Source: Candidatus Syntropharchaeum caldarium (GTDB taxonomy: Archaea; Halobacteriota; Syntropharchaeia; Syntropharchaeales; Syntropharchaeaceae). Taken from it: a stretch of DNA of 32,000 nt. The first letter of the stretch is position 1. Each line of letters begins with the position of its first letter. Positions 1-32,000 of the stretch are shown here, piece by piece. The notes below the pieces were generated by a model. That model was not told the DNA's origin. It made no database searches and saw only the letters and a list, made by a program, of their open reading frames with translations. A program made the position numbers and the translations under genes. Where the stretch lies: assembly GCA_001766815.1 (NCBI GenBank), contig LYOS01000002.1, forward strand, positions 150,001 through 182,000. The letters run 5' to 3'.

Positions 1-2
1 GA

Positions 3-656
3 GTTGAAGGGATTAGAGACGGGATCAAAGAGGTCTATGAGACAACAAATCTCAAAATCACCTCGCATGCTCCATTCTCAGACCTCAACATCGCATCTGT
101 GAACTATCCAATCTGGTCTGAGTCGATAAGGCAGATAAAGCACTGTATTGATCTGATGAGCGAGTTCATCGAGTTTATAACTGTACATCCTGGTGCCCTC
201 TCTCCGCTTGGAATGCAGATCCCCGATAAAGTGAGGGAACAGGTGATTGCAGGTTTTACAGAGATCTCTGATCACGCTGCGGAGTATGGAATCAGGGTTG
301 GGCTTGAGAACATGATCGATATCGAGATGCTTCTTGCAAGAACACCTGAGGAGGTTCTGGGGATCATCGAGAATGTTGGGCGGGATAATCTCGGCATAAC
401 ATGGGATGTGGGACATTCAAATACAACAGGAACGATCGATGGATTCATAGAAATTCTCGATAAGATCTCCCACGTCCATATCCATGACAATCATGGGAGA
501 AAAGATGAACATCTGCCTGTAGGCGCCGGTACGATCGACTGGGAATATGTGATGCGCAAGCTTGAGGGATTTGATGGAAAGATAATCATCGAGGCGCGGA
601 GTTTGCAGGACGGGCAGGAGGGATTGAACTATCTCCAGAATATTACAGGGATCTAA
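3..656 (+). CDS. Sugar phosphate isomerase/epimerase (xylose isomerase-like TIM barrel), 5' partial
   Basis: The frame is open from the window edge, upstream of the listed Met at 99. The translation reads ...HAPFSDLNIAS...GLENM...WDVGHSN...HIHDNHG..EHLPVG.G.IDW, the typical metal-ligand pattern of AP endonuclease 2 / xylose isomerase-like TIM barrel proteins. Confidence 0.6.
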   Translation, partial: VEGIRDGIKEVYETTNLKITSHAPFSDLNIASVNYPIWSESIRQIKHCIDLMSEFIEFITVHPGALSPLGMQIPDKVREQVIAGFTEISDHAAEYGIRVGLENMIDIEMLLARTPEEVLGIIENVGRDNLGITWDVGHSNTTGTIDGFIEILDKISHVHIHDNHGRKDEHLPVGAGTIDWEYVMRKLEGFDGKIIIEARSLQDGQEGLNYLQNITGI

Positions 657-1234
657 CGTGGTACCTCGATCGGATCATCATGCCCTGGTATGATCACATC
701 AGCGATCTCTTCAATCTTCAGAAAACTCTCCATCGCAAGATCAGGATCCACATGTATTCTCGGGATAACACGCTCGTAGTAGTTGTTACGGGTAGGAATC
801 GCATCCCCTGCAATTACAATGGTTCGCTCTCCACGATAGACGACAGATATGTGCCCCCATGTATGTCCCGGGGTCTCAATTATGGAGATTTTATCTGTTA
901 CCTGGCGCGTATAGGGTTCAACTCCTTCTGTAAACTCGCCCCGTTTGATCTCTGCTGGATGGGCATACTTTGGTATCTCAAAGCGATCGTTGCATCCTGT
1001 ATGATCGGGATGGAGATGTGTATTTATGATACAATCGATGGCATCAACCCCAAACCCGACTGCTTCTATCCCTGCTTTTATCTGATCCCAGTCCTCGCCA
1101 AGTGCAGTATCAACAAGCACTCTCAGATCATCGTCGATCAGAACAACGGTCGATGAGGCGTAGATAACCGAAATTTCATCATATACCACCTTGCCTGGTT
1201 TCACGATATAGAGATTTTCACAGACCTTATTCAT
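653..1234 (-). CDS. MBL-fold metallo-hydrolase
   Basis: 193 aa with the HLHPDHTG (HxHxDH) motif, a later TPGHTWGH and a C-terminal PGHD. There is a 4-nt overlap with the upstream hemB stop. Confidence 0.75.
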
Positions 1235-2211
1235 CGAAGCTCCTCCAGATAGCGCGCAATATCCTTTGCAGCATAGGTGATTATCATATCAGCGCCAGCA
1301 CGCTTCATCGAGAGGTGCATCTCATACATAACCTTCGTTTCATCGATCCAGCCCTGCATCGCCGCTGCCTTTACCATTGAGTACTCACCACTTACACTGT
1401 AAACAGCGGTCGGCATTCCAAATGTGCTCCTGATACGATATACCAGATCAAGGTATGATAGTGCAGGCTTCACCATCACGATGTCAGCACCCTCTAAAAT
1501 ATCAAGTTCAACCTCACGTATCGCCTCATCGGCATTTCCAGGGTCCATCTGGTACGAAGAGCGGTCACCAAATGTATAGGAAGAGTCTGCGGCATCCCTG
1601 AATGGTGCATAGAAGCTGGATGCATATTTTGCAGCATAGGACATGATGAGTGTATCCTGATACCCATTTTCATCAAGAATACCCCTGATCGAGGATACCA
1701 TACCATCCATCATACCTGAGGGTGCAACAATATCAGCACCCGCCCTTGCATGCGATAGAGCCATCCCTGCGATTTTTTCAAGTGTCGGATCGTTCAGGAT
1801 CTTTTCACCCTCAACTATTCCACAGTGTCCATGCGTTGTGTACTCGCAGAGACAGACGTCTGTTATAATAACGAGCCTATCACCAAGCGCATCCCGTATC
1901 GCCTCAATCGTGCGTTGTATGACCCCTTCTTCATCAAGCGCAGAGGTTCCAGCAGCATCTTTCGTTTCTGGTATCCCGAAGAGGAGCACGGCAGGGATCC
2001 CGAGATCACAAAGCTCATCGATTTCATTCACAACTCCATCGGGTGGCAGCCTGAACTGTCCTGGCATCGAACCGATCTCACGCTTTCTGGTTATTGTCTC
2101 ATCGACAAAGATTGGGTATATCAGATCTCTGGGACTTAGAACTGCCTCTCGAATCATATCTCTTATCAGTGGAGACGCTCTTGTCCTTCGCATTCTTGTT
2201 ATTGGAAACAT
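1231..2211 (-). CDS. hemB: Porphobilinogen synthase (delta-aminolevulinate dehydratase)
   Basis: 326 aa. N-terminus is [17 protein letters not shown]...LIYPIFV. Also present are an active-site region PSGMMDG and the Schiff-base lysine context [17 protein letters not shown]. Confidence 0.9.
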
Positions 2212-2855
2212 GCTTCAAGCTCCTTATCTACTCCTTTTATCAGCGTTCCCTTAAATGCTCTTTCCTCGATTGCATCCAGTATACGCTCGGGGTACCTTCC
2301 ATTGAGAACTGTGCAGTCCATGCCATGTTTGATCAGGAAGTCTGGAAGTGCCCTGTCTGTACAGGATAACTCAAGTTCTCTGAGTTTGCGGGCTGATACC
2401 ACCAGAAGAAGGTTGCCATCATGAAATACGCCATCCACATCGGTCAGTTTCAGGAATTTTGCCCCAAGCTCTTTTGCAACCCATGCAGCAATCGTATCAG
2501 AGGTAACATCCCACGTATGCGGTAATGGATCATGAGCTCGCATAATCTGGCTCAAAAGAAGAATTGAAATATTATTAGATCGTCCAAGATCCTCAAAACG
2601 ATCAATGAGCCTGATACCTCCAGTATCTCCAAGATAAATCCCATACTGGTCCATTGCAAGGATTGCCATCAGGTGAGAGGCATCGTCAGAGATATTTGAG
2701 GTATATCTTCGCACCTGATCTGCAAATACTCCCCCGCCTGGCACAATCACGATATTGAGATCCTTTTTGAGGACAATATCTTTCAGACACTCCAATAAAT
2801 CATTAGACTCATCTATCAGCGAACCTCCAACCTTGATGACGATGACGCCGGTCAT
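2199..2855 (-). CDS. Amino acid kinase family protein (archaeal COG2054-type; possibly the methanofuran-pathway kinase MfnE)
   Basis: 218 aa with VIKVGGSL...[14 protein letters not shown]...[12 protein letters not shown]. It lacks the GGGxxAR context of UMP kinase. The MfnE assignment is an inference from size and family only. Confidence 0.5.
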
Positions 2856-3793
2856 TGGTACATACAGCTCTTTCTTCGAAGCGTCTCCACAAATTCAGAT
2901 GTATCTGCGATCTTTTCGACCTCTCGATCTTCTATTATCACTGTATTATCAATGTTCTTCGCTTTTGATCGCCCCTCTATGATCACAACAGACATCGTTC
3001 CTGTTACACGTGAGATGCTGCTCATGATTTTTGCACGCTTTATAACTGATGAAACGTTCTTACCTGACCCTGTCAGGATCTTTGTACGCTTTTTATCCTC
3101 TGAAATTGCATCAAATGGTGCCTGTGGCGTTACATGAACATCAAAACCAATTTCAGACATCAGTTGCAGCACTTCAGACGGTAATTCTGTGTTTTCCTCG
3201 CTTGTATCATTTACCCTGGTGAAAAACGGATCGATCGAAGTTAGAACATCCTCTCCAAGCACTTCCTGAAGCTCAATCGCTTTTGATACCGTTGTCTCCA
3301 TCAGATCTTCCTCATATCGACTTATACTTCGTCTTGAGACACCGATCATCTTTGAAAGATCGCCGAGTGAAAGCCCTTTTTGGAGGCGTGCACGTCTGAT
3401 CGCTGTACCATTGATCCTGACATACAGCCCACCACGCTCCGAATAGACATAAATCCTGATTCCATTCAAGATATAATCAGAGAGTGTCGCAAGGTTCATC
3501 GATGGGATGCCATAGCGCCTGTACAGTACTCCTCTCTCAAGGTATCGCCCTTTCATCCGATCTCCGATGATGAGTGGTGATGCCATGAGGTGTTTTGTGA
3601 TCCGCTTAAGTTCCTCAGCCATTTCCTGGCTCACAGCATCAATATTTGATAACACCTTCAGTAGCAGGATCTGATCATCCTTGCTTGCTACAATATCAAA
3701 ACTTCTTGGTCTTACATCACATCGCTCTGATGTTGCAAATCCTCCTCTATTCAATACTTCTATCACTGAGAGGAGTAGAAGCGAACGGTTCAT
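2852..3793 (-). CDS. Putative HTH (XRE-type) transcriptional regulator, conserved archaeal ~310-aa family
   Basis: A central helix-turn-helix reads LQKGLSLGDLSKMIGVSRRSISRYEE. I place the start at Met35 of the listed ORF (ATG at 3793). The first 34 codons translate an AT-rich, promoter-like tract and would overlap the glnA stop. Confidence 0.6.
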   Translation of the reverse strand: MNRSLLLLSVIEVLNRGGFATSERCDVRPRSFDIVASKDDQILLLKVLSNIDAVSQEMAEELKRITKHLMASPLIIGDRMKGRYLERGVLYRRYGIPSMNLATLSDYILNGIRIYVYSERGGLYVRINGTAIRRARLQKGLSLGDLSKMIGVSRRSISRYEEDLMETTVSKAIELQEVLGEDVLTSIDPFFTRVNDTSEENTELPSEVLQLMSEIGFDVHVTPQAPFDAISEDKKRTKILTGSGKNVSSVIKRAKIMSSISRVTGTMSVVIIEGRSKAKNIDNTVIIEDREVEKIADTSEFVETLRRKSCMYQ

Positions 3794-3891
3794 AATAAAA
3801 GTTTGTATTAAAGGTTTATGTATTTTATCATTAAAAGGAGGTGTAATGAAGGTAAGAGGGATGATTAAAAAATATATTCCCCATAACTTTA

Positions 3892-5217
3892 TCACAGTAC
3901 TGGAAGCAACTTCTTTATCTCAAATGGCGTAATCTGAACCCTGTATTCATCCCATTCGATATGCTTGCTCACGATGAAATTGTGAAATATGTGATCACCA
4001 AGCGTCTTTCTTACAAGCTCACTCTTCTCTGTGATATTTATCGCCTCAATGAGGCTTCCTGGAAGCGAATCAATCTCAAGCTTTTTCCGTTCTTCATCGG
4101 TAATATGATACAGATCCTGTTCCATCTGGGGAGGGAGTTCATACTTCTTTTCGATCCCTTCAAGTCCTGCTGCAAGCATCACTGAGAATGCGAGGTATGG
4201 ATTGCACGCAGGATCAGGGCTTCTATACTCAATCCTTGTAGCTTTTTCCTTGCCTGGTTTGTACATTGGAACTCTCACGAGGGTTGATCTGTTCCTTCGC
4301 GCCCATGAGATATAGACAGGTGCTTCATATCCTGGAACCAGCCGCTTGTATGAGTTCATCCACTGGTTTGTAATAGCCGTGATCTCCTTTGCATGATGAA
4401 GGAGGCCCGCGATGTAGTATCTGCATGTATCAGATAAACCCATCTCATCATCTGGATCAAAGAATACGTTCTTATCGCCTTTGAAGAGGGACTGATGTAC
4501 ATGCATACCTGATCCGTTCACACCAAAGATCGGTTTTGGCATGAACGTCGCATAAACCCCGTGCATCCGTGCGATCTCCTTTACGACCATTCTGTAGGTC
4601 ATGACATTGTCTGCCATCGTGAGTGCATCCATATATCTGAGATCGATCTCATGCTGGGAGGGTGCAACCTCATGATGACTGTACTCAACATATATCCCCA
4701 TCTCTTCAAGCGCAAGGATCGTATCTCTTCGCCAGTCAGATGCGGCATCAAGTGTTGTCAGATCAAAGTATCCACCTTCATCGAGTACCTCTGTTGTTAG
4801 TTCATCCTTGAAGTAGAAGTATTCAAGCTCGGGACCAACATACATTGTGTAACCCATCTCCTCCAGCCGCTGAAGATTTCGTTTCAGGGCGTATCTCGGA
4901 TCACCCTCATAAGGGGTTCCGTCTGGCTGAAGAATATCGCAGAACATCCGTCCAACTGCTTTATCCTTTGGTTTCCATGGTATCAACTGGAAGGTTGCAG
5001 GATCTGGCTTTGCGATCATGTCACTCTCATCTATCCTTGCAAACCCCTGTATGGATGATCCATCAAAGCCCATACCCTCTGCAAATGCACTTTCAAGTTC
5101 ATCCTTGTTTATCGCAAAGCTCTTTAGCTGCCCGAGAATATCAGTAAACCACATCTGGATAAACCGTACGTCAGTGGCTTCAATTATTTCAAAGACGTCA
5201 TCTACATTCGTCCCCAT
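3892..5217 (-). CDS. glnA: Glutamine synthetase type I
   Basis: 441 aa with FTDILG, MPKPIFGVNGSGMHVHQSLF and NSYKRLVPGYEAP..ISW..RNRS.LVRVP signatures. AGGAGA lies upstream of the ATG. Confidence 0.93.
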   Translation of the reverse strand: MGTNVDDVFEIIEATDVRFIQMWFTDILGQLKSFAINKDELESAFAEGMGFDGSSIQGFARIDESDMIAKPDPATFQLIPWKPKDKAVGRMFCDILQPDGTPYEGDPRYALKRNLQRLEEMGYTMYVGPELEYFYFKDELTTEVLDEGGYFDLTTLDAASDWRRDTILALEEMGIYVEYSHHEVAPSQHEIDLRYMDALTMADNVMTYRMVVKEIARMHGVYATFMPKPIFGVNGSGMHVHQSLFKGDKNVFFDPDDEMGLSDTCRYYIAGLLHHAKEITAITNQWMNSYKRLVPGYEAPVYISWARRNRSTLVRVPMYKPGKEKATRIEYRSPDPACNPYLAFSVMLAAGLEGIEKKYELPPQMEQDLYHITDEERKKLEIDSLPGSLIEAINITEKSELVRKTLGDHIFHNFIVSKHIEWDEYRVQITPFEIKKLLPVL

Positions 5218-5258
5218 CTTTGAGTCTCCTTTACGTGGGCATTATTTATGGAAGGACT

Positions 5259-5266
5259 ATATAAAT
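5259..5266 (-). promoter_or_regulatory. Candidate TATA box for glnA
   Basis: The minus strand reads TTTATATA about 40-45 nt upstream of the glnA ATG, followed by the AGGAGA Shine-Dalgarno-like element (plus-strand tctcct at 5225-5230). Confidence 0.35.
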
Positions 5267-5365
5267 TTAATTGCTAACTCCTCTTAATTTTCATTAAAAA
5301 CTAAAGATTCCACAAAAAAATATTTATAGTGGTGATGTTTTCAATAGTTTAAGGGGGATCGATCG

Positions 5366-5818
5366 ATGACACAAAAAATTGACGATCTGGATGTTAAGGT
5401 GATACGAGAACTCAAGAAGGATGCAAGAACGAGCTACAGAGAAATATCAGAGCGACTTGGAGTTTCAGAAGGTACAGTTTACAATCGTGTTCAGAAGATG
5501 CGTGAGATTGGTGTGATAAAGCGGTTCATACCTGAGATTGATTACTCAAAGCTTGGATACGATCTTGCTGTCCTGATCGGTATCAGAGTTGATGGTGGCT
5601 ATCTTGGTGAGGTTGAAAAGGTGCTGGCATCGGAGCCAAACGTCTCCGCAGTCTTTGATGTTACTGGGGACTATGATACTATGGTTATCGCAAAATTCAG
5701 GGGAAGGGAAGAGCTCAATGATCTTGTGAAGCGCGTTCTTGCAGTTCCACACGTTCGAAGGACCCATACAATGCTCGTTTTAAACACGGTCAAGGAAGAG
5801 CATGGTATCGAGATATAA
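5366..5818 (+). CDS. Lrp/AsnC family transcriptional regulator
   Basis: 150 aa. N-terminal wHTH is LDVKVIRELKKDARTSYREISERLGVSEGTVYNRVQKM, followed by a C-terminal RAM/AsnC domain. The gene is divergent from glnA. Confidence 0.85.
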   Translation: MTQKIDDLDVKVIRELKKDARTSYREISERLGVSEGTVYNRVQKMREIGVIKRFIPEIDYSKLGYDLAVLIGIRVDGGYLGEVEKVLASEPNVSAVFDVTGDYDTMVIAKFRGREELNDLVKRVLAVPHVRRTHTMLVLNTVKEEHGIEI

Positions 5819-5835
5819 GGCAACTTACCGTAATC

Positions 5836-7140
5836 GTGCAGGATATTTCGTTTTTTCTCCTGATATCGTCGATCTTCGCAGGCTATCTCCTCGGTGTAAT
5901 CTCTGGGCTGACACCTGGAATCCATACAAACAACTTCGCACTACTGCTCACCGCATCAACCCCTTTACTTCAGAGGTTTGGAATTGAGCCAATATACATC
6001 GTTCTCATAATCCTGACAAACTCGATAACCCATACTTTCCTTGATATAATTCCCTCCGTCTTTCTTGGAGCACCTGAGGCCGATACAGCTTTAGTACTCT
6101 TACCTGGACACAGATTGATGCTTGATGGAAGAGGAGAGGAGGCAATAAGACTGTCAGCCTTTGGAAGTGCAGCTTCGATCATTCTTTCACTCGTATTTCT
6201 CTTTCCGCTCTTTTTTCTCTTCAAACATTTTTATACACAGATCTACAACCAGATGGGTATAATCCTGATCTGGATCGTCTTTGTGATGATACTGACAGAG
6301 AGGGGTGAGAGAATTGAGGGGCAGGGATCGCTTGCCGCATGGAAATACAGGACGTACGCTTCTGCAATTTTCATCCTTTCAGGCATTCTTGGTATCCTTG
6401 CATTTGAACGTGAGGTGCTCATCGATCCGCTCATTGGATTTCTCGACACATCCGTGCTTTTCCCACTCTTTTCAGGTCTTTTCGGTGCCTCGATGTTGAT
6501 AATAAGTATCCTGACGCATACAGCAATTCCACCACAGAAAAAGGGCGGTTTCAAACTCCCTGCATGGCAGATCATCAGGGGAACGACTAGTGGAACACTC
6601 GCGGGTGGGATCGTTGCTTTTCTGCCTGGCATCTCATCAGCCATCGCAACTCTTCTTGCGCGGCTCACAATAAGGGATGATACAGGGCGAGGATCGAATG
6701 AAGAGTTTATCCTGTCACTCTCAGGTGTTAACACCGCAAATGCACTTTTTGCTATCATCGCACTCTATACGATCAACAGACCAAGAAGCGGTGCAATGGT
6801 TGCAATCGAAGGCGCAATCGATCCAGCTTTATGGACACCTGATACAATAAACCTTTTTCTGCTGATAATACTACTCGTATCACTCCTCTCTTATGTTACA
6901 ACAATACAGCTGGGCAGACTCGTTCCTGCATTGATCCAGCAGGTAAATTACACCCATCTCTCGCTTATGATACTTCTCCTGCTCTCGGTGCTTGTCCTCA
7001 TATTTTCTGGTATATTTGGTCTCATCCTTTTTATTACAGCAACTGTGATCGGGATGATACCGGCATTTGCAGGTGTCAGAAGAATTCATTCGATGGGAGT
7101 TCTGCTTTTACCGCTCATTCTCTATTTCAACGGGTTTTAA
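5836..7140 (+). CDS. Polytopic membrane protein, TctA-like / DUF112 family (COG1784-type)
   Basis: 434 aa starting at GTG, with about 10-12 hydrophobic segments and an LTPGIHTNN motif near the N-terminus. The family call is from memory of archaeal TctA-like proteins. Confidence 0.5.
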   Translation: MQDISFFLLISSIFAGYLLGVISGLTPGIHTNNFALLLTASTPLLQRFGIEPIYIVLIILTNSITHTFLDIIPSVFLGAPEADTALVLLPGHRLMLDGRGEEAIRLSAFGSAASIILSLVFLFPLFFLFKHFYTQIYNQMGIILIWIVFVMILTERGERIEGQGSLAAWKYRTYASAIFILSGILGILAFEREVLIDPLIGFLDTSVLFPLFSGLFGASMLIISILTHTAIPPQKKGGFKLPAWQIIRGTTSGTLAGGIVAFLPGISSAIATLLARLTIRDDTGRGSNEEFILSLSGVNTANALFAIIALYTINRPRSGAMVAIEGAIDPALWTPDTINLFLLIILLVSLLSYVTTIQLGRLVPALIQQVNYTHLSLMILLLLSVLVLIFSGIFGLILFITATVIGMIPAFAGVRRIHSMGVLLLPLILYFNGF

Positions 7141-7208
7141 TGTTCCTTATCAGATATGGTTAGCGTCATCTACCATCAATCTTTATATATTATAACAAAC
7201 ACAATAAA

Positions 7209-7244
7209 GTCAGACATGTTGTCAGACATTTGACGTACAATGTC
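7209..7244 (+). promoter_or_regulatory. Operator-like repeat cluster upstream of the RHH-ftsZ unit
   Basis: GTCAGACAT occurs at 7209-7217 and again at 7221-7229 (12-nt period). It overlaps an inverted repeat GACATT (7225-7230) / AATGTC (7239-7244). The cluster lies downstream of a TTTATATATTA element (about 7181-7192) and upstream of the RHH start at 7305. Confidence 0.3.
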
Positions 7245-7304
7245 GGTTTGGGTACGACAGTTGGCTGCCGTGGTCGGCTCATCGTCAACTGAAAGGGGAT
7301 CTCA

Positions 7305-7577
7305 ATGGAACGAATAACGGTGAGGCTTCCTGAAAAGCAAATTATAGCACTCAACGCACTGGTTGAGACTGGGGAATATGCTTCCACCAGCGAGGTGGTC
7401 AGGGAAGCCATAAGAGAGTTCCTTAAGAAGCATGGATTTGGGGTCAATCTCACCAATCTGATGCTTGAGCGAACAAAACAGCTATCTGAGATCTCTGAGA
7501 ACCTGAACAAAATAGTACAGTCCGAACAGGATATAGATTATGTAAGTGGGGTGGATGGATGTCGTTTGATTCGGTAG
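7305..7577 (+). CDS. Ribbon-helix-helix (CopG/Arc family) DNA-binding protein, CdrS-like by synteny with ftsZ
   Basis: 90 aa with N-terminus [40 protein letters not shown], a classic RHH. It overlaps the ftsZ start by 19 nt. Small RHH genes directly upstream of ftsZ2 (cdrS) are described in haloarchaea. Confidence 0.55.
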
Positions 7578-8659
7578 TAGAAAATGCATCGAAATATGAT
7601 GCAAAGGTGAATACCATAAGTAACCAGGAACTTGAGATGTTTGGAGCGCCAAGAATCATGGTGATCGGGTGTGGTGGTGCAGGCAATAACACCATAAATC
7701 GACTCTATGATATTGGGATAGATGGTGCAGAGGCCATTGCGATAAATACCGATAAGCAGCACCTTGATATGATTCGTGCCCACAAAAAGGTACTGGTTGG
7801 AAAGACACTGACTCGTGGGCTTGGCGCAGGTGGTTTTCCAGAAGTTGGGAGGAAAGCTGCTGAGATCGCCAGAGGCACACTCGAAGAGCTCCTTGCGGAT
7901 GTGGACATGGTTTTCATCACTGCTGGCATGGGTGGGGGAACAGGTACTGGAACTGCACCGATTGTGGCAGAGGTAGCTAAAGAGAGGGGTGCAATTGTTG
8001 TGGGAATGGTCTCAACACCTTTCAATGCAGAACGTGCGCGTAGGGGAAAAGCAGAGGAAGGGCTTGAGGAGCTCAGACGGTCTGCGGATACTGTGATCGT
8101 CCTTGATAACAACCACCTTCTCAAGTATGTTCCGAACTTACCCATACGAAAGGCATTCTCGGTTATGGATCAGCTGATCGCAGAGACTGTTAAGGGTATC
8201 ACCGAGACGATCACGCAGCCATCGATGATCAATCTCGACTTTGCAGATATCAAGGCTGTGATGAACTATGGTGGTGTCGCTTCTATGCTCGTTGGTGAGG
8301 CAAGACAGAGCCAGGACAGGGTGGATACGGTTGTTCGCAATGCGTTGACGCATCCATTGCTTGAAGTGGACTATCGCGGCGCAACAGGGTCGATCGTCCA
8401 CATAACAGGTGGTCCTGATCTCACGCTTACAGAAGCAAACGAGATCGTTGAGGCGCTCACCTTTGAACTTGATGGAAATGCAAATGTAATCTGGGGTGCG
8501 CGGATCGATCCAGCATGTGAAGGTATGGTTAAGGTCATGGCGATCATGACCGGGGTTGAGAGTTCACAGATACTTGGACCTGAAAAAGAGAAGAGAGAGC
8601 GGGCTTTTGTTCCAAGAATCCAGAACACGATCGAGGTAGGAATACCGAAGATCTGTTAA
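7559..8659 (+). CDS. ftsZ: Cell division protein FtsZ
   Basis: 366 aa with [17 protein letters not shown] and the tubulin signature [15 protein letters not shown]. Confidence 0.93.
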
Positions 8660-8692
8660 TCACGTTTAACCCCCCTTTTTTCTTTTTTATCG

Positions 8693-9436
8693 ATGAAAAC
8701 AGATAGAGGACTGATCGAGAATATACTTGAGAAGACAAAATTAAGGGTTGAAAGGCTAAAAGATCATAAAAGTATAGAGAACGAGATAAGAAAAGCACAG
8801 AAAGCAGGAAAAATCCCTTTAATCTCTGAGATAAAACCTGCAAGCCCGTTAAAAGATCTCAGACCAATACAGGATCCTCTTGAAGTTCTGGGTGCGATGG
8901 AACGTGGGGGTGCATCCGGGATATCGGTTCTGACTGAGCCATATTTTTTCAAAGGTTCATTCGATTTTCTGAGATCTGTGTCAGCAAGTTCAAAGCTTCC
9001 GACTTTGAGAAAAGACTTTATCATTGATCCCATTCAGGTCGCTGAGACGGTTGCTTCTGGTGCGGATATGCTGCTTCTGATTGTCGGAATTCTTACAGAA
9101 ACACAGTTGAGGGAGCTTTATGCATCTGCTATCGAATTTGGCATCACACCTGTTGTCGAGGTGCAATCGAGAGATGAGATTGAACTTGCAGACTTCTGCG
9201 ATATTGTAATGATAAATAATCGAAACCTCTGGGATCTCACGGTTGATATTTCCAGAACAGAAAAGTTAATTGGATATATTGGTAAAAAAACGATTATAAG
9301 TGCAAGTGGGATAAAAACAAGGGCTGACGCACTCAGGATGATCGATTGTGGTGCAGATGCTGTGCTTGTTGGGTCGTCGATCATGGAGAGTGAGGATATA
9401 GAATTAAAGGTACGTGAACTTGTGTGGGGTGATTGA
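8693..9436 (+). CDS. trpC: Indole-3-glycerol phosphate synthase
   Basis: 247 aa with EIKPASPL, SVLTEPYFFKGS, LRKDFIIDPIQV and a C-terminal SGI...GADAVLVGSS. Confidence 0.85.
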   Translation: MKTDRGLIENILEKTKLRVERLKDHKSIENEIRKAQKAGKIPLISEIKPASPLKDLRPIQDPLEVLGAMERGGASGISVLTEPYFFKGSFDFLRSVSASSKLPTLRKDFIIDPIQVAETVASGADMLLLIVGILTETQLRELYASAIEFGITPVVEVQSRDEIELADFCDIVMINNRNLWDLTVDISRTEKLIGYIGKKTIISASGIKTRADALRMIDCGADAVLVGSSIMESEDIELKVRELVWGD

Positions 9437-9438
9437 AA

Positions 9439-11145
9439 ATGGATTCCATAGAAGAGTTAAGATCGATCATAGCAGCCTCGCTTGGTGAGGTTGAAGTGGA
9501 TACCCTCCTTGCAGGCGGGATGGTTGCTGATGTATTTGCTGGAAAAATTGAGAAACGGGATGTTGCTGTTCACAACGGACGTATCGTTGGTTTTGGAAAT
9601 TACAGTGCGAAGGAGGTTATCGATCTCGAGGGCAATCTCATTGTACCTGGTTTCATAGATGGGCATGTACACATTGAGAGCTCGATGGTTACACCACCTG
9701 AGTACGCCAGAGCGGTACTTGGGCTTGGAACAACATCAATCGTCTGCGACCCACATGAGATCGCAAATGTGATGGGAAAGGAGGGGATTCGCTATATCCT
9801 TGATACGAGCAGAAATATTTTTTTAAATGTCTATGTGATGCTACCATCCTGTGTTCCCGCAACCGCGATGGAGTCGTCGGGTGCAGTACTCAGAGCTACT
9901 GACCTTCTCGAGTTCAGGGGTGAAGAGCGAGTGCGTGGACTTGCAGAGCTTATGAATTACCCGGGACTCATCGCAGGGGATGAGGAAGTTCTTGAAAAAG
10001 TTTCAGCGTTTTCTGATATGATAATTGATGGACATGCTCCGCTTTTATCTGGAAAAGAGCTTTCTGCATACTCAATTTTTGCACATTCTGATCATGAATG
10101 CACAACAGAGGAGGAGGCGCGTGAGAAGCTTGCAAAGGGTATGCGCATCATGATCCGTGAGGGAACTGGAGCAAAGAATTTTGATGAGTTGATAAAGATT
10201 GTAACGCCTGCAAATTCAAGGAGATTCTTCTTTGTATCTGATGATAGAAATCCGCTTGATCTTCTCGGTGAAGGACACATCAAACAGATGGTAACACGTG
10301 CAATAAATGCTGGACTTGATCCTGTCATTGCGATCCAGATGGCAACGCTAAATACTGCAGAATATTTTAATCTAAAAGATATTGGTGCAATTGCACCTGG
10401 TTTTATTGCGGATATGGTTGTTCTTGATGTTCTTGATGATTGCAGTCACTTGATGACGCTGAAAGACGGTGTGGTTGTTGCAAAAGATGGAAAGGTTGTT
10501 GTTGATATTCCGGTGTTCAGGAACGATCGCGGAAAAGCGACAATCAATATAAAAATGGATGGGCTCAGTGAAAAACTTAAGATATCTGGATCTGGCACTG
10601 CAAGAGTTATAAAAGTTCTGGAAGATCAGATCGTAACAGAAGAGATCAGAGAAGAGGTCGATCCTGAATCAGGACTTCCGATCGGGGATGATATACTTAA
10701 AATTGCGGTCTGTGAGCGACATACCGGGTCTGGAAATGTTGGACTTGGGTTTATCAAAGGTTTTGGAATCAAAAGTGGTGCCATCGCATCATCGGTTGCA
10801 CACGACTCACACAACATCGTGGTGGTGGGATCAGATGATTCTGATATGATTGCTGCAATCAGGGAGATTGAGCGGGTGGGAGGTGGTCAGACCGTTGTTA
10901 AAGATGGCAGCGTACTTGCTACACTTGCACTTCCGATAGCAGGGCTTATATCTGATAAACCACTTGAGGAAGTTAGAATAAGATTACTGGAGCTTAGAGA
11001 AGCTGCTAAAGAGCTTGGATGCGGACTCAAAGATCCATTCATGACGCTGTCGTTTATGGCACTGCCTGTAATCCCTTCGTTGAAGGTCACAGATAAAGGG
11101 CTATTTGATGTTTTGAATTTTGAGTTCGTGGAGTTGTTTGTGTGA
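9439..11145 (+). CDS. ade: Adenine deaminase
   Basis: About 568 aa with PGFIDGHVHIESSM at the N-terminal metal site and overall amidohydrolase architecture. I prefer the ATG at 9439, which is preceded by GGTGAT, over the listed TTG at 9433. Confidence 0.85.
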   Translation: MDSIEELRSIIAASLGEVEVDTLLAGGMVADVFAGKIEKRDVAVHNGRIVGFGNYSAKEVIDLEGNLIVPGFIDGHVHIESSMVTPPEYARAVLGLGTTSIVCDPHEIANVMGKEGIRYILDTSRNIFLNVYVMLPSCVPATAMESSGAVLRATDLLEFRGEERVRGLAELMNYPGLIAGDEEVLEKVSAFSDMIIDGHAPLLSGKELSAYSIFAHSDHECTTEEEAREKLAKGMRIMIREGTGAKNFDELIKIVTPANSRRFFFVSDDRNPLDLLGEGHIKQMVTRAINAGLDPVIAIQMATLNTAEYFNLKDIGAIAPGFIADMVVLDVLDDCSHLMTLKDGVVVAKDGKVVVDIPVFRNDRGKATINIKMDGLSEKLKISGSGTARVIKVLEDQIVTEEIREEVDPESGLPIGDDILKIAVCERHTGSGNVGLGFIKGFGIKSGAIASSVAHDSHNIVVVGSDDSDMIAAIREIERVGGGQTVVKDGSVLATLALPIAGLISDKPLEEVRIRLLELREAAKELGCGLKDPFMTLSFMALPVIPSLKVTDKGLFDVLNFEFVELFV

Positions 11146-11169
11146 TCCCTCGAAGCTTGTAACAGGTAC

Positions 11170-11179
11170 CTTTTTAAAT
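11170..11179 (+). promoter_or_regulatory. Candidate TATA box for pyrBI
   Basis: CTTTTTAAAT lies about 22-30 nt upstream of the pyrB ATG at 11201, which suggests a very short or absent leader. Confidence 0.3.
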
Positions 11180-11200
11180 CTGATATGCGTAGAGGAATTG

Positions 11201-12124
11201 ATGGGTTTTGCGAAGCGGCATATCCTCTCGATGAGGGATTTTTCAAGGGAAGAGATTGATTTAATACTCAACAGGGCGATTGAACTCGAACCTTTCGCAA
11301 AGGGAAAAAGATCTGATCGTCTAAGGGGCAAGATTCTTGCAAATCTCTTCTTTGAACCAAGCACCCGCACCCGTATATCCTTTGAGACCGCGATGAAACG
11401 GCTTGGAGGAGAGGTTTTAAACCTTGATTCTACAGAAGGAAGCTCGATCTCGAAGGGTGAGACACTTGCAGATACTATAAGGGTTATAAGTGGATATTCA
11501 GATATAATTGTGCTTAGACATCCTAAAGAAGGTGCTGCAAGGCTTGCATCAGAGTTCTCATCCGTACCACTGATAAATGCAGGCGATGGAGCAGGGCATC
11601 ACCCAACACAGACCCTGCTTGATCTTTACACGATAAAGAGGGAGAGTAAGCTTGAAGGCTTGCGGATTGCGCTTGTTGGAGATCTGAAGTATGGAAGGAC
11701 GGTGCACTCACTGAGTATTGCGCTCTCCTACTATGGTGCCAGGATCATGCTCGTATCACCGCCTGCGCTCAGGATGAGTGAGGCGATAAAGAACGATCTC
11801 ATAAGTTCTGGTGCTGACATATCAGAGTTTGAGAACATCCAGGATGTTATTTCCGATATCGATGTTCTGTATGTTACAAGAATCCAGAAAGAACGATTTC
11901 CAATCCTCTCTGAGTACAATAAAGTTGCAGGATCGTACCGTATTGATATGAAGCTGCTTGAAAAAGCGAATGAGAATCTCATCATCATGCACCCGCTGCC
12001 AAGAGTGGATGAGATCGATCCAGAGGTTGATAGGACTCCACATGCAGCCTACTTCAAACAGGCATTCTATGGCGTTCCTGTCAGAATGGCGCTCCTGACA
12101 CTGCTCATGGAGGTTGATGGGTGA
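11201..12124 (+). CDS. pyrB: Aspartate carbamoyltransferase catalytic subunit
   Basis: Motifs FFEPSTRTRISFE, HPTQ and HPLPR are present. The start is set at the internal Met (MGFAKRHILSMRDF...). The listed 27-codon extension overlaps the ade 3' end and the promoter-like tract. Confidence 0.92.
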   Translation: MGFAKRHILSMRDFSREEIDLILNRAIELEPFAKGKRSDRLRGKILANLFFEPSTRTRISFETAMKRLGGEVLNLDSTEGSSISKGETLADTIRVISGYSDIIVLRHPKEGAARLASEFSSVPLINAGDGAGHHPTQTLLDLYTIKRESKLEGLRIALVGDLKYGRTVHSLSIALSYYGARIMLVSPPALRMSEAIKNDLISSGADISEFENIQDVISDIDVLYVTRIQKERFPILSEYNKVAGSYRIDMKLLEKANENLIIMHPLPRVDEIDPEVDRTPHAAYFKQAFYGVPVRMALLTLLMEVDG

Positions 12125-12594
12125 TGAAGAATGGGGATCAGGAGCTAAGAGTCAAGAAGATCGAGAATGGCACGGTCATCGATCATATAGCAGCAGGACA
12201 GGCGCTGAATGTCCTCAAGATACTTGGGATAACAGGAAGCACCGATGCAGTGGTGAGCCTTGTGATGAATGTATCGAGCAGGAAGATGGGGTCCAAGGAT
12301 ATTCTAAAGATTGAGGATAGGGAGCTTGCACCAGAGGAAGTTGATCGTATCGCTTTGATCGCACCAGGGGCAAAGATTAATATCATCAGAAACTATCGTG
12401 TGGTAGAGAAGCACAGTGTCGATCTGCCTCATGTGATCCAGGGGATCTTGCGATGTGCAAACCCGAACTGCATCTCAAACACAAACGAACCCGTCAAATC
12501 AAAGTTTGTGGTTACAAAATCTCATGAGAGACCGGTCTTCAGGTGCTTCTACTGCGAAGAGCGGCTCGATGATGCAATGGAGCATCTCATCTGA
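12121..12594 (+). CDS. pyrI: Aspartate carbamoyltransferase regulatory subunit
   Basis: 157 aa with VKKIENGTVIDHI and a C-terminal zinc cluster C..C...C..C (CANPNCIS...FRCFYCE). There is a 4-nt overlap with pyrB. Confidence 0.9.
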   Translation: MMKNGDQELRVKKIENGTVIDHIAAGQALNVLKILGITGSTDAVVSLVMNVSSRKMGSKDILKIEDRELAPEEVDRIALIAPGAKINIIRNYRVVEKHSVDLPHVIQGILRCANPNCISNTNEPVKSKFVVTKSHERPVFRCFYCEERLDDAMEHLI

Positions 12595-12595
12595 A

Positions 12596-12680
12596 GCGGG
12601 GATCGCCAAGCCAGGTCAAAGGCGCAGGATTCAGGGTCCTGTCTCGCAGGAGTTCGAGGGTTCGAATCCCTCTCCCCGCA
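12596..12680 (+). tRNA. tRNA-Leu (anticodon CAG), class II with long variable arm, no encoded CCA
   Basis: Hand-folded cloverleaf. Acceptor stem GCGGGGA/TCCCCGC with discriminator A. D stem GCC/GGC. Anticodon stem CAGGA/TCCTG with loop TTCAGGG (anticodon CAG, G37). 14-nt variable arm. T arm GAGGG-TTCGAAT-CCCTC. Confidence 0.9.
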
Positions 12681-12719
12681 TAAGTCTGTTAAGCTAATAA
12701 GAGATAATAAAATGATATT

Positions 12720-13736
12720 ATGAAGAAAAATACTATATTGGTAGTTATATCGTTGATTCTGCTTTTTTGTGCGCCTGGTTGTATCGGTGAAAATACACCA
12801 TCTGAAAAGATTGTTTTAAAAGTTTACCATGCAGGGAGCCTCGCAGTACCTTTTGAAGAAGTAGAGAAAGAATTTGAGGCACTTCATCCAAATGTGGACG
12901 TACAGCGGGAGGCGTATGGTAGTGTGGCAGCGATAAGGCAGGTGACCGACGTTGGAAAACTATGTGACGTTCTTGCATCTGCGGATTACTCACTGATTCC
13001 CGATATGATGTATCCAGATTACGCAGACTGGTATCTCAGGTTTGCAACAAACGAGATCGTTCTTGGGTATAACAGGGAGAAGAGTAGATATGCAGATGAG
13101 ATTACGCCTCAAAACTGGTATGAAATTCTTCAGAGAGATGGCGTAACCTTCGGATTCTCGAACCCAAATCTCGACCCATGTGGCTACAGAGCAGTGATGG
13201 TATGCAGGCTTGCAGAGCTATCTTATGGGGAAGCGAATCTATTTGATGATCTTATCCTGAAAAATACCGCAATCACAATAACCGAAGAAAACGGAACCTA
13301 TCTAATAAAAACACCAGAAAACCTCGCACCAAAGACCGATAAAATAACGATAAAGCCAAAAGAGACAGATCTTACAGCACTCGTTGAGATGGGTGGACTT
13401 GATTATTATTTCATCTATAGAAGCGTTGCGGTTCAGCATAACCTGAGTTTTGTGGATCTTCCAGAAGAGATAGACCTGAGCAGTGTGGAGTATGCCGACC
13501 TATACAAAAAAGTCAAGTTACAGACTGCAGATGGTAAAATAAAGACAGCAAAACCGATTGTGTATGGTATAACCGTCCCGAAGAACGCGCCACACCCTGA
13601 GATCGGGCTTGAGTTTGTGAAGTTCGTGATAAGTGCGGATGGACAGCGTATCTTTGATTCTGCCGGGCAACCTCCGATTGTACCTGCGGTTGGAGAAGGA
13701 GAGGTGCCTGGAGAGTTGGGAATCCCGAAGCACTAA
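12720..13736 (+). CDS. wtpA: Periplasmic-type tungstate/molybdate-binding protein (WtpA-like ABC substrate-binding lipoprotein)
   Basis: 338 aa. The signal peptide has a lipobox-like LFCAPGC. The mature part reads VYHAGSL..PFEE....F...HPNV.VQREA.GS......V....K..DV.ASADY, typical of archaeal WtpA/ModA-type binding proteins. Confidence 0.65.
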   Translation: MKKNTILVVISLILLFCAPGCIGENTPSEKIVLKVYHAGSLAVPFEEVEKEFEALHPNVDVQREAYGSVAAIRQVTDVGKLCDVLASADYSLIPDMMYPDYADWYLRFATNEIVLGYNREKSRYADEITPQNWYEILQRDGVTFGFSNPNLDPCGYRAVMVCRLAELSYGEANLFDDLILKNTAITITEENGTYLIKTPENLAPKTDKITIKPKETDLTALVEMGGLDYYFIYRSVAVQHNLSFVDLPEEIDLSSVEYADLYKKVKLQTADGKIKTAKPIVYGITVPKNAPHPEIGLEFVKFVISADGQRIFDSAGQPPIVPAVGEGEVPGELGIPKH

Positions 13737-13763
13737 CTATGTTTGCTTGAGAATTGAGACAGA

Positions 13764-14435
13764 CTAAATCTCTTCCCACTCGCCCCTCCCCATATCAGAC
13801 TCTCTGAGCCAGATCGCCCAGCAGATGAATACCTGCGAGTAACCGATCTGCTTTGATAATTTTTCCATCTCATCGATGAAAGAGAGATCATTCCTGGCTG
13901 TAATTCCAAACTCGCGCTCGATGACCCGTTTTATAATCTTATCAGGCATCGAGGTATCAACACCTGCCTGCATCCGCAGGTACTGAAACGTATTGATCCC
14001 AACTCCTTTGACTTTCCCAACAGGATCGCTCTTCCACCTGTGGTGATCTGTCGCGGCTGCCCAGCTTTTCAGTGTTTCAAGATCAGACTGAAAACCATTC
14101 TCATCTCGCATCCCATCAAGAACTTCTGCAACTCCAGTTGCGACATTCCATGCACGCCTGTTATTGAGTATCCTCAGAAGATCGGGATCATCGGGCGTGT
14201 ATTTTGCAAGTTCAGCAAAAGATGTAATCTTTCCGGATGCTATGAAGCGTTCGTTGAATCGCTTAACCCTTGGAACAACGATATTGAAGTAGGAAAGCCC
14301 GATTGAGTCGAGGGCTGCATCCACAACCATGAGTACTGGTTCACCGCCCCATCTTGAAGCATTGAGGCAACGTCTCTCACCCTCTCTTGCAGCATCAAGG
14401 ACATTCTCAAACTGCTCTTCAAAGATCGTCCGCAT
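13764..14435 (-). CDS. Hypothetical protein with a helix-hairpin-helix-like segment
   Basis: 223 aa with host-like composition. GKVKGVGINTFQYLRMQAGVDTSMPD resembles the HhH plus downstream Asp of EndoIII/OGG-type proteins. This is weak pattern recognition only. Confidence 0.45.
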   Translation of the reverse strand: MRTIFEEQFENVLDAAREGERRCLNASRWGGEPVLMVVDAALDSIGLSYFNIVVPRVKRFNERFIASGKITSFAELAKYTPDDPDLLRILNNRRAWNVATGVAEVLDGMRDENGFQSDLETLKSWAAATDHHRWKSDPVGKVKGVGINTFQYLRMQAGVDTSMPDKIIKRVIEREFGITARNDLSFIDEMEKLSKQIGYSQVFICWAIWLRESDMGRGEWEEI

Positions 14436-14543
14436 GTAAACCTTCAGGACATATATACATTCATTGATTAAAACGGATACCTTTAATAACTCAAAGATTC
14501 GATAAAATGTAATTGATTGTGTTCGAATGTATGAGGGATAGGA

Positions 14544-14924
14544 ATGAACGAGGTTATATTGATAACAGGGAGAACAATTGCACAGGGATCGAATCTTGAG
14601 AACAAGATGTCTGATGCATATATTGATGCTGCAGCACGGTGTGAGATGAATGAGAATCTTTTGACCAGGATCGGTGCTTCAGTGGGTGATGCGGTAAAAG
14701 TTTCAACCAGGTTTGGTGAGGTCGTGGTCAATGCAGAGAAGGATGATGGCTTGCCCGATGGGCATATATTCATTCCGATGGGGCCCTGGGCAAATGCGAT
14801 CGTTGATCCAGATACGGGTGGCGTCGGTACACCCGCATTCAAGGGCGTTCCTGCAAATATTGAAAAGACAGATGAGGCGGTCTTGAGTGTCAAAGATCTG
14901 ATTGCAAGATACAGGGAGGGTTAA
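14544..14924 (+). CDS. fwdD: Formylmethanofuran dehydrogenase subunit D
   Basis: 126 aa, a small molybdopterin-dinucleotide-binding beta-barrel type (ILITGRT..QG......K......A.C.MN). It is first in the D-B-A-C gene order. Whether the enzyme is the W or the Mo isoenzyme cannot be told from sequence. Confidence 0.85.
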   Translation: MNEVILITGRTIAQGSNLENKMSDAYIDAAARCEMNENLLTRIGASVGDAVKVSTRFGEVVVNAEKDDGLPDGHIFIPMGPWANAIVDPDTGGVGTPAFKGVPANIEKTDEAVLSVKDLIARYREG

Positions 14925-14926
14925 AG

Positions 14927-16228
14927 ATGGCAGCAGAAACTGTTTCAAATGTGGTATGTCCGCTCTGCGGGTGCCTGTGTGATGATATCGAGGTCATTGT
15001 GGAGAATGGAAAGATCTCGAACGTCAAGAAAGCGTGCCCACTGGGTAAGAACAAGATAATGGGACATGATAGGATAAAAGCTCCGATGATCCGTGAGAAT
15101 GGTGAGTTTAAAGAGGTGAGTTATGATGATGCAATCGAAAAAAGCGCTCAAATCCTTGCTCAAGCAAAGCGACCCCTTCTCTATGGCTGGGCATCTTTGA
15201 TCTGTGAAGCTCAGCGAAAAGGTGTTGAACTTGCAGAAGAGATCGGTGCTCTCATCGATACAACCGCATCTGTATGTCATGGGTCAACCGTTGTCGGTGT
15301 CCAGGGAAGAGGAGCTCCTGGATGCACGCTTGGAGAGGTCAAGAACCGCGCAGATCTTGTTATCTACTGGGGATGCAACCCGCAGGAGGCACACCCGAGA
15401 CACAGGGCGAGATATGCACACAGCGTCAAAGGAATGTACAGACCAAATGGTAAGAAGGATCGAAAGGTATTTGTCATCGATGTCAGGGAGACAAAGACTG
15501 CGAAGGTCGCTGATGAGTTTGTCAAAATCGATCCAGGTTATGACTACATGGCATTCTCAGCACTTCGCACGATCCTTGCAGGACATGCTGATGTTGTTCC
15601 TGATACGGTCGGCGGAGTTGCAAAAGAGAAGCTTGTTGAGATGGTAGATGCAATGAAGTCCTGTGAGTTTGGAGTGATCTTTGGTGGTATGGGTCTGACC
15701 CAGACGAGGTGCAGGTACAAGAACCTTGAGAATGTGATCTCGCTCGTCGATGAACTCAACGCACATACAAAGTTCACACTGATCCCGATGAGGGGGCACT
15801 ACAACGTCAACGGCTCAGGGCACACACTTGCATGGCTGACAGGCTATCCTTTTGCGATCGACTTTTCAAGAGGCTATGCGTGGTACAACCCGGGTGAAAC
15901 CGCGTCAAACGATGTACTGTTGCGGCGCGAAGTCGATGCAATGATGGCGATCGCTGGAGACCCAGGCGCACATTTCCCTGGCGAGTCTTTGAGGCATATG
16001 GCAAAGATTCCACTGATTCAGATTGATCCTTATGCAAATCCAACCACGGAATTGGCTGATGTTGTGATTCCAACTGCTATATCGGGTGTTGAAGTTGATG
16101 GAACGGCTTACAGGATGGATGGTGTACCGATACGAACAAGAAAGGTTGTTGAGACCGAGTATCTCACCGATGAAGAGGTTCTTGAGAGGATACTTACAAG
16201 AGTCAGAGAACTTAAGGGAGGGAACTGA
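14927..16228 (+). CDS. fwdB: Formylmethanofuran dehydrogenase subunit B (pterin/metal subunit, Cys-type)
   Basis: 433 aa with an N-terminal FeS motif VVCPLCGCLCDD. The active-site region TASVCHGS has Cys at codon 117 (TGT at 15275-15277). There is no in-frame TGA. Confidence 0.9.
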   Translation: MAAETVSNVVCPLCGCLCDDIEVIVENGKISNVKKACPLGKNKIMGHDRIKAPMIRENGEFKEVSYDDAIEKSAQILAQAKRPLLYGWASLICEAQRKGVELAEEIGALIDTTASVCHGSTVVGVQGRGAPGCTLGEVKNRADLVIYWGCNPQEAHPRHRARYAHSVKGMYRPNGKKDRKVFVIDVRETKTAKVADEFVKIDPGYDYMAFSALRTILAGHADVVPDTVGGVAKEKLVEMVDAMKSCEFGVIFGGMGLTQTRCRYKNLENVISLVDELNAHTKFTLIPMRGHYNVNGSGHTLAWLTGYPFAIDFSRGYAWYNPGETASNDVLLRREVDAMMAIAGDPGAHFPGESLRHMAKIPLIQIDPYANPTTELADVVIPTAISGVEVDGTAYRMDGVPIRTRKVVETEYLTDEEVLERILTRVRELKGGN

Positions 16229-16230
16229 AG

Positions 16231-17931
16231 ATGACGATTCTCATAAAGAATGGGGTTGTTTTTGATCCTGCACAGGGGATTGATGGCGAAAAGATGGATA
16301 TTGCGATTGATGGGGACAAGTTCGTCGAGGATGTCTCATCTCCAGACGAGGTGATCGATGCCGGTGGCAGGATGGTTGTCCCTGGTGGCGTTGAACTTCA
16401 CACCCATATCTCAGGCGGCAAGGTCAATGCAGGCAGAATAATGCGTCCAGAGGATGGGCGGAAGGGAAGAATACCAAGGGGAAAGCTCACAAGGGCATGC
16501 AGTGGTTTCAGCGTACTCAACACATTTGCAACCGCCTATACCTACGCAAGGATGGGGTACACAACGACGTTTGAGGCAGCAATGCCACCGCTTGTTGCGC
16601 GCCATACACATGAGGAGTTTGAGGACACACCGATAACAGACAAGGGTGCGCTCGTTCTGCTCGATAACAACTGGATGACGATTGAGTATGCAAAATCAGG
16701 AGACCTCGATAAGCTTGCAGCATACGTGAGCTGGATGTTCAACGCCTCGAAGGCTTACGGGATCAAAATCGTAAATCCAGGAGGCACGGAAGCATGGGGC
16801 TGGGGCAAGAACTGCTCGATCAATGATCCTGTCCCCCGCTTTGATGTCACACCAAAAGAGATCATAAAAGCGCTTGCACAGGTGAATGAAGATCTTGGGC
16901 TGCCACACTCGATCCACATCCACTGCAACGATCTTGGACATCCTGGAAACTTCGAGACCACGATTGAGACGTATGAGGCTTTGAAGAATATAAAATCGAG
17001 TTCTGACCGACAGGTTGTCCATGCAACACACACACAGTTCCATTCGTACGGTGGATCAAACTGGGGAGACTTTGAGTCAAAAGCAGACGCAATAGCGGAT
17101 TATATTAACAAGAACGACCACGTCACGATCGATCTCGGAGTTGTGATGTTCTGTGATACCACCACGATGACAGCAGATGGTCCGATGGAGTACAGCCTCC
17201 ACACACTCTCAAGGCGCAAGTGGAGCAACCATGACGTCGAACTTGAGACAGGTTCTGGTATCATACCTGTTGCGTATTCGCCAAAGATCGGTGTCAATGC
17301 GATCCAGTGGGCGATCGGACTCGAACTTGCACTGCTCATAGACGATCCATGGAAGGTGGTTTTAACGACCGATCATCCAAACGGCTGTCCATTCACGTTC
17401 TATCCTGAGATCATCGCACTCCTGATGAGTAAGGCAAAGCGTGAGAGCATGCTCGAAACGGTGAGTAAAGCTGTCGATAAACGTGCACTTATCGCAACGA
17501 TCGATCGAGAACTTACATGGTCGGATATCATGACAATGACCCGCGCTGGACCTGCAAAGATTCTTGGGATGAGTGATACAAAAGGATCTCTTAAAGTTGG
17601 GGCAGATGCGGATCTTGCGATCTATGATATCATGCCAGAATCCTTCGATCCAACAAAAGACTACAAGACAATCGAGGATAAGCTGATGCGGACTGTGTAC
17701 ACGATTAAAGGTGGAGAGATCGTTGTAAGAGACGGTGAGATCACAGCAACACCGCATGGCAGGACATTCTGGGTAAATCCAGCTGGCAAGAAGGCAGAGG
17801 CTGCACGAGATGGGATGCTTGAAGATCTTGAGCGAATGTTTAGAGACTACTACACAGTCAGCATGGCGAACTACCCAGTACAGGATGAGTATATACCACA
17901 CGGCGTTGAGATCAGGACGGAGGTGAACTAA
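16231..17931 (+). CDS. fwdA: Formylmethanofuran dehydrogenase subunit A (amidohydrolase subunit)
   Basis: 566 aa with MTILIKNG.VFDP and GGVELHTHI metal-binding motifs. It matches FwdA in length and operon position. Confidence 0.9.
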   Translation: MTILIKNGVVFDPAQGIDGEKMDIAIDGDKFVEDVSSPDEVIDAGGRMVVPGGVELHTHISGGKVNAGRIMRPEDGRKGRIPRGKLTRACSGFSVLNTFATAYTYARMGYTTTFEAAMPPLVARHTHEEFEDTPITDKGALVLLDNNWMTIEYAKSGDLDKLAAYVSWMFNASKAYGIKIVNPGGTEAWGWGKNCSINDPVPRFDVTPKEIIKALAQVNEDLGLPHSIHIHCNDLGHPGNFETTIETYEALKNIKSSSDRQVVHATHTQFHSYGGSNWGDFESKADAIADYINKNDHVTIDLGVVMFCDTTTMTADGPMEYSLHTLSRRKWSNHDVELETGSGIIPVAYSPKIGVNAIQWAIGLELALLIDDPWKVVLTTDHPNGCPFTFYPEIIALLMSKAKRESMLETVSKAVDKRALIATIDRELTWSDIMTMTRAGPAKILGMSDTKGSLKVGADADLAIYDIMPESFDPTKDYKTIEDKLMRTVYTIKGGEIVVRDGEITATPHGRTFWVNPAGKKAEAARDGMLEDLERMFRDYYTVSMANYPVQDEYIPHGVEIRTEVN

Positions 17932-18699
17932 ATGCCAACGATTACACTCTCAATGAAGCAATCAATCACGGTTCCACTTGAAGCAGAAAATATAACTCCA
18001 GATAACCTTGCGGGCAAATCAGTTGATGAGATAAAGGCTGTTACAGTCTATCACGGAAACAGTGAGGCTGTAATCGGTGATTTTTTTGATGTAACCGTCG
18101 AGGGGTCGGGTAATGATCCTGCATCGACCGAGATCATCATGAAAGGGGATCTTACCCGTGTCAAGCGTATCGGTGAAGGCATGAGTGCTGGCTCGATTGT
18201 AATAGAGGGCGACTGTGATATGCACTGCGGTGCGTTCATGCGTGGCGGAAAGATCACTGTTAAGGGTAACGCTGATGCCTGGGCAGGGCGTGAGATGAGA
18301 GGCGGTGAGATCATCATCGAGGGTGATGCCGGCAATTACGTCGGTTCAGCGTATCGGGGTGAACTTACAGGCATGCGTGGCGGAAAGATCGTGGTTGAGG
18401 GGAACGCGGGTGATTACCTCGGTGAGCACCTCGGCGGCGGTGAGATCATCGTCAAAGGTAATACAGGCGTACTTCCAGGGCTTTCCATGACCGGTGGAAA
18501 GATCATAATCGAAGGAACTGCCACAATGCCAGGCGGTGAGATGACAAAAGGTGAGATCATCGTCAAAGGTGGTATCATCGATATGCTTCCAGGATTTAAG
18601 TTTGAGGGCGAGGAAGAGGTTGATGGTGCAACTTTAAAGAAATACACTGGCGATCTCGCAGTACGCGGTACAGGAAAGGGGATACTCCTTGTGGGGTAG
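17932..18699 (+). CDS. fwdC: Formylmethanofuran dehydrogenase subunit C
   Basis: 255 aa with reiterated G-x-G beta-helix repeats (GGKITVKGNA, GGEIIIEGDAG, GGKIVVEGNAG, GGEIIVKGNTG, GGKIIIEG). Confidence 0.9.
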   Translation: MPTITLSMKQSITVPLEAENITPDNLAGKSVDEIKAVTVYHGNSEAVIGDFFDVTVEGSGNDPASTEIIMKGDLTRVKRIGEGMSAGSIVIEGDCDMHCGAFMRGGKITVKGNADAWAGREMRGGEIIIEGDAGNYVGSAYRGELTGMRGGKIVVEGNAGDYLGEHLGGGEIIVKGNTGVLPGLSMTGGKIIIEGTATMPGGEMTKGEIIVKGGIIDMLPGFKFEGEEEVDGATLKKYTGDLAVRGTGKGILLVG

Positions 18700-18703
18700 T
18701 TCC

Positions 18704-18724
18704 CTTTTATTCTCTATTTTTTTT
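18704..18724 (+). terminator. Oligo-T tract after fwdC (archaeal terminator-like)
   Basis: The sequence reads ccttttattctctatttttttt and ends in a T8 run at 18717-18724, directly after the fwdC stop. Confidence 0.3.
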
Positions 18725-18738
18725 GAGGGGAGAATGTA

Positions 18739-18882
18739 ATGCCGAGAAAGAGTGTTAAGTGTCCAGTCTGTGGAAAGAAGGTCGATGTATTTGGTGCTGA
18801 TTCAAACTACATAAAACATGTGCAGAATGGAAGTGGTACGTTCTACCATGAGAAGTGTTTTGAGAAGCGGGAGATAGATTAA
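18739..18882 (+). CDS. Small zinc-ribbon-like protein (47 aa), absent from the ORF track
   Basis: ATG at 18739, TAA at 18880-18882. The translation is MPRKSVKCPVCGKKVDVFGADSNYIKHVQNGSGTFYHEKCFEKREID, with CPxC plus H..C as four potential zinc ligands. Composition is host-like. Confidence 0.4.
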   Translation: MPRKSVKCPVCGKKVDVFGADSNYIKHVQNGSGTFYHEKCFEKREID

Positions 18883-18930
18883 AGACCAGAACAGGCAATG
18901 ACAGAAGAATTAAAGTAAGTTTTTGCTATC

Positions 18931-19060
18931 AGCCAGGTTGTGCTATTTGGGGGGAGATACGTGTGGGGGTAAGATAAGGAGAATTTGGGGCGCCGATGGC
19001 GGTCGTTTTGCAACTCCTTTGTCTACTTCGAAGTATGTTATATGAAATTGCTTGGCGGAT
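18931..19060 (+). repeat. Island boundary repeat copy D (GC-rich, hairpin-forming; 3' core GTATGTTATATGAAAT)
   Basis: This copy shares GCAACTCCTTT...GTATGTTATATGAAAT with copy B; the 16-mer at 19033-19048 is identical to 23774-23789. An internal imperfect hairpin pairs GTAAGATAAGGAG with CTCCTTTGTCTAC. The 5' limit is uncertain. Confidence 0.5.
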
Positions 19061-19103
19061 GAACAATAAATTTAAAAGAAACAAAAGCTTATAGGTGAAA
19101 GTA

Positions 19104-20520
19104 ATGAAAACGCTTTATGATACAAAACAAGCAACTTTGTTTGGTGAAAAGACTCTCGAACAAGAATACTTAGAGTTAATTAATGGTGAGTATGGCTTCT
19201 CTAAACAAATTGACATTTTAGATAAAATTGATTGGGATTTTAAAGATTTTAGTACTCAATATCTCACACACAAATTTCACTCATATCCTGCAAGATTTAT
19301 ACCTCAAATCCCTTTAACTTTTATTAAAATATTTACTAGAGAGGGAGATACGGTTTTAGATCCTATGTGTGGTTGTGGAACAACGCTGGTTGAAGCATTT
19401 CTAAACAATAGAAATTCCATCGGAAATGACTTTAATCCTCTTGCAGTTCTGATAAGTAAAGTAAAAACTACATTAATTGATGAGACTGAGTTTAGATATT
19501 TGAATAAAAAATTGGCTGTTATGAAACAAACGATATTTAGACTTAGATTATCGAAGAATCGAAAATAGAGTAGAGAATCTACCAAACAGAAAGATTAGTA
19601 AAATATTTAACAGAGTAATAATCTCAAAATTAGAGTCAATCCGTGAAACTTTATTGGAAGTTAAAGAAGAAGGACATGATAACTTATACGATTTTGGAAG
19701 AGTAGCCTTATCATCAACAATTTGGTCACTGGTAGAGAACGGAGATGGAATAGATGTTGATGATTTATTTTTGAAGAGAGTAAAATCTATGAGATGCGAA
19801 TTAAATAAAATGGCTAAAGTTGTCAAAAAGGTCCCTAATGTAAGATTAATAAATGGTGATGCAAGAAAATTAGAAGTTGAAACTAATTCAATAGATCTCA
19901 TAGTAACGTCCCCGCCATATGTAAATGCTTTAGATTACTATAGAGCACATATGTACAATATGCTTTGGTTAGGTATGGATTTTGATTTATTCAGAAAGCA
20001 CGAAATTGGAGGGCATTCTCATTTTATAATCAACAGATTTAGATTGCTTTCTGAGTACTTAGGAGATATGCTCCGTTCAATGATAGAGATGAATAGAGTT
20101 TTGAAAAAAGATAAGTTATGTGTAATTGTGGTAGGTAATTCTAGTTTAGAATATGAATTAATTGAAAGTCACAAATTTTTTGCGGCAATGGCTAAGCATA
20201 TAGGATTTGAACCAATAAAAACAATTTTTAGGAATATAGATAAAACAAAGAAATATACAAGTGCAGACATTGGGAAAATTGATGATGAGTATATATTAAT
20301 AATGCAAAAAAATAATGATACAGAAGTTACAGCTGATGATGATAATTTCATTGCAGAAATCGTAAAACAACAAATGAATGGATTTAGAGAACAAATAAAG
20401 AGAATTCAGGGCACTTCAATTAGGGGAAGAAAGCCTACAAAAGAGAGATTGTTAAAAAATATTGATAAGATAAGTGAAGCAATAGAAACAATACCTCAAG
20501 ACATCAAGATAAAGGGATGA
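19104..20520 (+). pseudogene. DNA methyltransferase (N4-cytosine/N6-adenine class, SPPY motif IV) interrupted by one frameshift
   Basis: ORF 19095/19104-19568 carries FHSYPARFIP and the AdoMet motif LDPMCGCGTT. ORF 19654-20520 carries IDLIVTSPPYVNALDY. The second frame is actually open from 25 codons further up (19525) and overlaps the first. The switch from frame 0 to frame 1 must therefore lie within 19525-19565. Confidence 0.65.
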
Positions 20521-20524
20521 AAAT

Positions 20525-21250
20525 ATGAAAAAATTGATTAGTAAAATAGTCCATTCTATTTTAACTGGCGAGGATTATCGTACTTATGTCCTCGCAACGA
20601 TAAATAAAAGGTTTATTGACAAAGTGCAGGAGTTAACCACTGAGATTTTTGAATACAAAAGAAAAGGAGATGTTTGGCTAGAAAAACTATTGGATGACAC
20701 CTATGAAAAGAAGGGAAAAGAGAATAAATTTAAACTCTTATGGTTTGGCGGATTAAATGATAAGACTGTAAAAAATATGACGGGGGGAACATCTAAAAAG
20801 GAAGTGTGTTTGGATCTGGGAAAAAAGAATATCGAAGCATTTAGATTATTGTTGAGTGAGATTGAAAGTAGCGAGAATCTTTATCAAATAAGGATAATAA
20901 TTAAGAAAGATACCGAGCAAGTTGAGTTGGACGAAATAGAAAGTATAATTTTTGTTAATACTATCTCAGCAATGAAACTCACTATACAAGGAGGAGCTTG
21001 GAGCGAAGTGGGAAAGCAAACCGAAAAAAGCTTACTATTTACTATATTTCAATTGCTTAAAATTCCAGAAGAGGACTATGTTTTGATATTTGATGAGATG
21101 AAGAAAAAAGATTTAGTAGGCAATAGAGAAATTGATGCCATAATTTTTAATAGAGATAAAGAACCCCTGACTGTTGAATTGAAACTACTAGGAATAGGGA
21201 ACCCTGAGATTGGGGATGAAGCACTTGCTAGAAAAGTAGATTTGTTTTTA
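20525..21250 (+). pseudogene. 5' fragment (242 codons) of a ~399-aa PD-(D/E)xK-like protein, candidate restriction endonuclease partner, interrupted by IS630
   Basis: The gene starts 5 nt after the methyltransferase. EIDAIIFNRDKEPLTVELK fits a D...ExK nuclease core. The reading frame runs straight into the IS end, and its TAG stop (21251-21253) is supplied by the IS terminus. Confidence 0.5.
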
Positions 21251-21296
21251 TAGTCTCCTGCAAAACTTTATCTACTATCCCATCTCATTCCCTCCT

Positions 21297-21956
21297 GTGA
21301 GGGGAGAACGAATATCAATCAGGAAGTTTGAAGAGGTTGGGTCACTGTTAAAGAGCGAGAAGGATCCAGTGGTGAAGCAAAAACTCTCTTTTCTCCTGTT
21401 TGCAGGAGAAGATTGTCTGTATTTTGAAAGAGCTGTTGAGGCGACCGGTATCGATATTACAACTGGCTACACATGGATAAGGATGTGGAATGATCTGGGA
21501 TACGAAGGGCTTCTTTCAAGCCCAAATAAAGGAGGTAGACCTCCCAAGCTCACTGACGAAGATCTCGAAGATCTACGGAATATTCTGGAATCTAAGGATT
21601 ACTGGACGACAAAAGAGGTAACAGTGCTCATCAAAGAGGTCTTCATGAAGAAACTATCAGAAGATCAGGTTAGACGCATTTTGAGGGATAAGCTGGGGAT
21701 GAGACTATCAAAGCCATATCAACATGACTATAGAAGACCAGATAACGCCGAAGAGATCTTGAAAGATCGAGTGGAAGCAACTTTGAGTGAGCTTGAAACG
21801 AAAGGATACAAGAGGGAAGAAATAGCAATCGGGTTTGTAGATGAGAGTTCTCCTCAAAATACTGCCAATACGGTTAGGGTCTGGAGTTTTGGTAAGCCGC
21901 ATATAAAAAAACACCACAAGGATGAGATCCAATGCGATGGGGTTCTATCCGATTAG
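21297..21956 (+). CDS. IS630-family transposase, N-terminal part (HTH domains and first catalytic Asp)
   Basis: 219 aa starting at GTG, with GGRPPKLT and wHTH segments, then IGFVDESSPQNT (first D). It ends shortly after an A7 run at 21905-21911. Confidence 0.8.
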   Translation: MRGERISIRKFEEVGSLLKSEKDPVVKQKLSFLLFAGEDCLYFERAVEATGIDITTGYTWIRMWNDLGYEGLLSSPNKGGRPPKLTDEDLEDLRNILESKDYWTTKEVTVLIKEVFMKKLSEDQVRRILRDKLGMRLSKPYQHDYRRPDNAEEILKDRVEATLSELETKGYKREEIAIGFVDESSPQNTANTVRVWSFGKPHIKKHHKDEIQCDGVLSD

Positions 21957-22332
21957 AGGAGAAGAGGTGATAATTTTTCCTGAGAATTCAAAGATAGAGA
22001 GCTTCATTGACTTTTTGAGGGCGATACGGGCGGTTAATGATGATTACAAAGCGATTATCGTGGTACTCGATAACTTCAGCACGCACGTATCGAATAGGGT
22101 GAAAAAAGAGGCCGAGCAGCTCGGGATATATCTCGTTTACCTCCCACCATACTCGCCCGATCTCAATCCGATCGAGTTTGTATGGAAGAGCATCAAAAGA
22201 GTCATCTCGATTCTTTTTGTGGATAACGTAGAGGTTCTGAGGAGGATAATCGAAAGAACATTCAGTAGGCTTGCAGAGAGCTTATCATTTGCTAAGTCGT
22301 GGATAGAAAAATTCATCCCATCGTGGATTTAG
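21922..22332 (+). CDS. IS630-family transposase, C-terminal DDE part (frame +1 relative to the N-terminal part)
   Basis: VVLDNFSTHVS (second D) and LPPYSPDLNPIEFVWKSIK (E) give the DD..E spacing typical of IS630/Tc1. The frame is open from 21907, inside the A7 run. The stop lies within the right inverted repeat. Confidence 0.8.
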   Translation: MRSNAMGFYPIRGEEVIIFPENSKIESFIDFLRAIRAVNDDYKAIIVVLDNFSTHVSNRVKKEAEQLGIYLVYLPPYSPDLNPIEFVWKSIKRVISILFVDNVEVLRRIIERTFSRLAESLSFAKSWIEKFIPSWI

Positions 22333-22349
22333 TTTTGCGGGGGACTATA

Positions 22350-22823
22350 ATTAGAAAAAACATAAAATTTACAAAAGCAGAATCTCCTGATTTTACTATT
22401 CATACAGAAAACAAGAATATTTTTATAGAATGTGGAAGTGCTCACTTATCTAAACCAAAACTTGGCGATATTAAATATAAAATATACTCAGTAATTAATA
22501 AAAAATCGAGCAAACCATATTGTGATCCCACTACTGCCTTGTTTATTGACATTACAAATATCTACTACAACAGCTTGATAAATGAAATTTTGGTAGAAAG
22601 AGACGAAATAAGAGAAGATGTTAAAAATGCTTTGGAACATACACAATTCGGAAATGTCATTCTGTTTGCCTATATTCTAAATAAAGATTTAAATAGATTT
22701 GAATCTGTCTATATTCGAATAGACAATAAAAATACAGAGGAAACACTATTGAATTTTCTTAACGATGGTTATCCATTCAGTGAACATACAGTTTATAATT
22801 TTGCAATCCCTTCAGATAGTTAA
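22350..22823 (+). pseudogene. 3' fragment (157 codons) of the IS-interrupted ~399-aa gene
   Basis: This ORF has no start codon of its own outside the IS; the listed GTG at 22299 lies inside the IS. Removing 21251-22349 (IS plus one TA) joins ...KVDLFL to IRKNIKFTKAESPDF... in frame. Confidence 0.5.
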
Positions 22824-22837
22824 GGTGGAGGTAAAAT

Positions 22838-22953
22838 GGCATTGTTAGGCTTTCGCACAACAGCGGATAAAAGGCTTCGCTACGCCTTGCCCAAATTGCC
22901 TTCGGCAACTTCTTTTATCCGCAAAACGTTAAGTGAAATGCCCGCCATTGCCC
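22838..22953 (+). repeat. Island boundary repeat copy A (long imperfect hairpin with AAC and GTT boxes)
   Basis: Outer arms GGCATTGTTAGGCTTTCGCAC (22838-22858) and GTGAAATGCCCGCCATTGCC (22933-22952) pair with bulges. A perfect 11-bp inner stem pairs GCGGATAAAAG (22863-22873) with CTTTTATCCGC (22912-22922). The apical part contains TTGCC-TTC-GGCAA. The boxes are GCACAAC (22855-22861) and GTTAAGT (22928-22934). Confidence 0.6.
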
Positions 22954-23003
22954 TGAAAAGATTTAAAACCGAGAATGAAATAAAAAATAATAGGTGGCAA
23001 AAA

Positions 23004-23300
23004 ATGAAAAAATCACTTGATGAGATAAAAGAAATTATCGAAAAACACAAGGAAGAGCTTAAAGAAAAGTATGGTGTTAAAGAAATTGGTATCTTCGGCT
23101 CTTTTGTGAGGGGAGAAGCGAAAGAGGGCAGTGATGTTGACATACTGGTTGAATTCGAAAAACCAATAGGATTCTTTAAATTTCTCGAACTGGAGGAATA
23201 TCTGAGCAATTTGATAGGTGGAAAAGTAGACCTTGTATCTAAAAAAGCACTTAAGCCACACATTGGAAAATATATTCTTGAAGAGGTTGTAACAGTATGA
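23004..23300 (+). CDS. Minimal nucleotidyltransferase (MNT), antitoxin of a HEPN/MNT module
   Basis: 98 aa from the ATG at 23004, which is preceded by TAGGTGG. It carries GIFGSFVRGEAKEGSDVDILVEF (GS...DxD). The listed 56-codon N-terminal extension merely translates repeat copy A. Confidence 0.85.
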   Translation: MKKSLDEIKEIIEKHKEELKEKYGVKEIGIFGSFVRGEAKEGSDVDILVEFEKPIGFFKFLELEEYLSNLIGGKVDLVSKKALKPHIGKYILEEVVTV

Positions 23301-23641
23301 AAAGAACATACAGGGATTACATACTGGACATCTTGTCATCTATTCAGGAAATTGAAGAATTTGTTGAGGGTATGGACTTTGAAGAGTTCGTAAAGGATAG
23401 AAAAACTGTAAATGCTGTTATTAGAAGTCTGGAAGTGATGGGCGAGGCTGTGAAGAAAATTCCTTTAGAAATCAGGGAGAAATACCAAGAAATTCCGTGG
23501 AAATACATTGCAAGTATGAGAGATAAATTGATTCATGAATATCACGGCGTTGATTTAGAAATTGTATGGGAAGTCATAGAAAAGGAAATTCCACCTCTCA
23601 AACCCAAATTTGAAAAAATATTGGAGGAGTTGAAGGGGTGA
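23297..23641 (+). CDS. HEPN domain protein (DUF86-type), toxin of the HEPN/MNT module
   Basis: 114 aa with an ATGA overlap with the MNT gene. The RDKLIHEYHGVD segment carries the Rx4H HEPN motif. Confidence 0.85.
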   Translation: MKRTYRDYILDILSSIQEIEEFVEGMDFEEFVKDRKTVNAVIRSLEVMGEAVKKIPLEIREKYQEIPWKYIASMRDKLIHEYHGVDLEIVWEVIEKEIPPLKPKFEKILEELKG

Positions 23642-23800
23642 AGTTAAAAGGCGACAGCGAGCACTCTGCCATGCTTCGCACCTTGCCCTTCGAGTCACTT
23701 AACAGCGTGTATCTGGCTTCGGCTTACGCTCCACCCAAAGGGTGCGCTCCGCAACCTCTTCGCATACCCCGCCGTATGTTATATGAAATGGCGTCTTTAA
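23642..23800 (+). repeat. Island boundary repeat copy B
   Basis: Shared blocks are GCTTCGCACCTTGCCC (23673-23688), CAACCTCTTCGCATACCCCGCCG (23752-23774) and the 16-mer at 23774-23789. The boxes are ACTTAAC (23697-23703) and GTTATAT (23778-23784). The end arms AAAGGCGAC (23647-23655) and GGCGTCTTT (23790-23798) are complementary. Small internal hairpins are AGCGT...ACGCT and CACCC-AAA-GGGTG. Confidence 0.6.
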
Positions 23801-23819
23801 GAACATGGAGGTATAAGAA

Positions 23820-24593
23820 ATGGGAAGAAAAATCTTGAAGAACAAGCCTCTTGTAGAGGCGATTTTTGAGCTGCGATGGGAACTACAGGAGCCAGCACAA
23901 GGGATGAAAATAGATCCACATTATAAAATACTGATTGGTAGGATGTATGACAGGGTAAAAGATGAATACCCCTTCCATGAGCAGTTACCTACCGCAACTA
24001 TGCCAGACGAAATCGCAGGATATGTTGTCCAGCACAGATTTCGGAAAGATAAGGACAAGTGGCCTCTTATTCAAATAGGCCCTGGAATTGTTACTTTAAA
24101 CGATACTGAAGGATATATATGGGAAGATTTCGAAAATAGGGCATACTATCTCCTGGATACACTTTTTGAAGCGTATCCAGATGCGGAGAACAATTTGAAA
24201 CCTAATGGGTTGTTGTTAAGGTATATTGATGCCGTTGATTTTAATTATGAAAAAGAGGATATATTCACTTTCTTGAAAGATAAATTGAAAGTAACCATAC
24301 AAATGCATGGAGAACTTTTTGATGAGACTGGCGTTAGTAATTTACCTTTAGGTTTTGATTTAAAATTTTCTTTTCCCTCTGCAAAGCCTAATGGAGTAGT
24401 TCACTTGCGATTTGTCCGGGGAAAGAGAAAAGATATAGATGCCTTAATATGGGAAACCCATGTTCAATCAATTGGTGACGATGCTCCTAAAGTAAAGGAT
24501 GAAATTAGGAGGTGGGTAGTAAATGCACATGAATTGACAGATGATTGGTTTTTTAAGATGATTGAGGGAGAGTTGTTAAGGAGGTTTGAATGA
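23820..24593 (+). CDS. Uncharacterized protein, TIGR04255-like (sporadically distributed family)
   Basis: 257 aa with GGAGGT 8 nt upstream of the ATG. The N-terminus KPLVEAIFELRWEL and the ~260-aa length match my recollection of the TIGR04255 family. This was not checked against any database. Confidence 0.5.
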   Translation: MGRKILKNKPLVEAIFELRWELQEPAQGMKIDPHYKILIGRMYDRVKDEYPFHEQLPTATMPDEIAGYVVQHRFRKDKDKWPLIQIGPGIVTLNDTEGYIWEDFENRAYYLLDTLFEAYPDAENNLKPNGLLLRYIDAVDFNYEKEDIFTFLKDKLKVTIQMHGELFDETGVSNLPLGFDLKFSFPSAKPNGVVHLRFVRGKRKDIDALIWETHVQSIGDDAPKVKDEIRRWVVNAHELTDDWFFKMIEGELLRRFE

Positions 24594-24985
24594 TGTATCA
24601 ACCAACATTGCGAGATGTTACGTACCAAGGTTATCCAATTCAATATTCCTCCGCCGTAAGTTCGGAAATAGAGGAGATAGACAAAAATGACATATGGGAT
24701 AATTTATTATCTACTTTAATTCGGGAGAAACGGTTTAGAAAGCCTTCTTTATATCATAATTTGATATTTTTACTTGAAAATGATTGGTCTTCAGTTTGGC
24801 CACGTTTTGGGATAAAAAATGAAACATCGCTGATTGAAGAAAGATTCGAAAAAAGAATTCCAGAAGATATGCTGGAATTCGATATTATTGTACGGATGCC
24901 ACCGATGAAAGAGTGGGTTGCACGGTTAAAAGTGAGAAATGTAGAAAAAGCAATGCCACACATTGTAGAACCGGAGGAGATCTGA
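24590..24985 (+). CDS. Hypothetical protein (131 aa), translationally coupled to the upstream gene
   Basis: ATGA overlap with the upstream stop, and AAGGAGGT 5-12 nt upstream. I recognise no motif. Confidence 0.5.
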   Translation: MMYQPTLRDVTYQGYPIQYSSAVSSEIEEIDKNDIWDNLLSTLIREKRFRKPSLYHNLIFLLENDWSSVWPRFGIKNETSLIEERFEKRIPEDMLEFDIIVRMPPMKEWVARLKVRNVEKAMPHIVEPEEI

Positions 24986-24987
24986 CG

Positions 24988-25506
24988 ATGAAAGAATATC
25001 TTTGGTATGAGACTGTAAATGGAAAAGATGACTTGATGCAGGGAGATTTTATTAAGGAGTGTCCTATAGTAATTCCGCCTTCAGAAATATCCGACGAAGT
25101 AGAGGTTCGTATTATAAACTATGATGTAGTTACTATGAGCCAGTCATGTGATCTCATCCAACGAAAACTTGATTTAGTTTTAGTTTGTCCGATTTGGCCT
25201 CTAAGTGAATTTGAGAAGAGAAGTGACTTTTTCAAAAGTAGAAAAGGAAAAGAAGCACTAAGACAAGGGAATGTCCATGGATACCACTTATTAAACAAAT
25301 GTGAAATAGATGGATTCGAAACGGAGTATTTAGTTGTTGATTTCCGTAGTGTTTATAGTGTCCCTTTTGATTTCCTTGTAGAATTATCCCAAAAGAGGGG
25401 TACAAGGCTGCGTCTACTCCCACCTTACAGAGAACATTTATCTCAAGCTTTTGCAAGATTCTTCATGAGAGTTGGATTGCCTGTTGATATACCTCCATTT
25501 AAATGA
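24988..25506 (+). CDS. Hypothetical protein (172 aa), third gene of the operon
   Basis: The ATG at 24988 lies 2 nt after the upstream stop, with GGAGGAG upstream; the listed start at 24913 is an overlap artefact. QGDFI...VVTMSQSCDL....LDLVLVCPIWP loosely recalls the GD...VVxSxx....xVVAPIT pattern of PemK/MazF-like SH3 toxins. This resemblance is very tentative. Confidence 0.45.
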   Translation: MKEYLWYETVNGKDDLMQGDFIKECPIVIPPSEISDEVEVRIINYDVVTMSQSCDLIQRKLDLVLVCPIWPLSEFEKRSDFFKSRKGKEALRQGNVHGYHLLNKCEIDGFETEYLVVDFRSVYSVPFDFLVELSQKRGTRLRLLPPYREHLSQAFARFFMRVGLPVDIPPFK

Positions 25507-25512
25507 TGGATA

Positions 25513-25706
25513 TGAAAGACGCCACCGCCACTTCATATAACAGAGCATATACGCTATGGGCTAACGCCCTTGCCCTTCGGGTCATTGCCCCCTTCGGTCG
25601 CAACGTCGTATATGCTAGAAACGATAAGCAAAATTCGCACCACCTATGGCGGACGCTTCACAACCCCTTCACATACCCCACCGCCCGTTACCTCCAATTA
25701 CCTGCT
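25513..25706 (+). repeat. Island boundary repeat copy C
   Basis: The 5' arm is AAAGACGCCA (25515-25524), then CCGCCAC, then TTCATATAACA (25532-42). Next come CGCCCTTGCCCTTCGG (25566-25580) with a tandem TTGCCC(CC)TTCGG subrepeat, and CAACCCCTTCACATACCCCACCG (25661-25683). The boxes are ATATAAC (25535-25541) and GTTACCT (25687-25693). Confidence 0.6.
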
Positions 25707-25721
25707 ATGAGATGATCTAAA

Positions 25722-26108
25722 ATGGAAATATCAGGGTACTCGGAAAGAGGAGTAATTAACTCACTATTCCATGAGATAAATTTTTCTCAGAATAATTTAC
25801 AGCTTCTCAATGATTTTTTATCTTTGGTTTCTTTTCCATATCGGACAGTCGTTTTTCAAATATCTGATGCTAAGATATTGATTGAGCAGTCTTTTTCTGA
25901 TTTCGGGGATGCAGATGCGGTGATTCTGGTTAATAATCAAGGTGATAAAGAAGCTGTTTTTATTGAAGCAAAGGTTAAGACTTCTCAAAAACCTTATTGG
26001 AGCATCCTGGAGGAGTTTGAAGATTTCAAGATTGGGATATTAGAAATTGGGGTTACCTTTCCTGGGCTCAGGTTAAAGAATTCTGCGAAGAATATAGTCT
26101 GGGAGTAA
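25722..26108 (+). CDS. PD-(D/E)xK nuclease-like protein, probably C-terminally truncated
   Basis: 128 aa. GDADAVILVNNQGDKEAVFIEAKVK fits D...ExK. The last ~20 codons (from about 26050) lose the character of the rest, and the ORF ends at the island edge. Confidence 0.45.
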   Translation: MEISGYSERGVINSLFHEINFSQNNLQLLNDFLSLVSFPYRTVVFQISDAKILIEQSFSDFGDADAVILVNNQGDKEAVFIEAKVKTSQKPYWSILEEFEDFKIGILEIGVTFPGLRLKNSAKNIVWE

Positions 26109-26175
26109 CATTAAAAACTTTTGAATGGAATGATGGACAAATAGAGAGGTGAGGTAATTCCGTCGTTGATCAGCT

Positions 26176-27264
26176 CTACCCCCTCAACACCCTCTCCACA
26201 ACCTCAAGCACCATCAGGACATCCTTCTCACGGATGTTTCCCATCGTACCTATCCTGAAGATCTTGCCCTTCAACCGCTCCTGTCCGCCTGCAATCACAA
26301 CTCCCATCTTCTTAGCACGACTTCTCAGCTCATCGGCACTGATCCCCTCGGGCATCTTTATCGCTGTGACGGTATTTGAATATCTGCTAACATCATTGAG
26401 ACGCGGAAAGAGTTCAAGCCCCCATTCCTTAACAGCATCCCTCACCATTGAAGCTAAGTGTGTGTGCCGCCTGATCCTGGCATCAACTCCTTCTTCCATC
26501 ACAATATTGATCGCTTCATCCAGCGCATAAAAGAGCGGTAACGCAGGTGTGTATGGTGTCTGTCCCTTATCTGCTGACTTCTTATACGCCTTCAGATCCA
26601 TGTAAAGCGGTGGAGATTCAACCATTCTATCCATTGCGCGTTCACTAACTGAGATCATTGAAAGACCAGGAGGCATACCAAGACACTTCTGTGACCCGAG
26701 AACCGCGATATCAACGCCCCATTCATCAACTCTGACATCTATCCCTCCGATCGAGGTGACACCGTCCATTATAAAGAGTAGATCGTTTTCTCTTGCAATC
26801 TCTGCAATCTCAGGCGCTGGATTGGTGATCCCAGCAGAAGTCTCGTTGTGAACCATCGCTACTGCCTTCAGATCTTTCTCTTCTTCAACTATTCTTCTCA
26901 CATCGTCAGGTTCGATCGGGTCTCCCCATTCATATTCAAGCGGGACGGGGTCGCCATAACGTTTTGCGATCTCATGAAATCGATCCCCAAACTTTCCGTT
27001 TACGATCGTGAGTATCTTTTCATTTTTTATAATATTTGAGATCGCCGCTTCCATTGCGCACGATCCAGAACCACTTAGCACGAAAACATCGTTTTCTGTC
27101 TGCATAATCTCTTTCAGTCCCTTCTCAATCCGTCCAAAGATCTCTTTGAACTCTTCTCCTCTGTGATTGATCATCGGACGGGACATCGCACGCAAAATGC
27201 GTGGTGCAACAGGAACCGGTCCTGGCAACATTATAATCTCATCTTCAAGGTCCATCTTATACAC
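26176..27264 (-). CDS. Class V aminotransferase (serine-pyruvate / alanine-glyoxylate / archaeal phosphoserine aminotransferase type)
   Basis: 362 aa with LPGPVPV N-terminus, GSGSCAMEAA and the PLP-lysine context GSQKCLGMPPGLS. Confidence 0.85.
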   Translation of the reverse strand: MYKMDLEDEIIMLPGPVPVAPRILRAMSRPMINHRGEEFKEIFGRIEKGLKEIMQTENDVFVLSGSGSCAMEAAISNIIKNEKILTIVNGKFGDRFHEIAKRYGDPVPLEYEWGDPIEPDDVRRIVEEEKDLKAVAMVHNETSAGITNPAPEIAEIARENDLLFIMDGVTSIGGIDVRVDEWGVDIAVLGSQKCLGMPPGLSMISVSERAMDRMVESPPLYMDLKAYKKSADKGQTPYTPALPLFYALDEAINIVMEEGVDARIRRHTHLASMVRDAVKEWGLELFPRLNDVSRYSNTVTAIKMPEGISADELRSRAKKMGVVIAGGQERLKGKIFRIGTMGNIREKDVLMVLEVVERVLRG

Positions 27265-27541
27265 CTCTCATCTCTCGTATTTTCACAGCAACCTCTCTCA
27301 AGAGTTTTTCTTTGGATTCAGGCTTTTCAATAAGGATTCTACCCTTTTCGCCCCACCATCGCCTGGGATATGCCTTTTCCTTCTCGATCATGGGTTCAAT
27401 TCCAAGTTTGCGAAGCGCCTTAGCGATCTCTTCAAGCTTCGGGGATTTGACAGAGATTTTTCGCGGTATCCTTCGACCACCACTTCTCGAGACCTTTTTA
27501 TCAAGATATGTGGGCCAGATCACAGTCTCTCGCTTACTCAT
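27257..27541 (-). CDS. srp19: Signal recognition particle protein SRP19
   Basis: 94 aa with [22 protein letters not shown]. It overlaps both neighbours (8 nt and 4 nt). Confidence 0.85.
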
Positions 27542-28713
27542 ACAAGAACCCCCCGTTTTGCTGCAAAGGTCTCAACATCTTTATCTCCCCTGCCCGATAG
27601 GTTGACAACGATGATACCGTCTTTGAACTCATCAGCAATCTTCAATGCATGAGCGAGTGCGTGTGCAGACTCAAGAGCTGGCAGGATCCCCTCTTTTTTA
27701 CACAGAATCTCAAAGGCATCAAGTGTCTCTGAATCGTCCACTGCAACATAGTTAACCCTTCCCTGCTCCTGAAGATAGACGTGCTCGGGTCCCACGCCTG
27801 GATAATCAAGCCCTGGCGCAACTGAGTGTGAGGTCTTGATCTGTCCGTCATCATCCTGAAGGATCTTTGTGAACGCACCATGAAGCACGCCGTCTGTCCC
27901 CATACAGCAGGATGCTGAGTGCATCTCGGTATCAAGCCCCTCTCCTGCGGCTTCAACTCCGATAAGGTTTACATTCATGTCTTTTAAAAAGTCATAGAAT
28001 ATCCCGATCGCATTTGACCCGCCTCCCACACATGCAACAATCGCATCGGGAAGCTTTCCCTCAGATTCAAGTATCTGTCTGCGCGTTTCCTTCCCTATTA
28101 CACGCTGAAACTCACGGACGATCACTGGATATGGATGGGGTCCAACGACCGAACCGATGAGATAGTAAGTATTCTCCACATTTGTGATCCAGTCACGCAT
28201 CGCCTCATTTATCGCATCCTTCAGCGTCCTTGAACCTGTCTCAACAGGAATCACGTTTGCACCCATCAGCTTCATCCTGAAGACGTTCAGCCGCTGGCGT
28301 TCCATATCAACGCTTCCCATGTAGACATCGACTTTCATGCCGAGCGATGCACCTGCTATAGCTGTTGCAATACCATGCTGACCTGCTCCTGTCTCTGCGA
28401 TCAAACGGGTCTTACCCATGTATTTTGCAAGAAGTGCCTGTCCGAGCGTATTGTTCAGCTTGTGCGCACCACCATGCACAAGATCTTCCCGTTTGAGATA
28501 GATCTTACAGCCATATTCTCTGCTTAAGTTTGAACAGAAGTAAAGCGGTGTTTCTCTTCCTGCAAACTCAGTTAAATAATATTCAAGCTCCTTTTTAGAA
28601 TTTTCATCACTGCAGAAGCGTTTAAACGCTGCATCAAGTTCCTTAAGCGATGGAACAAGTATCTCAGGTGCAAACATCCCACCGAACTTCCCAAACTTAC
28701 CTTCACTCACCAT
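27538..28713 (-). CDS. trpB: Tryptophan synthase beta chain
   Basis: [15 protein letters not shown] and HGGAHKLNN (PLP lysine) are present. The start is placed at Met13 of the listed ORF (28713), which has GGAGG about 9 nt upstream. It overlaps the upstream gene by 11 nt. Confidence 0.9.
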
Positions 28714-29776
28714 CGGGATACGCCTCCACATCATGGTTGAAGATATCACTCATCACACCTGCGACCAGGCCACCTATAGCATCATCGAGAAAGGGACCAA
28801 GCCTTGAGAGGATTCCTGGCTTCTTCTGGTCATACTGTGTGAAGTTGAATAACCCCCTCGATCCTGCAATATACTCTGCGATCGCGATCCCGATAAGCTC
28901 ATCTGCAAGAAGATAAACAGGATCTGGATCATTGAGCCCGCAGATCCTTCCTGCATACACCTCCTCCTCAAGCCTCATCGCGGCGATCATCAGTGATTCG
29001 ATGTTGACATCCATCAGGGCATCTTCGATCCCGGATTTTAACCTACCACTCACAGAAGCTGGATCATCTCCTATGTAGAGCGACATCCCACAATCTACCA
29101 TATCATCGAGATTTATTCCACGCTCATGCAATCGATCGATCACCTTTCGTTTGAGTGGAATCTTCTCCTGAAGCTCGATCGCGTGCCTAACACCTTTTTT
29201 CACTATTTTCCCAATCTCAGCACCGATGGGGGTTGCAAGCCCTGTGTACTCGATTAGATCTGAGTTTTCATCACCAAAAGATGCCACTACCACGCTATCT
29301 GTTGTCGTGCCTGTAACAAACGATGTTCTCTTAATATCTCCTGTTCTTGCGTCAAGATCGATCAGCGCCGCAGTCTTTGCTTCGGTTGCGGTTATTATCG
29401 CATTTGCCATCGCGGCTTCAGTCATAAATCCCGCCGTAAGTAGAATTATATTTATCGTCCCAAAGTCTGCGGTGGCGGGATTTGACAGCCCAGCAGTTAT
29501 TACGGCTGTAACCCCATCCCCCTCTTCAATGACCGCATTTTCCATATCAACCGCCGTCATCATACCGATGCTCTTTTCGGGATTAAAACCCATCTCGCTG
29601 ATCCTCTTTATTAGATCTGCGATCGGATCTTCATGATCATAATCAAGCCCAACATGAACGTTCACGATCGCCGCACACTCACGGTATCCACCGTTGTAAA
29701 CCGCAGAACTCAATGCTCGAAAGCTCTCGCTTGAACTTATCGCAATTGCATCCTCAAACTGCCTTATCTCCCACAT
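28703..29776 (-). CDS. Probable bifunctional adenosylcobinamide amidohydrolase (CbiZ) / alpha-ribazole phosphatase (CobZ, PgpA-like) fusion
   Basis: 357 aa. The N-terminal ~200 aa look CbiZ-like ([10 protein letters not shown]...VNVHV...MMTAV...TINIILL). The C-terminal ~150 aa look PgpA/CobZ-like ([13 protein letters not shown]...[23 protein letters not shown]). A CbiZ-CobZ fusion is described for Methanosarcina mazei. Confidence 0.55.
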
Positions 29777-29781
29777 TCAGA

Positions 29782-30768
29782 TTACACCTCGCGTTCAACG
29801 ACATACTTCGCAAGCTTAACCATCAGTTCCCGTTCACGGCTTGGTGGAATCCGATCAGCGATCGAGAATATCTCTCTGAGAAAAGAATCTGCCACATCTT
29901 TTGCATATTCAAATGCATTGGTCTTCTCAAATATTTTGATTACATCTCTGATCTGCTTTTCGTTATACGGTCTGTTGAGTGACTCGATGATACGCTCTCT
30001 TTCGGCATTCGATCCATTTTTCATGGCGTGCATCAGGATCAGTGTTGGTTTACCTTCAGATATGTCATCACCAATTTTTTTGCCATATTTCTCCTCCTCC
30101 CCTATTAAGTTGAGCAGATCGTCCCGTATCTGGAATGCAATACCAACATTCTCCCACATCTTGAAAAGATCTGATGCGATCGACTCATCAGCCCCCCCTG
30201 CGATCGCCCCACAGTATGCCGACGCACCAAAGAGGGCACCGGTCTTTTTTCTGAGAAGCTCAATCACCCACGCTTCATCTATATCAGGCTGTGATCTGAA
30301 GCTGATATCCATCGCCTGCCCCTCAACAAGTGCCACATGCATTCGGGCAAAGGAAGAAAATATCTTCCACGATCTTTCAAGACCATGTATTGCCCTGCAT
30401 TCCAGAAGAATCTCGTAAGACAACCCGTAAAGTCCATCTCCTGCGTTGAGGGCGAGTGGCATACCATAGATCCTGTGCATTGTCGGCTTGCCCCGCCTGA
30501 GCATGCTGTCATCCTCTATATCATCATGCAGGAGCGTGGAGTTGTGGAATAACTCAAGCGCAACGGCAACAGGAATAACATCTTCAACCCTGCCGCCAAC
30601 AAGTTCTGTTGATAACATAGACAGAACAGGTCTGAGTCGTTTTCCGCCTCGCTCCATCAACTCAATCATAATCTTATAGTGAATCTCAGGAGTTCTACCA
30701 GTTAGGTATCTGGGGTATGACCTCTCAAATAGTTCCCGATACTCACTCAGCTCTTCAATGATCGTCAT
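29782..30768 (-). CDS. Polyprenyl (geranylgeranyl-type) diphosphate synthase
   Basis: 328 aa with a first Asp-rich motif LLHDDIEDDS and a second IRDDLLN. Confidence 0.85.
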   Translation of the reverse strand: MTIIEELSEYRELFERSYPRYLTGRTPEIHYKIMIELMERGGKRLRPVLSMLSTELVGGRVEDVIPVAVALELFHNSTLLHDDIEDDSMLRRGKPTMHRIYGMPLALNAGDGLYGLSYEILLECRAIHGLERSWKIFSSFARMHVALVEGQAMDISFRSQPDIDEAWVIELLRKKTGALFGASAYCGAIAGGADESIASDLFKMWENVGIAFQIRDDLLNLIGEEEKYGKKIGDDISEGKPTLILMHAMKNGSNAERERIIESLNRPYNEKQIRDVIKIFEKTNAFEYAKDVADSFLREIFSIADRIPPSRERELMVKLAKYVVEREV

Positions 30769-32000
30769 CTAAGTGTTATCTCCTGACCGTTTCTCAACAG
30801 ATGTACATCCTCGCCAAGCACATATCCAAGCTCTTCTGCAAGCTCAGCGTAAGAACCTGTCATTGAGAGTGAACCATGTGATGGTATTATATGGGTTGGG
30901 TTCACCATCTTTATCAACTCCCAGTGATCCTCCCGTGCTGCATGTCCTGAGACATGGATGTTGCTGTAAATCCTTGCACCCTTCATTTTCAGTTTTGTCT
31001 CCAGTGCATACCTGTTAGCCGCGTTGAGTGGTGTGGGAATTACCGCAGCTGAAAATATAATTTTATCTCCTTTTTCCACCTCGTATGCTGTATCTCCGTC
31101 GCCTATTCGTGATAGAATCGCCCCTGGCTCACCCTGGTGTCCAGTTACGATCGGCAGGAACTTTTCCTTCCCTTCGATCATGATCTGCTTTAAGGTTTTG
31201 TCAATCTGTCTGCGATCTGATATTACGCTCAATTCATCTGTGAATTTGAGATATCCCATTTTTTTTGCAACCTCTGTGTATCTACCCATCGAACGTCCAA
31301 GAAGTACAGGTTTACGCCCCGCCTTTTTACTTGCCTCTATCACTGATGATATCCGCGCAATATGAGAGGAGAAGGTTGTAACAATCATACCTGCTTCAGC
31401 ATCACCTATTCCTGTCACAACATCCAGTACAAGATCCTTTGCAACTGTCTCCGAAGGAGTTTTACCATTAACATCCACGCGGGTGGACTCAACGATCATC
31501 GCGAGTACACCCTCTTTCCCAAGTCTTCGCAATCTGTTCTCATCAAGAGGATCATCGAGGATTGGGTATCTATCGATCTTAAAATCGTTTGCGTACAGTA
31601 TCGTTCCTTCTGGTGTGTGTAGAGCCGCAAATACGCAGTCGGGGATCGAGTGCTGGACACGGATGAACTCAAGTTCCACCTTATCAGAGATCCTGTAGGT
31701 CTCACCAGCATTTAACCTGATAAGTGTGTTATCAATCCTGAACTTTCGCTCTGATTTGAGTTGCTGGGAGATTAGCTCTGTCGTGAATGGTGTTGCGATT
31801 ATGGGTGCTTTGTAGCGGTGTGCAAGCTTTGAGATCGCCCCAATATGATCTAAATGCCCGTGTGTGCAGATGATCGCAATCACGTTCCCATCGATCTGGT
31901 TCATGATCGTATCATCCGGTATTGCACCCATCTGGATCAGGTCGAGCGAGTGCATCCGTTCTATCTCAACATCTTCGTGGATCTGCACCCGATCGAGCCT
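30765..32000 (-). CDS. Ribonuclease J-like beta-CASP metallo-beta-lactamase, 5' partial (continues beyond the window)
   Basis: THGHLDHIG (HxHxDH), HVSGHAAREDH and IIPSHGS motifs are present. The frame remains open upstream of the listed GTG to position 32000. Confidence 0.7.
   Translation of the reverse strand, partial: RLDRVQIHEDVEIERMHSLDLIQMGAIPDDTIMNQIDGNVIAIICTHGHLDHIGAISKLAHRYKAPIIATPFTTELISQQLKSERKFRIDNTLIRLNAGETYRISDKVELEFIRVQHSIPDCVFAALHTPEGTILYANDFKIDRYPILDDPLDENRLRRLGKEGVLAMIVESTRVDVNGKTPSETVAKDLVLDVVTGIGDAEAGMIVTTFSSHIARISSVIEASKKAGRKPVLLGRSMGRYTEVAKKMGYLKFTDELSVISDRRQIDKTLKQIMIEGKEKFLPIVTGHQGEPGAILSRIGDGDTAYEVEKGDKIIFSAAVIPTPLNAANRYALETKLKMKGARIYSNIHVSGHAAREDHWELIKMVNPTHIIPSHGSLSMTGSYAELAEELGYVLGEDVHLLRNGQEITLR

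Follow-up and report, generated by a model that had tools for sequence, protein, structure and literature searches.

The island and its genes

The stretch of DNA analysed here, a 32-kb window from the butane-oxidising archaeon Ca. Syntrophoarchaeum caldarius, contains an AT-rich island at 18.97-26.1 kb that is bounded by core archaeal genes, fwdC/orf47 on one side and an aminotransferase gene (start at 26176, - strand) on the other. Four repeat segments within it have a GC content of 0.41-0.51 versus 0.25-0.37 for the genes that they separate, as an earlier note on this DNA had observed. The genes of the island all lie on the + strand, and two of them, SCAL_000723 and SCAL_000729, are found as identical proteins on a 410,801-bp contig.

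The first cassette combines an N4/N6 DNA methyltransferase gene (19095-20520) with a gene for a CfrBI-type type II restriction endonuclease (20525-21253; PF09516 RE_CfrBI, E 1e-100; REase_II in PADLOC). The methyltransferase is split over two different frames (19095-19568 and 19654-20520), each of which matches PF01555 (N6_N4_Mtase). This cassette is followed by an IS630-family insertion sequence (21251-22347, + strand; HTH_32 and DDE_3 matches) with the ends TAGTCTCCTGCAAAAC and GTTTTGCGGGGGACTA, TA on both flanks and a transposase in two frames (21297-21956 and 21922-22332). The right flank of the element carries on a gene whose 5′ part is missing from the left flank. This gene, SCAL_000723 (22350-22823), lacks a start codon and encodes the C-terminal 157 aa of a protein family of ~264 aa, ~100 N-terminal residues being absent; its 33 homologues measure 209-272 aa (most ~260-265), and most align over 94-100% of the query.

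Downstream lies a toxin-antitoxin pair (23004-23641; PF01909, PF01934) of MNT (23004-23300) and HEPN/HepT (23297-23641), in a cassette bounded at 22929-23778 whose GTTAAGTGA at the 5′ end and TCACTTAAC at the 3′ end are reverse complements of each other. The next cassette (23779-25623) holds three genes at 23820-25506, namely a TIGR04255-family protein (23820-24593; E 7e-40), orf131 (24590-24985) and orf172 (24988-25506). The last cassette gene, SCAL_000729 (25722-26108), is truncated at its 3′ end and has no site after it: in most homologues, many of them 201-223 aa long (listed range 70-223 aa), only the first 80-83% of this 128-aa ORF aligns.

Relative to related strains, the left edge of the island falls at 18972|18973 or 18989|18990, where the junction reads GTAA|G or GGG|G and not G|TT, an observation that counts against reading the island as a cassette array. 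At the other end, where GC climbs at ~26.05 kb, the array stops somewhere between about 26040 and 26175. The earlier note had stated that the window contains no integrase, and a gene for a tyrosine recombinase is indeed absent from the 32 kb; the IS630 transposase is the sole recombinase, which makes the array one of the CALIN type. An attI-like motif was likewise not found in the window.

Probable recombination sites in the window

Three complete attC-type sites (B, C and D1) and two 5′-truncated half-sites (A and D2) were placed in the island, all on the + strand, the direction in which the cassette ORFs point as well. B (22848-22939) shows the anatomy most clearly, with R′′ GCACAAC at 22855-61, L′′ at 22863-73, L′ at 22912-22 and R′ GTTAAGT at 22928-34, and is 80-93% identical to copies from dozens of phyla. 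C (23690-23789) is complete but diverged, its boxes being ACTTAAC (23697-703) and GTTATAT (23778-84). In D1 (25528-25634), which shares 91% identity with a site in a Nitrosotalea MAG (L026), the L stem differs yet remains complementary (25544-53/25607-16), R′′ is ATATAAC (25535-41) and R′ has decayed to GATAAGC (25623-29). The AAC boxes had thus been placed correctly before, as had the GTT boxes of B and C, whereas GTTACCT (25687-93), taken for the GTT box of D1, belongs to a separate element. The segment 25513-25706, previously treated as one unit, comprises two, the complete D1 and the half-site D2 (25623-25702), of which GTTACCT is the R′ box.

D2 is homologous to A (18973-19052), and A can also be aligned with the 3′ half of C. 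A starts with a degenerate GATAAGG box and has R′ GTTATAT at 19037-19043 and then GAAAT. What had been described as a segment at 18931-19060 is only a 3′ half-site from 18973; it does not match the full-site covariance model, and when A, D2 and the 3′ half of C were combined into a profile, its matches elsewhere were confined to the 3′ halves of family sites. The shared sequence blocks reported earlier proved real, in that a repeat search recovered a 42-nt repeat common to A and C (family D9, 76%) and the four segments align along GCAACyyCTT...GTTAnnTGAAAT. Sites do mark cassette boundaries, though not every one of them: none lies at the right island end (26109-26175), and one is missing ahead of the truncated SCAL_000723 (22350), between it and the restriction endonuclease gene.

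A site family conserved across phyla

These sites belong to a strongly conserved family of ~92 nt that occurs in many bacterial and archaeal phyla. The pattern GCAACYYCTT-N13-17-GTTANNTGAAAT was found at 82 places in GTDB genomes, with a spacing of exactly N13 in 62 of the 82 as against 3-8 matches for each other spacing. Since many of the hosts are MAGs, binning errors may explain some of the phylum assignments. At many loci the sites form same-strand arrays and lie 0.2-4 kb apart. A covariance model (R1) built from 42 cross-phylum copies of the family itself, its 3′ part set by the search pattern, matches B, C and D1, each at full length and on the + strand: B, a seed member, scores 99.2 bits, and C (27.1 bits, E 2e-4) and D1 (25.5 bits, E 5e-4) reach only 25-27 bits.

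Covariation backs the R′′/L′′/L′/R′ anatomy. Across 100 members of the family, pairing holds in 85% of pair cells versus 25-45% when the partners are slid, and 10 of the 11 L-stem pairs show compensatory changes. Folding of the individual sites, which the earlier note had suggested, gave nothing above shuffled sequences (z -0.2 to -1.4).

Box complementarity and recurring cassettes

In the classical integron footprint, the GTTnnnn with which a cassette starts is the reverse complement of the nnnnAAC with which it ends, and this footprint is present here. Both testable pairs in the window are perfect: the GTT box of B and the AAC box of C are exact reverse complements over 9 nt, and that of C matches the AAC box of D1 exactly, the complementarity extending to 15 of 16 nt. 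Outside the window, R′ of a site and R′′ of the next are reverse complements in 22 of 46 neighbour pairs, a number reached by none of 20,000 shuffles (4.5 ± 1.9 expected); within the same site, the match of R′ and R′′ is perfect in only 16 of 108. As the four variable bases vary between cassettes and are complementary within one, R′′ and R′ must pair. The one exception in the window, TTATAT of A versus GCACAAC of B, is accounted for by the IS630 element, because the intact, 86%-identical gene of a second genome (L175) aligns with SCAL_000723 exactly from the IS630 end onward and the ORF lacks its ~100 N-terminal residues.

Two of the window cassettes recur in other genomes as discrete units with family sites as bounds. 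A Methanosarcinales MAG (L014) carries a homologue of the three-gene cassette (75% identity) whose sites have identical TTATAT/ATATAAC boxes; its neighbours there are ABC-transporter and pyrD genes, a context that differs from that in the window. In L175, the intact 264-aa gene is accompanied by a site whose R′′ is again GCACAAC but whose R′ differs, as does the gene that follows.

Recombinases linked to the site family

Three recombinases adjoin arrays of the family in GTDB loci. They are IntI/XerA-like proteins of ~270 aa that are devoid of the IntI-specific (I2) domain: alignment of the three full-length proteins to VchIntIA (2a3v) leaves out residues 181-246, and this gap recurs when they are aligned to IntI1. 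Profile scores are 183-250 bits with NF040815 (cutoff 220) and 174-223 bits with TIGR02249 (cutoff 265), and further metagenome relatives tested show the same pattern of profile matches. At the level of the family, this bears out the reservation in the earlier note that a XerA-type enzyme might be involved.

Family sites were found in 19 of 80 metagenome loci encoding relatives of these recombinases. Of 34 sites, 30 lie upstream of the recombinase gene on the opposite strand, four downstream on the same strand and none in any other arrangement. The interval from the gene to the first site contains, at 17 of 20 platform loci, an exact 7-mer complementary to R′′ of that site, located in 16 of the 17 behind conserved sequence and 75-160 nt from the gene; the conserved attI-like junction reads ttcGTATAnaAACnA|GTTnnnnGAAAT. 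Judged by this arrangement of genes and sites, the native platform of the family in uncultured bacteria and archaea is a putative unit of domain-less recombinase, attI-like junction and array.

In ~80 GTDB loci carrying the family, tblastn with IntI1 detected no canonical IntI. On the K. pneumoniae plasmid NZ_CP044036.1, however, a class 1 integron includes a family site (46.5 bits) at a distance of 1.6 kb from intI1, and IntI1 has recombined archaeal attCs in experiments (Ghaly et al., PMC9668308); the family is thus not confined to the domain-less recombinase.

Interpretation and alternatives

The sequence evidence supports the view that the repeats are attC sites of the integron kind, which would have joined foreign gene cassettes to the chromosome. 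Site anatomy with covariation, a single strand, box complementarity and recurring cassettes all speak for the integron-like CALIN that the earlier note had suggested. Most likely, the island from 18973 to ~26100 is an integron-type chromosomal cassette array without an integrase of its own (CALIN), which has its native platform, with a domain-less recombinase, elsewhere and is decaying in the window. The array is a relic: two sites are halved (A and D2), the GTT core of D1 is mutated to GAT, an IS630-linked deletion took away one site together with the 5′ part of a gene, the last gene is truncated and the methylase gene is split.

Each cassette starts at the TT of a GTTnnnn box, holds between one and three genes and ends in its own folded site, ordered as nnnnAAC, stem, branched centre, stem and G. 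By analogy with integrons, a tyrosine recombinase supplied in trans would bind the one-strand hairpin of the site and cut at G|TT, and cassettes would be excised as circles and inserted beside other such sites. Recombination itself was not observed, neither a circular junction nor an empty site being seen.

The island could instead be an ordinary CALIN of a canonical integron, with standard attCs and a normal IntI with the extra domain that is located elsewhere or lost, the short recombinases being a side branch or housekeeping Xer proteins. The site beside intI1, the activity of IntI1 on archaeal attCs and the commonness of archaeal CALINs (PMC9668308) would fit, but this reading is unlikely given the failure of tblastn to find a canonical IntI in the ~80 GTDB loci, the three array-adjacent recombinases without the domain and their relatives with a like profile pattern, the non-random layout of sites around the gene and the attI-like junction, which in 17 of 20 loci fits the first cassette.

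A Xer/dif-type modular island (pdif-module or IMEX-like), in which host XerA acts on double-stranded dif-like sites without a hairpin, is very improbable, even though the array-linked recombinases pass or come near the NCBIfam XerA model, site conservation is unusually high for attC and a dif-like palindrome, TATACGAA...TTCGTATA, is present in the attI-like region. It is contradicted by the length of the sites (~92 nt), by a long stem kept via compensatory changes, by the behaviour of the four variable bases and by the single orientation of sites per array; in pdif modules, orientation alternates. Structured, GC-richer intergenic elements on an island with defence-type genes and an active IS might also be dispersed non-autonomous repeats (MITE/REP-like), small RNA genes or terminators gathering in the intergenic DNA of a defence island. 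This explanation is disfavoured and has scarcely any probability left, as neither terminal inverted repeats nor target duplications were seen around the copies, Rfam yielded no match to the repeats, the copies lie on one strand at cassette ends with a box-swapping footprint, and the family is tied to a recombinase gene and an attI-like junction, with one member inside a class 1 integron.

Comparison with known systems

The pdif modules of Acinetobacter plasmids are gene modules between short sites for Xer-family enzymes. The window resembles them in having gene modules with short recombination sites as bounds, but pdif sites are double-stranded, 28 bp long and alternating, without hairpin, array polarity or a dedicated recombinase gene. 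Xer recombination on a folded single strand is known from CTX-phi, whose attP with XerCD has been proposed as the ancestral integron state (Escudero et al., PMC4792948). CTX-phi/IMEX and the present family share a Xer-like recombinase without I2 and a duplex-mimicking hairpin without extrahelical bases. While CTX-phi is a phage hijacking host XerCD at dif, the family recombinase comes with an attI-like site of its own and an array of several cassettes.

Like the superintegron of Vibrio cholerae, whose attC sites are the VCRs, the window holds a chromosomal array with highly similar sites and TA cassettes, and it shares with sedentary chromosomal integrons the R′′/R′ boxes, the G|TT crossover and the cassette-wise complementarity of core and inverse core (PMC4889954). 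It differs from them in that no intI or attI adjoins the array. Moreover, sites of sedentary integrons are conserved inside one genus, whereas the present family is conserved across phyla, and where the usual attC has a spacer with extrahelical bases, the family site has a perfect 11-bp L stem, a 1 × 5-nt internal loop and two conserved inner hairpins.

CALINs of archaea are already known: integrons and CALINs, mostly without integrase, have been described in archaeal MAGs, with attCs nearly identical between the two domains and one integron contig whose marker gene is closest to Syntrophoarchaeum (Ghaly et al. 2022, Sci Adv, PMC9668308). Those CALINs resemble the window in their attC-type arrays of short co-oriented cassettes and in their wealth of toxin-antitoxin and restriction-modification genes; the supplement text searched contained no sequence match to the present site family. 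All six IntIs of that study are reported to have the IntI-specific domain, unlike the recombinases beside the present family. A platform built on such domain-less recombinases appears undescribed in the literature searched, and the I2 domain, which is thought to define integron integrases, is missing from the very recombinases that seem to serve this site family.

Genomic setting of the island

The window contains hemB, glnA, ftsZ, trpC, pyrBI, a tRNA-Leu gene, fwdDBAC, a class-V aminotransferase gene, cbiZ and an RNase J gene, and is core chromosome of a methanogen-like archaeon. Embedded in it is a 7-kb island of 25–37% GC, compared with 45–55% GC in the flanks, which is bordered on the left by a small Zn-ribbon ORF after fwdC (18739–18882) and on the right by an aminotransferase gene on the minus strand (26176–27255). 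Two island proteins (ORFs 22350–22823 and 25722–26108) are identical or nearly so to SCAL_000723 and SCAL_000729, respectively, of Candidatus Syntrophoarchaeum caldarius. The left flank recurs at 97% identity in a second Syntrophoarchaeum MAG, and sister strains with a 96–98% identical flank (L004, L089–L093) carry wholly different DNA beyond 18972/18973 or 18989/18990, such as an hsdM-like gene (L089) or small Zn-ribbon ORFs (L093). The locus 3′ of fwdC-orf47 is a hot spot that varies among strains; the left breakpoints against six related contigs (18972/18989) do not lie at G|TT. When an empty site or the right junction was sought via exact matches of the flanking-gene proteins, the right side gave the same strain only. 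GTTACCT, the R′ box of the half-site D2 described below, occurs again at 26053–26059, inside the truncated last ORF and where the homology of its relatives stops, and AGGTAAT, one base away from the complement AGGTAAC, lies 100 nt beyond it at 26153–26159; the two may be what is left of the original junction on the right.

attC-type sites in the window

The earlier note had singled out four GC-richer segments with common nucleotide blocks, and composition, repeat finding and segment alignment agree that these are real. A covariance model (R1, built from 42 cross-phylum copies) finds three full-length sites, all on the plus strand: site B (22848–22939, 99 bits), itself a seed member of R1, site C (23690–23789, 27 bits, E 2e-4) and site D1 (25528–25634, 25.5 bits, E 5e-4). 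In an attC, an R″ box (..AAC) and an R′ box (GTT..) stand around imperfect inverted repeats, L″ and L′, with a variable centre. B and C conform to this box and stem layout, whereas D1 deviates by a GAT core instead of GTT; its L stem differs from that of the other sites yet is complementary (AGCATATACG / CGTATATGCT).

A 3′ half-site, A, begins at 18973 in the left-most segment, and another, D2 (25623–25702), makes up the latter half of the right-most one; both start with GATAAG, and they show homology to one another as well as to the 3′ half of C. Since a profile of A, D2 and the 3′ half of C elsewhere matches only the 3′ halves of family sites, A and D2 are 5′-truncated sites. Reading them as ORF-less mini-cassettes or attI remnants was dropped in view of this profile and because the window contains no attI-like motif. 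The direct-repeat families of 21–42 nt in the fwdC gene (18130–18573) match GXGXG beta-helix turns and, being coding repeats, were ruled out as unrelated to the site family.

IntegronFinder defines a CALIN as two or more attC sites that the attC covariance model detects at distances below 4 kb, with no adjoining integron integrase. With the family-specific model R1, sites B, C and D1 are separated by 842 and 1838 nt on one strand, and neither Pfam on all long ORFs nor tblastn with IntI1 revealed a tyrosine recombinase in the 32-kb window, as had been claimed from the sequence alone; the array has the layout of a CALIN. An Rfam scan of the window (gathering, E ≤ 10) returned only the tRNA and a chance DUF805b match, leaving the sites unmatched, and a phage collection yielded no match to site B. 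Single-sequence folding as DNA, run for both strands of every segment, yielded z values of −1.4 to +0.8, which are uninformative alone.

Distribution and structure of the site family

A GTDB-wide scan with the pattern GCAACYYCTT-N13-17-GTTANNTGAAAT matched 82 places, with a spacing of exactly N13 in 62 and every other spacing in 3–8, a distribution that is not due to chance. About 45 of these places have the whole ~92-nt unit in common, with the consensus nnnnAAC-A-GCGGATAAAAG-(hairpin)-CCAAA-TTGCCTTCGGCAA-CTT-CTTTTATCCGC-AAAAC-GTTnnnn-GAAAT. The bacterial hosts include Atribacteria, Patescibacteria, Omnitrophota, Chloroflexota and Bacteroidota, and the archaeal ones Altarchaeum, Asgard, Thaumarchaeota, Hadarchaeota, ANME-1, Methanosarcinales and Syntrophoarchaeum. 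Since several copies lie on contigs of 100–500 kb, this taxonomic spread is not a binning artefact alone.

Among 100 family members from 53 sources, 85% of the pair cells are paired, as opposed to 25–45% with the partners slid, in an alignment that was fitted to the model and therefore flatters the structure; a MAFFT alignment of the 42 seeds points in the same direction. In the 100 members, compensatory changes affect 10 of the 11 pairs of the L stem, which is 92% paired, and all five pairs of a second inner hairpin; the AAC/GTT boxes are nearly invariant (97.7% paired). Two hybrid sites, in loci L031 (704–811) and L016 (207–299), join the 5′ arm of one variant (AGACGCATATCTG) to the 3′ arm of another (CTTTTATTCGC), so that their L stem is unable to pair; they suggest exchange inside the conserved site centre in addition to that at G|TT.

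The integron footprint

Integron crossover takes place at G|TT, so that the next cassette starts with the last six bases of R′ and every cassette opens with sequence complementary to the inverse core it carries itself. B's GTTAAGTGA and C's TCACTTAAC are exact reverse complements, and C's GTTATATGAAATGGCG matches D1's CGCCACTTCATATAAC at 15 of 16 positions. The rule (a complementary 5′ TTnnnn) thereby holds in both testable window cassettes, and same-site comparisons of R″ with R′ in the window give no match. Among 46 pairs of neighbouring sites elsewhere, the four variable bases match perfectly in 22, compared with 4.5 ± 1.9 in shuffles (0/20,000), while same-site comparisons are perfect in 16/108 only. 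Because these four bases differ between cassettes and pair within a cassette, selection must act on R″/R′ pairing, that is, on the folded form of the site. With R1 sites on one strand, this box footprint, recurring cassettes and no integrase, the integron-like, CALIN-type reading first proposed from the sequence is supported.

Cassette content and decay

A Methanosarcinales MAG (L014) contains the three-gene cassette, which encodes a TIGR04255 protein and two unknowns, at 75% nucleotide identity; there, family sites with the same TTATAT/ATATAAC boxes stand on either side of it in a chromosomal context of ABC-transporter and pyrD genes; PADLOC returned nothing for this cassette.

The ORF at 22350–22823 has no start codon and corresponds to the C-terminal 60% of a ~264-aa family. 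In L175, an intact gene 86% identical to it precedes a site that shares the R″ GCACAAC with B and differs from B in a compensatorily changed L stem, another R′ and another next gene. Homology between the window and L175 starts exactly at the right end of an IS630 copy (21251–22347), and the left flank of this copy is the end of the REase gene. These junctions mark an IS-associated deletion, in which the restriction-modification cassette lost its own site and the cassette after it the 5′ 320 nt. The same deletion accounts for the sole violation of the footprint, A's TTATAT versus B's GCACAAC. At 18937–18943 the conserved left flank reads GTTGTGC (GTTATGC in some sister strains), to which B's GCACAAC is exactly reverse-complementary; this GTTGTGC was dropped as the start of cassette 1, given that the IS630-linked deletion already explains the mismatch, and the match is probably a coincidence. 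In a sister strain's version of the island (L091, ~2033–2087), an IS630 end copy sits at another TA, indicating that the element is or was active in the population.

Of the last ORF (25722–26108), only the first ~105 residues align to ~220-aa relatives, and no site lies 3′ of it. The deletion at the 22350 ORF, the half-sites and this cut ORF thus describe an array eroded at both ends and in the middle, and the island is probably an integron-type cassette array in decay. Two frames (19095–19568 and 19654–20520) make up the CfrBI-type methyltransferase gene, and the cognate REase ORF is apparently intact, so either the restriction-modification system is dead or the methylase is made in two pieces. 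The truncated last cassette gene (25722–26036) has 73–80% amino-acid identity to Atribacteria and other sediment-bacterial contigs (P0155–P0160, P0183), which points to recent cross-domain sharing of cassettes.

Short recombinases and an attI-like junction

Full-length recombinase genes abut arrays of the family in three GTDB loci (L044, L087 and L041). Their products measure ~250–280 aa in the conserved part and have intact catalytic motifs, with a C-terminal IntI-like SPL / NPLD motif in L087 and L044. Alignment of array-adjoining recombinases to VchIntIA skips residues 181–246, and the gap reappears against IntI1; these enzymes lack the IntI-specific additional (I2) domain. The three recombinases and nine more array-linked relatives score 183–250 bits with the archaeal XerA model NF040815 (recomb_XerA_Arch, cutoff 220) and 174–223 bits with the integron-integrase model TIGR02249, below its cutoff of 265. 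The caveat that a XerA-type recombinase might be at work is accordingly borne out at the level of the family, by the NF040815 scores and the missing additional domain. Among the best 120 of 7995 short-recombinase relatives, most matches are from Patescibacteria, in which NCBI names the protein 'site-specific tyrosine recombinase/integron integrase', and none is from Syntrophoarchaeum.

Scanning JGI metagenomes with the recombinase proteins gave 80 loci, 19 of which contain R1 matches (34 sites). Thirty of these sites lie upstream of the recombinase gene on the opposite strand, the classical divergent layout of integrons, and the other four are downstream and co-oriented with it, no further arrangement being seen; where at least 1 kb of upstream sequence is available, 13 of 36 loci have sites (12/13 among closer relatives). 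Seventeen of 20 platform loci have an exact 7-mer complementary to the R″ of the first site in the stretch that separates the recombinase gene from the first cassette, for which chance would predict a few percent per locus; in 16 of those 17 the 7-mer is found 75–160 nt from the gene, behind a conserved ttcGTATAnaAACnA. This conserved junction, ttcGTATAnaAACnA|GTTnnnnGAAAT, is an attI in all but name. The attI-like region (L095–L158, L041, L044, L137, L145) holds a near-perfect palindrome (GTATACGAAAACAATTCGTATAC in L112, for example) and, after it, AAACnA|GTT, and looks like a double-stranded binding site of the dif type positioned immediately ahead of the crossover. In L044 (29–1090) and L137 (252–1367), the recombinase is co-directional with the array and carries an extra N-terminal region of ~90 aa with the motif ..G.RW.P..K.W..P; the L137 platform lies directly 3′ of a tRNA gene.

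Repeats of the MITE or REP type have terminal inverted repeats, target-site duplication and random orientation, but here all copies are on one strand and at cassette ends with no duplication around them, which speaks against this origin. Archaeal XerA/dif dimer resolution has one chromosomal recombinase and one 28-bp dif site, whereas the family's sites are ~92 nt long, numerous and arrayed with cassettes, its recombinases also occur in bacterial MAGs, and their NF040815 scores are at or just around the cutoff; this system does not fit the array either.

Implications for integron surveys

In an alkane-oxidising archaeon from a cultured consortium, a fossil cassette array thus sits amid core methanogenesis-type genes, and its cassettes (restriction-modification, an MNT/HEPN pair and the TIGR04255 module), shared with bacteria such as Atribacteria and Caldisericia, are concrete evidence of cross-domain gene traffic. 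The IntI-specific domain both defines integron integrases and serves IntegronFinder as a detection criterion, so that a large family of array- and attI-linked recombinases without it would be invisible to current surveys. A domain-less family could account for part of the excess of 'integrase-less' arrays, and the separate lineage proposed below may underlie many arrays that tools now label as CALINs. Such a family would also provide a natural test system for hairpin recombination before or without the I2 helix, with a bearing on how integrons arose from Xer-like ancestors, a question raised in PMC4792948.

Relation to known integrons

A family site (46.5 bits) is found in a class 1 integron on a Klebsiella plasmid (NZ_CP044036.1, L177, 4996–5095), between aac(6′)-Ib7 and ereB and beside an annotated intI1; a fragment after ereB (~6490–6530) resembles the 5′ half of a variant site. 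Given this integron copy and the demonstration that IntI1 recombines archaeal attCs (Ghaly et al., PMC9668308), the family's sites are functionally attCs and not private to the short recombinase. Archaeal integrons and CALINs with toxin-antitoxin and restriction-modification cassettes, and with attCs common to both domains, have been known since 2022, including one integron contig with a Syntrophoarchaeum-like marker (PMC9668308); the window adds another case. For complete bacterial genomes, Cury et al. (PMC4889954) found that recombinases close to attC sites but lacking intI_Cterm are 'not IntI', and a limited literature search, which does not prove novelty, found no account of integron integrases lacking the domain, of integrons in Patescibacteria or of this platform. 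Escudero et al. (PMC4792948) discuss, as a hypothetical origin of integrons, a Xer-like ancestor that had no I2 and acted on hairpins lacking extrahelical bases. Going by the related loci, we lean slightly towards a domain-less integrase lineage as the native home of the site family.

In canonical attC sites, extrahelical bases and an unpaired central spacer decide the choice of strand. The family site has the boxes and the L″/L′ layout of an attC, and its consensus shows a continuous 11-bp L stem with no bulge and an asymmetric internal loop, with 1 nt in its 5′ strand and 5 nt in its 3′ strand. A complete integron combines an integrase carrying the IntI-specific additional domain near patch III with an attI beside the gene, to which the first cassette is joined at G|TT; the family's platforms, as seen in related loci (the window itself having no integrase), differ from it in lacking the additional domain. 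We give an even chance to the broader proposal that the window's family represents a separate integron lineage of very wide distribution, with abundant members in Patescibacteria and anaerobic sediment bacteria and others in several archaeal phyla, with a ~270-aa IntI/XerA-like integrase without I2 and attCs without extrahelical bases whose sequence is conserved across domains, and that it corresponds to the postulated but unobserved Xer-like 'proto-integron' state.

Follow-up and report, generated by a model that had tools for sequence, protein, structure and literature searches.

The question raised by this locus is what three tightly coupled genes, lying in a low-GC island (~19000–26150; GC 0.31–0.40 versus 0.45–0.49) of the 32,000-nt stretch of Candidatus Syntropharchaeum caldarium DNA analyzed here (the window), encode and by what kind of element they are carried. 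The interpretation that we favor, with a probability of roughly 0.55, is a three-component toxin-antitoxin (TA)-type module with MazEF-like logic, located on an integron-type gene cassette. An ORF check of the window recovered the three genes, designated g1, g2, and g3, at the coordinates proposed for them in the earlier note on this DNA (Table 1), together with the ATGA overlap of g1 and g2 (24590–24593) and the 2-nt gap between the g2 stop codon TGA, ending at 24985, and the g3 ATG at 24988. The strong GGAGG-type ribosome-binding site assigned to each gene in that note was also found before all three, as catGGAGGtataagaaATG for g1, aAGGAGGtttgaATG for g2, and ccGGAGGAGatctgacgATG for g3. The g3 protein is 100% identical to SCAL_000728. 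A scan for sigma-70 promoters and terminators yielded nothing informative, and an Rfam scan of the island produced no match.

Table 1 Features of the three-gene locus and attC-like sites in the window
Feature	Position	Strand	Basis
Partial attC-like site, left island edge (...GTATGTTATATGAAATTGC)	19002–19052	+	Weak, 11.8 bits
Independent attC-like site, with the 174-aa ORF and MNT on either side, ending in GTTAAGTGAAATGCC	22848–22942	+	34.1 bits, E 1.1e-6
Degenerate attC-like site of the preceding MNT-HepT cassette, ending in the left repeat of the trio (tentative)	23688–23792	+	Weak, 8.9 bits
Left inverted repeat GTTATATGAAATGGCG (TGTTATATGAAATGGCG at 23777–23793)	23778–23793	+	Homology edge
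5′ leader tctTTAGAAnnATGGAGGTataa, conserved between loci; Shine-Dalgarno GGAGG at 23808–23812	23794–23819	+	
g1, TIGR04255 family protein, 257 aa	23820–24593	+	NCBIfam match and fold prediction
g2, partner and putative antitoxin, 131 aa	24590–24985	+	No family or PDB match
g2 C-terminal motif LEFDIIVRMPPMKEWVARLKVRNVEKAMPHIVEPEEI, residues 95–131	24872–24982	+	Iterative HMM
g3, MazF/Kid/PemK-like fold, putative toxin/effector, 172 aa	24988–25506	+	Predicted structure
g3 C-terminal helix LLPPYREHLSQAFARFFMRVGLP, near-invariant, residues 144–165	25417–25482	+	Conserved columns
Right inverted repeat CGCCACTTCATATAAC (CGCCACTTCATATAACA at 25526–25542); R″-like core ATATAAC at 25535–25541	25526–25541	+	
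attC-like site of the trio	25526–25629 (to 25637 by covariance model)	+	Stem covariation and covariance model

Comparison of related loci indicated which of the genes belong together. A same-strand ORF ends at the start of g3 in 85 of 87 loci, and about two thirds of the loci with room for g1 (52/78) have the order g1-g2-g3, so that the co-occurrence check proposed in the earlier note found the trio to be conserved and co-inherited. Most of the other informative loci contain only a short g2 followed by g3, without g1; the core of the module is g2 plus g3, with g1 as an accessory, a point absent from that note. The divergence of the three proteins is correlated across loci (Spearman 0.76–0.84; rho 0.84 for g2 and g3). 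In one locus (L148) a g1-g2 fusion lies directly upstream of g3, and in another (L172) a TIGR04255 protein and a 147-aa ORF accompany a distant g3-like protein (hhalign E 6.5e-5). On a viral contig (L171), a g1 homologue of the TIGR04255 family (42% identity) is followed by a 64-aa ORF and then by PemK_toxin, a genuine member of PF02452 (1.7e-16). A conserved fourth gene was sought in a neighbor census and rejected, the immediate neighbors being heterogeneous and the flanks variable throughout.

The g3 family is large, with 6,474 clusters at 90% identity and ~1,700 at 50%, and its distribution is as patchy as had been supposed earlier: it is scattered over at least 20 bacterial and archaeal phyla, out of step with phylogeny, and occurs in Asgard archaea, methanogens, CPR bacteria, DPANN archaea, and many other anaerobic lineages. 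No relative of g3 was found by tblastn (E ≤ 1e-3) in 72,556 plasmids and 50,697 phage genomes, which counts against the favored interpretation. That the trio might consist of housekeeping or metabolic genes residing by chance in a variable region is highly improbable. The proteins are strongly conserved and some copies do sit among core genes (between fabG and acpP in L005; beside dnaK-dnaJ in L170), but the distribution does not follow phylogeny, the flanks vary throughout and share no fourth gene, the GC content is unlike that of the host, the ends are those of a mobile element, and there is no match to a metabolic family. None of the results points to the metabolic or housekeeping pathway that the earlier note had set against its own reading.

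The AlphaFold model of g3 (pLDDT 82.8, pTM 0.78) was compared with the PDB using Foldseek. The best 40 matches were all MazF, Kid, or PemK proteins (prob 0.89–1.0, TM on target 0.53–0.66), led by one with E 1e-3, prob 1.0, and TM 0.62 on target, and the best matches among viral models were PemK-like proteins, which agrees with the faint MazF/PemK resemblance previously noticed in the protein sequence. The TM is moderate when query-normalized (0.45), and this counts against the favored interpretation. So does the fact that the resemblance does not extend to sequence profiles: neither g3 nor 60 diverse family members matched the Pfam profile PF02452 PemK_toxin, and g3 had no match in PDB sequence and profile searches, NCBIfam, or PADLOC, its sole match among the PHROGs being phrog_4575 of unknown function (5.8e-6). 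Alignment of the g3 family with single MazF and Kid sequences by hhalign was not significant and served only for the motif register, which agrees locally with that of Kid and EndoA.

Conserved residues of g3 include Q18-G19-D20, S51-Q52-S53-C54-D55, C67, H100, D118, R120, R140, and R142; C54, D55, and C67 are nearly invariant family-wide, while C25, H100, H150, and D118 are conserved in closer sets. Beyond the MazF/Kid barrel, g3 has ~60 further residues, including a near-invariant, Arg/His-rich C-terminal helix, and the conserved look that this C-terminus had from a single sequence is borne out by the alignments. An overlapping DNA or RNA element was considered as the cause of this invariance and rejected; because synonymous sites are saturated, the constraint acts on the protein. 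Catalysis depends on Arg29 and Thr52 in MazF and on Arg73, Asp75, and His17 in Kid. By the motif register, the MazF Arg and Thr positions fall on Y45 and W70-P71 of g3, whereas R73 and D75 of Kid sit on a strand whose equivalent in g3 carries the conserved D118 and R120. The canonical MazF catalytic residues thus appear not to be conserved, another point absent from the earlier note; this suggests that g3 is not a canonical MazF RNase and counts against the favored interpretation.

The partner, g2, evolves about twice as fast, with a mean pairwise identity of 0.27 compared to 0.52 for g1 and 0.60 for g3. An iterative HMM joined 79 of the 85 upstream ORFs, all through a C-terminal motif of ~40 residues. 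No other part of g2 is conserved in almost every locus; the motif lies directly upstream of g3 and also occurs in fusions with RES, TPR, transmembrane, or TIGR04255 domains. Detection of the N-terminal part, residues 1 to ~90, was almost confined to loci with g1: g1 is adjacent in 38 of the 39 loci in which the HMM detects this region, while 21 loci without g1 match through the C-terminal motif only and mostly have a short g2 of 66–106 aa. Searches of Pfam, NCBIfam, PADLOC, PHROGs, and the PDB identified no known family or relative of g2, in keeping with the failure of the earlier note to recognize anything in it, and no HTH, RHH, AbrB, or other DNA-binding domain was recognizable in g2 and 37 relatives. 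Type II antitoxins have such a domain and autoregulate their operons; g2 offers no sign of this, which counts against the favored interpretation. We regard g2 as the probable neutralizer of g3 and propose that its C-terminal motif is the neutralizing peptide that binds g3.

The fusions of this motif to RES, TPR, and transmembrane helices suit a generic g3-docking tag as well as they suit an antitoxin, and g3 could accordingly be no toxin, rather a MazF-fold docking or regulatory protein that reads the tag on varied partners in a signaling or assembly device, with any effector located in the partner. The motif is portable, one of the unrelated N-terminal domains to which it is fused being a RES toxin domain that looks intact; by motif register, g3 seems to have other residues in place of the canonical catalytic ones of MazF; and the conservation of g3 far exceeds that of typical TA toxins, as in a hub protein more than in a fast-evolving toxin, which also counts against the favored interpretation. 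We consider this alternative unlikely nonetheless, since the commonest g2 in the absence of g1 amounts to the motif plus a low-complexity leader, leaving g3 as the sole candidate effector, L171 independently pairs TIGR04255 with a genuine PemK toxin, and the gene order, overlaps, and slow-g3/fast-g2 rates follow the pattern of type II TA pairs, in which the genes are likewise adjacent, co-oriented, and coupled and the partner evolves faster. Still more doubtful is an enzymatic role in which g3, on a MazF-like barrel, would act as a peptidase or peptide-modifying enzyme dependent on Cys/His and would process the g2 C-terminus to release or activate the N-terminal domain. The conserved C25, C54, C67, H100, H150, and D55/D118 are possible components of a thiol-type active site or of a metal site, and the motif is conserved, proline- and lysine-rich, extended, and C-terminal on varied proteins; against this, the best 50 PDB matches of g3 include no peptidase or transferase fold, the few that are not MazF being KH-domain proteins (prob 0.14), and the short forms of g2 hold nothing to release.

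The assignment of g1 to TIGR04255, already suspected from its sequence, was confirmed by a full-length match to the NCBIfam HMM (137.5 bits, E 6.7e-40, profile positions 2–252 of 252), above the curated cut-off of 30 bits. Its predicted structure (pLDDT 80.9) consists of two beta-alpha-beta3/4-alpha repeats of TBP-like or helix-grip type. A fold search with the model returned TBP with prob 0.9–0.98 along with START and Bet v1 proteins, and SecB was not among the matches; with TM-scores of only ~0.3 for TBP, the TBP-like assignment is tentative and counts against the favored interpretation. PDB sequence and profile searches with g1 gave no match, nor did PADLOC v2 models for g1, g2, g3, or their variants. 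We propose that g1 is an accessory or sensor working through the N-terminal part of g2. In plasmids, g1 had one distant match, in the ‘moron’ position of a Pantoea prophage; this relative was rejected as a trio member, as hhalign showed no relationship of its two downstream partners to g3. No literature was found on TIGR04255, its synonyms, or the g3 motifs.

The neighbors of the trio in the island were examined with family profiles. They agree with the earlier note, which had placed the operon between a HEPN/MNT pair and a nuclease-like gene: MNT (PF01909, 2.6e-18) and HepT (PF01934, 7.4e-32) lie upstream, and the downstream 128-aa ORF gave no significant family match, only PADLOC PDC-M47B at E 0.008. 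The island also encodes an IS630-like DDE_3 transposase. Its cassettes carry restriction-modification (RM), MNT-HepT, and trio genes, and the surroundings of the trio are often rich in defense or TA genes in the window, in L168/L169, and in the neighbor census, consistent with the defense-island context claimed earlier.

The same applies to the claim that the module is bracketed by repeats. Nucleotide homology to ~20 unrelated loci begins at 23775–23780 and ends at 25542–25632, and the left and right repeats at these edges are 94% complementary, with 16 nt of complementarity between the ends at many loci. The recurrence of this pair around the trio in numerous unrelated genomes puts the arrangement far from chance. 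The inverted repeat and a structured site bound the trio in Firmicutes, Dehalococcoidia, Thermoplasmatota, Methanosarcinales, and Aenigmatarchaeota. Integron attC sites are imperfect palindromes of 57–141 nt with an L″/L′ stem, their structure kept more than their sequence, and have the core sites R″ (RYYYAAC) and R′ (GTTRRRY), the two ends of a cassette being complementary to each other. The site following g3 has a comparable layout, which the earlier note did not notice, with an R″-like core, a 10-bp stem (AGCATATACG, 25544–25553, and CGTATATGCT, 25607–25616), a variable loop, AGAAAC, and the R′-like GATAAGC (25623–25629), and under the cassette model the left repeat, at the 5′ edge, supplies the R′-side core (GTTATAT). 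Such sites are ~95–110 nt long with a consensus stem of 8 bp, and across the 10 loci compared, five of its pairs show compensatory changes. The downstream R′ differs by locus (GTTAGGC, GTTATAC, GATAAGC, and others), as expected of hybrid sites. Scored with a covariance model built in this analysis rather than a curated attC model, the island has at least three attC-like sites in the same orientation, which divide the RM, MNT-HepT, and trio cassettes; the one between the 174-aa ORF and MNT was not among the training sequences of the model.

It is possible, though we think it the less probable outcome, that the flanking repeats are not attC sites and instead represent terminal inverted repeats of a MITE-like non-autonomous transposon, or mRNA ends whose pairing controls stability or expression. 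Complementarity over 16 nt exceeds the 7-nt attC core, and in each of the trio cores, ATATAAC and GTTATAT, one position does not fit RYYYAAC/GTTRRRY. The search for an integrase near the loci also fits, as none was found in the window (Pfam, selected neighboring ORFs) and no tyrosine-recombinase signature was seen in the flanks of ~170 loci with crude regular expressions. The IS630-like transposase in the island could act in trans, and the left repeat and leader are kept upstream of the pair-only locus L005. On the other hand, no target-site duplication was seen by inspection around the inverted repeats, in particular not the TA expected for IS630; the compensated stem is followed by a locus-variable GTTRRRY-like box, as in the hybrid R′ of cassette arrays; several same-orientation sites part unrelated gene sets in the window; and L132 has MNT-HepT and the trio in reversed order. 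The lack of a TA duplication and the attC-like hairpins disfavor a transposon mobilized by an IS630-like element, and the trio looks like the cargo of a mobile gene cassette of integron type that occurs in Bacteria as well as Archaea.

In the mechanism that we envisage for the TA-type module, g3, with its barrel, ~60 extra residues, and C-terminal helix, would be the effector and would arrest growth, most likely by binding or cleaving an RNA target conserved in Bacteria and Archaea. As the cognate inhibitor, g2 would bind g3 through its C-terminal ~40 residues, similar to the way in which MazE covers MazF with a C-terminal tail, and the variable N-terminal part of g2 would serve as a regulatory handle that docks onto g1 in the subfamily bearing it. 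The TBP-like pseudo-dimer g1 may then stabilize g2 or sense a trigger, comparable to the chaperone of TAC/CmdTAC, and the net effect would be stabilization of the cassette array by addiction, possibly with defense by abortive infection. A more specific version, which we hold to be rather doubtful, is a sensor-coupled abortive-infection or addiction system in which g1 detects an invader nucleic acid or protein and frees g3 through the g2 handle, a non-canonical MazF-fold effector whose helix would attack a component common to Bacteria and Archaea, such as a universally conserved rRNA or tRNA site; with a shared target, the same cassette could work after integron-mediated transfer between the two domains.

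This proposal has precedents that it matches only in part. Like the toxins of MazEF and Kis-Kid (PemIK), which belong to PF02452, g3 has the barrel fold and a small, fast-evolving, translationally coupled partner directly upstream, and the neutralization suggested for g2 follows the same logic of a C-terminal segment. It differs from them in standing outside the sequence profile, in its ~60 residues of additional length with the extra helix, in the Arg/Thr catalytic positions that are not conserved by register, in a partner without AbrB, RHH, or another known antitoxin domain, and in the usual presence of TIGR04255 as a third gene. TAC of M. tuberculosis and CmdTAC are also three-gene systems, in which the third protein can be a stabilizer or trigger sensor (PMC9098466, PMC11618068) and an antitoxin extension tracks that protein, as the g2 N-terminus does with g1. 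There, however, the third protein is a SecB-like chaperone encoded last and the extension is C-terminal, whereas g1 comes first and gave TBP/helix-grip matches, the extension of g2 is N-terminal, and the toxin family is different. For the TIGR04255 and PemK_toxin operon of L171, no description was found in the literature searched; as in the trio, a g1 homologue precedes a small ORF and a MazF-fold toxin, but the toxin is canonical PF02452 and the small ORF lacks the g2 motif.

The carrier has parallels as well. Among the annotated cassettes of archaeal integrons, those with TA and RM genes are the most frequent (PMC9668308), and the trio resembles the TA cassettes of chromosomal integrons, such as the Vibrio superintegron and archaeal integrons and CALINs (PMC9668308), in being a self-contained TA-type unit with a GTT... 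core on its left and a structured imperfect palindrome of ~100 nt on its right. As in CALINs, no integrase was found with the array, which includes RM and other TA cassettes. Differences are the cores that are one base off, the 16-nt complementarity of the ends, and the absence of a visible IntI near the copies.

If the favored interpretation is correct, it would provide the first functional context for two large uncharacterized families, TIGR04255 and the unnamed MazF-fold family of g3, and add to the MazEF repertoire a three-component variant with a modular, portable neutralizing peptide. It would also be a sequence-defined case in which Bacteria and Archaea exchange one and the same gene cassette, making cross-domain integron transfer directly testable with a selectable (toxic) cargo, and the near-invariant 20-residue helix of g3 would point to a target conserved in both domains, of interest as a universal growth-arrest mechanism.

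Open-reading frame inspection of the window recovered exactly the three coupled genes (g1, g2 and g3, in transcription order) that an earlier note had proposed as a novel defence or toxin module, with an ATGA overlap between g1 and g2, a 2-nt gap between g2 and g3, and a GGAGG-type site 6–8 nt before each start codon. The trio lies inside a low-GC island at ~19000–26150 (GC 0.31–0.40 vs 0.45–0.49) of Candidatus Syntrophoarchaeum caldarius, where g3 is SCAL_000728, and has an MNT/HepT pair, a split IS630-like transposase, and a CfrBI-type restriction-modification system on its 5′ side. From sequence comparison and structure models, the trio is classified as a putative MazF-fold toxin-antitoxin (TA) module on an integron-like cassette; its toxin subfamily (g3) and its modular partner (g2) are both new, and a TIGR04255 protein (g1) is its putative accessory. 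The reading of the trio as a toxin- or defence-type module was supported overall, its function being a prediction.

Coordinates of the trio genes and attC-like sites in the window
Feature	Position	Strand	Remark
g1	23820-24593	+	257 aa ORF
g2	24590-24985	+	131 aa ORF
g3	24988-25506	+	172 aa ORF
attC-like site of trio	25526-25629		
attC-like site	22848-22942		independent; between 174-aa ORF and MNT; covariance model E 1e-6
attC-like site	23688-23792		weaker copy; covariance model
attC-like site, partial	19002-19052		weaker copy; covariance model

No Pfam, NCBIfam or PADLOC model matched g3 or 60 of its diverse relatives. The MazF/PemK resemblance, described before as faint, was recovered at the level of fold, as the top 40 PDB matches in a Foldseek search with the g3 model (pLDDT 82.8, pTM 0.78) are MazF, Kid, PemK, MoxT, and EndoA toxins, and the viral structure models matched are PemK-like proteins. 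The g3 motifs QGD..., VVxMSQSCDL...LVLVCP and VVDFRxV align in register with the equivalent Kid and EndoA strands, and by this motif register the catalytic Arg and Thr positions of MazF are held by Y45 and W70-P71, suggesting that g3 is MazF-like in fold and not a canonical MazF. Clustered at 90%, the family comprises 6,474 relatives (1,708 clusters at 50%), and it is encoded by at least 559 species-representative genomes, with carriers that include Firmicutes, Nitrospirota, Chloroflexota, Planctomycetota, and CPR bacteria as well as Methanosarcinales, Methanothrix, Thermoplasmatota, DPANN, and Asgard archaea; the cultured Promethearchaeum syntrophicum MK-D1 is one such carrier. In the segment LLPPYREHLSQAFARFFMRVGLP (144–165), most residues are invariant or nearly so even in members that are ~40% identical overall. 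Codon usage across this segment is saturated, which rules out an overlapping nucleic-acid element as the cause and indicates constraint on the protein. A further g3 homologue (55% identity) comes from a contig that bears the label of a Klebsiella pneumoniae MAG (L071), which may be a binning error, since tblastn of plasmid and phage collections gave no member of the g3 family.

The partner g2, in which nothing had been recognised, likewise gave no match in Pfam, NCBIfam, PADLOC or PDB searches. An iterative HMM unites 79 of the 85 ORFs directly 5′ of g3, and the part common to them is a ~40-residue C-terminal motif, lEhDivVrMPPkkrYtvkvkVksirKAkPrIVEPE. This motif is portable: directly upstream of g3 homologues in other fetched loci, it is fused to a RES domain (L044, 367–1488), to TPR repeats (L060, 5006–5980), to two transmembrane helices (L102, 1237–1740), and to a TIGR04255 domain (L148, 469–1596), the last being a g1-g2 fusion. 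The public annotation, SCAL_000727, gives g2 as only 74 aa; the 131-aa form starting at 24590 is supported by conservation of its N-terminal region across loci.

Gene order was compared in 87 loci: the window itself and 86 others drawn from collections of genomes, metagenomes, and viral sequences. A same-strand ORF ends at the g3 start in 85 of these, and a TIGR04255 gene is immediately 5′ in 52 of the 78 with room for one. Where the g2 N-terminal region is detectable by HMM, g1 is adjacent in 38 of 39 loci, while 21 g1-less loci match by the g2 motif only and mostly carry a short g2 of 66–106 aa, approximately the motif alone; the same two architectures were present in a second sample of 80 metagenome loci. 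Over 46 trios, the distance matrices of the three genes correlate (rho 0.76–0.84) and mean pairwise identities are 0.52 for g1, 0.27 for g2, and 0.60 for g3, indicating that the genes travel together and that g2 is the fast-evolving member. Immediate neighbours are heterogeneous, with no conserved fourth gene among them, and mix housekeeping genes with defence genes (Type III restriction, DUF499, HmaC, AbiEi, PglX, Hhe, ThsB, TOTE); at L168 and L169 the trio lies amid a PLD-SNF2 helicase, a type IIG enzyme, a Schlafen-like protein, and an AAA_15/DUF2813 ATPase.

The resemblance of g1 to TIGR04255 proved to be clear membership (NCBIfam, 137.5 bits; cut-off 30), with no relative found in Pfam, PADLOC or PDB. 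Its AlphaFold model (pLDDT 80.9, pTM 0.81) has two beta-alpha-beta3/4-alpha repeats, and Foldseek placed TATA-binding proteins on top (E 3e-4 to 1e-3, prob 0.90–0.98), followed by START/Bet v1-type helix-grip proteins. As TM-scores are only ~0.3, the model-based label of a TBP-like pseudo-dimer is kept tentative. When viral contigs were scanned with g1, two loci came up, both on high-GC contigs. In L171 (3983–5449), a TIGR04255 gene (42% identical to g1) is followed by a 64-aa ORF and a genuine PemK_toxin (PF02452, E 1.7e-16). In L172 (674–2503), the TIGR04255 gene precedes an ORF of 147 aa and a distant g3-like protein of 207 aa that keeps the QGD and SQxC motifs (hhalign E 6.5e-5). Judged by sequence, the link between TIGR04255 and MazF-fold toxins is independent of the trio at these two loci. 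In a prophage of the Pantoea sp. Lij88 megaplasmid (L087, 4983–6831), a more distant TIGR04255 gene lies together with two small, unrelated ORFs of 189 and 149 aa between lysis genes and the small terminase subunit, an interval where prophages classically carry accessory (‘moron’) and defence genes.

The most economical reading of the trio is a MazEF-like module, in which g3 would be the growth-arresting effector, the g2 C-terminal motif the neutralising element, and the g2 N-terminal part a regulatory handle on which the TIGR04255 protein would act as a third component, comparable in logic to the TAC/CmdTAC chaperone (PMC9098466, PMC11618068). The cross-domain spread of g3 and the invariance of its Arg/His-rich helix suggest that it has a target which Bacteria and Archaea share, with RNA the most plausible candidate. 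Alternatively, g3 might be non-toxic and serve to dock tagged partners, or it might act enzymatically on the g2 peptide; the MazEF-like module is the more economical.

The proposal that the trio forms its own repeat-bracketed module was borne out across many lineages. Nucleotide homology between the window and ~20 unrelated loci extends from 23775–23780 to 25542–25632, the edges form an inverted repeat (left GTTATATGAAATGGCG, right CGCCACTTCATATAAC), the same repeat pair occurs in Firmicutes, Dehalococcoidia, Thermoplasmatota, Methanosarcinales, Aenigmatarchaeota, and others, and element length is constant at 1.75–1.82 kb. Following the right repeat are an 8–12-bp stem (compensatory changes back 5/8 pairs) and a variable loop, then GGAAAC and, varying by locus, a GTTRRRY-like box (GTTAGGC, GTTATAC, GATAAGC...). 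Inside an integron array, an attC cassette recombination site consists of its own R″ core box, an L″/L′ stem, and then a hybrid R′; the right end has this attC-like layout, which would also explain the complementary cassette ends. The core sites are one base off consensus. A covariance model, built from ten trio-type sites and not a curated attC model, found the further window sites in the table and also picks up non-training sites in other loci. Pfam searches of selected neighbouring ORFs gave no integrase in the window, and a crude motif search detected none in any of the fetched flanks. Archaeal integrons are mostly arrays that lack an integrase, and they hold many TA and restriction-modification cassettes (PMC9668308). 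We put the chance that the trio ends are integron attC sites at about even, and consider MITE-like ends or mRNA-end pairing possible but doubtful.

An MNT-HepT pair 57–65% identical to that of the window lies 3′ of the trio in L132 (4001–5895) and 5′ of it in the window, a reversal consistent with cassette shuffling. In a Nitrospirota locus (L005, 7643–8519), g1 is absent, and the g2-g3 pair is inserted into the fatty-acid synthesis operon, between fabG and acpP, keeping a left-repeat-like sequence (GTTATCTGAAATTGC) 5′ of g2. After the attC-like site of the trio, a second partial site (25630–25721, ...CTTCACATACCCCACCGCCC|GTTACCTCC) resembles the 3′ half of the site 5′ of the trio (...CTTCGCATACCCCGCCGTAT|GTTATATG) and may be what is left of a cassette since lost.

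The whole island looks like an integrase-less cassette array (CALIN-like), with attC-like sites separating the CfrBI-type system, a 174-aa unknown ORF, MNT-HepT, the trio, and a 128-aa ORF. This last ORF (25722–26108), at the right edge, gave no confident family match, with PDC-M47B (E 0.008) as the only, weak PADLOC candidate; it carries a D...D...ExK-like motif (DADAVILVNNQGDKEAVFIEAKVK) and may be a truncated PD-(D/E)xK nuclease. The MNT ORF as listed (22836–23300, 154 aa) starts too early, as its first ~35 codons run over the attC-like site at 22848–22942; the ATG at 23004 (MKKSLDEIKEI...) is the probable true start and gives a typical MNT of ~98 aa. The IS630-like transposase occupies two overlapping ORFs inside the array (HTH_32/HTH_33, 21297–21956; DDE_3, 21922–22332), either through programmed frameshifting or because this copy is frameshifted or decayed. 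The CfrBI-type endonuclease has a DNA methyltransferase partner that likewise appears as two ORFs (19095–19568 and 19654–20520), both matching N6_N4_Mtase, so that a split or circularly permuted gene is possible. A small Cys-rich ORF (18740–18882; MPRKSVKCPVCGKK...HEKCFEKREID), probably a zinc ribbon, lies immediately beyond the left edge of the island.
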